Shown here piece after piece: positions 1 through 64,000 of a stretch of DNA of 64,000 bases (positions are counted from its first letter, which is position 1; each line of letters opens with the position of its first letter). This DNA comes from Neophaeotheca triangularis (taxonomy: Eukaryota): contig BAAIJX010000037.1 in assembly GCA_054600435.1 (NCBI GenBank), positions 124,001 through 188,000 on the forward strand, given 5' to 3'. Both the position numbers and the translations under genes were made by a program. Below the pieces are notes generated by a model, which saw only the letters and a list, made by a program, of their open reading frames with translations, made no database searches and was not told the DNA's origin.

Positions 1-276
1 ACAATCCAAGAGTAAGGGAGTTCGATCCAAGGTTGACCTGGTACGACCCGACTCAGTTTGAAAGATTCCAGACTCGGTCGATTCCCATCCCTCCCCCCCC
101 CCCCCCCCCAACCAACTTAGTTTGACAGACAAAAAGCACACGGCAGACCCAAGCACTCGCGCGGGGGAAAGACTTGCATCCGACCCCCCTACCACCGCCG
201 TCACACCAAAGATCAGCCCCCCATCCCCCCCCCTCCACATCATCAAAAGATCAGCCCCCAGATCAGGAAATCAAAC

Positions 277-2739
277 TCACCCACCAACCCCCCACCGTCC
301 CCTCAACCCCTCACACCACCGCCCATAAAGCACCTCCCCGAGCATGCCGACGTGCTGCAATCCGCCCTCCCTCTCGCCCGCAGTGCCATCCCCCTCACCT
401 CTGCGCCGATCCGCAGCACCACCCCTGGGCATCTTCGCCTCGAGCGCGGCCTTCTCCTCCCTCTCCCTAGCGCGTCGGAGAGAGAGCTCGCGCTCTTTGC
501 TTTCGTCTTTGCTCTTGGGTTGGGGTTGATGTTGTTGTTGCTGCTGCTGCTGCTGGGTTTGCGAAGAGCCAGAGCCAGAGGTTCCATTCCTCAATTTCCT
601 GAGATGAGGGTTCGCGGGGTTGAGCACGAGCTTACTTGGACTCCTCTGGGGGTCTCCATCCTTCTGCGGCGAGGTGGAGGGGACAGACTTGATGGGTGAG
701 GAGAGCGGCGTGGGGGCTCTGTAACCCTCTTCGCTGTCGTTCGCGACACTGCCGTCTTTTTCCGCGTCCCTGGTGCGTGTACTCTTGGCCTCGGCTTTAG
801 CGACCGACGCTGTCACGGGCATCAGTGTGGCGGCGAGCTTTGCATCCCCTTTCACGCTCTCGAAAACCGCGCGGAAGAAGTCTAGCCCGCCTTCGGGGTC
901 TAGCTCGTTCACTCCGCTTAGGGCGTCGGCGAACCGGTTTAGGACTTGGCGCTTGTGGTTGTCGGCTGTGAGGTTGTAGATTTGAGTGAGGGAGGGGTCG
1001 ACGTGGTGGGCGTGGAAGCGGTTGTAGAGGACGGAGTTTTTGGTCTGTGCGGGTTGTTGTAGGTGAGAGGGATGAAGGGGTTGGTTTTGGGGGTTTTTGG
1101 TTTTGACGGGCGAGGCGGATAGGGAGGTTGCGGGCGTGGTCGTCCTGCTATGACTATGCGAGGGAGCCTGGTTTTCGGCGTCCGAGTCAAATATGCTGTC
1201 GTGTTGGCTTTGCACGGAATTGGTGGGGGAGGGGTCTTTGGGGTTAGTGAGGCGGGTCTGTGTGTGGTGCTTGGTCGGTTTGTCGTTGCCTGACGACACG
1301 CGCTTGAATTGCCGCACTGTGCTTGTGCCGTTGCCAAAGGACATGTCTAGACCTAGTGGTTGCTTGGGTTGTAAGGGGGTCTGTCCGCTGACTCGCCGTG
1401 CCGTGGGTGTGTTGCCTGAGACGTGTCGGCCGCTGATACGTCTGGCGGTGGGGGATGAAGCGGAGACTTTGCGCGCGGTGATGTTGGAGACTTTACGAGA
1501 GCTGCTGAGACGCGGTTTCGGGGTGCGGATTGTAGAGGGTTCTTTCGTGGGAGTCGTGTTGGCGTTGGTGATGTCGCCTAGAGGTGCGGCATCGAGGTTC
1601 ATGTTCTCCATCCCCATGGCGGCGTTCTCTACATCACTGTCGATGCTGCCGTCTCCACTCGGTATCCGCGAGAGTTTGCGGCGTTTGATGGTGTGCTTTT
1701 GGAGGATATTTTGTTGCTGGCGCATGCTGGGAGGCGGTCTGATGGTGTCAAAAACCCATTCGTCGTCATCTTCGTCTTCGACATTCCCCATAGTCTTGAG
1801 CGTCTCCTCGTAATATCTCAAATCTCGCTCACCGCGACCACCATCCTGTTGATACCTCCTCGCATCCCTCACCAACTGCCTCAACGATTCCGTCTTGCCC
1901 GCCTTGCGAATGAATGAATGCTTCAACAACGCCCTAGCAGAAGGTCTCCTCTCCGGGTTCTTGTCCAGACACATCCGAACAAAATCCTTAAACTCCCGAC
2001 TAAACTGACTCCCCTCCAACCTCGGCGGCTTCTCTTTCGGAATCAAAAACAGCACCTTCATGGGATGGACATCACTCCTCGGAGGCTCCCCCAATGCCAT
2101 TTCCATGGCCGTGATCCCCAAAGACCAGATATCCGCGTGAAAGTCATACCCAGCCTCCTGAATAACCTCGGGCGCCATCCAAAACGGAGTCCCGACAAAT
2201 GTCAACCGCTGACTCTTGATATTCGTCAATTGCGCCGCGACACCAAAATCGGCAATCTTGACATCTCCACTCTCACTCAGCAAGACGTTGGCGGCTTTGA
2301 TGTCGCGGTGAATCTTCCCCGTACTGTGCAAGTAGTCCAACCCCCGCAGCAGCTCTCTCATGATGATGGCAATGTAGGCTTCGGCCATGGGGCCGGGTCG
2401 GATTAGATCTAGGCAGGACCCGCCTCCCAGATATTCCATGACGATCCATAACTTGACGCCTTTGACAAAGGAGGAGCGGTAGCGGGTTACGTGGTTGGAG
2501 GAGCAGGTGGCTAGGAGGGAGATTTCTTGTTGGATTTCGCGCATGTCATCGTCGCTGCCTTCGAGGTCGATGTGTTTGATTGCTACCGTCTCGTTGGTTG
2601 GGAGGTGGAGGGCTTTGTAGACTGTGCCGAAAGAGCCGCCTGGGTATTGTTAGTAGGGGGTTGCAGGGTAGAGTGGTTTGAGTGGGTATGACTGCTTACT
2701 CCCTAGCTCCTCGAGCATTTGATACTCGTCGGCGGACAT
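277..2739 (-). CDS. sid1: STE20/GCK-family Ser/Thr kinase, Sid1/SepL-like; 2 exons (2739-2700, 2639-277)
   Basis: Spliced N-terminus MSADEYQMLEELGSGSFGTVYKA (intron 2699-2640, GTAAGC...CTAAC...CAG). Kinase motifs VAIK, HRDIKAAN, DFG and the STE20 signature GTPFWMAPE, followed by a long low-complexity tail. Orthology to Sid1 rather than another GCK is inferred. Confidence 0.85.
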
Positions 2740-3057
2740 TGTGGAAGGGTATTGCTCTGGTGGTGCCTGGTGGATTCCAGGATAGGCGTCACTGGTTCCC
2801 ACACACGGGATGTACCAAAGGCGGTATTGATAGATTGATAGATGAGTAGTAATGGTATAGGCAAAGGCAAGGTGTGGCGGCGAAGGTCGAAGTGGATCGG
2901 AGAGTTGCGGAGGAAGAGGAGATGAATGTGGTACAAGGCAGTAGTAGTGGTTGACTACCTATACCTTAATTCTTGTGAGAATGGGTAGGTAAGTAAGTTA
3001 TTATTAAGTTAAGGTACACTTTGCCAGCCCATTTGGCCGCGAGCTCGAGGCCAGTAG

Positions 3058-3086
3058 TAAGTACAGTACAGTACAGTACAGTACAG
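3058..3086. repeat. (AGTAC)n microsatellite
   Basis: Direct reading: agtacagtacagtacagtacagtacag. Confidence 0.85.
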
Positions 3087-3620
3087 CAGTAGGTACAGTA
3101 GCACTACGAAGGAGACGGCTTGGCAACGGTCAACATTGAACGTGTCCGGCATAGCAACCGGCAGCAGCCCGGAGATTACATGGAGCTCGAGCTTGCGAGC
3201 TAGGAATACCTACAATCGAATAGATACAGGTAGGTAAGTACTAGTAAACATCAAGAACAAGATATCAATCATCGTAGGGAGTTTCTTCTCACCATAATCA
3301 GATGATATAGTGCTTCTAAAGCCAATATCAACAGTAACGAAAACAACAGCAACAATAACAATAACAATAGCAATCCCCTACACAAGCCACTACCGCGCTC
3401 AACTCCACCGCGGCTAAAACACACGCGACTCGAACCCTGCAGCGCGCAAGCAAGCAAGATGGCGTCAACCCAAGCCATTAACCGTCGGGTTCGTGCAACA
3501 GGTACCTTACCTTCTAGGTGGATCCCTTCTACCTCCAACTAGTTAAAACAAGAATCAGCCCTAAGCAGCATCTTCCACCTTTCCCACCTCCACCTGGGCA
3601 AACGTTCTTCAGGGGCTCTT

Positions 3621-3648
3621 GACGACGACGACGACGACGACGACGACG
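3621..3648. repeat. (GAC)n microsatellite
   Basis: Direct reading, about 9 copies. Confidence 0.9.
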
Positions 3649-4175
3649 GCTACGGCTCTGCTGATCCCATCGGAGCTCCCGTATCCTCAGCCCGGCTAGA
3701 CATGTACAGTACTAGTCGCCTCATACATCCCGAGTCCTGACCAAAGCGCCGTGGTTGTCGTGGAGATGCTGCGACGCTTGGACTTGAGGACGACTTGTCG
3801 GTCTGTCTAGTTGGTCGAAGAAGGTATTCATGTCTTTTTGTGAGTTGCTTGGGGAAATTGATGTCTCGTCCGCCTTGCGTTGTGCAGCCCTGGGGAGCTG
3901 CAATTGGTGTTTGGATTATCTCGCAACGCTAGCATGGTTGGTTAGTCTTGTTCTGGACCGTCTGCCTGCCTGACTGTAGGTAACTCGCAGTATTGTGCGG
4001 AGCAAATCTGAAGCTTAAGGAAAACAGGCCAGCGCGCCCGTGAATAGTAGGGACGGGGAACTAAGTCATGCATGTCGAATGGAGGCTGGCAGCGGCTTCA
4101 AAATGCCAATAATGTATGTATCTACCACGTCTACTAACAGCGCCACCGCCGAGTGTGAAGCCCCTCCACCCATCC

Positions 4176-6149
4176 CTACTGCCGCACAAAAACCGGCATC
4201 GAATCAAGCGGGCACTCGACCTCCACCTCCTGCCCCCCCTCCAACACCTCCCCCCCACCCCACTGCCTCCAAACCGCCCCTTTAGGCAAATAAACAACAC
4301 TCTTCCTCTGCCCCGCCTTCAAAACCGGCGCAACAAGATACTTCTCCCCATACAAATACTGCGTCTCGACCTCCCACGCCCTCTTATCCTCAGGGAACTC
4401 ATAAAACAGCGTCCGAATCACCGGACTCCCCCTCTCATGCGCCTCCCGCATCAAACCCCGCGTATACTCCCTCAACTCCTCCCGCACGCCAATATACCTC
4501 TTGCAAATCCCCTCAACCTCATCCCCATAACTCCAAATCTCGTTCGGCGCCCCGGGCGCCGTCGGCTGGCCCTCGGGCTTCGGCTCGCGGTCGCCGTGCA
4601 ACCGCATCACCGGGCAAAACGCTCCCCACTGGAACCAGCGCACAAAGAGCTCGCGGAAAGCGGCGTCGGCCGGGTTCCCGCCGTGGAAACCGCCAATGTC
4701 CGTCGTCCACCAGGGGATGCCCGCGAGCCCCATGTTCAAGCCCGCGGCCAGCTGGTTGCGCAGGCTGGCCCAGCTGCTGGCGATGTCGCCGCTCCAGACC
4801 AGCGCGCCGTATTTCTGGCTCCCCGCCCATGCGCACCGGAGGAGGTTGACGATGTTGCTTTGGCCCTCGGCGGCCATGCCTTGGTGGAAGGCTCGCGCGT
4901 ATTGTTTCGGGTAGGTGTTGCCGACTTGCAGGTCGCTGCCGGCGTGGTAGCGGTAGATGTCGAAGTCGTAGACGCTGTATTCGGGCTCTGCTTCGTCGAG
5001 CCAGAAGGCTTTGATGCCGTGGTCGTAGTAGTTTTGCTTGGCTTGTTTCCACACAAAGGCGCGCGAGGCCGGGTTCGTGGCGTCGAAGTGTGTCGTGTCG
5101 CCGTCGCATTGCATGGCTACTTTGATGCCGCGGTCGTGTCGGATTAGTAGGCCTTGGTCTAACATCGTTTCCCAGTTCCGGCTGGCTTTTTCCACCGTCG
5201 GCCAGATTGAGACCATGAGCTCGACTTTCATGTCGCGGAGCTCGGCGACCATGGCTTTGGGGTCCGGCCAGTATTTTGGGTCGAACGCCCAGTCGCCCTG
5301 GTGTTCCCAGTGGAAGAAGTCGATGACGATCAAGTCGAGCGGCACGTTGCGCTGCTTGTAGCCGCGCGCCACGTTTAGAAGTTCCTCCTGATTCGAGTAG
5401 CGCAACCGACACTGCCAAAACCCAAGCCCATACTCCGGCATCATGGGCACATAGCCCGTAGCTCGCGCGTACGCTTCTTCAATCTCGCGGGGATTGTCGC
5501 CGGCAACGATCCAGTAGTCAATCGTCTTGGTCGACTGAGACTCAAAACTCATCGTGTTCTTCCCCAGCACAGCACGGCCCACGGCGGGATTATTCCACAG
5601 CAACCCATACCCCAACGAGGAGAGGGCAAAAGGCACGCTGGCTTGAGAATTGCGATGCGCCATTTCCAAATCCGTGCCCTTGAGGTTGAGACACGGTTGC
5701 TGGTACTGACCCATGCCGTAGATCTTCTCATCGGGATCCAACGACTCGAGCCGCATCGTCGCATGGAAATCGCCACCGGCTATCCCGCGCAGCTCCCGCG
5801 CTTCCACGTTCAGCGCGCTGCACTTGGGATCCTCGAGATCGAGCCGGTGCCGCGCGTACTCTTCCAGCAACTTCTTGCCCGAGGCATGATCGAACATGGT
5901 GATTTTGCCTCTGCGGGAGACTTGGGCTTTGATCTTGCCGTTGGTGATTGTCGCCGTTTCGCCCGCGGGTGTTTGGACGCCGACGTCGTTGCTGGTGTCG
6001 GCGACTTTTTCTTCCAGAGCCCAGTTGTCGGTCGGCATGGTGCCGAGTTTGGTCGCGCGCACGCGGAGGGCGTTGGCGCCCCATGGCTCGAGCCAGAGGA
6101 TTTGGTCGTCGTAGCGGAAGATGAGTTTGTTTCCTTCGGCGTAGAGCAT
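4176..6149 (-). CDS. Glycoside hydrolase family 31 (alpha-xylosidase/alpha-glucosidase-like), intronless, no signal peptide
   Basis: GH31 motifs: YGMGQ, GFWQCRLRY, nucleophile WLDEAEP, acid/base VWSGD, TTDIGGF, RWFQWGAFCPVMRLHG, LVAPV and YLPKG. Confidence 0.93.
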   Translation of the reverse strand: MLYAEGNKLIFRYDDQILWLEPWGANALRVRATKLGTMPTDNWALEEKVADTSNDVGVQTPAGETATITNGKIKAQVSRRGKITMFDHASGKKLLEEYARHRLDLEDPKCSALNVEARELRGIAGGDFHATMRLESLDPDEKIYGMGQYQQPCLNLKGTDLEMAHRNSQASVPFALSSLGYGLLWNNPAVGRAVLGKNTMSFESQSTKTIDYWIVAGDNPREIEEAYARATGYVPMMPEYGLGFWQCRLRYSNQEELLNVARGYKQRNVPLDLIVIDFFHWEHQGDWAFDPKYWPDPKAMVAELRDMKVELMVSIWPTVEKASRNWETMLDQGLLIRHDRGIKVAMQCDGDTTHFDATNPASRAFVWKQAKQNYYDHGIKAFWLDEAEPEYSVYDFDIYRYHAGSDLQVGNTYPKQYARAFHQGMAAEGQSNIVNLLRCAWAGSQKYGALVWSGDIASSWASLRNQLAAGLNMGLAGIPWWTTDIGGFHGGNPADAAFRELFVRWFQWGAFCPVMRLHGDREPKPEGQPTAPGAPNEIWSYGDEVEGICKRYIGVREELREYTRGLMREAHERGSPVIRTLFYEFPEDKRAWEVETQYLYGEKYLVAPVLKAGQRKSVVYLPKGAVWRQWGGGEVLEGGQEVEVECPLDSMPVFVRQ

Positions 6150-6820
6150 TTTGTTTTGCGTATTGGAGGGTGCAGGGGTGAATGGGGAAAGTTGGGGTAT
6201 TGGAGGGAGTGGGGAGATTGAAATGGAAAAGTTACAGGATGGAAAGAGGAGACGCTACTTAACTATCACCACTTGTCGAGATATGATGGGAGGTTTTCCA
6301 CCGAAAGCCGCAGCTCTTGGGGTGAAATGTTGGTCTTGACCATTGAGCTGTTGCGAAGGCCGAGGATGGATCATGGAGAGCGGAGTTGTAGGTTCTTGAA
6401 CTTCTTACAGCGCGGAGTTCGTCTATTTAGCCGACACTGCTTTAGGGTCAGTGTTGGGGTTTGGTTACTATGTTGTCGTATGATGGGTAGTTCGATTGAT
6501 TCATGTGATGCAGGCAAAAGCTGTGGATGGATAGCATGCAAATGCTTGCGTGCGAAGGTTAGTGGTTAGCATGGGAGCTATCATATATGTTGTTTCCCCG
6601 GCTCTGCGAGCTGTTTCATACCACATAGTGGAAATGGCCAGACTTTCGTCACTTTCACTCAAGTTCGAGTGCAAGGGCTTCGTCCAGATTGACAGAGCCT
6701 CCCTCCACAACGAGAGATATCATAGGCTCCGTGCATGCGTCGCAGTGACTACAGAAATCGTCGAGTTTTCTCATCAAATGCCGCTGGTGAGAATGACGAA
6801 TGATCGTACTTCGAACCCCT

Positions 6821-7649
6821 TTATCCCAACTCCACGGCCCCCTCAGGAACGCCTTTTCTACTCTTCAACCTCCTCCCAAAAAACTGCATGATCGGCATCA
6901 TCTCCTTTCGGTTACTCGGCATAGCATCTCCGGCCTTACGGTACCGACTGACTTCCACAAATTCAAAACACCGCTTCACCTTCTCCTCAGCCGTAGGCGT
7001 GACACTGCTCGCACTACTCCCCGCACAAACCAGCACAGGAGTCTTGCAAGCAGGATTCAAAGAAGCGGCAGCGGAAGAAGGCATTCCGCCGCCAATGGAA
7101 ACGACTCCCCCCAACTCACCCTCCTTTGGCGACGATGAAGCAGCTTCGTGCAAGCCCACGGCGGCATCCAGACCAGCCATGCCGCCCTGTCCGAAACCAA
7201 AGACCACGACATCCCGTAGCGTATAGCCGCACTTCGCTACGAGAATATCTTGCAGTACCAGTTTGATGACGGCGCGTGCTTCCAGGAATCCGGCATCGGA
7301 ATCTAGCCCGCCTGTCGAGCTGTCGAAGAGGATGTCGTCGCCCCAGTGGTAGCCGCCGAGGTCCAGAAGGGTTTTGGGGCCTTGGAGGGAAATGCAGACG
7401 GTTTCGGGGAGATTGAGTTGGCTGCCGAGTTTTTCGAAAGGTTGGAGGGTGTCACCTAGGCCGTGGAGGAGGAGGAGGATGTTGGTGGGAGGGTCCGATT
7501 TGTTGGTGGCTGGAGTTGATTAGTTTGCTGTAGGATCTAGTGATAGCTGCGAAGCTGCGCCGCTCAGCAATTTACGGTCACTTACGAGATACAATTCCAA
7601 CCTTGAGATTCTCGGGAAAGTCTTTCGTGGTGGGGAGTCGTCCAGGCAT
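6821..7649 (-). CDS. Phospholipase/carboxylesterase (APT1-like) fold protein with degenerate catalytic residues; 2 exons (7649-7586, 7509-6821)
   Basis: Reconstructed MPGRLPTTKDFP...ILLLLHGLGD...VVFGFGQGG...VVSIGG...TPVLVCAG. Intron 7585-7510 (GTAAGT...CTAAT...CAG) keeps the frame. Confidence 0.8.
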
Positions 7650-8176
7650 GGCTGTTGGCTTCGGAAGGTGGCGTTGGTTCGTCGTTTTAGCTCATGAAGC
7701 CTTATACACTTTGAACTCGTGATTGTCGCTTTTTTTTTTGTTGGAAGCAATCAGCTAGATGTGCAGCAATGTTTCAATCCAGGATGTTATTTCACCAGAA
7801 GGCGGTCGTTATTCGAAACCACGGCAAAAGCTGTTGATGCCTTAGGCATGAACAGGGAACGGCAGCTGCGAAGCGAATCCTGTGGACTTGGACCTCACCT
7901 TTCATAACACCAGCAGGACTACCACCCCGGCAACTTGGACTGCCAGTAATCAGAAGCACGCTTATCGCGGAGACTGTGTATATAAAGCAAGATGGAGTCG
8001 CGAGAGCAGGTTGGTATTTGCTTCAGCTGCACCAGGCTGCAGGAAGAGGCAGACCATCGGCTGATGTACAGGAGGGCCTCATAGGGCATTGAACGAAGTT
8101 CCCACAATGCTCAACTCCGCATTATACGCCCTTTGGTTATTGCTGAGTGCGCCCTCTTGTAACTCCAGAGCAAAGC

Positions 8177-9212
8177 ATGCCGCAAGACCATCCATCACCC
8201 GATGATCATGCCGTCCCGAACCACGAAACTTTGCCGCAGCTCCATGAGCTTCGTCTCGCAGACTATGAGGCCGTTGCCTCTAAGACAATTTTTGATGGCG
8301 AATTGCCGCTTTGTACGCGCCGGTCTACCGAGCCGAAATCTGCACCGCATTCACCCTGAACCCGGAGACGAACCGCAGCATCTACACATCCGTGCTCTCC
8401 CTGGGCGAGAAGTGAGATTTAGCCTGGACAAGCTTAATCTTGGATGCTATGCAGATCCGATTGAGACCACCCTAGAAGTTGCCGAGCTGGCCCCTGAGAC
8501 TTCATATACTGCCTTGTCATCTACCTGGGGCGTTAGCGGCTACAAAAACGCCATACCCGCCTTCATGGCTATGGACAACCTTACACGAGCTCTTCGTCGC
8601 CTGCGTAATACAGCAGATACCAAAACTGTATGGATTGACGCAATCTGCATCAACCAGCTGGACCAAAATTGCGATTTCAGGGAGCTCAAGTCTCCGTAAC
8701 TACTGCCTTGTGCGAGAGAGCTCTCTGAGAATCTTCCCAGACAGAGTTTCGAGGTTTCATGAGCGGAGAAGCTCAGACACCAAGCACCGTGGAAGATAAT
8801 AAGTAAAAAACGCCACTTTGAACTCCTCTACATGGGCTGGCCACGTATACAGTACCTCTTTCAAACCGAAGCTCCATCGTGATTAGTGGATTTATGAAGC
8901 ATTCAGCAGCACTCACCAGAATCCGAATATGAGCATCGACTTCTCGATGTTCAGACAACTGACGCCGCAGACCTCGCCCTAGTTGACTTGCCATCCCGCA
9001 TTTTACCGCTGCTTCGCATTCGAGGACTACCACTTGGGCGGATTGATGGTGCTGGAATAGAATCACTCATCCTTGAAACTGACACGGGCTACCAGAACCG
9101 TGCGTGGGCTCTCCATGACGACGCGGAAGCGTGCAGCCAGGCACCAAGTAAGATCGGTGATGTGCTTCTTTGCATTTGCTCCAACGAACGTGCGCCTGCA
9201 TTGAGATTGTGA
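8177..9212 (+). pseudogene. Decayed HET (heterokaryon incompatibility) domain gene
   Basis: HET motifs YTALSSTWG, NLTRALRRLR and VWIDAICINQLD in ORF 8202-8699. Frame breaks and stops occur up- and downstream; extent is approximate. Confidence 0.7.
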
Positions 9213-9773
9213 AAGTGCGGAGAAGGATTCATCATTCTGGTAGATTCTCATCCTCTGCCCTTTATAGACCGTCTCAAAACCGTTCGTTACCTCAGACCCG
9301 GCTTTCCTCGTACTGTATGTAGTTCGTGGACGCCCATGGCAAATCATCCCCGTCACCGATACATGGCCGGTTGAACTTGAAGTCGGAAACACGATGACGA
9401 CGTCAAAGATCACGATATTCACAGGTGCGATGGAAGGTAAAGAAGTCTTTACAACCGTAGTAAGCGGTTCGTAGAACTCACGCCCCGGATGCCTCAATTG
9501 AGTACGTGGGTTAAGAATAGCTAGCTAGGTGGGCAAGCAAGTACATAAGCCGCAGATACGCAAAAGAGCAAAGAACCGAGGAAGCGCCAGACATACGAAC
9601 AATGGAATGGGGGTATACTGCAAAAGAGAAAATCACGCCAGCTAATGCGCAAGAGTTCACGCTTCTTGCGCAGGCGGAAGAAAAAAAAAATTAAGCAAGA
9701 GAAGCCCGCAAGATATCAAAACCTCACCGGGAAGACCGGATCTGCAGCACGAGCGTGTGAGGCGAGCAGACTA

Positions 9774-12700
9774 TCAGCTCCCCCCCTCACCAGCCTCACC
9801 CATGGGTCCGCGACTAGCCCACTCAGTGCCCGGACGATCGCGCCGAGTCCTGCGCGAAGAATTTACCGAGCGCTCCTGCCCATCAGCCCCGTCTCCTTCT
9901 CTCGCCTCGCCGGGCCGGTCGTTGATAGCCGGAACATCGTAATCCTCGCCATCAGAGTCCTCGCTCTCGGACCTGTTGATCTCCTCGTCCATTTCGTCGT
10001 CGTCCTCGTCATAGTCATCCATGACGGGGTCTCGAGGATCGTATCGCCCGTCGGCGTTGTATTTGTCCCTCTTGCGCACGTAGTCTTCGGAGTGGGCTGT
10101 GGCCATGGTGGTGCCGACGCGCTTGAGAGCCGCGAGCGTTGGGGTGTCGCCGCCACGTGGGGAATCCTTGGGACTCTTGGGGGTGTTTCTGCGGCGGAGG
10201 GAGGAGACGGCGGCAGTGACGGAGCGGCCGATGCGCGACTGCGACATGGAAGAAGACCGACGGCCGGCTTCGAGGTCGGCGCCACTAACATGGCTGTCGG
10301 CGGGGTTCAAGGCGGCGGAGGTGTCGATGGCTTCGCCGGGGTGGTTGGCTTCGCCTGTATGGTTTTGGGTGTCGGTCTTCACGGCGCCAGCGTGGCCCAT
10401 ATTCTGTTGGTTGCCAAGGAGCTCGGCAGAGGGGGAGTCACTGCCGCCGTCGAGGGTATAGGGTAGGGGAACGTCGCGACTAGCTCTGAAGCGGCCCATG
10501 TTGGTGCAGTGCTCGTTCTCTACGCGGAAGAGACTCCACAGACCTCTGCGTAAGACCTCGGAAGCGGCGAGCGAGAAGGCTATGATGCCGCTGTGTTGAA
10601 TGTCGTTGCGGAAGATCGCGTAGATGATCCAGTTGAAGCGGAGGATCGGGTCGACGACGATAGCAAAGTAATAGAGGGCTGGGGACTTATAGGCGAGAGT
10701 CGGTCGGAGGAATGTGTGCTTGGCGTACAAATCACCTAGCGACCAGTCCATGGCGATGTCCCAGACGCTGCAGTAAAGGCTGTTGATGGTGTTGAAGACG
10801 ACGAAAGCGGTAAAGTAGCTTGTTTGTTTGTCGATCCTAAAGAGGGAGATGGACATGTAGCTGAGGATAGTGAAGGTGTATTTGCCGCAATTCACCAGAT
10901 GTGGGAAAGCCTTGCGTGTATCGCAGTAGCGGCGGATGCACTGTATGGCTCGCCAGATTCCAGGTAGGGCCGTGAAGAAGCCGAGTAATCTGCTGTTGGA
11001 ACTATTGCATTGAGATGGCGAGGACCAGTGATGGGCGTAGAGGCAAAAGAACAAAGAGATATTGCCCATGGCGTAAGTGAGAGAGCAGAACATGTCACCA
11101 AGGAAGAAGTCACGAAATTCGACGCCCGTAACGCCTGCCGTGAGTAGACGAAACTGGAAGGTGTTAGCGTGCAAAACCAGGCTTCGGGACCGTGAGTATG
11201 AAAGACTTACGTTACTGTCCAAAAACCACCCCCGACTGCGCCAGTAAAAGTAGGGTGCAGGAAGGCACATCAACACGACAGATATGCCGACCAGAATCAC
11301 AGGCCAGTAGATGTACATGATCTCTCCGCCGATGCGTTCAAAGTTCAGTAGCATGACAAGGCCGAGCAGAAACATGAAAGTGGCCGGGATCTGCAACATC
11401 GTTAGCTTTTCTCTCGCCACCAAGTGCTCACGCTCCACTCACCTCTGCCAGTTGCCTCCAGTCCAGCACGTGCCTCGGGTCGAACTCGAAAATGAATTGG
11501 TAGTTAACCCTCGCGGTAGCAAAGATCTTGCAATCGAGCACGAACAGCCCAACCAGGAGCAAGGCCAAGAAGTATCCACCGTAGAGTTGAAGCAAGTAGG
11601 CGGTTTGCTCTTTGATGTCTGGAGTGGCCTCGAAGAGCAAGCGAGCACCCGATATCACCCCCATAATTGCCATCAGCAGCCCCGTACCCGCGAGCAGACC
11701 CAGCCTCATTGAACTGCCCGTGTAGTCGATGTCGTCTTTGACTCTGGCTCGGAGTTTGTTGACAGCAAACTTGTGGTTGCCTCGCTCAAAATACCGCGCG
11801 TACAGGTCTTCAACGGTCTGCATGTGGTTGTCGATGACATCTGACTTGTCAAAGTGGGCATGGTCTACATGCTCCGTCACGTATCGCAACCCAGGCCGTG
11901 CGTTCGTCGCTTTGTCGTACTTCTTGTTGATCTTGCGGAACGCCGTGCGGTTTGTGGATGAGTATGATTTCAGCTGCTCAAGAGACCTATAGTGCTCTGC
12001 CATGGCGACCTTGAGCTTACGTTTCGCCACGCGGTAGGGGACGTTGTGGTGGCGGACGTAATCTCTACGGGATTCGTCTGGATTTTGCCGGCGGCGGCCG
12101 GAGTCTGAGGTCCTTGGGTCTGTAGATTGGATCTCTGGACTGCCGAGCTCGCCCATCGCGGCAGACGTAGGGCCGAAACGGTTGGGGCGACGCACCTTAG
12201 CGAGCGCGTGGTCGATATGTTCGACTGCTGTGCCTACAAAGGGCGCGCTTGCCAACCGTGGCAACCGTGGCCGGAATCCGCCGTGAGTGCCCGGGTGGGA
12301 GCCTTTGCCTTCGCCAGCGGGGTTCTCGGCATGGTTCTTCTTCCTCTTGGCTTCCACAATCTCCCCCAGTCGCTGGGCGCGCATGACGTGTAGCTGCTCG
12401 CGGAGGGCGCCGAGCCGATCGGTGGCTTCGTTTTCCTTTGCAAGGTAAAAGCTTTCGACCTTCTCAAGTTCTTTGTCGAGGAAGGCGAAGAATTCTGCTT
12501 GTCGAAAGTCCACCTCGAGGTATGCTTCCAGGGCGACATCGTTGTCTGTCTGCTCCCTTGACGGTCCACCCTTCATGGAGAAGATCCGCTTCATGAAAGG
12601 CCTTTTGGAGTGCTCTGTGGCACTCGGCAGGGAGTTAACCCTCTTTGGCCGGAATACGCTGCGCAATCGAGGCGCTTGTAGAATCCTTGCGTGCTGGTTG

Positions 12701-13263
12701 GCGCCATCCAGGCCTGGCACGTCTCTCGGCGGATTGATCTCGTAGGCGTTGCCCGTGTGGCCCCATTGTGATGTCGGGCCTCGGGATTGCTCCGCTTCGA
12801 GCCAAGGGTTGGGCAGCTCGAGGGTTGACGCCTCTTCTGCCAGAGAGCGGTTAAGAGAGTCTATCGCTGGGTTCGGGTTCCTTGTCGGACTGCCGATGAT
12901 GCTACCATATCTCGTCATGCCATCATGGCCAGGGCGTCGGAGAACGTCTTGCGCGGACAGGGGACTACGCTCTGTGGGCGCACCTGTCTCTGTCGGCCGC
13001 CGACTCCTGCCGTGAGTCGTTGCCGCGACGCCCACACCGTCCTCAATTGCCCGCAGATCCTGGGGGCCGGAATCTAAGTTGCGACTTGAGGCCCGTTTGG
13101 TGGGCTCTCCCCGGATGGTCTTCTCCACGGATCGTGGGGTCTGGTCTGCAGACCTAAGGGCTCGCAAGACTGCCTTGAGTTTCTTCTTGCCCTGTTTGTA
13201 GTTGAGGTACTGGGCTCGCCACTCCGGTACCGCGTCCTGGTCTAGTTCCTTTGCAAACTTCAT
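9774..13263 (-). CDS. SYG1: SPX-EXS domain protein SYG1/XPR1 (phosphate export family); introns 11442-11391 and 11210-11154
   Basis: N-terminal MKFAKEL...YLNYKQGKKKLK, FFAFLDKELEKVESFY and AFRKINKKYDK (SPX). EFRDFFLGD, WDIAMDWSL and EVLRRGLWSLFRVENEH (EXS). Canonical splice sites seen. Confidence 0.95.
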
Positions 13264-14017
13264 GCTGGAAGGGAGGGTGAATGAGGGAAAATTTCAGTGA
13301 ACAGATCCATGGACGGATCAAAGACTATCGGTGCTCCCGGTGAGTGGTTAGGGATAATGCATGGCTGCTTAAGGGATGTATTTGAAGTTGTGCAAGCAAA
13401 CAATGGAGGTTTGTTTGGAAATGTGGAAGCTGCTGGCCTTGGCTGGCTTTCCGTTCCAGCTCCAGGGCAGGGTAAGCTTGCAAGTAAAGTGCACGCGACG
13501 CCCCGCTGTAATGGGCGCCTTGGCGTGTATGTAACAAGTACATTCAGCCGACGGTCCAGTCAATAGGCAGCGACTTCATCAGAACCGGAAGTCTCAAGAC
13601 AATCCATACCTACTAGGATGCAGGCAACGAAGACTGCAGGTGGTCGAGCGAAACAAGAGATGCGGTCAATACAAACAGCAGATTATTTAAGCTTAACATT
13701 ATACATGGATGTCTTGGATCGACATGCTTCCAATGACACCCAACGCTCTGCAAGGATCCGCGGCCTTCTTCACGGAATCATTTCAAATCAAGAAAATTCC
13801 GAGAAGCGACGGGAGGCTAAACGTGCATTTTGCTCAAAAAAGTCATTAACTGACTTGTTGTTGCTAATACTAGTAATTACCTATACTGCTCTTGCGGTAA
13901 GCGTGCAAATCGTTGCGACCAGGCGACTCCATACACACCCCCTGCCTTTAACCAGCTCCAATCCCCTCAACAGTCTTCCTAGCACCCTCAATCGTCTTCA
14001 TCAAAATCCCCAGTCTC

Positions 14018-14959
14018 TCAACACCCGGTTTCCCCTCTTGCAAACCTTTTAGCAAACTCCAAACAGCCATCAGATGTACCTTGAGAGCCTAAGTTCGCAT
14101 GGATCTCGGCGATGGGCCTTGCGCCGTTGGCCGGGTTCAGGTCGCTGACCAAGACGACCATGTTGAGGTCTGGGTCTGAGACTGCGACTTGCCAGGCCGC
14201 GGTGCCGAAGTTGCCGTGGTCGGCGAAGACGTCGTAGATGGGTCGACCCCAGACGTTGACGACGCTGATGGAGCCTATAATCGTGCGATGATTGACCTCA
14301 ACGAATTCGGCATCTCAGGCGAGCTCGGGAGTGACTTTGTCCCAGTTTGGAAAGGGAAGAAGGGCGCGGCATTCTTTTGACTCGATTTGTGTGGTTGGGT
14401 CTGTCGAGTTGAAGAAGCTTTTGTGCTGCTTCTTCGGGGTAAGTTGTCTGGGAAAGGGGTCGAGGTGGTAGACTTGGAAGGACTTGGCAGCTTCTAACCA
14501 GGGTTGGCCGAGTACCAGGTCGTAACCGTCGTATGCGATGGACCAGAAAGTTTGTTGGAATCTCTGCTGGAAGTTTGTTGAAACTGGAACAAGAGAACGG
14601 ATCTTGAAAGGTTCAAGAAGGGTGAGAGTGTCGTGAACCTGTGGAGGTGATTGCATTTCATTGGCCTTGGCCTTTACAGGTTTTAGGCGATTCTTCTTTG
14701 TGAAAGCGTGGCTGATGAAGTTGTGGTTGCTTTTGCGGTCGACGATGGCTGTGATGGCTGCCTTTCCGCCTCCGCCTCCACATTTTTTGAGAAGGAGGGT
14801 GACAGAGATGGGAGTGAAATCTGGAGGCTCGCCGCAGGGAATGCGGTTGGCTGGCGGTGGTCCGTATGGATCGCTTGACATGGTAAGTAGCGCTGGCGAA
14901 GGCATCGTTGGCGAAGGCGATGAAGGCATAGTCGATGAAAGCACAGTCGATGAAGGCAT
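14018..14959 (-). pseudogene. Chimeric retropepsin-like domain fused to truncated DEDDh exonuclease; in-frame TGA at 14315-14317; inverted paralog of the gene at 16510
   Basis: ITAIVDRKSNHNFIS...YDLVLGQPWLE resembles Ty3/gypsy aspartyl protease. Reading through the TGA gives PNWDKVTPELA*DAEFVEVNHRTIIGSISVVN...YDVFADHGNFGT...DLNPANGARPI, which aligns to the neighbouring exonuclease. Confidence 0.75.
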
Positions 14960-16509
14960 AGTCGACGATATCTCAGGTGTCCATAGATGGAGATAAATCA
15001 GGACGTGTAATGAGTGAATGCAGGATTATCAAGAAGTTAAATAGGTAACTCTGAGTGTAGGTAATGAGGACATTTGAAGGTACCTGTCCTCGGTGCCTCC
15101 CTAGAGCCCGGGTAGTCGAACAATGTATTACTACCAAAGTAACTGATAGCAACATCTCCGATCGCATCCCTTAACAATTTGAAAGGACGGCCATTATTTC
15201 AATACAACAATATAACAAGGTAACATACCGGTAGTGGAAATCGACATTGCTATCCTCTCCGCCGGACCTCATACAGCGTTGAAGCCCCTGAACAAAACTC
15301 GCGGAAGACAGGCCTATACCAAACCACAGTGAAGCGATAAAATCGAGAGATACAAGATAAGGCCACACATCGCATCCTCCCCCTTCAATTGAGAATACCC
15401 GACTTTGCAAGCTCTCAAGATCACCGTACAATTCTCGCCTAATCCGCAAACGGACGTCCTCGCAACTCTTCGAGAAGCACAGAGTTCCAAACTCAGCAAG
15501 ACCTCAATGACTTCAGCATAGAACCAACAAATACCGCCTATGTAGTTGTAGACCTGAAGCGGGCATCGCAGCATGTATCATAGCTACGCTGCATCCGGCC
15601 AAAGGCGCATTGCGCATGTCTGGCGCTCCGCTAGCCTGCGAACTTCAACCGCCAGAGAGGCAGGCTGAGGCAGTGGACTCCGTTTCCGTTCAACAAGGCC
15701 GCTTGTGCAGCTGAATCGTCTTTTTCAGCCACGAGAAGGGGCTGCGAAAGAATGGAGTCGTTTATGCTGATACTTGTTCAGGGTTTGCTCTGGATTTCTT
15801 ATGCTTCACGTGGGTGCTTTGACGACGAAAGCCATGGGGGTGGCCGGACTGTGCAATATATCCGGCGTCATCTTGTAAGAACGATGTATAGGGCTCCATT
15901 GCTCTTCGTGCGGGGGTAAATAGAGCGGTGGTGGCGGTCAGAGAGTTGTGGGGTCTTTCCACCCAGAGGCAGCGACAAGTGAGACGGCATGGGAAGACTT
16001 GCTTTTTCTGCTGCAGGTACAGTCGACGCTTTGCTATTCTCACGCCAGCGTCGAGGTTTTGGAACAGCCCCCAAGCAGACGGCCCAGAAATTAAGTCGAC
16101 TAGTCACGTGCTCAGACTTTCACTTGTGAGTGCTCTTGCTCAATTGCGTTCCAGAAATGGCGGAAATTCACGCAGCAACTGGTTGGAGAGCAGCTGGGGA
16201 AGTCCAAGTGAATGGGATATTCCTGTTGGCATGTGCTATTACGACCGGCTACCTATGTCTTTGGTCTTGTGCAGTAGCTTCGACTTACACTTCTCCTCAC
16301 CAGCAACGTCGAATCTTCCTACAGGCAAGTCCGGGATACTATTACTACCTTTACCTGTATTCTTGAGCAATACTTCTCTTCATATTCATCACCAATACTC
16401 CTCCTCACGCTACAGTATAATAGATCAACGACACGAGCGTTCTATCGGCAGTCCAGCAAGAAACAGGGAACTCTGCCTCAACTTCACTCAATCTTACGCC
16501 TGCATCGTG

Positions 16510-17796
16510 ATGGCGAAGTTTTCCAGGTCCCCAAAAGACCTCCTAGAGAAAGACACCAACTCCTCGAAAATCACTCGCGGCGTCCCGGAGGGTACATCTC
16601 GAGCCATTCTCCCAACCCCTGAATGGTCCAAAGTCACTCCTGTCCTAGCGATGGACGCCGAATTCGTGCAAATCGACGGCAAATCCGTCATCGGCAGCGT
16701 CTCCGTCGTGAACGAAGACCTCGAAGCGGTCTACGACGTCTTCGCAGACCACGGCAACTTCGGAACGCCCAAGTGGGCCGTCAAACCTCCCATGCGCTGT
16801 CTCAAATTCGTGTGTAAGGAGGATTTGGACCCTGCCAATGGCGCGAGGCCGATCGAGGAAGTGCAGAAGAACTTGAAGCTGCTGTTTGAGGGGCGCAAGG
16901 TCGTTGGGCATGCGGTTCACTGCGACATCGGTGCCATTGGCGAGGAGACTGTGGACTGGGATAGAGTCGAAGTGAGGGACACGCAGGTTTTGGAGGAATG
17001 GCAAGAGTATTCCAAGGGGGTCTCGGGGCCAAAATTGGGGGTTCTGGCGGAGAAAGTCTTGGGCAGGAAGATTCAGCTCGATGGACATATGAGTTTGGAG
17101 GATGCGACGGCGACAATGGAACTGTACCTGTTGCGGAGGGATGCGATTGAGGAGCAGCACGTGGAGAACCCTCGACCAAGACCAGCCGTCAAGACGAAGA
17201 CAAAGAAGAAGCATGTGTCGCAGGTGACAGGAGTGGGAATCGTCTGGCAGAATTCCGGCCGCTGGTTCCTTGGCATGGAAGGCGATGAGGGTTTCGATAC
17301 CAGCCCGCATTTGGCAAACAACACTTTACCCCTCCCAGAGCAGGAGTATCTCGAAAGATCCAAGGTTGACCTGGTAAGCCAACACGCCAAAGCCGCCATG
17401 GATCTCCTCGCCGCGCTCCAAGCTCAGTCCAAGGACGAGAAGTTCGCTAAGAACCTGCAATCCATCATTCATGATTCCCGAGGCGTGTGCCGTCTCCTTT
17501 GGTACGAGGTCGAAGGGATATGGAAGCAGGAGCTCGCGGCCCGGGAAGCGGTCAAGCTAACTAACCCGGAATTTGTGCAAAAAGGCCTCGCGGTTAAGGC
17601 CATGCTGGAGGACCGTGTTGACTTGAGCGCGTTGCCGGAGGGTCTAAGCATCGAGCAGCATTTGGTGGAGATACTGCGCTTTATCCTTGCGATGCAGGCT
17701 CGGTGCCCGAGGATGAAGGCGTTGTGGAAAGCAGAGAGTGCTCTTATGGGGGGGTTGAAGATGCTTAGGAAGCTGGGAGTGGGGGAGCAGGAGTGA
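16510..17796 (+). CDS. DEDDh 3'-5' exonuclease, REX4/ISG20-like, with unrecognised helical C-terminal extension; intronless
   Basis: ExoI LAMDAEFV, ExoII VVGHAVHCD, RDTQ, ExoIII GRKIQLDGHMSLEDATATMELY. Start taken at ATG 16510 (MAKFSR). Confidence 0.85.
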   Translation: MAKFSRSPKDLLEKDTNSSKITRGVPEGTSRAILPTPEWSKVTPVLAMDAEFVQIDGKSVIGSVSVVNEDLEAVYDVFADHGNFGTPKWAVKPPMRCLKFVCKEDLDPANGARPIEEVQKNLKLLFEGRKVVGHAVHCDIGAIGEETVDWDRVEVRDTQVLEEWQEYSKGVSGPKLGVLAEKVLGRKIQLDGHMSLEDATATMELYLLRRDAIEEQHVENPRPRPAVKTKTKKKHVSQVTGVGIVWQNSGRWFLGMEGDEGFDTSPHLANNTLPLPEQEYLERSKVDLVSQHAKAAMDLLAALQAQSKDEKFAKNLQSIIHDSRGVCRLLWYEVEGIWKQELAAREAVKLTNPEFVQKGLAVKAMLEDRVDLSALPEGLSIEQHLVEILRFILAMQARCPRMKALWKAESALMGGLKMLRKLGVGEQE

Positions 17797-19245
17797 TGAT
17801 AGGGGAGGGTGGGGGATTGTCAACCGGCTTTTCTTTTGGGATGCTTCAAGCCTTTCGGATACATTCTATGCACATGCAGTGCTCAACAATGAATTGTGAT
17901 ATACCTTACCTCCCACAATTAGGACGTCTCCTCGATGTGGTCTGGGATGTAGTCTGCCCTCGGAGATTCTTCGTCCGAGTTGTGACGCTTACCTAAGCCG
18001 AGACTTCGCGACTTCCACCTGGGCATCCACTTCACTCCCTCTTCAATCACCACCTCAAGATTTCAAAAGTCCCACCGGAACTCCAGTTTATCGCCCAGAT
18101 AAATTGCTAATAAGCCGTGGACCTGGCCACAGTTAGTTGCGTCGTAAGCATCAGCAAAACCGCTGAGCCACCCATAGACCGCCTTCACGGGTGATTACCT
18201 CGGAAAGTCCAGAGAACGCCCCAGAAGCCCCGGTCAGCAAGCTAGTAATCCGAGCGCACTGAAAACATATTCGAAAGTTCCCAATGCGGACACGGCGGTC
18301 TGCCGTTGCGGTCGCGCAGAGCTGGAAGTGAGGCCCAGGACTCGCTTGCTACGCTTCTATTCAATCGCGAGCTGTTGCACGTCCTCGTTCACGGCCGCGA
18401 TCTGGCAAGCAATACAGATGCTCAAACATGGGCGACGTCCTCGAGATAAGTGAGGTTGACAAAATCTCTCGCTACTAGCGACCCATGTATCAACCCGCGA
18501 TGCAATACCCAACGCTTTGTTCGCGACTGGCCTTTTATTGACTGAAAGTGCTGACAAAAGACTTTTCTAAGCGCTGTAGCGGTCAATTGCCTTGTCTGTA
18601 ACTGGCTATTCGTCGAAAACATCTCACTAGCAATCTTTGACGCCACTTGACCACACAGCGTGAAGAATTTTGCGGTCGATCTTGGTGGGCCAGCACAAGC
18701 ACTTGGAAATCAGGGACCCCCGACTATGCAGTACCCAGGCTCGGACAACACATCCGGCGCGATTGTCGATACTGGAGAGATCTTTTAGCAGTCGTGGTAT
18801 TTCGAACTCTTGTCTGAAGCCCTCGTGGTCAACCACGACAGCTGTAATGATCAACAATCCTCAGCTTTGGTAGCGTTATTGGCTGCATTGAAAGCGAGGC
18901 GTAACAATGCCAGCACCATGGCTACCTTTCGTCCGCCGGCTCCCGGCCGCTGAACTGAGCTACTTATTGATATTGGCAAGCTGGTAATCAATTTGCTTAC
19001 AAGAATGGGCAGCGACTGCAAGCCATTGGCCAGGTGAGACAGTCCAATATTGCCCGCCCGGGACTCGGACACGTATACCATGCACTAAGTATTTCCAATC
19101 TTCTCCTCGCATCTTCCTCCATTTCCCTTCGCTTTTCTCTCCCGGGTCGTTTTTCGAAAATCTCCAGTAGCAGTGCGGTCAAAGTTGAAATTTCACAAGC
19201 GCGACGAATACAGCGACACCCCAAGGTCTGCTGAGGCTTTTCAGC

Positions 19246-22200
19246 ATGAAGCTAACCGGGATCGTCGCTTTCGCGGCCCTCCTGATCCCAATTCTCGCCC
19301 TTCCGGGCCCAATTGCACCCCAAGTGGCCTCGATCGAGCCTCGCGAACCGAAGTCAATTCTCAAGAAACCCAAGTTCCCCAAATTCTCTCGGCCGAAGCA
19401 TGAACCTCGCGACTGCCGCGTGGTGTCGAGGGACCATGAAGAAGGCACAGCCGCGCTGGAGTGCCGTAAGAAGACCTGGAAGCACTGTACCAAGTTGCCC
19501 CAGCCGGCGTCCGGCGGCTACCAACGCTGGCTCTGCGGCAAGGGCAAGAAGAAGACTGCGGTTATAGAAAACTGGCCTCACGCAGAGGGTGCTGATGAAG
19601 AAGACCTGCCTTTCGCCAAAGAAGGCCACACGCTCATGTCCCCGGAAACATGCGAGTCGACGACTGAAGGTTGCAAGGGCGCTGGTGACACGAGCGGATC
19701 GCTGGACGCTCTTCATCTCCATCCGTGGGACATACCAACGACTAGGACCCCTTCAGAGCCTGGGTCAGCTACAACTCTTCGGGTGCAGGCGGATCAGAAT
19801 GCGACCCAGACTGTCGGCGAGGTCACGGCCGTGACCACCATGACGGCCGACTCGACTGAATCAAGTCTTCCGCTCTTGAATTCTCGATACCGTCATACCG
19901 GTGGCAAGCAAACGCGAGATAACCCGTTCCAACTCGAGAAGCGTTATTTTGGAGAGGACGAGTACGGTGATTTCCCTGACCTCCACCTGGACGCATACAA
20001 GAAATGCTATGTCGAGTACACCGGTCCCGAAGGAAGGTCGACCCTATTCTGTAAAAAAAGCCCTGGTGTTCATGTTTACAAGGATAAGGGTGAGAGACTT
20101 ATCAACTGCGAACTACTGCGAGAAAGATCCAAGAAAGGGCTGAGACAATGGGACTGCCAGAGGCTGGGGGAGTTCGGTTCACTCGCGATCGAACATCCAG
20201 AGGCGGAGAGGGCGAAGAAGGAGGCGGATGAAAAAGAACAAAGAAGATTGGACTGGCACGCTGCGAGGAAGCAAAAGAAGGCGGATAAAAAAGAAGAGAA
20301 GAAGAGGAAGAAGGAAGAGGAGAAGAAGGCGAAGGAAGAAAAAAAGAAGGCAGAGCTCGAGGAGAAGGCACTTGAGGAAGCAGCTGGCCTCGGGAAGCGC
20401 GGCCAGCAAGTCACGTCTAATCCCAGCTCCGTTGATCCCCGTCTATTGAATTCTCGCGCTTGCTCGACGATTTACTCGATGCAGACGTACACAACAGTCG
20501 ACTCCAAATCAGACATGACGCAGACGAAGACCACTTCCATGCCCATGGTCACTTGCCCCGATTCCCTTCGGACTGTATCGCAAGACTGCAGGCCTTCATA
20601 CGTCTCCACCATTTACTACAGCAATGTCCCCTGCTCGAGTTGCTCGCATGGCTATTCGACGGAAACGCACACTGCGACGATGGGCGTTGTCAGCCCGGGA
20701 TGCACCAACGCCGTAGCAGGAACATCAGTGGCACCAACTCCCGCGCCGCAAAGCTCAATGGCTTCAAGCTCGATGGCTTCAAATCAGACCTCGCAGCCGC
20801 CGAACACGAGTTCCGAAGGCTCGACTGCACAAAGCTCGAAGCATTCGGAAGAAAGCCTCCAGCCTTCCAGCTCGAAGGTTCCAAGCGACACCGGCGCAAA
20901 CTCGCAGGCTCCCAGCATGTATCTTCAGACCTCGACAAAAGCATTCTCGATGCCCTCGAGCCTAGTGGGAGTCAACCCGACAGTTTCAAGCCCGCCAGAC
21001 CCCAGCTCGTTGGGAACAAACTCCATCGCCCCTAGTATGCTTTCTCAGACCTCGACGAACATTGCCTCGCTGAAGTCGTCTTTCGTCGCAAACACCCCGT
21101 CTAGCGCCAGATCATCGACCAGTGCTCGCTCAGCGAACCCTCTATGGACGGATGGCATACCCGGTTGGCCGAAGACCGAGTCGACGCAGCCAACATCTGT
21201 CACTTCTAGCTCGGTTTGTCATAGTGCGACGGATCCTGCTAACGTGGACGTAAATTCTATGATTGCGAATATGATGGGTTGTGGGAAAAGTGATAGTTCG
21301 GCTGAAGCTAGCTCTACTGGCGCAAGTTTGGTGAGTGCGAGTTCCACTAGTGTTGGCTCGACAAGCATGAGCTCGGCAGAGTCCCCCTCACCAAAGTCGT
21401 CCTCGGTGGCGATCAGCTCCAGTGAAGCCAGCTTGCCGGTATCGAGCATGGCATCTCCTACTTCGACACAAGGAGCAAGCTCGTTGGTTGCCAATTCGCC
21501 GGGGTCTAGCATGAAGGAGCCCACCCAGGCATCTATCAGCTGGCCGGCTCCCTCGTCTTCGATCGCCACAAGCAGTGCACCCACGCAACAACCACCGCCG
21601 TCACCGCCTCGACCGTCGCAGATGTCACCTGCTGGAAGCTCCACCAACACTGCAGCCCCTCCAAACGTCCAGCAAGAATCGCGACCAGTTTACCAAAACA
21701 GCTCTCCTGCCAATCCCTCCCAAGCACAACCCACTCCTACAGGGTTGAGCACACTGCCCTCGCCATATCCATATTTCCCTTCAGCAGCCCAGCCTGCCAC
21801 TCAAGAAGGAGCAACTTTCTCTTCATCTTACATCTCCTTTGTAGCGTCGACCGCACCAAACGCGGTGAATACGCCGCCACCGACCGTCCTAGATGCATTC
21901 AACAGGCCTCCAAACTCTCCTAACAACCCTTGGTACCACGCACGACCCGGCTATAACGAGGCAGACAATTACCACGCAGTACCCGTCGAGAACGCACAAA
22001 ATGTAGCTCCCGCACCCCAAACAGTTTATTACACTGTCACCAAGGCCCAGAGTCCCAACTCAGTGGTCTACAACGAAGCCCCACGCGTTCTGCAGGCACC
22101 AACCATGATGGCCAACAACCCAGCTTCAGGATCCCCCAATGTAGCTTACTACGAGCCGAAGCCCGCCGCTGTAGCGCCAGGTCAAGTGGTTGACCAAAAT

Positions 22201-23460
22201 CAACCGCAATCTATCGAGGTCATCACACCACTCGTGACCGTTCCTGCAAGCAATGTCCTTACAGTCTACGCTCCGCCGGTAACGGCAACCATGCGCCCCG
22301 TTACTAACGGAGGTCGCTACGGCTACATGGACCCGCAAAAGCGCAGCCTCGATTCATCCGGAGCCCCCCACGAAAGTGACCCGGACGGCAAGCTCCAGAA
22401 GCGCAACGGTGACAAAAAGGAACGCCACCGTTGCTCCATAATCAATCGCAACTTCGATACGGGGCTCGCAATGTTCCAATGCGGCAAAAAGGGCAAGCAC
22501 TTCTACCACGACTGCAGCCAAGTCATGACCAACCACAAAGACGGCTACCCGCGTTGGGTCTGCGGCAATACCAAGAGGAGGATCCGCGAAGACCAGCCGT
22601 CTCAAGAGAACTTCACTTTCCGCAAAGGTGACCCCAGCGCCAACTCGATGCTGCGCGTTGTCAACCCCAACATCCCCAACGCCGTCCCCGTCGGAGCCGT
22701 CCCCGGCAACGGCGGCAGCGGCGTCGTCCTGCCCCCCGCCGTCGTCAACCCCCTCGTCACAACCCACCTCACCCAAGTCCTCCCCGTCACCGACAAACTA
22801 GGCAACCTAATCTCCGAAGTGACGCAAGTCATCGCCACCCCGATCCTGCCCGGCCCAACCCCAGACATCGCCACCGCGCTCATGGGTCCCGTCATCATGA
22901 CCAAGCGCAATGCCGCAGAAGAAGACCAAGAACAACAAGCCACCCTCGCCGTCCGCCACAATGCCCCCAGAGCCCCGTACCAAGTCAACGACGTCTGGCC
23001 TCTGACGACCTGGACCGAGACTGTGCTCTTGCCGGAACCGAGCGGTGTCGAATATCACGTCATCCAGGATTCCCTCGCCAATGCGCCCAGGCCTGCGTTT
23101 GTCAAGGTTGAGAAGCGGGAGTTGGGGGTGCCGCCACCACCACCGTCGACGATGACGACGACGACGACGAGTGTGGCTCGTCTTGAGACTGGTTTTGCTA
23201 CTGTTGTTGCTGGCGAGGAAGGTGGCGAGGTGGTGAGTTGCGAGACTGCTGCTGCGGCTGTTGCGGAGTGTGCTAGATGCGGTGGATGCGGTGGATGCGA
23301 GGAGTGCAGTGGGTGCAGCCAGTGCGAGGAGATGTCTGAACAGCAAGGCCCGGCGACTCTGGCTTCTAGGCAAGGAGGCGGTGGACTAGGAGAAGTGGGC
23401 AAGGCGATGGGTAGAGGTTTGGGCAAGTTGTGGGAGAAGATCACACGTCGTGAGGGGTAG
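19246..23460 (+). CDS. Large secreted protein (1404 aa) with signal peptide, multiple Kex2-type sites, repeated 4-Cys modules, Lys/Glu coiled coil and Ser/Thr/Pro-rich regions
   Basis: Uninterrupted 4.2 kb ORF. Signal peptide MKLTGIVAFAALLIPILALP. Sites LEKR, LGKR, PQKR, LQKR, MTKR and VEKR. Confidence 0.85.
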   Translation: MKLTGIVAFAALLIPILALPGPIAPQVASIEPREPKSILKKPKFPKFSRPKHEPRDCRVVSRDHEEGTAALECRKKTWKHCTKLPQPASGGYQRWLCGKGKKKTAVIENWPHAEGADEEDLPFAKEGHTLMSPETCESTTEGCKGAGDTSGSLDALHLHPWDIPTTRTPSEPGSATTLRVQADQNATQTVGEVTAVTTMTADSTESSLPLLNSRYRHTGGKQTRDNPFQLEKRYFGEDEYGDFPDLHLDAYKKCYVEYTGPEGRSTLFCKKSPGVHVYKDKGERLINCELLRERSKKGLRQWDCQRLGEFGSLAIEHPEAERAKKEADEKEQRRLDWHAARKQKKADKKEEKKRKKEEEKKAKEEKKKAELEEKALEEAAGLGKRGQQVTSNPSSVDPRLLNSRACSTIYSMQTYTTVDSKSDMTQTKTTSMPMVTCPDSLRTVSQDCRPSYVSTIYYSNVPCSSCSHGYSTETHTATMGVVSPGCTNAVAGTSVAPTPAPQSSMASSSMASNQTSQPPNTSSEGSTAQSSKHSEESLQPSSSKVPSDTGANSQAPSMYLQTSTKAFSMPSSLVGVNPTVSSPPDPSSLGTNSIAPSMLSQTSTNIASLKSSFVANTPSSARSSTSARSANPLWTDGIPGWPKTESTQPTSVTSSSVCHSATDPANVDVNSMIANMMGCGKSDSSAEASSTGASLVSASSTSVGSTSMSSAESPSPKSSSVAISSSEASLPVSSMASPTSTQGASSLVANSPGSSMKEPTQASISWPAPSSSIATSSAPTQQPPPSPPRPSQMSPAGSSTNTAAPPNVQQESRPVYQNSSPANPSQAQPTPTGLSTLPSPYPYFPSAAQPATQEGATFSSSYISFVASTAPNAVNTPPPTVLDAFNRPPNSPNNPWYHARPGYNEADNYHAVPVENAQNVAPAPQTVYYTVTKAQSPNSVVYNEAPRVLQAPTMMANNPASGSPNVAYYEPKPAAVAPGQVVDQNQPQSIEVITPLVTVPASNVLTVYAPPVTATMRPVTNGGRYGYMDPQKRSLDSSGAPHESDPDGKLQKRNGDKKERHRCSIINRNFDTGLAMFQCGKKGKHFYHDCSQVMTNHKDGYPRWVCGNTKRRIREDQPSQENFTFRKGDPSANSMLRVVNPNIPNAVPVGAVPGNGGSGVVLPPAVVNPLVTTHLTQVLPVTDKLGNLISEVTQVIATPILPGPTPDIATALMGPVIMTKRNAAEEDQEQQATLAVRHNAPRAPYQVNDVWPLTTWTETVLLPEPSGVEYHVIQDSLANAPRPAFVKVEKRELGVPPPPPSTMTTTTTSVARLETGFATVVAGEEGGEVVSCETAAAAVAECARCGGCGGCEECSGCSQCEEMSEQQGPATLASRQGGGGLGEVGKAMGRGLGKLWEKITRREG

Positions 23461-24052
23461 ATTCAGGGCAGGAGTAGTAGACACGGCAGTGAGGGTGAGG
23501 GCCGAGAGTGAGAGTGAGAATGCAAGTGTGAGTAGGAGTGGTAGTAAGATTTTGGCAAGCAGTAAGGCAAGGTGGAAGAAAGGTAATGGGCGCTTTTGTT
23601 TCTTTTTCTATTTTCTGATTTCGGTGTGCGTGAGTAAGTAGCTTGATAATCTAAATATCCGGTAATACAGAAGTGGTTTTTTTGGAACCTCTACAACACC
23701 AAAGTCCACGGCAATGCGTCGCCGCGGGAAAGCTACCGACTGTGTATAAACCGAATCGTCCTGGTGCTTTGATCCCGGCGACCAACAACACCCCAAAGTA
23801 GGTAGTTCCGCCGCAACATCTCGCCCGCTTTCCCAACCCTCTGATATACCTTTCCTTGCTCGAACCCTCTCCAGGCGGCGGCGTTTTCCGTTTCTTTCAA
23901 GAAGCGAAGTGACACCCGCTCGCACCACGGTAAAAGTCTCAAGTCAGGCGGGTCCAAGATGATCTTGATATGCCTACAACAGACGCTAGGCAGTGAGCAA
24001 GCCGATGGCTTTTCCTTCTATCGAGAGCTAGTCAGTCGGTCGGTCAGCTGGG

Positions 24053-24091
24053 ATCCAATCCAATCCAATCCAATCCAATCCAATCCAATCC
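24053..24091. repeat. (ATCCA)n microsatellite
   Basis: Direct reading, about 7-8 copies. Confidence 0.9.
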
Positions 24092-27000
24092 GTAGCTCAA
24101 AGCCCTCGAGCTTCGAGATTTCCCCTACCTACCTCAGCGCCTGGTAGCTGGCTAGAGCCGTGTGCATCTGAGTGCGAGCTGGGTTGGGCAGCTGCAAAGC
24201 GCTCGACGGGGTTGGGTGTCGATGTTGGAGTCTTCTTCTCCCCCCTCCGCCCGCGGTCGTGGGCGCGGGAGAAATGATTTGGAGAGGGGTGTCGTGCTGG
24301 TTTTCTCGTCGAGACTACCTTACCGTTATGGTAGGGGTTTCGCCCGCCCCTCCTCCCCTCGCTGCACTGGAGTAGACTAGAAGAAGTACTACACGCGAGG
24401 CTTAGCAGGTGTGCTTTCCATCTGCACCCGGGATACATAGCACGCAAGACCCAGGTGGGCCAGGTGAGCCGCTTGGTTATTTACCTTACCTAAGCGTCCT
24501 GCCATGGCTAACTACCCAACATTGCTTTAGCCAAACCACGGTCGAGGGGTGCGGTTGAGCGCTGCGAAAGCGGCAGATACTGGTTTCCTCCGTTCTCTGG
24601 GGTTAAGAGGTTAGGGGGCAAGTTGGAAGGAAGATCAGGCTTGGGATAGAGAGGTTTGTGGAAGGTGATGGGTTTTGGGCGGTGGTGGTGAGGCTGTGCC
24701 ACGGTGGGAGATGTAGGGGATTACTCGTGGCGTTTTGGCTTTTGTGCTTTTTCTGGTCTTTGTGCTGCGCTGAGGGTGCTGTGTTATACAAATGTCTGAT
24801 GGTTTCTCGTCTGCCGTAGAATGGAGGGGTGGAGGCTGTGAGGGGCGGATAGGAGAGTAGAGTAGAGTAGAGACCGGTATCCACTAGTCCAAAGGCCCAG
24901 ACGACCAACGTCTCAAACGCAATACATACTTGGCCGGCCTCGAGGTCGATTGATAGTACTCAGCCGCCTCGCAGTAATACCCGTCCATCCATTCGACTCC
25001 AAAGAATCAACCCAGATACACCACAAACCCCTCGCCCGAAATCAGTTGATCAAACCTCATTCTCAAGTCTCCAACCTAGCCGCCATCGCGCAACGAGAGA
25101 TACAGAGACACTCTTTCCGCTTCCCAAAACCCGCTTACGCTCCGTACAACGTCCACGCTCCTCCCCTTCCAGAAGAAAAAGTACGCCAACAAATCAGCAT
25201 AGCAAACCCGACAGATGGCTTTCAGATCCACCAATAGTCGCATCTACCCATCACATCCACGCACACATCTGCGTAGTTTCGCTCGCTCGGCAACAAACGG
25301 CAGCGGTCCTTCTCATCCTCTTCGACTGCCTCGAATGCTTTTGCGTGCAGCAATAGACGACGCTGAGCCTCAGGGACCGGAGAAAAAAGTGATGAAGTCG
25401 GCAGCGCTGATTCCCAACCCACCTAAGTCAAAGGGGCGAAAGTTGTCACGTGTCTGCTTTTTCTTTCTTGCTCTTCTTTCATAAAAGGGTGAACGTGGAA
25501 ATTCCGAAAGATTGAACATGTTCAAGCAGTAGCTACATAGTACCTACACTTGACAAGAAGCAAAACGACAACGCCCGTCAACAACAAAGAGGAACAGATC
25601 TGCAAGAGCCCGCCCGCGGTTGCAACACCCCATCGCGCGATGACACCCGAGCGGCACGATCCGCAGGCAGCACGCATAGCATCCCCACGTGCCTTTTGTT
25701 GTCTGAGTTTGCAAATGCCGATGACAGCGATCGACACCGTTGATGGAAAAGATACATACCTAGGTAAGTTCGAAGAACACGGGAAGATGATGAAGAAGGC
25801 TCGATGGGAAAATCAAACTCCCACGACTATGAGTAATTTACTTCCTCGATCCGTGCGAGAAGGGGGCAATGAGCTCGATGAAGGAAATTTGGAGTCGATG
25901 GGCGGGCGAGCGAGTTCGATTTCCCCGATGCGACTTCTCGATGCGCGATGGGATGAAGTCGAAAGAGGATTGCAAGCCGCGTGACTTGTAAGGGCTTGGG
26001 GGTGGGGCTTGTGATGTTTGAGGGATGGAATTGGACGGATGGGGTTTTGAGGAATGTCGGTTTGTCGATTTGTCGATTTGATAGGGAGCTAGAGGGGGGA
26101 TCGGTGATGAGGGGACTGACGGGAGGTACCTGGGTGGAGGCGAGAGAGTGCGCGGAGAGTGGTGGTACCTGCGGAAACGGGGTGAGGTCATGGTGCGCCG
26201 TTGGTGCTCTGGGACGGGATGTTATAGGAAAAGGGGGGAAGGATGACGGAGGCAATGGGATGATTGAGATAAGGTACAGTGGTCTCGGATGGTGATCTTG
26301 TAGGTGAGTGAGTGGCCAAGGGGGGTCATCATGCCTATGACCTCAAGCGCCGTCGCCAGCCAGCGCAGGAGGCGGGCGGGCACGGCGGAGAAGGTGTTGG
26401 TGGCGGAACAGGCGCGAAGGTGGGTGCTAATAATGTGAGTCTAGGGTGTCGGGTCGGAAAGCAGGTTGCAGACGAACACGAGGATGGAGTTCGGGATGAT
26501 GCGTGCAGCGTGATGATATAGTAACACCTAATAAATTGGGTTTGCTCCGGGACGTGCAGCCATGAGGCTAGGAGGATTTGGCCGGAGACGTCATGTCTGA
26601 AAGACTAATAAAATATTGAAGTGTGTCGTGGTCGGGTGGAATTGTAAGGTTTTCATCGTTGGTTTTGGCTCTAATGGTTCTGAATTGTGAGAGTTTGGAT
26701 GGATCGTTCAGAAGGTGATTTTGGCGACGACTTTAATTTAGCAGGCTGTAGTAATACATTCTCGTCGTCAAAAGTCTTGCTGAAGCCATGAAGTTGTCTC
26801 GAAAAAGAAGCCGGCCAGCAAGTACGAAGGTAGAGGTAGAGACGCAAGAAAAATGGACCCTGCGTAGCACTCACCAGTCATGTTGAATTGAGAGACGTTA
26901 TAAGCATGATTAACATAATGTACCTAGGTAAGCGTGTTGCGGGTAAGCTCGCCGCAACCAACGCTCCCCAGATGAGACGAGACGAGACGAGACGACAAGC

Positions 27001-27933
27001 GAGACGACAAGGTCAGCCAAACCGAAAGCCCCCCCCTCCCCCCAAATTAAGCACCCACCCACAACTTCCTAGCGCAGCCACGACAAAAGACCCCTTTCAG
27101 CCATTTTACCATGTAGCCATGCCATGTCGATAAAGACCCTGCGTCAGTTACGCAACCCTGCATGACTCCAGTCCGCCTCCTTTCCATTCCCACGCCGATC
27201 CGATCGCGACACCCATCCCCGCCTTGTACAACCATCGAAATCATCGGACCTCTTGTTTGCTCTCGATTTCGACAGCGGTGGGGAGAGGGCATCGCTATCG
27301 AAAACGTTTCCGTCTGCGTGTCGCATCATCGCATGCAGGGTCTTGCGACTCTACGGCTTGGAAAGGGTTTTATTTGGGCTTTTTGCCTGGTGAGTTTGGG
27401 AAAAGGGCCGTGTAAGAGAGGGTGTAGGGGGATGGTCGGCAGGGCTACATGGGAGGTAATACCTCCTAGTCGAGTAGCTAGGTTGCGTTGAGGCGTGACG
27501 GTGTGCTGGGTTGGCATGATGCCGTGTTGGATGTGAGGTGGTAGGTCGTGGCGATGATGTATTATTATTGTTATCGCTAGCACCTGAGGGACGGGTTACG
27601 ACGACGCGCATGGTTCGTCGATGCTCTCTGCTCTGCTATGGCGTAGGAGGAGGTGACTACCACACGACGGCCAAGTACTTGAAGCATATCTTGTGCTGCT
27701 TGCCTTCGATCTTTCTTTTCCCCTTTCTCTAGCACACTCAAGACACACCGTACAAAGCACACGACCAAACCATACCATACTCCCCAACAACCTGACTGCC
27801 CATCTACGCCAACCTCACCACCAACCCTTTAAATCATACAAAGTCAACAGCAATTCCGACCTACTCGCCCTCAACCTTCCCTGTTCCAAGCCTCAACAAC
27901 GACACCACCAACACCCTAAACACGACAGCAACC

Positions 27934-28295
27934 ATGCCCGCACAAACCCAAGGCGTCTACGTGACGGAAAACTTCTCGGAGCCCATGAGCGCCCAGCACA
28001 ACTTCGCCAACCAATTCGACCTCAACAAGCCCGAAGCCGCTATGGGCGAGTACCAAAAGTGAGTTACCACACTGCAATCTTCCACAACGCGGTCACTCGA
28101 TCGTGAGCATGTCGAGTCAGTTGGTCGGACAGCCGCTAATTGTAATGTTTTAATAGGATCATGCACCAACACACGAAACGGCAATTCGAAGTGGCTACTG
28201 CGTCTTCGCGACGACGCAGTTCCGGCGAGGATTCCCGTATGACTGGCTTGCCTAGTGAGAGTAGCCGGGGGAGCGTTAGCTCTTCTGGTTCGTAG
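27934..28295 (+). CDS. Small spliced 87-aa protein (exons 27934-28058, 28157-28295), unknown function
   Basis: ACCATG start after a C/A-rich leader. Intron GTGAGT...GCTAAT...TAG. Splicing yields MPAQTQGVY...EAAMGEYQKIMHQHTKRQFEVATASSRRRSS...SSSGS*. Confidence 0.7.
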
Positions 28296-29117
28296 GGAAA
28301 GACTGAACACATCGCGTCGCATCGAGTGCGACGGGTGGAGGGTGGAAGAGGAGGCTTGTACGGATATTGGTATGTCGTGGTCGCTTTGGTCGATCAACGA
28401 TACTGCTGTCGGTTGATGATGGCTATGATGATGGGCTGGTTCCGTTTCGACTGGTCGCCGTCCATGGTTGTTACGATGATGAAGAGGCCTTGATTGCCTC
28501 TCTTTGGCATTGTTGGAGCGCTTTTTAGTCGCGCATAGCGGAGGTGTTCTGGCGTTCTTCTCTGTACTCTAATGTCTTTAAATGAGATGACAGAAATCAT
28601 TAGATCTTCATATTGTCGCACATTGCTACAGCCGCGTTGTCAATGGATACATGAGGTAGACTCCTATCTCTGCCATGTCAGTCGCAATCTCTAGACGGCT
28701 TGTTTGATGGGTTTACCCTACCGCCCATCCTTTCTTTCTCTCGAGCGTCTACAATCCACAAAAACATACATTCTATCCCCGTCGTCTTCAAGTAGTATGT
28801 AGTAAGTATTGAAGTATATAGTCATATTCTCTCCCGCGGGGAATCGATGCCTCAATGCAGATACGGCATACAGATAAGACAAGGCAGCTCCTCCAAAAAG
28901 CAATGCATTGCCGAAACTTTCAACGTGGGGAAGAAGCACCTCATCCCGCTTTCTTTGTGCACATGGCGATAAATTGTACATACGTACCCAACCTACACTT
29001 CACAATGCCCCATTCTCATCCTCAATAACAGACACCCCGTCAATCTCTCCACCAACCTCCACCCACTCACCCACCCACCCATCCACCCACCCAACACACA
29101 AGCCTCACCAACCCGCC

Positions 29118-31241
29118 ATGACCACAACGCCCTCCAAACCCCCCACCACAACAACCGCCCCCTCCACCCCTCCCCCCACAACCTCCCCCACCATGCCCTC
29201 CAACAACGACAAAATCACCACCAAAATCGCCTCCCTCCCTCCAGGAAGCACCTACTTCTCCCTCGAATTCTTCCCGCCGAAAACGCCCCAAGGCTTCTCC
29301 AACCTCCACGCCCGCCTCTCCCGCATGGCACACTCGCTACGCCCGCTCTTCGTAAACGTAACCTGGGGCGCCGGCGGCAGCACCCACGAGAAATCGCTCG
29401 CCCTGGCGGAGCTCACACAGCGAGACCTCGCCCTGACGACGTGCTTGCACCTGACGTGCACCAACATGAGCCGCAAGCTCGTCGACCAGGCCCTGGAAGC
29501 TTGCAAGGCCTTGGGCGTCCGGAATGTGCTTGCGTTGAGAGGGGATCCGCCGAGGAGTGAGGAGTATCGCGATCCTGCCAAGGGGACTGCGGAGGCCGAG
29601 GAGGATGATAGTAATCGGGATTTCACTTGGGCTGTGGATTTGGTTCGCTATATTCGGCGGAATTATGGGGATTGGTTTTGCATCGGTGTCGCTGGGTATC
29701 CCGAGGGGCATAGTGATCAGAGTGTTCCCGAGGAGCAGAGCGTGGAGAGGGATCTGGCGTTCTTGGTTGAGAAGACGAGGGCCGGGGCGGATTTTGTCAT
29801 GACGCAGTTGTTTTATGATGTAGAGGCTTTTTTGCGGTATGAGCGGACTTTGAGGGAGCATGAGAGTGGGGTTTTTAGGGATTTGCCTATTGTGCCTGGG
29901 CTCATGCCCGTGCAGAGTTGGCAGATTTTGAGGCGGACGACGAAGCTGAGTCATGCGAGGATTCCGCCGGAGGTGCTGGGAAGGTTGGAGGTTGTCAAGG
30001 GGGATGATGAGGCGGTCAAGAGGGTTGGGGTTGATGTGATTAGTGAGATGATTGCCAGGATGAGGGAGACGCCCGATCGCTTGCCCAGGGGGTTTCACTT
30101 TTATACGTTGAATTTGGAAAAGGCTGTTGCGAATGTGCTGGAGCGGTGTGGGCTCATCGCACCTTTTACGCCGCCGCCGCAGATTGCCGTTCCCGATGCA
30201 AACAGTCCAACAGGAGAAGACGCGGTAGCGGTGGAAGACTCGGACGGCTACATGCTCGTCGACTCGGACGCAACGGCAAAACGCAAACAACGACGGGCCT
30301 CTTCCCTCGCCAACGCTAACCCCCACAACCGCGTTGTGGTTCCCTCTTCCCGCCGCCCCAGCAACCCCTCCCACGAAGCTCCCTCCCCAACAGCGGGCGT
30401 CCCGCAACCCCCCCTCCCCGGCACTCGCGCAAACGCCCTCGCCATCTCCGAAGGCGAAGGAACCCTCGGCCGCGAAGCAACCTGGGACGACTACCCCAAC
30501 GGCCGCTGGGGCGACGCTCGATCCCCTGCTTTTGGCGAAATCGACGGCTACGGCGTTAGCCTCCACGTCTCCCTCGCCGACGCTCGCAACCTCTGGGGCC
30601 ACCCGACCTCCACCGCCGACATAACAACAATCTTCGAACGCCACCTCCTCGGCGCCATCCCCTCCATCCCCTGGTCGGAAGAAGGTCTCTCCCCGGAAAC
30701 CCTAACCATCCGGCCCCAACTCCTCTCCCTAATCCAACGCGGCTGGTGGACCGTAGCATCCCAACCAGCCGTGCGAGGTCTCCCCTCGACCGACCCAATC
30801 TTCGGCTGGGGCCCCCCAAACGGCTACGTCTTCCAAAAGCCCTTTGTCGAATTCTTCCTCCCCTCCCAAGACTGGACAAAGCTACAACCGCACCTCTCCA
30901 AAAACTCCCAACTCACCTTCTTCGCCGCCAACGCCGCCGGCCACTTCGTCTCCAACGACCCCGCTTCCGTAAACCCAGTCACCTGGGGCTGTTTCACGGG
31001 AAAGGAGATTATCGCCCCCACTATCATCGAGGCTGTGAGTTTTAGGGCTTGGGTCGAGGAGGCTTTTGGGCTTTGGGCCGAGTGGGGTCGCGTTTATCCT
31101 GTCGGTAGTCCCGGGGCTCGGTTGATGCACCAGGTTAGGTCTGAGTTTTGGTTGGTTAGTGTTATTGGTCATGGGTTTTTGGAGGAGGGCGCGCTTTGGG
31201 CGGATTTGCTTGGGCTTGGGCTTGGGGAGGGGGATGAATGA
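29118..31241 (+). CDS. MET12: Methylenetetrahydrofolate reductase (Met12-type), intronless
   Basis: FSLEFFPPKT, VTWGAGGS, CLHLTCTN, LALRGDPP, VAGYPEGH, TQLFYD, GFHFYTLN and regulatory WDDYPNGRWGDARSPAFG. Start may be 29118 or 29193. Confidence 0.93.
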   Translation: MTTTPSKPPTTTTAPSTPPPTTSPTMPSNNDKITTKIASLPPGSTYFSLEFFPPKTPQGFSNLHARLSRMAHSLRPLFVNVTWGAGGSTHEKSLALAELTQRDLALTTCLHLTCTNMSRKLVDQALEACKALGVRNVLALRGDPPRSEEYRDPAKGTAEAEEDDSNRDFTWAVDLVRYIRRNYGDWFCIGVAGYPEGHSDQSVPEEQSVERDLAFLVEKTRAGADFVMTQLFYDVEAFLRYERTLREHESGVFRDLPIVPGLMPVQSWQILRRTTKLSHARIPPEVLGRLEVVKGDDEAVKRVGVDVISEMIARMRETPDRLPRGFHFYTLNLEKAVANVLERCGLIAPFTPPPQIAVPDANSPTGEDAVAVEDSDGYMLVDSDATAKRKQRRASSLANANPHNRVVVPSSRRPSNPSHEAPSPTAGVPQPPLPGTRANALAISEGEGTLGREATWDDYPNGRWGDARSPAFGEIDGYGVSLHVSLADARNLWGHPTSTADITTIFERHLLGAIPSIPWSEEGLSPETLTIRPQLLSLIQRGWWTVASQPAVRGLPSTDPIFGWGPPNGYVFQKPFVEFFLPSQDWTKLQPHLSKNSQLTFFAANAAGHFVSNDPASVNPVTWGCFTGKEIIAPTIIEAVSFRAWVEEAFGLWAEWGRVYPVGSPGARLMHQVRSEFWLVSVIGHGFLEEGALWADLLGLGLGEGDE

Positions 31242-31899
31242 GGGAATGGGAATGGGGGGGTTTTTTCTTAGAGGAGGAGCGATTGGGTTGGCGGTGGTTT
31301 TGCGGGTGCGTGGAGTTTTGGGGCGGTGGAGGGTGCTTGGGGCAGGGTGGAATGGATCTCGGGAAATGGGAGGCCGCGCGGGCTGTGGCTGCGGTTTTTT
31401 TCTTTTTTCGCGCATGGCGAAGGCGTTTTTTTTCCCCCTTCTTCTTTCAGTTCTTGTTTCCTTTTTTCCCTTCTGGCGTCTTCGGCTTGTGCATACCTTT
31501 ACTACCTAATGCTTGCTAGCTAGCCAGCCAGCTAACTAGGCGCTTTCGACGTGTCCTGTGTGCATTGCGGATCGAGGGGTTTTATTTTTGGTGCCGACTT
31601 TTACTCGCTCGCAATCGAGACGAGCGAAGGGGGAACGCAGTGGCTCGGGCGAGGGTTTATGGTGCTGCTACCTGTGAATGGTGATTGATGATGATGATGA
31701 CGATGGAAAAGAAGAAAAATTAAAGACGATGGGCTGTTGAGTTATATGTAGTTGGGTGTCGGTTGGTATATGAACAAGACATGTATTTTCGAGAATGAGA
31801 GAACTGAGGAATGCGGTTTGGCCTTTCCTCTTCTTTCCTTTCCTTTCCTTTTCTTTATAACTTATATTTCTTTTTATTCGTACGCCTCGTCTACCTGTT

Positions 31900-33830
31900 A
31901 CCCAGCTACCTGCTACACCAGAGACTTCCACAGGTAAGAAACCAGAGATGTCGGGGGCGATCTTTGCGAGGCTGCTGGTGGCGTTCTAGCAGAATATGCG
32001 GAGGGAGGCACGATGGTCCCGACGAGTACTCTCCTCTTGTCGTTTGCGAAGGCCGACGTCCGAGTTCAACTAGAGAACAGACCCATTGCTGTCCGAGACG
32101 GTGACACAGAAGGACTAAGATCGGATGCCGCACAGGCGAGCGCTCGGCAGTCCAGCTGAGTGAAGGGCAGAGTCCATGAGAGCTTGGAGGTAAAGTCAAT
32201 CCGTCTGTTCGGCGTCGACGCAAACGGTCGATTCGTCTACACAGAGCAAGGCCCCAGACAGCATATGTTTGTGGAGATGAGGCGAAGGTACCGCGCTTGC
32301 ATCGCTCAAGCCTACTTGGATCAACTCAAGCCGGTTAACGGAAGCTTGAACTCTCTCCGCTCAGGGTGCTCCAGCTTCTCCATGACGATTTCCGGGACAA
32401 TCTTTCCCTCCCTAAAGCTCCATTATCTGGGCCACGAACGGCAATAGCAATCAGCTGATATGTGTTGTCGTCGCTCCGTCTCAGCACAACGGGCCAGCTG
32501 CAGCCGTAGAGCACGCAAAACCCTGTCGAATTTTGAGTGAGCGCGAGTACTCAGCAAAAGACCCGTTGATGTCGCAAACATGCCGCCTCTGGCATACGAG
32601 CCACTGTGGTGGTGCTGATACGAGACATCAAGACCCCCGACTACCCACCAGTCACTGTCGGGTAAGTCAAGGCTGTCTCCGTGGGCACAGGAGAAACTTC
32701 CTGGATCGGATTCATCCGCAATCTTACTATTTCACAGCGCATTCCTCCACTGAATAGACGTATCGCACTCTCTTCCGCCACTCGAGACGTAGCCTCTTTC
32801 ACTCGGCTCGTAGTCCGGTCGTTTGCCACTGTGTTCATACCAAAGTCCTCAAACATACGTAGCCCGCTCTCATATTCGCTGTCCTGTCCACTGCGTCGAA
32901 GACATGTGTGGTGTCGATAGTACCAAAGACGCGAGTCCGACCTTGCAGTCTAAGCAAGACGTCGCCCGTTAACCGAACTCCCCATTCGTCTCGTTCGCGC
33001 ACCAAGAAACCGCGGAAGGCCGGTAAGAAAAGAAGGGAGAGCCCATCCGTCTAGGGAAAGATCTACGGTCCAAGACGGCAGCCAGACTTCGTTGTAAGCC
33101 ATCTCTTGAGGCTTTGGCTCTCTCGACTCGCGGGACACTAGCCAGTGCTCACAGTGTGGCGGATGAATCACAGGCTCCGTCCAAGTTGGTCGTGGAGCAG
33201 ATAGCAAGAGCGTCGAGCTTCGGTTGATAATGAAACGATTGCTCCTTTCTCGCTGGTAAATTGATCTTGTTGTTTGGGTGTAATCCGCGAACATGAATGG
33301 CTTCTCGCAGGCGTCAATTTGCAAGGCTCAATAATGCAAAAACCTTGTCCTACATGTCGAATGCCACCAAACGAGAATCACTGATCACTAGTGGTACTTC
33401 AAGGGTCTGATCAAGGGTAGTCTTGACCTGCGTACCGACCGGGGCCATTGTAATCGAGGGGCAACCATGCCAGGTCGGCTTCCAAAGCAAGGCACGCCCG
33501 TTCGTGGTGAGTTCCCGAGCGCTATGTAGCGTCGCCGCTCGTCTCGAGCTTCGAGTTTTGTATCCGACAGCGCTTGGCACGCTGCATGAAACTATTTCGG
33601 AAACTCCGCGGATTGTCAGACTCGTGCGGAGCCATTCTCGTGCCTTCCTAACCGCATTGGCTCGGTGTAAGTCCACGTTCGCGATTCCACCCAGAATATC
33701 CACCACCGTGTGCCATATACTCTTATCAGCAATGCGCGCAGAAAGACGAATCTGGTAAGGTTCAAGGATCAGCATCAGCTCACTATCGCGGCCATCTCCT
33801 CTAGTACCTAGTGTCTATCCCCGTTCCCAC
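31900..33830 (-). pseudogene. Decayed HET-domain protein (C-terminal part)
   Basis: Fragments WWERG*TL (about 33815), AFDM*DKVFALLSLA (about 33350), frameshift to ADYTQTTRSIY and WLPSWTVD. These match the W..R.WTLQE, DPRDK.YALL, PDY and LPSW motifs of HET proteins. Boundaries are approximate. Confidence 0.55.
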
Positions 33831-33889
33831 CAAAGATTACAACCCATAACAGCACCAGTAAGAAAAGCACCATAACAAGATCGAGGATT

Positions 33890-35000
33890 CGGCACTTCAC
33901 ATTGATATCACGGCGCTATTGCTCCGCAAGATCTTCTTGCTCGATACAGATAGCATCCCGCGCAGTGCCGAGGCGTCTCTCGGCCGGGCAAGTAAAGCGA
34001 AAAGAATAGCGCCCCCTTGCACCGGATAGCGGCATGCCCTCCATACTGGCCTCGTGAGTGCCTTTTGCGCCCCCCTTGCCCTGAGCGTATGGTTACGGCG
34101 TTTCGAAGGGTGGGCTGGGCAGTCCGGCGCCGCCGAATCCACAACGCCAAGACGGACGCGTACATTTCCGCCGTGGCCTCTTCGCCGGGCTCGAAGGGTC
34201 GGAAACCGAGTCCGTCGCCTCCTGGGGTCGAAAGAGGCTTGGTCTATGGACGACGGACCCTGGTTAGTTTTTGGAAACGGCTCGTCCGAGCGAGTTTCCC
34301 GCTCCAGGTCCAGTGCCTTTCGAGGTCAACGGAGACTTTGCTTATCTTTTCGCAATCCGATGGAGTTGTTGAAGCAAGGGGGGGTTGCGGACTCGGTAGA
34401 GCTGGAGGCTCGTGGCTTGTGTTCATTCCGGGGGGAGCGGCGTCGGGCAGGTGGGTGCGGGTTTAGGCGGTTTGGAGTGGGAGTCCGCCATACCGATGCT
34501 GGCGGGCTGACCTGTCGACGAGTCGGAAGGGAACTGCTAGAGTATCGCCGGTAAGCGGGTAGTGTTGTCGACAGCGCGAGTTTGTACGGGTTGTCAAGCC
34601 GGCGTAGCAGAGGCTCTTTCCGAACAGGAACAAGAAGTGAGGGGAGGGAGAAAGTTGTGAAATTCCCAACGGCGCTCTGAAGCGTGTCAGCCCCGTGTTT
34701 TCCGCAAGGTTGAACACAGTAGCTCACCTTCCGTCAGCTATACCTAGGAAGCGTCTCTCGCAGGCTTCTTATCCCTTCCAGGTTACGGGAAATATGCAAG
34801 CGCAGCATCTCGTGTATCTTTGGCGCTTACCCACCGTCAGCGCGTACTGCTGCTTTTCACGCGGTGAGCCCGATGCAAGAGCGCCTGTCCAGCCCCCAGA
34901 CATGTGATGCGTATGCCGCCCTGTTTCCAATCTCGTGTGGTACACTCGAAGGCGTTATTTTAGAGCGTGCAGTCGAAAGAACACTGCCTAGACCTCCTCC
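33890..35000 (+). ncRNA. Candidate long structured non-coding RNA (identity unresolved)
   Basis: Many nested 8-10 bp complementary stems and GNRA/UUCG-type loops. G-U pairs favour the + strand. No convincing ORF. Confidence 0.4.
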
Positions 35001-35159
35001 CGTCAGAATAATGACCCTGCATCACTCCGACAGCCGGATTACCAGTCATGTGAGGGTATTGTGTGTTCACTTTAGCAGAGTTTCCAGGGAAGGCAAATCT
35101 ATTCAACAGCACACAGCTTCACAAGAGCAATGGCTCAAGCCACACTCAGCCAATCCCCC

Positions 35160-36692
35160 TTAACTCTCCCTCGGCACCCCGCCATTCCTATACTCCCACA
35201 AGCGACTAACATCCTTGACCCTAACCTTGCCCTTGTCTTTACCCTTCCCGTCCCCCTTGCCCTCCAACCCCCCAACCAAACCACCATCCCTCTTCTCCCC
35301 CTCCCCAACCTCTCCAGCCCAATGCCCCGCCAACTTTCCCAAATCCCCCACCCCCTCGCTCAAACCCCCATGCCCACCATCCCCATCCACCCCTTCCTCC
35401 CCAGACTCCCCGCAAAACCCCTCCTTGACACGCAAATCCATAAAACCATTCCCATCCCGCACTCTCCAGCCTCCTCGCCCCTTCTCCCCTTCCCCGCCAG
35501 TCCCGAGCTCCCCCATCAGACCCCCGCGTTTCTCATTACCGACGCCGACCTCGCCTCGTCCCGGTTTGGAGGAATCTTCGAGTTGGAACATGTTGTCCAG
35601 GTAGTGTTGGTTCATGAGGTGTCCCGAGCCGGCGCGCACGAAGATCTTACCCACGTAGCGGTCCTCGGCGCACGCAAAGTGCAGCACGCCCCATCGTGCC
35701 ACGAAGTCTGTGCTGTTGGCGTAGTGTTCTATGTGTGGAATGACGCGGGCGGGAGGGTTGGCAGGGGATGCTGGGGTGGGAGCAGAGGGGTTGGGTCTTG
35801 TGGAAGCGTTGCGGGGGGCGAGGTGTGGGGTTTGGGACGCGGGGTTGGAGGGGACTTGGCCTTCGGTTCCGGTGCGGCGGAGCGGGGAGTTGAAGTGGTT
35901 GGCGGCGTTGCCGAAGGTGTAGACTTCGAGTTTGGAGAGGACGTCTTGGGAGAGTTCGGAGAGGAGCCAGTCTACGATTAGTGCGCTTTCGATGCCGCCC
36001 TGGCTGTGGCTGACGAAGATGACTTTTTTGTAGCGCGGGTTGTGGAGCGCGGTTTTGACGCGGGCGTATGCGTTGCGGACGTCGAGGGTCGCGTAGCTGA
36101 AGCAGCGTTGTAGGAGGCATTGAAAGATGTCGAAGATGATGCCCGAGGTGGGGTTATGGATTCCTGTGATGTGTCGACCGAAGGTTAGGGAGAGGAGGTT
36201 GATGTTGGATTGTAGCCAGTTGCGGCCGACGGCTACACCGTTAAGGAAGATCCAATATTCATCTTCGTGGGTGGGATAGTGCTTTAGGTCAACGGTGGAT
36301 TCGAGGACGGTGGTGTTGAAGTTGAGGAGGTAGCAGATATACTTATTGCTGAACCAGAAGACGCAGAGGTATGCAACGGCGACTCCCACCGGGACGACGG
36401 GGACGAAAGGTAGGATGAAGAGTGAGAGGAGGAAGAGTAGTTGCACAACTATGAGGATGCAGTGGAGGACGACGTTAGCGATGTTGTGGGCTGTCGGGTA
36501 AAGTTCGTCTAGTCGTCCTGATCGGAATGGCAGGATGGGAAGAAGGATTCCGGGGACGGCCCTCCATATTGTAAGGCAGAGGACTAGGTCATCCCATAAA
36601 AGTTTGAGTGGCGAACCGGTGTAAGGGCGTGGCTTTTTATCATTTGTCGGGCCTTTTGAGGTTAAAACTTGAGCGCTAGATGCTTCTGCCAT
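35160..36692 (-). CDS. Membrane-anchored alpha/beta-hydrolase-fold protein, intronless
   Basis: Hydrophobic N-terminal helices, FLNGVAVG, nucleophile elbow VSHSQGG, VYTFGNAA, HYANSTDFVA and GSGHLMNQHY. Confidence 0.8.
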   Translation of the reverse strand: MAEASSAQVLTSKGPTNDKKPRPYTGSPLKLLWDDLVLCLTIWRAVPGILLPILPFRSGRLDELYPTAHNIANVVLHCILIVVQLLFLLSLFILPFVPVVPVGVAVAYLCVFWFSNKYICYLLNFNTTVLESTVDLKHYPTHEDEYWIFLNGVAVGRNWLQSNINLLSLTFGRHITGIHNPTSGIIFDIFQCLLQRCFSYATLDVRNAYARVKTALHNPRYKKVIFVSHSQGGIESALIVDWLLSELSQDVLSKLEVYTFGNAANHFNSPLRRTGTEGQVPSNPASQTPHLAPRNASTRPNPSAPTPASPANPPARVIPHIEHYANSTDFVARWGVLHFACAEDRYVGKIFVRAGSGHLMNQHYLDNMFQLEDSSKPGRGEVGVGNEKRGGLMGELGTGGEGEKGRGGWRVRDGNGFMDLRVKEGFCGESGEEGVDGDGGHGGLSEGVGDLGKLAGHWAGEVGEGEKRDGGLVGGLEGKGDGKGKDKGKVRVKDVSRLWEYRNGGVPRES

Positions 36693-37188
36693 GATTGATA
36701 AAGTCTTAGTAGGATGATGACTTGATAAAGGCTCGATAGGAGTGTGTAGGAATACGAAAATCGAAGCGATGAAATGAAATGGAGGTGAAAGTTTTCCGAG
36801 AAGGGAAAGATGGGGGGATAAGGGAATAAGGTATTTGCTGTAGTAGTCGGCGACTACCCCGTCATCAGTCAGACTGATGTGATGGGGGAGGCTCAGCTGA
36901 GGCTACCACGAGACCAAGAAAAGAGATGGATGAGAAGTTTGAATTTCCAGTCTTGTTTTATGATGAAATAGACGGTAATCGATGTTTGTGGCCCCGAGAA
37001 AAGGGTATGAAACGCAGATGCAGATGCAGATGTAGATGCAGATGGGGAAGTCGGCCAAAGACACGCGTGGAGCTCGAGAAAAATAATTATGGGCATCGAA
37101 TGCCGCCAAGAATGGAACTTAGTCGATACTTTAGCCAGCTTGACATGACAAGGTTAAGCCACTCGAGGGTGAGCTAAGGGATATGGAT

Positions 37189-37220
<32 letters not shown>
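37189..37220. repeat. (TAG)n microsatellite
   Basis: Direct reading, about 10 copies. Confidence 0.9.
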
Positions 37221-37595
37221 TGCGGTAACGGCATGCCCTGCTCTGTCAAACAAAAATCGGGATTCATCTCGCCATCTCCGGGCCGAAGGGAAGGGAAGAG
37301 AAGCTCCCGACTTTTGATCTGCAACCTGAACCTTCAGGCACCAATCTTGAACTTCACTTTCGCGCGCGACTTCACGTGTACATCAAACATCGCATCAACA
37401 CCAACGACAATTCGCGACACTCTACCACACCTCAACAAAGCTAACCTCGAGCCATCAATCAACTCCACCCGAGTTTCATACTTCACCAGCGCGACATTCC
37501 TCACATCTCGCAATACAAGAACACTCACATACTGAAGCGCGAGCGCCAGCTACACACAGCGCATAGGCGCTGAAGAGGTGGAAGAGGCGGCAATC

Positions 37596-38963
37596 ATGTC
37601 GGTGTGGAACCCAGACAACATCATCGACGTTGCCGAGTCGGTGGGAATCGGTTCACTACAAAAGGATGTGGTAGAGCACCTGGCGAGAGATGTGGAATAC
37701 CGCCTCAGCCAAGTGTTGGAAGAGGCTCTGAAATTCATGCGCCATGGCAAGCGTACAACACTCAGCACTCAAGACATATCTCAAGCGCTGCGTTTACTAG
37801 ACGTCGAACCACTCTATGGCTACGAATCGACGCGCCCCCTCCGCTTTGGTGAAGCTTCAATCGGACCTGGCCAACCACTTTACTACGTAGAAGACGAGGA
37901 CATGGACTTTGAAAAGTTAATAAACGCACCGTTGCCTCCCGTCCCTCGCGAAATGAGCTTCACCGCCCATTGGCTCGCGGTTGAAGGCGTTCAACCGTCC
38001 ATTGCGCAAAATCCAACCCAAGCCGAAACCAATTCCCGCGAACTCACTGCCAAGGGACCAGGCGCGAATCAAACCCTCGCAGCTCTCAGTGGCGGCGACA
38101 ACGTAGCTGTAAAGCCGCTCGTCAAACACGTCCTATCCAAAGAACTACAACTCTACTTCGACCGCATCTCAGCCGCCGTCTACGATGTCTCCAACGAAGA
38201 ACTCCGCGTCGCCGCCCTCGCCTCCCTTCGCACCGATCCAGGAATCCATCAACTCCTTCCCTACTTCACTCAACTCGCGGCCGACAAAGTCACCCACCAA
38301 CTCGCCAGCATTTTCACACTAACCCAATCTCTACGCCTCCTGGAAGCGCTCCTCGCAAACAACGCCCTCTACCTCGCCCCCTACATCCCTCACACCATTC
38401 CCACCGTCCTAACCTGCATGCTAGCCAAACACCTCGGCAACTCCACCCAAGACCCGCCAACCACGCACCTCTCACTTCGCTCCTACGCGTCCAGCCTCCT
38501 CGCCTCCATCGCCCGCACCTACGCCTCGACCTCCTCAACGCTCAAACCTCGCCTCGCCCGCGCCTGCCTCAGCGCCTGGCTCGACACCCACAACCCCTGG
38601 GGAACCCACTACGGCGCCATTCTAGGTCTAACCGCTATAGCCGGCCCCGCGGGTGTCCGATCCCTGCTCCTCCCAAATTTATCAGCCTACTCGCAACACT
38701 TGCAAACCGGCCTCGACGAGCCCACCGGCAGCACCAAACGCCTCGCCGCGGAAGAAGTCCTGACCGCAATCCTCACGGCTCTCCAAACCCTAGAAACGGA
38801 GCCCGCGGCCCAAAAACCCGATCTCGACGATCCCGAAGCGAAGGCCTCGACCAAGGAATCTCTAGTGCCCGTGCTTGGGGAAATGCTCGCGGAGAAAGTT
38901 CTGGCTTCGGCAAGGGCCGCGGCCGTCGCGAAGGCTGTTCTAGAAACTCCTGACGGGGCTTAA
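37596..38963 (+). CDS. TAF6: TFIID/SAGA subunit TAF6
   Basis: MSVWNPDNIIDVAESVGI histone fold, DVEYRL...KFMRHGKR, VEPLYGY, TAHWLAVEGVQP, KHVLSKELQLYF, DPGIHQLLPYF and GTHYGAILGL. Confidence 0.96.
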   Translation: MSVWNPDNIIDVAESVGIGSLQKDVVEHLARDVEYRLSQVLEEALKFMRHGKRTTLSTQDISQALRLLDVEPLYGYESTRPLRFGEASIGPGQPLYYVEDEDMDFEKLINAPLPPVPREMSFTAHWLAVEGVQPSIAQNPTQAETNSRELTAKGPGANQTLAALSGGDNVAVKPLVKHVLSKELQLYFDRISAAVYDVSNEELRVAALASLRTDPGIHQLLPYFTQLAADKVTHQLASIFTLTQSLRLLEALLANNALYLAPYIPHTIPTVLTCMLAKHLGNSTQDPPTTHLSLRSYASSLLASIARTYASTSSTLKPRLARACLSAWLDTHNPWGTHYGAILGLTAIAGPAGVRSLLLPNLSAYSQHLQTGLDEPTGSTKRLAAEEVLTAILTALQTLETEPAAQKPDLDDPEAKASTKESLVPVLGEMLAEKVLASARAAAVAKAVLETPDGA

Positions 38964-39688
38964 GCGGGCCTTTTCAAGCAAGCTCCCAGCGGGGTTTTGA
39001 AGCGGCGAATGTGGGTGTTTGAGTGGTAGGCGACAGTAAACTCCGGGAAGCGGTATTTCATGCACGGTGATGGTCAGGTTGCGGGCGACGCTGGTGGTGG
39101 GTTTGATAGGAAGCGGAAGATGGTGCGGCTTGCTTTTTCCTCTCCGAATTGGAAGGCGATGGGCCAAGAGGAAGGTTAGGCCGCTTTGGGTAGCTGGGTT
39201 CGCGCTTTGGTGGATGTGATTTCACTTTTCTTTTTTTCCATTCTTCGGTGCGATAGCCTAGCTGGAGGGGATTTGCGATTGCCACAGCTAGAGCAATGCG
39301 ATGGATAGGCTCGACGGTGGTCTTTTTTTTTTTTAGCAAGGCGTTCGTGGCGCTTTGGGGACGCCTGGCTGCTGAGCTTTCTCAGTGACGACTAGAGCCA
39401 GCCAGCCAGCCCAGTTTAATCAAACTTCAGGGGAATTTTGTACTGCCTATCTTCATCGCGGCCCAGACTTATATGCAACCGGCTCGAGAGCACTTGTCAA
39501 GCCCCCCGATGGAAGCTTACAACACTACATCCACGGATATAGTCCATTGGTTTTTTTTTAAAAAAAAACCAAAGCAGCAATTCCACCAAAAACCGCCCTC
39601 TCGGCATCGAAAGAGCGAACATCACATGAATGGCTGTCCCCCGGTTTTAAATCTCCATGTTTTGATGCCCTGCTTTAATCCCTCGTCC

Positions 39689-39692
<4 letters not shown>

Positions 39693-39728
<36 letters not shown>

Positions 39729-39730
39729 GT
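39693..39730. repeat. (TCTG)n microsatellite
   Basis: Direct reading. Confidence 0.9.
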
Positions 39731-39854
39731 ATATAAGTAGTTCCCCCGCGTCGGGGGGAAAGCTTCCGAAAACGCAATGTACCTCCGCCCGACCTGACAT
39801 TATCATTGGCGGTGAGGGAGGGGACTTAGTTTACTTTACTTTATTTACTCTTTC

Positions 39855-40007
39855 GGTTCGTCTGGGTCGTTTGGTTCGTCTGGTTCGTCTGGGTCGTTTG
39901 GTTCGTTTGGTTCGTCTGGTTCGTTTGGTTCGTCTGGGTCGTTTGGTTCGTTTGGTTCGTCTGGGTCGTTTGGTTCGTCTGGGTCGTTTGGTTCGTCTGG
40001 GTCGTTT
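39855..40007. repeat. 9-bp minisatellite GG(T/G)TCGT(C/T)T, about 17 copies
   Basis: Direct reading: ggttcgtct, gggtcgttt and ggttcgttt variants in tandem. Confidence 0.92.
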
Positions 40008-40019
40008 AGGTCTAGCTAT

Positions 40020-40275
40020 ACCTTTACCTGTTTAATTCTTGCCGGCTCTATCTATACCTTTTCCATTATCGCCGCCTCTGTCTATACCTATGCCAAGTGA
40101 ATTCTCGCCGGCTCTATCAATACCTACTCCATTATCGCCGCCTCTATCTATACCTATGCCAAGTGAATTCTCGCCGGCTCTATCGATACCTACTCAATCA
40201 TATTATCGCCGGCTCCATCTATACCTACTCAATCATCGCCGCCTCTATCGATACCTACAAGTATACCTACTCAAC
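40020..40275. repeat. Degenerate compound tandem repeat (alternating ~27/36-bp units, core CGCCG(G/C)CTCTATCTATACCTA)
   Basis: Direct reading; TpA-rich. Confidence 0.8.
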
Positions 40276-41216
40276 CACCACCGCCTCACTTTCCTTCTTC
40301 GGAATACCTGTTTTCGCGCGCCACTTTTCCCGATTCTCGGGATTTTATTCCTTCTCGCTTCGTTGTTGCCTAGATATGGATATCTGGCTGCCTGCCTAGC
40401 TATATAAGGAGGTAAGTTGGCTGTACTAGTACTTTTTCGGAATTCTGGCGCCTAGGTGGCTTAACAGTGGTTTTCTTTTCGCTAAGGTGGGCAGGCGGCA
40501 ACGTGACGGGAGGGTTTTTCTCGTGCCTACATACACTACGCTTTGCTGTCGTTGTTTGTGTTAGTGGACTTGGTACGAGGCGTGAGTGGGCTAGGTGCGA
40601 TTCGCGAGGGCTGTTTATAGTCGCTCTGATGCTGTCAATGGCTTGCCTTTTTACTTGTTTAGGGAAGGGTTTTTGGGTCGTGGTTAGGCTGCTGGGTTTG
40701 GGGGGCGGTGATTGGTTTGGATAGAGATCTGGTAGGGGAGGGGGAGGGTCGGTTTGCATTTCCAGGCTGTTGATTTGGTGTGGACTTTTGTGTGCTGGTT
40801 GGGAGGGAGCTGGGGGGTTGTCATCGGGGCGCTTGGGAGGGGTACGTGGATGTCGTACGTATGCCCCCAACTTCGTGTGAGAGCAGAGCAGGTGATGGAG
40901 AGACAGGGGAGCTCCTGCATTGCATGGCATGGCTGGTTGCCTTGGGGACTTGGGCGGTTATGTAGAGGTGTTGGATACTTAAGTGCTACGTCTTGACCCA
41001 CCCCCACCTGCGTTGTCTGCCTACTGCTACCACTGCTGCCAGGTCTCACAACGCAAGCTCTACAAACTAAAGCTGTCCTTTGATATTCCACCGACCTCGC
41101 CGCCGCGCAACAACTCGCCTGCAATCGCAAACCGAAGCCTGACCGACCCACCCCTCCCCCCAAGAACCAAACCCACCCCGACCCTCCCCCGCATCAAACC
41201 CCACCGTCCGCACACA

Positions 41217-42326
41217 ATGGGCCAATACCCCTCCACCGCCCGAATCGCGCTCCCCCTCTCCACAACCGCAGCCGCAACAAACCCCAACACCACCAACCCC
41301 ATCAACCTCGCCCCAACCCCCAACAACCCCCCCACCTTTTCCACCACTACAGCCAACCCCAACTCCCTCCATCCCCTCAACCCAACAAGCTGGTCCTCGG
41401 GCAGCGGCAGCAGCAGCAACAAGACGCCGCCGAGGGAGCGAGCGCGAGCGGCGTTGGAAGCCATTCTGCCGCCTTTGCACGAGATGCGCTGGGAGAGTAA
41501 TGGCTTGAGAAGGGTGGATGTTGGGTGGGGGGTTTGGGAGGGGGCCGGGGATAGGGGGCAATTTGTTGGTGAGTTTTTCTTTCTTTCTTTTTTTTTCTTT
41601 CTATATTTACCCCTCCGCGCTTTTTCTTTCCTTCGTCACCTTCCCTCGGCGAGGTTTAGTGGTCTTGGGTTTGGAGTTTGTCGGTTAGGGGAATAGTATC
41701 TATCGATGGGAGAGGGGATGAGTGAGGTAGGGGCGCAAGGAGTTCGAGCTGTGACGAGAGGATTAGTGGAATGATTCGCCGACGCCACCGAAGTGCAAAG
41801 GCATAGCGGACGAGCAGAACCAGAAAGCTAACGCCAGCCGCACCTCGCAGACGTCCTGCTAACCGTGCTAACGGCCAACCCCTCGCTGCCGCTGCCGCTG
41901 CTCTCGCCCGCGGGCTCCGCCGGCGGCAAAGACGCCCACGAGTTCAAACTCCTCTACTCACGCCTCCCCACCACCACCGCCACGACCCCGCCCCAAGCGC
42001 AAGAAACTCTCATCCTCGCGACCCTCGTGGTCCTCGATGCCGATGGCGTTATCAAAACCCAACTCAGCCCGCCGCTGGCCACTGGCGGTGCTGCCACGAG
42101 GCGCGAGGCTTTTGTCAAGTTCCGTCAGGATGTGGAGGTCAGGCTGGGGGAGGTCTTGAGGGGTGTCGGGGTCAAGGGCGAGTGGGATGGTGTTGAGGGC
42201 GTGGTTTGGGAGGGGTTGCCTAGGTATCGGGACGTTGGGGACGGAGTTGTTGGTGCTAGTGTGAGGGGGAGTGGTGAGGGCGCCGTTGGTGGTTTTGCGG
42301 CCGCTCCGGGTGAGAGGGAGGTTTGA
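41217..42326 (+). CDS. Hypothetical protein, 2 exons (41217-41568, 41851-42326)
   Basis: Intron GTGAGT(41569)...GCTAAC...CAG(41850) joins ORF 40983 to ORF 41865 in frame. Same C-rich to G-rich codon pattern as neighbouring genes. No recognisable domain. Confidence 0.55.
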
Positions 42327-43282
42327 GTGGCTTTTGGGACGTTGGAGCGGTGGCTGGGCTTACCTTGGTTGGGATGTGGGAGTGTGGATGGTTTGCTAAT
42401 GCGGGCTGCTGTTGTGTGCTTTTTTTTTTTTAAGGGGGGGGGGGGGGGAGGGGGGTTGTCTTTGGTAGCTCACAGGCATTTTCTGCTGATAAGGCTCGTT
42501 GCAGAATGCCGGAAATTCCATCTCTGAAGCGCCTTCCATCCTCTTCACTGTCTTTGGAGAATTCCCATCATGACCCCGTCGCCAGTGAAACAATTATCAA
42601 GACGAGAACATTCTTCCTTGAAACCGAGGCTGTGCGACTGTCCTGTCGCTGATTAATGGCAAGAAACCAAGTGTTGCACGAACCCTGCAGTTCCAACACA
42701 GATCTTGGTAGCTTCCCTGCTAATGTTACAAGGTATTTAGTCACGAGGTCCAAGATAGAGATTCTAGTACTACAGCATAGCTCCAACAAGGTTGAGGTTG
42801 AGTCCATCTTACCTTGTGGTTTTGACGTAGCACGGCTGCTGCGCAGGTTACCTTACTATGTAACATGGCTTTGCTCCCAATGCCTGTGGTCTCACAGTAC
42901 ATATCATTGCAAGCCTGAAGATCACTGCTCATGAGGCGGAAACATGTTCGATCCTCGATCAAAAGCCGCAACACGTTCTAGCAGGTGAAAGGTTGAGTAT
43001 TGAGAGAATGTCTATTCAGAAGCTCTCGCCCTCGACAGATGGTCCGGCATTTCCCAATCCGTAATACCGAATCGAAGCAAGACAACCTCGACCTCGACTA
43101 GGTTTAGAGGGTCGTTTGTTGATACAAGACTGCGTACGACATCCGACGGCGTGCCGTAGACTATTACAATAGCGCCTAATATCACTTGCTTAGAATTATC
43201 CGGCAGCCAGACGATCGCTGCGGAAGGAGAAGACGCCAGCAACACCATTACCAGCCAATTGCCACTGATAGCCAGGCACAAC

Positions 43283-44190
43283 ATGTCCGGTGCAATCCCC
43301 CTTGAACCGCCCTCCCGCGGCCTTCACGGCAAGGTCGCCATAGTTACGGGCGCAGGGTGTTTCGGAGATGGTTTGGGCAACGGCCGCGCCATCTCCATCA
43401 TGCTCGCCGATGAAGGCTGCAACGTCGTCTGCCTGGATGTAAACCGAGAATGGGCTTCTAGGACAGCTGAGATTGCGAATTCCAAACCTGGACGAGGACA
43501 AGCGGTCGCCACCACAGGAGATGTCACATCCTCTGATGACTGTGCAGCAGCCGTCCAGCTTGCTGTTGACCAGTTCGGGAGACTCGACATCCTCGTTAAC
43601 AACGTCGGCATTGCCGGCGCTCCAGGGACGGCTGTCGACGTTGATATGGAGGCTTGGGCCAAGGGGCTGGAGATTAATGTCAGCAGCATGGTCTCCATGG
43701 CGAAGCATGCAGTGCCTGTGATGGCGCGGAACGACGGCGAGGTCAGGGGATCCATCATCAACATGGGCAGTGTTGCGGGCCTGAAGGGTGGAACGCCGCA
43801 TTTGCTTTACCCGACAAGCAAAGGGGCTGTTGTCAATATGACTAGAGCTATGGCGGCTCATCACGCTGAGTCTGGCATCCGGGTGAACTGTGTCTGTCCC
43901 GGGGTGAGCGGACCTTGCAACCATGAGACTGTGACACAATGCTGACGAGACTATAGATGCTCTACACTCCGATGATGTCTTCGAAGGGCATGACCGAGGA
44001 AGCTCGAGCGGCGCGGAAGGCGAGGAGTTTGCTAGGTACTGAGGGTAATGGCTGGGACTGCGCAGCATCAGTTGTTTTCCTCGCCAGTAATCATGCTCGG
44101 TGGATTACGGGCGCCGTACTGCCCGTCGATGCTGGTACTACCGCTGCTGTTGGGATTGGTATGACCAAGGCGGCAAGTGTTAATGGCTAA
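43283..44190 (+). CDS. Short-chain dehydrogenase/reductase (SDR); 1 intron (~43904-43956)
   Basis: GKVAIVTGAG...GNG, DILVNNVG, INMGS, YPTSK (YxxxK), IRVNCVCPG and WITGAVLPVDAG. Confidence 0.92.
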
Positions 44191-44389
44191 TAGCGACTAT
44201 CCGCTCGATTGCGATGCTGAGAGCGATGAACTACCAACAGTCTGATTGAATTTTTTATCTTGAAAAACTACTTTCGCGACTGAGTGCCTCTGAGTCCCTC
44301 ATAATCTCGAATGAGAGCTGCCGAAGAGTGCTCAGGTGGAAGCAATGTGCCCGTGACTATCTCTAGTACTACCTTTCCGGACCGTTTCT

Positions 44390-45734
44390 TCACTGCACCA
44401 ACGCCACCCTTGCTTCGATCTTACCATCTTCCAGGTCTCTCAAAACATCCGGCAAATCTTGCAATCGCCTCTCCTCGACGTGAGGTTTAATGCTGCCCGC
44501 CCCGATCAATTCGAGCACGTGTCGCAAGTCTCTCACCTGCCCTCCGTACGAGAAGATGTAGCTCAGACGCTTCCTGGTCCCAACCTTCATCTGGAGTGTA
44601 TTTGTCGGATCTAGACTGCCAATGCAAAGAATCTTCCCTCCGCGGCGAACTGTTGTTCTGCGGTCAGACGAATACTAGACTTAAACTAATATCTACGCCG
44701 ACTCACCAATGTGCTGCCCATCGTCAAAAGTTTGGTGCTTGCCCACAAAGTCCAGTACCGTATCTATGCGGTTTTCGAGACCTTTGTCGATGACATATTG
44801 CTGTGGTGTGGTCGACAAAGGAACAATGTCTGCGGAGGGAACCCCCAGCTCTATGGCGCGGTCTAAGCAAACTTGTCGATTATCGGAAACGATCACTCTG
44901 GCTCCAATCTGTAGCACGACTTGGAGAGCGTTCATACCCAGTCCCCCCAAACCGAAGAGAAAAACCGTCTCATGGGGCTTGACTTCGGCTCGTCGGTGGA
45001 TACCGTGGTAGGCAGTCGTCACTGCATCTGTGGCTACGGCTGCTTGCGCTGGCGAGACTCCTGGCTAGAATGTCAGCAGTGCAGAATTTTGGCTTTAAGG
45101 GGAGGTTTCATCAAGGACTTGCCTTGAGGAACCTTCACGGCACCCCTTATGTCTAGAGTGGCGTATGGTGCGTAGAAGCCATTTTGGCCAATACCAGAAT
45201 GATGGCCCGTCTCACAGATTTGTGCTAAATCCCTGCTGCATTCCGTGCAGTCCCCACCCTGGCAACCGGGGACTGCATGCAAAGCCACGATGTCGCCCTT
45301 TCGAGACCATGTCAGGATTTTTGCTCGACAGCTCGGTGACAGGACCGCTAACCATCTGAAGATCAGTCTCTCCAACGTCGTCTCCGAGCTGAATAATCCG
45401 GCCACAGCCCTCGTGGCCCTAGAGATTTCGACGGAGGTCAGATAGTGCGGTGGAGTCTGCAGGCATAACTGTGCTCACAAGAATATATTTTTCTTCAAAC
45501 CAACTGGCTTGCTTGTCATTCCCCAGCAGTGAAATGTCGCTACGGCACACTATGAGACTGTCAACTGAGAGTTCCAGAATCGACGCGAGGGATCAGAGAA
45601 CCTCCGGACGCTATCATCTTGACTAGGATTTCTTTGGCTCCTGGTTTAGGCACTGGGACCTCTTCCCAGTGAGGCTGTGAGCTGCCTCTGTGTTTTCGCC
45701 ATGCGAACATTGTCTTGGGGGTTTTTTGGGCCAT
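44390..45734 (-). CDS. Zinc-dependent (MDR) alcohol dehydrogenase, multi-exon
   Basis: Reconstructed MAQKTPKTMFAWRKH...EEVPVPKPGAKEILVK, CRSD, GHEGCG, structural-Zn GCQGGDCTECSRDLAQIC and GLGGLG. Confidence 0.9.
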
Positions 45735-46063
45735 GATCGATACGCTTGAATCGCTTATTTGTCGTAGTGATGGGATTTTGCAGTTGATCGGAACAGTCTT
45801 CTCGAACCATGCACCCGTTAATCGATGGTCACGAAACTACAGGCGGCAGTATGTTCGCCGGTACATTCTGTACCATCTTAACCGAATGCTCGGTGCATCA
45901 AGCTCCAATGTTACCGAAACCATTGCCGAAGCCCTTATTACCGGCAACATTGCAAGGTCAATCAATGCCTAAGGGACACTGCCAGAGCTGTCTACACGCC
46001 GATAAAGATCAGTGATGGTAATGCATATACATTCATCGCAAGAGGCGACGTTTTTCAACGACA

Positions 46064-48083
46064 ATGGTCTTCAAATCGCCCGAATGGGTACCGTCGTTAC
46101 CCTTCAGTATGTTGGCATACCGCCATCCTTGACCGCGAGCATTGTTGCTGATCTCAGATACAGGCCCACCGGACTCTCTGCCTATCCATGAGTTCATGCA
46201 ACGTGAGGATTTGCGACCCGTGCATGTAGCCAAAAGACAGAACCCGTTTACCTGTGGCGTAACCGGGAAGACGTACCCGCATCATGAGCTATACTCAAGA
46301 GCCGAGAGCCTCGCTCGATCACTGGCAAAGGCCCATCAATGGAGCCCTACGACGCAAACACCCTGGGACAAAGTCGTATGCATCTACTCGTTGAATACTG
46401 TTCGTTGCTAGTTCCTCTCTCTTCAGCCTCGATCCGACCTGACACCCTTTAGATCGACTACATGACCGCAGCCTACGCTGTGCATCGTTTGTCCGGCATC
46501 GTAACACCCGCAAATGCAGTCTACACGGCGGATGAGCTGGCCCATCAACTCAAGTCTTCTGGAGCAAAAGCAATGTTCACTTGCGCTTCTCTTCTTGGGA
46601 CGGCTACCGAAGCGGCGACCAAGGCAGGCATCGACCGGGACCAGATCTATTTGTTCTCTGTGCCTGGGGAGCCAAAAATTTTCCAGCCTTCTCACAAGAC
46701 TCTGGAGGAGCTTATTGATCGAGGTTCCCCCCTCGCCCCCCTTCCGGACCTGCGATTTGGAAAGGGACAAGGTGCCGAGCAAACGGCTTTCCTCTGCTAC
46801 TCGAGCGGGACCTCGGGCCAACCAGTAGGAGCTTCCTTGCCGGTCTGAAGCCGCTCGCCCAAATGCTGATATCTTCTCCCACGCAGAAAGCGGTGATGAT
46901 TTCCCACTATAACGTCATCGCCAATATCCTGCAGACATGTGCGTATGAGTCTGTTGGCCGTGCGGCAAAAGGCGTTAGCTCGCAAACCCTGCTCGCCCCT
47001 TTGCCAATGAGCCACATCTACTCGCTTGTTGTAGCCGCGCATGTGGCGGTCTGGCGAGGCGATGGGTACGTGGTACTGCCGAAGTATGAGTTTGAGGCGT
47101 TTTTGAAAGCGATTCAGAGGTTCAAGGTGGAGCAGATCCTGGTTGTGAGTCTCACTTAAGAGAGGGGACTAGGCTTTTGGGATACTAATAGTCATTTCAG
47201 GTGCCTCCCATCCTGCTACAGATGATCCGGTTCAGCGCTGTCTGTAAGGAACACGATCTCAGCAGCGTCCGGTTTCTTTTCAGCGGGGCGGCGCCCCTTG
47301 GGCGTGAGCCGATCGAGCAGATCAAGGCGCTCTACCCGAAATGGGAGATTGCGCAAGCCTACGGTATGGAAGTAGCAAGGTCCGAAGAAGCCGTGGTAAG
47401 CTGACTGAGATGTAGGCATGACTGAAACGGCAGTGTGTGTATCTGTCCCCAGCGAGCACGACATAGTACCCCAAGCGGCCGGTTCGTTGCTGCCTGGCAT
47501 TTCTGTCAAGCTCATCAATGACGCGGGCGAAGAAATCACCGAGCGTGATAGCCCGGGCGAGATCTTTGTCAAGTCTCCCTCGGTAGTTTTGGGTTACCTC
47601 AACAACCCAGAAGCCAACAAGTCTACTTTCATCGAAGACAAAGACGGTCGGTGGATGCGGACTGGCGATGTTGGCGTTCTCAGCAGATTCGCCTCGGGAA
47701 ATGAGCAGCTTGTGATCGTGGATAGGATCAAAGAATTGATCAAAGTCATGGGCCATCAAGTGGCACCTGCAGAGCTGGAAGCCCATCTACTAGCGCATCC
47801 CAGCGTGGCTGATTGTGCTGTTATAGCCATTCCCGACGAGAAGGCCGGAGAGTCTCCGAGGGCCTACGTTGTTCGGTCGTCCGCCGCGGAAAATCAATCG
47901 GACGAAGCGCTTGAGAGCGAGTTGAAGAAATGGGTGACTGACCAGAAAGCGCCCTATAAAGGCTTGCGAGGGGGAGTGCAGTTCGTTGAGGTTGTTCCGA
48001 AGAGCCCAACTGGTAAGATTTTGCGACGAGAGTTGAGAGACCGGGAAGCAAAGAAGAGTAGATTAACAGCAGCCAAGCTGTGA
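46064..48083 (+). CDS. Acyl/aryl-CoA ligase (4-coumarate/phenylacetate-CoA ligase-like) with PTS1 (-AKL), multi-exon
   Basis: YSSGTSGQPK, LPMSHIY, SGAAPL, QAYGMTE, TGD, DRIKELIK, APAELE and PKSPTGKILRR. C-terminal AKL. Confidence 0.93.
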
Positions 48084-48111
48084 ACGACACTCATTCGGCT
48101 TCAAACAGAAT

Positions 48112-49305
48112 CTATACAGCCTGCGAAGAGTTCCAGTTGACTTCCAAGTCCCTCACGAAACGCCACTTCAGATCCTTTCCCCATCCCTTCTTCTGCCAAT
48201 CGTTGATGCTTTCAGGGAAATGCGGCACTCCATCTCGAACCGTGGAGTCATGCGCGATGATAACAAAGACGTCGTCGCGACAGTCGAGTTCTTGGAGCTT
48301 GCCCTTGGTGGCGTTTGCAAGGGGTATGTCACCGCCGAAAGTCATATCGTAAAGCGAATCGTCCGTCTTTCGTCCCCGAGACTTCTGGAGTTCTTCCCAC
48401 CAGTGTCCGGGACAGAAACCTTGCTGATTCGATGGATTGAAAGGATGTGGAGAGATACTCGGAGGCATCGGAAGGTGCTCGGATGGTCTGAAGATTCCGG
48501 CATAGTGGCAGATGTCGCCACCGAGCAGCACGAATGTGGAGGGATCGCTCGTGGTTCTCGCAAGGCCGCACAGATGGCCTACGGCATGCCCTGGGCTGTC
48601 TAAGAGATAGAAGCTTCCATCTCCGAAGTAGTCAAATGCTTTGAAACGACCAATCTGCAAGCTCTGGGTGTTGTCGAAGTCAATCTCTCGTAATTCACGT
48701 CCTCTACCGATACTTGGTCAGATTGAACGTCCCGTAGACGATGCGGGCAGAGGAGACCTACTCATAGTCCGCCGCCAATATGGGAGACTTTGGATTCACA
48801 GGTGCTCCCGGAAGCATTGCTTCTTTGAACCCAGGTCCTACTATCAAAGATGTGGTCTTCGGAAAGCTGGAAGGGTCTCCAATGTGGTCCCAGTGCCAGT
48901 GACTAACAGTGGATTAGACCAAGAGTTTCAATGGTCGCGGCACTCGGCTTACCTCCAAATCACCGCCTCAATGTCATTGAGGTTAACATCTCCATCCTCT
49001 AGAATATCGGCGACGTTTTTCTGGATTTGGATGTCATAGCCGGTTGTTGGTAGGTAGCTGGCAATCGATGGAGCGTAGTTCTCATGGTCCTTCCGAATGC
49101 CCAAGTCCCACACCAGTTTGCGCCCGCTATTGTGCTCAAGCAGGAAGCAAAGCGAAGGTGAGGTCGGGAAGATCTCCAAATGATCGACCGAAGGTGCCAT
49201 GAAACGATGCAAGCGAGCCGGGCCAAAATTAACGGGATTGATGACCTTCACATCAACAGTACTGGCGCTCTCCGGAAGGTTGACGACAGGCTGTGAAGAC
49301 TGCAT
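48112..49305 (-). CDS. Metallo-beta-lactamase-fold hydrolase (lactonase/lactamase type), 3 exons
   Basis: LVWDLG, HWHWDHIGD (HxHxDH) in the middle exon, DYFGDGSFYLLDSPGHAVGH, GGD and IIAHD. Confidence 0.92.
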
Positions 49306-49821
49306 GATTATGATTATGGTTGTGATGGCTGCACTCAAGCAAGATGGGCGTCACGGGAATTAGCTACGATACCTTATTCAGAGACGCAATCGATGCTCTA
49401 GCTACCAGGCCCAAGCAATCGCATCGAGACCATCAGTCGGCATTCATTGCCTGGATTCTTTTCCGAAGAGGTAGGCGGATACGTCGGCTTTTGAGCGGTA
49501 ACTTCAACCGGTAAACCACTGGGGAAACCGACAATACTACCGCGTGCCGGTATGTATGCCATACTACCGATACGGCTGTGCTACTTGGGTGTCTAACCGA
49601 GACAGATGTAGCCGCATACTACCCCAGATCTGACTCCACAGCTCTCCACGTGGGTCCCATGGCCGCCCCGACGGTAACCTTCGGGTTGAATCCACTACTT
49701 TTATAGATTTAGATGCCCGAAAGATCTGCGCCTGTTCGTTCGAATTCAATACTCCTATCTGAACCTCCCTTGATCAAATCATTCACCCCCGACCCGAGGA
49801 CTTGCAGTTGGAACTGCAACC

Positions 49822-51581
49822 ATGGACGAGCAAAAGAAGACTGTCGATGTCGAAATGACAGAGCAAGCTCAAGAGAGTAGTCTTAAGGAGGCCGCAGTGA
49901 AGCCTCCCGTTGACGTTGTTCACCAAGATGAGGCTCTCAAAGTTCTCGACACATATGAAGGCGACAAAGAATGGGACGAGAGGGAGGAAGACAAGCTACG
50001 GCGGAGGCTTGACTGGAAGCTCATGCCGGTTCTCTGTATGACTTACGGGACCCAATATTACGACAAGGCAATGTTGTCCCAAGCGGTAAGAAGCGTTCAA
50101 CCCACGCCAATCCGACGGATCTGAGACTGATACGTTGGCTTCGATAGGCATTGTTTGGTATCAGGGAGGATCTTGGTCTCCTCACTGGCAACCGTTACTC
50201 AATGACCGCCGCAATCTTTTACCTTGGATTCATCTGCGGTGCCTATCCTACCATGATAGCCGCGCAACGATTTCCCGTCGAACGTGTAGCGTGCTTCATC
50301 CTAGTAACATGGGGTATATGCCTGGTCCTTACCACTGTTTGCTCGGATTACCGAACTATCTACGTCAATCGCTTCTTTCTTGGGTTCCTGGAAAGTGGAA
50401 TCAGCCCAATGTTTATGCTTATCGTCGGGTCCTTCTACAAGAAAAACGAGCAAGCCATGCGCATGGGAATCTGGTACTCCTGTACGGGATATGTCTCTTG
50501 TGTCTCGCCCTTGATCAACTTTGGTTTCGGATCGATCTCCGGGAGTTCGACCTGGAAGTACATGTATTTCTTCTCTGGTGCGACAACCATTGCTTGGGGT
50601 ATCATACTCTATTTCGTGCTTCCACCGGATCCCATCAGGGCCAAAGGTTTTAACGAGCGTGAACGTTACATCTTGGTAGCTCGTCTGCGGAGCAACAACT
50701 CTGGTGTCCGGAACATGCACTACAAGGGTAGTCAAGTGCTGGAGCTCTTGCTAGATGTCAAGTTTTGGCTGGTCTTCGCCATTGCCTTCCTCTCGATGAT
50801 TGCAAACGTGAGTAGACGTCCTTGTTGGTTAACCTAAAAGAGCTGTCATTGACAAGAACACAGGCACCGATCTCTACCTTCACGCCAATCATCATCAGTG
50901 GCTTCGGCTTCAGCGGCCTGAACTCTCTCCTCCTGACCATCCCCATCGGCGCCTACGCCGGGACGATGATGCTCATCCTTCCTTATGTCGCGTACAAGTT
51001 CAAGAACATCCGCGCTTGGCTCCATATAGGCGCGCAGACGCTTACAGTCATCGCGGCCTTGTTGCTCTGGACTGTGCCGTTGGAGCAGACAGGCGCTTTG
51101 TTGTTCGCTGTCATCCTCCTACCCTCAATCGGCGCTGGTTACGCCGTGCTAATGGGCCAGTGCCTCGCAAACACGGCCGGATACACAAAGAGGTCCTTAT
51201 TTTCGTCAGAACTGTACATTGGCTACTGTCTCGGTAGGTCGTAGAGGGAAAAGTTACGACGTGGACCATTGGACTGATAATTCCTCCCAGGCAACTTCGT
51301 GGGCCCTCTATGCTTCAAACCTGAAGATGCGCCGCGCTATGCTCCAGGGTTCATTGTCGTCGTCGTTACTTCAATCGTCGCAGCGGTACTCATGCTTGTT
51401 TACCGGTACCTCTGTGTTTGGCAAAACCACAAGAGGGATAAAGCGGGCATTCTAGAAGGCTACGAAAACGCGTTTGAGGACGACCTGACGGACAAATCAG
51501 TGAGTATTCTGTCAAAAGTACTCGCAAGCAGTGCCGAAAGCTGACACGAGACAGAATCCTCAGTTCCGGTACATTCTGTAA
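49822..51581 (+). CDS. MFS transporter, anion:cation symporter (Dal5/allantoate permease) family, multi-exon
   Basis: RRLDWKLMP, YYDK, RFFLGFLES, YKKNEQAMR, NTAGYTKR, GPLCFKPEDAPRY and DLTDK...NPQFRYIL. Confidence 0.92.
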
Positions 51582-51841
51582 TGATGGAAGAAGCGAACAT
51601 TGTAGGGATGGGGGCGGAAAGGGTGGGTAAGGTATTCGTCTATTTCGCCCGAAAGAGGCAATGGTTGCCGACGCGGGGATCAGCTTGCCCTGCCTTACCC
51701 TCGGCAAAGATACGAGTCCCGCCCGTCTACAGTTCTATGTAGTTTATTTCGTAGTCCAGCTTGAAGAAGCCGTCGAATCGTTACCGTTACCGACTCCCCC
51801 TGATCTGATGTCTTCTCTGTTCAACTTTTTGCCGAAGCGAC

Positions 51842-54031
51842 ATGGCCGAAACAGAGTCCACAGATGCCAACACTTTCATTCAGTTCGCCCACGAACCGCT
51901 AAAACGGAAGCGTGCCGAAGCTGTCTGTATCCCATGCCATTCCAAGAAAATCAAGTGCGACATCACCAGGCGATCGCAGAATGAGCACGACAGATGTTCC
52001 AACTGTGAGACCAACGATCGGCATTGCCAACTGCGTCCCTCGCAACGAGGGAAACGTAAGAATACCGCATCTAGTGGCACCTCGCGCCCTTCAGAAAGTA
52101 CCAGATCTCATGATGGACGCACAGAGGCTGTCGAGGCCGAACACACGAACTACGACAGCACACAGACCAATGTCACCGGACAGACTACCGTCGACGACGC
52201 CACAGATACTTTCAACCTTACACCTGTGACTCACGATACGTCGAGAATTGACTTTCAACCGCAAGACAGCTCGACGCAGAATGTGGACCCCAGTCTAGGT
52301 TCTGTAGAGAACCTCACGGGCATTGCCACAGGACGTAGCCATGGTCAGGATGTCGATGCGGGCTACCTGCATGTGTACGGACCAGAGAACCAATTCGATG
52401 CCGACATGCAAGAACTGCGGGCCTACCTCTCTCCTGGTCGCGAGTCTTCCGATAACCAGCCGCTGGACTTTAGTCTCCAGTCCACGTTCCTCGAGACTTA
52501 CTGGGAATACTGCTACTGCTTCTGTCCCGTGCTTGACCGGGCGACGGTGGTGGGCGAGATGGCCCGATCAGCACTTCTCACAAACGCGGTCGCGCTTGCA
52601 GCGAGCCATGTGCAGCCGCCCCTCCTAACACATGAAGGACCTGAAAAGTACTATGACCGAGCTCGGAGAATATTCTACGAGGATGGCGAAACCAGTGCTC
52701 TGACCGCTCTAAAGGCATTGTCTCTATTCTACTGGTGGGCTCCTAGAGCCCCGACGACTATCCATCGACATACGTCTTGGTGGTGGCAGTCTGTGATTAT
52801 ACGACATGCACAACAGATGGGCATGCATCGAGAGCCGCCACCTGATAGCCCTTTGCGAGCTAAGCTTGATTTATCCATGCGGCGCAGGATTTGGTGGACA
52901 GCATTTGTACGAGGCGCTTCTATCTATCGCGTTAATTGCCACTAACTCTGCTCCTACAGGCACGTGAACGTTTAACAGCCTTGTGTCAGAGCCAGCCGTG
53001 CATAATTGATCCAGACGATTGTACCATATCAGAACCTCAGCCCTCCGACTTTCCGAATGATCCCGAGTCACGGAAGAAGGGTTTGGTATTCATCCACTGG
53101 GTCCGGCTTTGCGGTATCCTCGGCCGGGTATGTATTCGCTCCGCAATCAGGCAAGACGCAAGCTAAAATAATGAAGATGGCGAAAGGCTTCTGTAAAGGG
53201 GTTGAGTCCGACATGTGTACACTGTTACCAAAAGCTCACCGCGACCTGGCAAATTGGGTGCAGTCTTTACCACCAGAGCTTCAACTCCGTCTCGATCACA
53301 GCAGTACTGCAAGTTTTGATCGCGACGTCCATCAGCTCCATTTGCCATATCTGACAGCGGTCATAATCTTGCATCTAAAGCGATCGGCTCACGACTTACC
53401 GCAAGCTTTGCCACCAGCCATTCTCGCTGCTTCTTGCACAGCACGACTACTCCGAGATATTCTCGCTCGTGGGAATACTCGCTTTTTAATGGCCATCACC
53501 TGCTGGTACTGCGGAACGGCCTTCATCGCGCTATTGCAAGGCTCACGGATCCCGCAATTCGCCACAGACGCCGAAGACGGTATAAACGTCCTCACCACTC
53601 TTGTCGAGCAGCTCCAGAAAATGTGGCCTTCCGCCAACGTCATTCGTCAAGGCTTCGATCGCTTGAGAAGAGATACCCCAGCCGGAGCTATCAACGCCAA
53701 CCAGCTAGGACTCGTGGTTCCCAGTCACCTTCCCCCCCTGTCAGAGGGACCGGCAAGGACAAATGTCGAGACTGATGCTACCTCGGCTTCGCTCTCACAG
53801 CATGACTCCAATTGGACAGAGCTGCTACCTTTTGTCACTCGCTCGACCAACAGTATTGCCGAGTGTCTGATCGACAGTCTTCAGCAGGGAAACGTGACGA
53901 GGGGAATGCCGTCGCCCGCGAATGTTTCTTTTTACGAGAATGTCATGCACGAGTACGATGATTTTTTGGCGCCTTTTGTTTTGGACCAGGATTTGTTCGA
54001 TACGCCTGGCTTGTCTGGGTACCCGTTGTAA
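51842..54031 (+). CDS. Zn2Cys6 transcription factor with fungal-specific TF (middle homology) domain, 2 introns
   Basis: CIPCHSKKIKCD...CSNCETNDRHC, CPVLD, AQQMGMHR and RRRIWW. Confidence 0.93.
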
Positions 54032-54951
54032 CGTGGGCGAGAAATGAGTATAATGATTAGCGTATGTGTAGTTCTCCGCCTTCAGAATACTTTCTCAAAG
54101 TTGAAAGTAAGCTGGAGAACAAGTTCAAGTATGCGTGTGCAAGTGAATGAATCGCGTATAGATTTGAATCTAAGAGCGAGATAAAGAGTAATCTAGTAGT
54201 CTACATGGGTGCATCGAAAAGGGAACCAAAGAGTACACAAGGGGGAATTTCGAAATGAGGGACCACTAGGTCTATAGGTGGCAGCGCGACACATGACAAA
54301 CTCAGCGACACCGCCGACAACGAGACCGGCTAGAACTACTAGCTGTCTCAAGGGCTGAGCAAGAAGGAGCAAGCAGCACCGATATTTTCCGGGTACATGT
54401 GCTTTGGACACTCGGCGACCTTGACGTCCTGGGTGAGGATGTATGAGCACTCGAGAGCGGACGGACATCTGAAGTACGGGAGAAGTATATCTTGAAGACT
54501 TTCCGGGCAGAGTGTCTCCGATACTAGGTCTCATGCTCTTCTCCTATAGACAATCAGAGATAGCGTCCTCCTTTTCTTCGCTTCGGGCTTGGCGACGAAC
54601 ATTGTTTCCTTCCTGCTGCTGAATGCCGTCAACTAGATCCTCGACCGAATCGTGCCTTCTGTAGTTTCCCCTTCCTCCAGAACTCCTATGGCTATACCGG
54701 GCGAAGGAGTGAGATGAGCGCGGTGTAATCCTCGATGCTACTAATCAACGGTACGTTTACTCTGAACCGCGCTTCCGCCTTACGATGCTTAGGACTGCTG
54801 CGGGATCCTAGTGTCGACTTCTACAGCAGTATTCCTTCTGAAAGCGTTCAAACCAGCCGGGGAAACATCAACTTCAAGAAGAGATAGTGCATTTATTTAT
54901 CGCTATCACGCAAGCAAAAGTCTTAAAAGCACGACAAGAACAACCGTCTAC

Positions 54952-56989
54952 CTAGGCGGTGATAGCTTCCACCCCGTACGGGGGCGGGATAGACTCCCTC
55001 GGACGATCACCCAGAGTCTCCGCCTTCTCCACATACCAAGAAAGATCGCTTTCGGGATTCTGCTCGAACTCTGTGAACCCATTGCCCAGGAACCTAAAAG
55101 GGTTGCTAGTTCGGTACTCGATCTCGAAGTCCTCGGCGCGAATATCGTTGAGCAGACGGTTGAAAAGGTGTGCGCTACCTCCGAAGAGAGCGGTGATCCT
55201 GCCATCAACACGGCCGCGCTTGTACCAGCTTTTGCAGCCGCCGCTCCAGACGAGGGTTTTGTGTACTTGGTCCGTGTAGCGGGTGAAGGCTCGTACTTTC
55301 TCGGCCTTGGGGTGCACGTACTTGATGTCCTCGGTGGCTAGCTTGTAGATCCACTTGGCGAAGTAGTCGCCTGTCCAATTGAGAGACTCGACCAGTGAGC
55401 CGTGTCCGCCTAGGCAGTTGGGACCCATCATCATGAAGAAGTTCGGCATGTCTGGGACGGCGACTGAGACGTAGGATTCGGGATCGTTGACCCAGCGCTC
55501 ACGCAGGTCGATGCTGTTGAGACCTTTGATGGGGAATCGTGGGCGGTGCGAGACGTCGAAGCCAGTGGCGCAGATGACTTGGTGTTTGGTTAGTTACAGA
55601 GAAATACCGCCAGTGGGGAATTTAGTAGAAACTTACCAACATCACACTCGAAGGTCTCGCCGTCCGCGGTGTGTATGGCATTGTCAGAGACTTGAGTGGT
55701 AGGGCTATCAGTCAAGGAGCAGTTCGGTTCAAGGAACGATTCGAGATAGCCAGGTCCGGGAGTAATGCGACGGCAACCTAGCTCCCATTTCGGGATCAAC
55801 TTCTCGCAGAGCACCGGGTCGTGTTTTAATTTTTCGGCCATCTGATTGGCGGCCACCTTCATCCCCTCAGCATTGTTCTTGCCTTTCATGAAGATCTGGA
55901 AAGACTTGTTCGTCTTGGAAACGATCTGCTTGCGGTGGGCTAAGTGGTAAGCTGGGTCGCGGAAACGCTTCTTGTCCTCGTCCGTGTAGGCAGGGTTGGG
56001 ATCGGGGTCGTCTCTGCCAAGGTGCGTTGCTGGAGGTGCACGATAATAGACCCAAGCTGGTCCTCGAACAAAGTTCCTGACTTGGGTCCCTGGAAGCTTA
56101 ACCATTTGAGGGACAATCTGGATGCCAGAAGATCCGTTACCGATGACGGCGATTTTCTTGTTAGAGTAATCGTAATCGTGATCCCATGCGGCGCTGTGCA
56201 CGATTTTGCCTTTGAAGTCTTGGAGCCCTGGAATCTTTGGCCATGCTTCGTGTCTACGCCTCGTCAGTGAAAACACTCCTTGAAGGCTCACCGGGGAAGA
56301 CACACACAAGCACACCTTGTGCGGAGATCAGTACATCACAGTACTCTACACGCTGCTGCCCTTGGTTCTCAACGACCACTTCCCATTCCCCGGCTTCTTC
56401 TTGCCACTCGGCGCTGATGACTTTGGTGTTGAGTTGAAGATCCCGGTCCAAGTTCCACTTCTTCATGGTTCGTTTGATGTAGGCCAGAATCTCAGGGCCG
56501 CTGGCATAAAATCTGGGCCAGTCGGGGTTGGGATCAAATGGGAATGCCTGGATGCTTCAGTAATGATCCATTCTAGAGGTCTAAGGCATTACTTACGTAG
56601 ATGTGTGCGGGTACGTCGCATTGAACGCCGGGATAGTGATTTGCCATCCATGTTCCGCCAACATCGCTACGGGACTCGAAAATGGTATGCTCGACAATTT
56701 CTCGCAATGCGGGAAAGCGGTGTTGGATCTTGTGTGCCATGATGAGGCCGGAGAAACCGGCACCAATGGTAAAAACCCGGATCTTGCGAGGCTGGTAAGC
56801 GGGCAGTGAGCTCAATTCGAACGGGTCCTCCAGATAGTCGCCGTTCGTCACCTGGTGGTTGCCGTTCATCGCCACCGCATCGCATTCTGCTGTAGGAACC
56901 TCAGGGACCTCGGCGGTGGGGAGAGACGGTCCATCGTACACGATGGACGGTCTGGTGTCGAGGCTGGGGTGATCTGTGAAGGCTGTCAT
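54952..56989 (-). CDS. Baeyer-Villiger-type flavin monooxygenase (BVMO-1), 4 exons
   Basis: IGAGFSG, GGTWMANHYPG, BVMO fingerprint FKGKIVHSAAWD, IGNGSSG, GCRR, ATGFD and PNFF. Confidence 0.93.
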
Positions 56990-57414
56990 GATCCTGGATC
57001 GATCCTGTGGCTACTGACTAAAGATGGTTGACTCGAGCGTAGCTGCAAAAACACACTTACCGCAAGAACTTTAAGATGAAGCCCGATCGTCAGGACATTT
57101 GAATAAGTTCTACCACCGTGACATTGGCACGATGCCGAGTCCTAGAAGGGCCTACCATCGTGGACCATACGACGGCAGTCGGCAGAGGGGCAACTGCAAG
57201 TGCGGTCAGGGAAGCTGTGGCGTGAGGAGTTTGGCTTCGGCTAATGCCAAAAGAAGCATTGCCGGGGGCTCCGTGTTTCGGCAATACTCAGTGATATTGT
57301 CATTGTTTGCCGAGGGTTCTGGAGTAAGCGTAGGTATGCAGTCCTTTGTAGCGCCGTCGCAGTATGGACGAGTTGGCGTGTACTAGGTACGGTACTGGCT
57401 GAGCCTGAGCAGCT

Positions 57415-58527
57415 ATGAGCGATTTCTCAGCATACAATGGAGCCAGCGACGAATGGCTGGCCATTCAAGCAACACTCCCAGATCCAGTTGATCCATCGAC
57501 CGAGGATGAGCTCAAAGCGCTCCGCGACGCAACAAACAAGACGCGGGAAGAGACAGCTGCCAAAGGGCTAGCAATCTTTGCCTCTAGACTCGAGCTCGAG
57601 AACCATTCAATCCCAACTCATGACGGACAAGCGCTCTCCGCTCGTTTCTACAGGCCTACCGCAGCAACAGCTTTCACCGGACCGCGGCCTACATATGTCC
57701 ATCTTCATGGCGGCGGCTTTTTGTTCGGAAGTCTGAGCTCAGAAGATGCTACCTGCGCACGCATCGCTACGGAGGCTAATGTCGACGTGTTGAACGTAAG
57801 CTACAGACACACTCCAGAGTACCGCTATCCAACCGCCTGGGATGACGTTGAAGATGCTCTGGCATGGCTTGCTGTTATTTTCGAGAAGTACGACGTCCCC
57901 AATCGACAAGTGATCCTTGGAGGCACCTCCGCTGGAGCATGGCTATCTGCCTCCCAGCTTGTCCGGGAAGGGCGCCCGAGTGGTCTCGAGATCCTGGGAC
58001 AAGTGCTTATGATCCCATGCCTCGCATTCCCCGGTTGCAATGGGCCACAGAAAGCGAAGCTCAAAGACTTGAATTCCAGCTCCTATGTGAAGAATTTCGA
58101 TGCTCCGATCCTTCCATCAAAACGGGTGAAGCTTTTCTCGAGGCTCATGGGGGTAGTTCATCCTGATGAAGACGATCTTCGCCTCAACCCGGGAAACGCA
58201 AGCCAAGAAGCTGTGAAGCATTTGCCACCAACGGTTGTAGGTGTGGCTGGTCTCGACATGCTACGTGATGAAGGTCTGCTTTTCGCAAAGATGTTGCACG
58301 ACGCTGGGTAAGCTTGCGGCTCTTTTAGTAGAATAGAATACCCGCAGCTAACACTTCATCGTAGTGTGCCGACAAATGTAAACGTCTTCAAAGGCGTGCC
58401 CCATGGCTTCAGAAGATTTGGCGAGAAGCTCTCGGAAAGCGCACACTGGGACCGCGTGTTGATAGAAGGCATCCAATGGATCCGATCATCACCATCGCTG
58501 GAAATGGACTTTGTGATACACTCATAG
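57415..58527 (+). CDS. Hormone-sensitive-lipase family esterase/lactone hydrolase, 2 exons
   Basis: HLHGGGF, YRHTPEYRYP, GTSAG (GxSxG), GLDMLRDEG and PHGF in exon 2. Confidence 0.92.
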
Positions 58528-59192
58528 CACGCTTCAAAGATCCCAATCGTTTCCAACTCTTCCCATTCGCCCGTTCGTCCTTTTGTCCACTTATGCAATC
58601 ATAGGAGATAAGTTTTTCTAGAGGGTCTTAAGGTACCATGGCAGCGACATGTTCTATCGAACTCCGGCCCACGGATGACAGCAAAATTCAGGACAAGTCT
58701 ACTGTGAACGGTATTGTGATCCTCCAGGCGAATGTCTGATACACTGTTGCCCTTTTTAGCGTATGCGAAGCGGCCAAGAAAGATACCTATCTCTCTCCTA
58801 CTAGGGAGTTGCGGTATTAAGTCTAAGGCGAATAGCTACCAACGGGAGAACTGTTCAATCTAGGTGATTAAGTGTACGCGTCTCTGGCAAATTCCAAACT
58901 CTTTCTTTCTCGGGACCTTCTTATAGCCGTAGGGGAGCCATTAGACTCGTTACAGGTGTTTCAAATGGTTGCTAAGGGTAGAGAAGGCATAGCAGTAGCT
59001 GAGAGGTTGATGAGAAATAGCACGGAACTATGAAATTTATGACAGATAGCCCTTCCGCGTTCTGCGGTCATCACCTTGCCCAAACACTGTTGCTTAAGTC
59101 TCGGGCCCATTTAACAAGATATGTTCAAGCATGATCAATCAAAAAAGAAGGGAACCAGAGCGAGGCCAAGTAGATCATTCCTCGTTGAGCAT

Positions 59193-60924
59193 CTAAGTCA
59201 TAACAAAATCACTATAATCCCTTGCCTTAACCTCCTCACAACGCTTCCTATACCCAGGAGCAGGCCCATTGTACCTTGTCATTGAGCGTTTCTGCTTATG
59301 CTTCAGGTTCTTGTTGACACCCGTCATCCACGAGTCGACCTCATTGGCCAGCAATCCCTTGCCACACTCATGCACGTGCATCGTCCAGTCATCCATACCC
59401 TTTTGGGTGGCTTCGATGCATGAAATCTCGCGCTCGCGTGCCCACTTGATCAAATCTGAGACCCACTCGACGGCGAACTCGATGCTGCGGGGAATATTGC
59501 CGAACATCTGGAAAGGATTGTTAGCAGGTCAGACTATCTGAGCGATGGTAATGGATGCGTGATTTACCTGATGCGGACCCATGATCATAAACATGTTTGG
59601 GAAGTCTTTGACAGTAAGACCGAGGAAGGTACTGAGACCATCTTCCCAGACTTCCTTCAAGGGTTTGCCACCACGACCTCGAATGTCAACAGCACTGAAA
59701 GATCCGGTCACTGCGTCAAAACCTGTAGCGTAGATAATGATGTCGAGCTCATGTTCTTCCTCGGTGGTTCGGATCCCCTTTTCCGTAACCGTGTCGACGG
59801 GAGTTTCTTTCAGATCCACGAGTTTGACATTGTCCTGATTAAAGACCTCGTAGTAGCCACTTTCGAGAGGGAGTCGGCGAGTACCGAAGCCATGGTTTTT
59901 TGGTATCAATCTCTCGGCAGTGACTGGATCGTTGACCCTAGCGCGGATCTTGCGAGCATGGAAATCGCTGTAGAGTTTGTTCGCTTCGTGGTTGGTGTAG
60001 ATGTCCGGGGGCACGCTCAAGACTTTTGCGAACCCGGGCTTCTCGTACAGCGTCTCCCATTCTGCGTAGCGCTCCTCGATGGGTTTGTCAGCGACCTTGC
60101 CTGAACCGCCGACATGGACAAAGCAGGCGCTCGAGTCTTGACATTTGCGGAAGATGTCAGGGTAGTTCTTTCGGATTTCTTGCATCTCATCTTGGCTGAT
60201 TTTGGTGTTTCGGAGAGGGGCAGTCCAGTTTGGAGTGCGTTGAAAGACAGTCAGTGATCCGAAGTCATCCTTGATCGCCTGGATGGTTTGAATGGCAGTA
60301 GCTCCTGTGCCGATGATTCCCACGCGCTTCCCGTTCAAAGCGGAAGAGTCTGAAGGCCATCGGGCTGTGTGCCATGCCTCGCCTTTGAAATCATGAACGC
60401 CTGGAATATCTGGCAGCGTAGGCTGGTTGAGGATTCCCATTGCGGTGATTAACCATTTGCAGGAGTAGGTGGCGCCGTCGACGTCTGTCAGCAGCCACGA
60501 GTTGGTGCCTTCTTGGAAGTGTGCTGACTGAATCCGAGTGTCGAATTGCATGTCTCTCCGCAGGTCAAACTTGTCGGTAAGGAAGTTGATGTATTTGAGT
60601 GTCTCGGGCTGGGGCGAAAAGTGCTCTGTCCACTCCCACTCATCGAGGAGCTCTCGGAGTCAAATCGAGCTCCAGGATATCGATTCCTGCCATTCGTCAG
60701 TCTCCAACGCCAGGATGGTCTTGAGCGCAAGCGTCGTACCAATACCAAGTGCCACCCTCTCCTGAACCAGCCTCGAGAACTCTGGCCCTCATACCCAGTT
60801 GACGCATGCGAAGAAGCGAGAAGATGCCGCTGAGACCAGCTCCAACAATAACTGCATCGTAGTTCAGGGACGTGTCTCGATTTTCATCACCATTGAGATG
60901 GGCGCTGGGATTGATTTGTCCCAT
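59193..60924 (-). CDS. Type I Baeyer-Villiger monooxygenase (cyclic ketone/phenylacetone monooxygenase-like, BVMO-2), 3 exons
   Basis: VGAGLSG, GGTWYW|NRYPGARFDSES, fingerprint FKGEAWHTARWP, IGTGATA, FQRTPN, GTRRLP and ATGFD. Confidence 0.95.
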
Positions 60925-61351
60925 AGTGGGGTATTTCAAGGTGTGGTGTGGTATCACTTGTTGAGGACAAGTTGAGAATGTTACGGCTTTCCAGTCAAAC
61001 GTTCAGGATTTGCCAGATCTCATTCTCAGGACGTCTTTTCTATTCTGCATTTATGAACAAGCTACTTGACCGGGCAGCTGTTTAATGGGACACGGAGAAG
61101 CTTCCAGCCGGCTGACGCGATCGGCAGATTTGGCTTTCCAGGAAGAGTTAACCGGTAGAAGCGTCCCATGGGGTTTGTGGAGAAGGTTAAAGAAGCCGGA
61201 GATGAAGCCGGGCACGGCCGGGGTAGTCGGTTCACGACATGTGGCGGTAACATTGATAAGGTTCATAATAATGTTACAATACCTTGCCGGAGCATTGAAC
61301 GATTAGACAACGTACTCTGATTTTGGACATTCAATCCCAACACCGCCCATC

Positions 61352-62500
61352 ATGCCTTTGCAACGATACACCTACGACGGACCTGTCGACCACACCATCA
61401 AACCCGCAACCGAGAACGTTGCAGGCAAGTCCGTGATTGTGACAGGCGGCGCCAACGGCATTGGTGAATCATGCGTGAGAATTTTTGTGGCTGCAGGGGC
61501 TTTTGTGACCTTTGCCGACTTCAACGATCGAGGAGCGGGCATTGCAGATGAGTTGAACGCCAACGGTGACTGCTGTGCTTTTGTGCAGTGTGATATCCGG
61601 TCATGGGACCAGCAAAAGGTCGTGTTCGAGACTGCGAAAAGCCGAAGCCCGTCAAATAGTGTTGACATTGTTATCGCGAATGCTGGGATTAGTCGAAGCT
61701 CAGGAGATAGCTTGTGGCAGCTTGACGGTAAGCTGACAGAAATTGACACGGACGGTTTGAATGGCATTTTGCTCACCCTTATCTTTTGATCAGACCACAA
61801 TGACGAGCCGACCAAGCCTGATCTCAACATCGTCGATGTGAACGTGAACGGCACTTTCTATACCTGGAAACTCGCGGTACATTATTTCCGCAAGCAAGCC
61901 GAAACCGACGACCGCGATCGAGCATTCATCATGACAGGCAGCATGGTCGCCTGGATCGACTCTCCGGTAAGCAAGCTCTGACCCGTATGAACAATCGGAC
62001 CACCTTCTAATGCGATGCTTGCAGGGCAATTGGGAGTACACCGCCACCAAGTACGCTCTCCGAGGTTTTATGCGCACAGTCCGGCGGTCGAGCTGGGAGC
62101 AAGGTATCCGCATCAACTATGTTGCTCCCTGCTGGATCAAGAGCGCTATCCGTTCAGCGGAATACGAGAAACATCTTATGGGCCTTGGCGTTGAGTTTGG
62201 CGAGAGCGAGGATGTTGCCAACTGCATGATGAGGATAGCTTGTGATCGAGCCATCAACGGTAAGATGCTAATGTCCAATTTGCCAAAGAGCCAACAAACG
62301 TTGGCAAAAATATGGGAATTGAACTGACTGCGAGTAGGCCGATCATTCATGATCACGCCCCGATCGATAGCAAAGGAGGGTTTCATCGACTCGGACCGAG
62401 AAGACTACGACCCGACTGGGAAGGACGAGCATTTGGCGAAAGTGCAAGCATCTCAACTCGTCGTCATCGACGATAAATGGCTCGACAGCCATCCGACTAG
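61352..62500 (+). CDS. Short-chain dehydrogenase/reductase (SDR), 4 exons
   Basis: GKSVIVTGGANGIG, DIVIANAG, YTATK (YxxxK) and IRINYVAP. Confidence 0.9.
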
Positions 62501-62739
62501 AATCTACAAGAACTGATGTGCGGCGCTCATCCTCAGATGGCGCGATTTGGACATGTTGTCAGTATATCCTGAGCAAAAGAGGAGTGGTGAGCTCAGAAGG
62601 AGCCCAGCGCAGAAACCAGATCCCTCGGCGACCTTGCTCTTAGACTCCAGTCTCGGATAAAAGCTCCTTACTATACAGTTATATTGTCGAATTCCATTAC
62701 CTCTAGGTGATGTCGCAGCCAGCCGCACAATACAGCTTG

Positions 62740-63200
62740 AAGGAAAGCCATTCAGTGTGGGTAACAACCTTTTCGATAAACGGCCGTCTGAGCCCCGGAA
62801 TGTGCCCGTGTGGAATGACGCTCTCTGCATCAACCAAGACGACTTTTCAGCAAGGAATACTCAAGTCGGCCCGATGTCTTGTGTCTCTAGTCAAGCAGCT
62901 ACGCGAATGACCCTCCCTTCTCGGGCATCCATGGATTACCGAGCCATTCTTCCGCGTTCGATACCATTACCCCTAGTAAAGCATAGCCGGGTCAGCCACG
63001 TGAGACGTTCACTAACATGTCGATGTGGATTTTGTCCGGTGGGCCTACGAGCTTTGGGTCGTGTTTCGCGTGCACTATCTCCTGCAAGATCCACATGCGG
63101 ATGCACCACGGGTCACGTATTCTGTAGAATATAGATGCCAGTTGCAAGGACCATATCGGGAACAGAGTCGATCCGTTTGTCATTTTGACGATTCCCACCC
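62740..63200. pseudogene. Rearranged HET-domain relic, with fragments on both strands
   Basis: + strand VWNDALCINQDDFSARNTQVGPM (~62808-62877); - strand DPWCIRMWILQEIV (~63070-63115). Confidence 0.7.
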
Positions 63201-64000
63201 ACGTTGTGGTCCTGCAGCCATTTCATTTTCAGACCTGGCCGAAGATCCACGTCTGGCGACACGAAGCAGTGGCCCGCTCTGCCCCTACTTAGTACCTTCT
63301 ATGAAGCCACCATACTTATTAGCAAACCGCCACACAAGGCAAAACTCGCCTCTAACACCTCCCTAGCTCCAAAAACCTCCCCACCCCACTATCTACTACT
63401 TAAGCCTCCCTCCCCTGCCTCCGATCCGCACTTTAACCCCAAGGAATTAAACACCGCCCTAAACGCCGGGAACTTCCTCCCCTACAACTAGCAAACCACC
63501 CCATCCATTCGCCATGCCGGTAATCACATTCTCAGACATCCGGATATTCGAGGTTGACCGCTCTCGCTACACAGCTCCACATTCGCCTACGGCCACAACA
63601 TCAACCTCAAAAATCGAAGTCCCCATGCCTCTCTAAAGCTCAATGAGTCGTTTGCGTGCGAGACAATGTAATCGCCGGCCTTGTCAATCGAAATCTGGCC
63701 CTGAATATATCCTCAACATCTCTTCTAGTATTGCTTGGCTGGTGGGTGTAGACGTGTCGCCTCTAGCCGATGTCTGGACTGGCATTTCGCTGCGTAGTTG
63801 AGATCACTGAGAGCGCGTCCAACGGTGTATCCGTCCTCATCACGCACGATCGAAGTTATCGCGGAGGGCTCTTACGGCCTCATTTGTCCGGCCGTAAGTA
63901 TTCTTGATGATGTGGGGAGTAATGAAGTAGAGGGGAAGTAAAAGCAGAAGTAAAAGAGAGAAGGAAAGGTTAAACTAAAGGTAGTAGTAAAAAATGAAGA

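Follow-up and report, generated by a model that had tools for sequence, protein, structure and literature searches.

Maturation of Ece1p, the candidalysin precursor of Candida albicans, involves Kex2p cleavage in the Golgi and trimming by Kex1p (PMC12153327). KEPs (Kex2-processed repeat proteins), among them the alpha-pheromone precursors and Ustilago Rep1, Hum3 and Rsp1, have units of up to 352 aa in one survey (PMC6339444), and Hum3 is described as KR-separated repeats combined with a folded hydrophobin domain (PMC4617103). K2PP (Kex2-processed pro-domain) effectors such as SnTox3, ToxA and SIX1/4/6 are small secreted proteins with a pro-domain in their first half: a short N-terminal segment, prone to disorder, that has KR, RR or LxxR at its end and is followed by a Cys-containing domain. 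Kex2 is reported to prefer Arg at P1, K or R at P2 and an aliphatic P4 residue (PMC8528282). It also favours acidic residues at P1', P2' and P4', and structural constraints are reported to prohibit proteolysis at some predicted substrates (PMC2515848). Here, we describe a gene whose product, P0001, is, judging from its sequence, plausibly a secreted modular precursor processed by kexin.

The gene and its secreted-type product

The window is the whole 64,000-nucleotide stretch of Neophaeotheca triangularis DNA that was analysed, and all features below lie on its plus strand. The gene occupies 19246..23460 as a single-exon open reading frame of 1404 codons plus stop, present as one frame just as the earlier note had it. 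It opens at the first ATG downstream of a stop, and a crude scan returned 0 intron-like donor/branch/acceptor sets within it. GC3 varies between 0.47 and 0.83 along its length, and housekeeping genes flank it. When 1.84 billion representatives were searched exhaustively with a profile, one true relative emerged, the 803-aa protein P0002.

Residues 1-20 (19246..19305) form a putative signal peptide, with K2, a hydrophobic core from L3 to L19 and then P-G-P; this heuristic assignment is based on hydropathy and on a like feature in P0002, where MKL is followed by a hydrophobic core. In P0001, 19-residue Kyte-Doolittle windows with KD >= 1.5 were found at the N-terminus only. Because P0001 closes with 20 residues of hydrophilic character (mean KD -1.0), no GPI-type tail was seen, and hydropathy gave no transmembrane segment beyond the leader. 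The DGQ motif, a marker of PIR-type wall proteins, was not found in P0001. The leader at the N-terminus alone and the hydrophilic C-terminus agree with the earlier claim of a secreted-type protein without membrane anchor. An amphipathic tail had also been noted, and the helical hydrophobic moment of P0001 indeed has its maximum there (0.72 at aa 1384); this tail (aa 1383-1401, 23392..23448) is a low-confidence predicted helix (model residues 364-381).

The compositionally distinct blocks that had been described are real. The K/E-rich charged block (aa 319-381, 20200..20388) has part of its coding DNA in AAG-type tandem repeats (20275-20349, periods 3/21/24) and is absent from P0002. Its sole Pfam match, to CAF1A_acidic, was compositional and fell short of the cut-off (18.6 against 26.4 bits). 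The S/T-rich mucin-like region (aa 386-800, 20401..21645) has 17-24 S+T per 50-aa window and 8 Cys (aa 406-486 and 658/679) that are not conserved in P0002, and the P/Y/V/N/A-rich low-complexity block (aa 801-1029, 21646..22332) has nothing alignable there. Near the C-terminus lies a Cys (CxxC) cluster (aa 1332-1360, 23239..23325), its seven Cys spaced at period 3; a DNA tandem repeat of period 9 bp (23276-23318, 4.8 copies) overlaps it, and P0002 ends before it. Both the K/E block and the CxxC cluster thus coincide with tandemly repeated DNA and have no equivalent in P0002, which makes a role as cargo unlikely for either.

A triplicated four-cysteine module

What the earlier note called cationic Cys modules proved to be a single four-Cys domain of about 60 aa that is present three times. 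Module 1 (aa 50-112, 19393..19581; C57/C73/C81/C97) was found by hmmsearch with a domain E of 3.3e-33, module 2 (aa 247-318, 19984..20199; C254/C269/C288/C304) with 1.7e-30, and module 3 (aa 1056-1122, 22411..22611; C1063/C1079/C1090/C1106) with 2.1e-35. The copies are dispersed, 130-750 aa apart, and share 11 invariant columns, including the 4 Cys and a Trp. The Cys2-Cys3 loop of module 2 is longer by 11 aa. The description as cationic holds for module 1 taken together with the basic flank on its N-terminal side (aa 34-112; pI 10.0, net charge +12) and for module 3 with flanks (pI 9.5), but not for module 2, which is near neutral (pI 6.3 for aa 234-318).

P0002 carries three modules in the matching order, and its 12 Cys are precisely the 3 x 4 module Cys. 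Identities to the positional counterparts in P0002 are 44%, 28% and 57% for modules 1 to 3, module 3 being the best conserved copy, against 20-39% across positions. As the modules are closest to their positional counterparts, the triplication is older than the split of P0001 and P0002, with all three copies retained.

At E <= 10, no Pfam family rose above its cut-off for whole P0001, for each module or for P0002. The module had no PDB-sequence match, and Foldseek with the module model gave 0 matches at E <= 0.001; among the 50 matches listed, the weak neighbours were small cold-shock/OB-type beta-barrels (TM 0.32-0.36). AlphaFold (AF2) modelled module 3 as five beta strands (pLDDT 80.5, pTM 0.65). 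The four-Cys module of about 60 residues is a previously undescribed domain, all-beta as modelled. In a model of the C-terminal 384 aa (aa 1021-1404), the module alone was confidently folded, and the remaining chain is biased in composition; this model was built on a 2-sequence alignment, and low pLDDT elsewhere in it may mean little information, not disorder.

Kex2-type sites and their conservation

The six [hydrophobic or P]-x-K-R sites listed before all occur where they had been placed (PQKR exactly at 22333), as do IEPR, LLNSR (twice), LAVR and LASR. IEPR (aa 30-33, 19333..19344), a non-canonical LxxR-type site 13 aa past the putative signal peptide, lies in a 9-aa insertion that P0002 does not have. 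LEKR (aa 230-233, 19933..19944), a Kex2-consensus site 21 aa upstream of the first Cys of module 2, falls within 12 aa inserted with respect to P0002, where RRR stands 8 aa before a conserved FG.E..DFP.LH stretch. LGKR (aa 382-385, 20389..20400), also of consensus type, has no counterpart in P0002. PQKR (aa 1030-1033), an acidic spacer of 16 aa and LQKR (aa 1050-1053) follow at 22333..22404, LQKR (22393) preceding the first Cys of module 3 by 10 aa. MTKR (22897) closes a hydrophobic motif (aa 1202-1221, 22849..22908) that is conserved in P0002, and VEKR (aa 1288-1291, 23107..23118) aligns with MVVR of P0002, which retains the P1 Arg alone. In the C-terminal model, PQKR, LQKR, MTKR and VEKR are all placed where pLDDT is < 50, away from the folded module. 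Two more KR dipeptides were absent from the earlier list: KKRKK (aa 353, in the K/E block) and TKRR (aa 1110), which is on strand 5 of modelled module 3. An acidic residue is present at P1', P2' or P4' in three of the six sites. Kex2 sites can be blocked by heavy O-glycosylation or by structure.

Chance expectations were obtained from 5000 shuffles each, and also from shuffles within 100-aa blocks. P0001 contains 8 KR against 3.28+-1.75 by shuffling (fraction reaching 8, 0.014), an excess that is weak under block-wise shuffling (0.080). The module flanks are basic, and dibasic pairs are likelier there by chance. The Kex2-consensus form [LIVM]xKR, expected 0.54+-0.71 times, occurs 5 times (about 9-fold), a count reached in 0 of 5000 shuffles (block-wise 0.0016), an enrichment of consensus sites that supports the earlier interpretation. 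The form [LI]xxR occurs 12 times against 4.51+-2.04 expected (fraction 0.0014). Per 1000 aa, [LIVM]xKR reaches 3.56 in P0001 and 0.45 in 19 other stop-to-stop frames of the window, each of at least 300 aa (uncurated, 8875 aa in total), a difference of about 8-fold. P0002 has no significant enrichment, with 3 KR against 2.40 expected (fraction 0.44) and 2 [LIVM]xKR against 0.42 (fraction 0.066).

The earlier note had made its proposal depend on KR sites being conserved among orthologs; because one homologue was found, site conservation rests on a single comparison. The expectation holds in part, since one of the six sites is exactly aligned (MTKR/MGKR) and two are absent from P0002; for the other three, P0002 has a dibasic site nearby (two) or the P1 Arg alone (one). 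Part of the arrangement also recurs. In P0001 and P0002 alike, modules 2 and 3 are each preceded by a dibasic site at a distance of 10-26 aa, the LEKR of P0002 standing 26 aa ahead of its module 3; random placement reproduces this pattern in 3.5% (P0001) and 2.6% (P0002) of simulations. The stretch ending in MTKR is the sole linker sequence that aligns exactly, with ...MGPVGMGKR of P0002, and has the shared motif P-x-x-D-[IL]-x-[ST]-A-[LI]-M-G-P-V-x-M-x-K-R; in P0002 the motif is repeated once more in tandem, with YKR at the end of the second copy.

Processing, rival explanations and known systems

We tentatively favor the reading, of which we are a little less than half convinced, that P0001 belongs to an orphan fungal family and is a large glycoprotein precursor, secreted and cut by kexin into pieces, three of which carry the triplicated modules. 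The leader would direct P0001 into the ER, where each module would form two disulfides and the S/T-rich parts would be O-glycosylated. A late-Golgi kexin (Kex2/KexB) would then cut at exposed sites of the form [aliphatic]-x-K-R, the best candidates being LEKR233, LQKR1053 (and/or PQKR1033) and MTKR1221, and this would part the modules from one another and from the mucin-like middle of about 650 aa. The six KR sites divide P0001 into seven pieces of 20 to 648 aa; those holding modules 1, 2 and 3 measure 213, 152 and 168 aa, and each is net positive (pI 8.5-9.6). The figure of about 10 products given before is therefore too high, and about 5-7 secreted pieces are more realistic. The idea of ten independent cargoes does not stand either, as three of the blocks are one domain, and the K/E block and CxxC cluster overlap tandem-repeat DNA and are lacking in P0002 in its present form.

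Outside the cell, the module pieces would most likely bind anionic surfaces: cell wall, matrix or membrane. Such binding is compatible with competition or defence and with surface coating, between which the sequence does not discriminate, and an effector or antimicrobial function is speculative. It is unlikely that the modules are a new fold family of cationic mini-proteins, released by kexin from a giant polyprotein and directed against competitors or hosts. If true, kexin would release the modules along with a carrier of mucin type and a hydrophobic peptide that ends in KR, and no secreted multi-cargo precursor like P0001 would so far have been described in fungi.

The alternative that survives best, less probable than processing and yet a serious candidate, is that P0001 stays essentially intact as a mucin-like adhesin or matrix glycoprotein, either secreted or associated with the wall, with the modules as binding domains on a glycosylated stalk and the KR sites either by-products of the basic module flanks or shielded by glycans. 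About 650 aa of S/T/P-rich sequence (30% S+T) between modules 2 and 3, with an S/T-rich repeat region at the corresponding place in P0002, would suit a stalk. The modules would retain long tails even if cut, because no KR directly follows modules 1 and 3, and P0002 combines a lack of KR enrichment with sites that are mostly not conserved in position. Wall retention, however, would have to do without a GPI-type tail, a transmembrane segment or a DGQ motif, and an intact protein does not account for the roughly 9-fold enrichment of [LIVM]xKR or for the sites that P0001 and P0002 both have shortly ahead of modules 2 and 3. The four C-terminal sites, moreover, are in low-confidence linkers, which are normally accessible to Golgi kexin.

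It is quite unlikely that P0001 is a small-peptide precursor of the KEP type, whose cargo would be short KR-ended peptides (the hydrophobic MTKR unit of about 20 aa and the 20-aa acidic PQKR-LQKR spacer), with the modules and mucin part as carrier or chaperone. The exact alignment of the MTKR motif and its tandem duplication in P0002, where the second copy is KR-bounded on both sides, fit this idea, and Ece1p is likewise described as a non-repetitive precursor with KR-ended peptides (PMC12153327). P0001, however, has a single copy of the motif, preceded by no KR other than the TKRR within module 3, whereas at least 3 repeats are asked for in the published criteria (PMC6339444, PMC7329392). The unit is proline-rich and was not helical in the C-terminal model, and a scan of flanking frames (38 entries from sets of 22 and 16 that share a few frames) gave no DUF3328/UstYa-type neighbour.

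Still less probable is that the modules are distant AFP/PAF cysteine-rich antifungal proteins and the gene a multi-copy antifungal precursor. The modules are small, two of them cationic, the five strands of the module model give the general AFP shape, its weak structural neighbours are small beta-barrels, and AFPs are reported to mature from prepro-forms (PMC11423270). Near-neutral module 2 departs from this, as do the Cys count and gamma-core (below), and no AFP structure appeared among the 50 Foldseek matches listed. That the frame is no gene at all, but a chance or decaying frame in low-complexity DNA, is hardly credible: P0001 is mostly low-complexity, several overlapping frames are open for 90-199 aa and relatives are almost lacking among the representatives searched, but against this stand 1404 codons with a leader at the first ATG, a confident domain model, and in P0002 the same module order with domains 44-57% identical amid unalignable linkers, the pattern of selection on folded parts.

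The favored reading, a kexin-cut modular precursor, can be set against the known systems. Fungal mucin-like wall glycoproteins share with P0001 long S/T/P-rich regions and a signal peptide (putative in P0001), and Kex2 trims some wall proteins, those of the PIR family for example; P0001 differs from GPI- or PIR-anchored ones in that no GPI signal, transmembrane segment or PIR repeat was found in it.

The AFP/PAF/NFAP/BP clades are described as small, mostly cationic, disulfide-stabilised proteins of five antiparallel beta strands in a small barrel, released from precursors (PMC11423270), as the modules may be. They are made as one copy behind a short prepro-sequence, whereas P0001 has three copies in a giant precursor, and against their 6-8 conserved Cys and 3-4 disulfides all six modules have four Cys. 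The gamma-core (GXCX3-9C or its levomeric form; PMC11423270) is absent from the six modules and from all of P0002, matches of this type in P0001 being confined to the CxxC cluster and C136-C143; Pfam gave no AFP/PAF match above cut-off at E <= 10 for whole P0001, each module or P0002. IEPR33, ahead of module 1, has the form of a K2PP site but is missing from P0002, and K2PP effectors are described as small and single-domain, unlike the 1404-aa P0001 with its several sites.

Like KEPs, P0001 is a secreted-type protein with a repeated unit and dibasic separators; unlike in KEPs, the unit is a folded four-Cys domain and its copies are dispersed, not tandem. By the features given in Le Marquer et al. 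2019 (PMC6339444), a signal peptide is indicated by the hydropathy heuristic in both P0001 and P0002. For the at least 3 similar motifs between KR/RR/KK, the modules are in three KR-bounded pieces, although they are unclustered and their internal KK pairs would break them up in that pipeline. Repeat coverage, set there at 15% or more, is 14% in P0001 (63 + 72 + 67 = 202/1404) and 26% in P0002 (64 + 73 + 68 = 205/803), which would thus pass. Umemura 2020 asks for at least 3 tandem repeats of at least 8 aa between Kex2 sites, none > 100 aa (PMC7329392); the P0001 copies are 130-750 aa apart in pieces of 213, 152 and 168 aa.

No sequence kinship with Ece1p was detected, Pfam giving nothing and the profile search P0002 only. 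P0001 resembles Ece1p in having a signal peptide (putative in P0001) followed by non-identical KR-ended segments (PMC12153327). Ece1p, however, is a protein of 271 aa with eight short unstructured or helical peptides (PMC12153327), whereas P0001 has 1404 aa in pieces of 20-648 aa, three of which hold a predicted disulfide-bonded beta domain.

The P0001 frame and its surroundings

P0001, the 1404-aa protein of the window, is encoded by a single uninterrupted frame of 1404 codons (19246-23460, plus strand). Its start codon is the first ATG downstream of an in-frame stop at 19189. Fungal intron signals (donor GTRMGY, branch NTRAY, acceptor YAG) were looked for in a crude scan, which gave no candidates within this frame, and GC3 along the frame lies between 0.47 and 0.83 throughout. 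Strongly hydrophobic 19-residue windows are found at the N-terminus only and the C-terminus is hydrophilic, so that P0001 has a leader and neither a transmembrane segment nor a GPI-type tail. This hydropathy profile agrees with the absence of a GPI or TM signal at the C-terminus reported in an earlier note made from the sequence, and makes the leader a putative signal peptide.

The neighboring genes are ordinary ones and encode, according to Pfam, a protein kinase, a GH31 protein, an SPX-EXS protein, MTHFR, TAF6 and a Fungal_trans regulator; no DUF3328/UstYa-type gene, which would point to a RiPP cluster, is among them. The SPX and EXS domains are carried on the minus strand (9774-13293) by two adjacent frames, 11428-13293 and 9774-11438, presumably a single SYG1/PHO-type gene that an intron or a change of frame has divided in the stop-to-stop listing. 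Just upstream of the P0001 gene, a 634-aa frame (15892-17796, plus strand) has no Pfam family above the cut-off, its only match being a weak RNase_T/exonuclease one (E 0.0027, 18.7 bits, cut-off 24). Pfam matches are also absent from a 580-aa frame at 35160-36902 (minus strand) and from the approximately 5 kb downstream of the P0001 gene (23500-28800), where only short frames of at most 203 aa occur. AGTGAG-type repeats were observed in the first 60 bases after the P0001 stop codon. No tRNA genes and no Rfam families at the gathering score were detected in window 1-64000. Its Pfam content, with Fungal_trans and genes split over several frames, suggests a filamentous fungus.

The four-Cys module and its family

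The well-supported new finding is an orphan four-Cys beta domain of about 60 aa, present in three copies in a secreted and otherwise compositionally biased protein. The copies were mapped to aa 50-112 (module 1, C57/73/81/97), aa 247-318 (module 2, C254/269/288/304) and aa 1056-1122 (module 3, C1063/1079/1090/1106). Eleven columns are invariant across the three, including the four Cys, one Gly and a Trp two residues before the fourth Cys. The "cationic Cys modules" of the earlier note are these copies of one domain. No fourth copy was found elsewhere in the window by six-frame hmmsearch.

The AlphaFold2 model of module 3 (4-row alignment) contains five beta strands, with a mean pLDDT of 80.5 and a pTM of 0.65. 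Foldseek gave no match to this model at E <= 0.001 in either BFVD or the PDB; in the latter, the best match had an E of 0.21 and a TM of 0.41, and the next neighbors were cold-shock/OB-type barrels (TM 0.32-0.36). Nothing above the Pfam cut-off was obtained for the whole of P0001, for each module, for aa 386-505, for aa 1221-1404, or for P0002, an 803-aa homologue of P0001. Weak Zn-finger-type Pfam matches (E 0.06-4.9) reflect Cys spacing only and were set aside. Whole P0001 had no match at E <= 1 among PDB sequences, and ESM Atlas queries with aa 1040-1130 and aa 21-400 returned no usable match. The module profile did match the perforin-2/MPEG1 chain 6sb1_A among PDB sequences (E 0.013, 19 bits), which was rejected as marginal; this kinship is not backed by the fold, no MPEG1 chain being among the 50 Foldseek matches listed. 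When aa 1021-1404 were modeled together (2-row alignment, mean pLDDT 39.6), the module was the only confident part; outside it, this C-terminal part has no confident fold and the remainder of P0001 is of biased composition.

In a scoring of all 1.84 billion representatives with the three-module profile, three proteins reached E <= 0.001: P0001 itself, P0002 (E 7.5e-34, three matching stretches) and P0003 (E 1.2e-6). The last was rejected as a translated simple repeat, with a unit of about 56 aa occurring seven times and a best stretch covering 19 profile positions. Two members of the four-Cys module family are known, which limits the value of the find for now. Word-index searches with whole P0001 and with aa 1-320 returned the query alone, and a search with the P0002+P0001 alignment returned P0002 alone, missing P0001 itself; these are weak evidence of absence, since low-complexity matches fill the 8000 candidates considered and displace true relatives.

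P0002 has the same plan. Behind its leader come module 1 and module 2, joined by a linker; S/T-rich repeats and LEKR then precede module 3. An A/P/V-rich stretch follows, and after it a tandem pair of hydrophobic units, the first ending in GKR and the second in YKR. All 12 Cys of P0002 belong to the modules, four to each. Identity between P0001 and P0002 is 44%, 28% and 57% for modules 1, 2 and 3 at the same position, and 20-39% across positions. Each module is closest to its positional counterpart, so the triplication predates the divergence of the two proteins, neither of which has lost a copy. As its sequence stands, P0002 has no counterpart of the K/E block, the Y/V/P block, the extra Cys or the CxxC tail of P0001. 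Short DNA tandem repeats coincide with two of these parts: AAG-type ones (window 20275-20349, period 3/21/24) with the K/E block, and a 9-bp unit (window 23276-23318, 4.8 copies) with the CxxC cluster. Both parts, listed among the distinct blocks of the earlier note, look like recent in-frame repeat expansions and not conserved domains.

Candidate Kex2 sites and their conservation

The ORF and every site named in the earlier note were recovered at the coordinates given there. The site scan of P0001 located, all on the plus strand, LEKR (19933), LGKR (20389), PQKR (22333), LQKR (22393), MTKR (22897) and VEKR (23107); IEPR, LLNSR (twice), LAVR and LASR are present as LxxR-type sites. Two additional KR dipeptides were found, one at aa 353 inside the K/E block and one in TKRR at aa 1110, inside module 3, where the aa 1021-1404 model places it on strand 5. 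In that same 2-row model, PQKR, LQKR, MTKR and VEKR all fall in stretches with pLDDT < 50.

Site counts were compared with 5000 composition-preserving shuffles of P0001, or with shuffles inside 100-aa blocks. The eight KR observed (3.28+-1.75 expected) were reached in a fraction of 0.014 of the shuffles (0.080 of block shuffles). For [LIVM]-x-K-R, which has an aliphatic residue at P4, as preferred by Kex2 (PMC8528282), five sites were observed against 0.54+-0.71 expected, a count reached in 0/5000 shuffles (0.0016 of block shuffles). The 12 [LI]xxR sites (4.51+-2.04 expected) were reached in 0.0014. Per 1000 aa, [LIVM]xKR occurs 3.56 times in P0001 and 0.45 times in 19 other frames of the window, which are stop-to-stop frames of at least 300 aa each (8875 aa in total) and not curated genes. 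The enrichment in P0001 is real for the extended Kex2 consensus and modest for bare KR. P0002 alone shows no KR enrichment (3 observed, 2.40 expected from shuffles).

Conservation was judged by segment-wise alignment of P0001 with the single homologue P0002. KR conservation among orthologs, on which the earlier note had made its reading depend, holds for part of the sites. MTKR1221 falls exactly on MGKR711, within a motif that both proteins conserve, and a dibasic site precedes modules 2 and 3 in both proteins (by 21 and 10 aa in P0001, and by 24 and 26 aa in P0002), a layout that random placement reproduces in 3.5% (P0001) and 2.6% (P0002) of simulations. IEPR33 and LGKR385 have no counterpart. 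Among the others, VEKR1291 corresponds to MVVR, with the P1 Arg alone kept; LEKR233 lies in a 12-aa insertion, and in P0002 an RRR stands 8 residues ahead of the conserved FG.E..DFP.LH stretch; and LQKR1053 / PQKR1033 correspond to LEKR463 within an unalignable linker. The hydrophobic KR-ending unit is present once in P0001 and twice, in tandem, in P0002 (aa ~690-733), where YKR733 at the end of the second unit is without a KR partner in P0001. This second unit is flanked by KR on both sides, as a KEP-like 22-aa unit.

Putative processing and known kexin precursors

P0001 has a leader, no membrane anchor and three conserved domains of disulfide type; the extended Kex2 consensus is enriched in it, with sites in low-confidence linkers and a partly conserved layout. 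The protein would enter the ER; its modules would form disulfides and its S/T-rich parts would be O-glycosylated. Golgi kexin would cut at LEKR233, at LQKR1053 and/or PQKR1033, and at MTKR1221; cutting at LGKR385 and VEKR1291 is less certain. In filamentous fungi, carrier fusions make established use of an exposed KR in the linker, which is efficiently cut in the secreted fusion protein. Cutting at six sites would give computed pieces of 213, 152, 648, 20, 168, 70 and 113 aa, and the three module-bearing pieces have computed pI values of 8.5, 8.9 and 9.6. Our best guess is that the cationic modules would bind anionic surfaces outside the cell.

Judged from sequence and models, kexin processing of P0001 into about 5-7 pieces is plausible but unproven; six sites yield seven pieces, instead of the "about 10" products first proposed. 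Overall, the observation of the earlier note is confirmed and its interpretation is supported in part; an effector or antimicrobial function is speculation. Fungal kexin-processed precursors are known chiefly either as single pro-domain effectors or as carriers of peptides that are short and repeated, such as pheromones, repellents and RiPP cores. If true, a precursor with three copies of a folded disulfide domain, kept from a time before the divergence of two lineages, would broaden this picture, and the module would add a domain family without Pfam, PDB or Foldseek counterpart. Being small (~60 aa) and confidently modeled, the module should be easy to express, solve and assay.

P0001 has no name to search by, and the literature on Kex2 precursors surfaced only the Ece1p, KEP, AFP/PAF and K2PP classes. 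AFP/PAF membership (PMC11423270) is unlikely in view of the four Cys, the absence of a gamma-core motif and the lack of a sequence or fold match. With respect to K2PP, the IEPR33 of P0001 is not conserved in P0002. P0001 resembles KEPs such as Rep1 and Hum3 (PMC4617103, PMC6339444, PMC7329392) but falls short of the formal KEP thresholds, in that its module repeats cover 14%, below the 15% threshold, and its module copies are dispersed and not tandem, with pieces > 100 aa. The layout of P0001 is similar to that of Ece1p, which consists of non-identical KR-terminated segments (PMC12153327).
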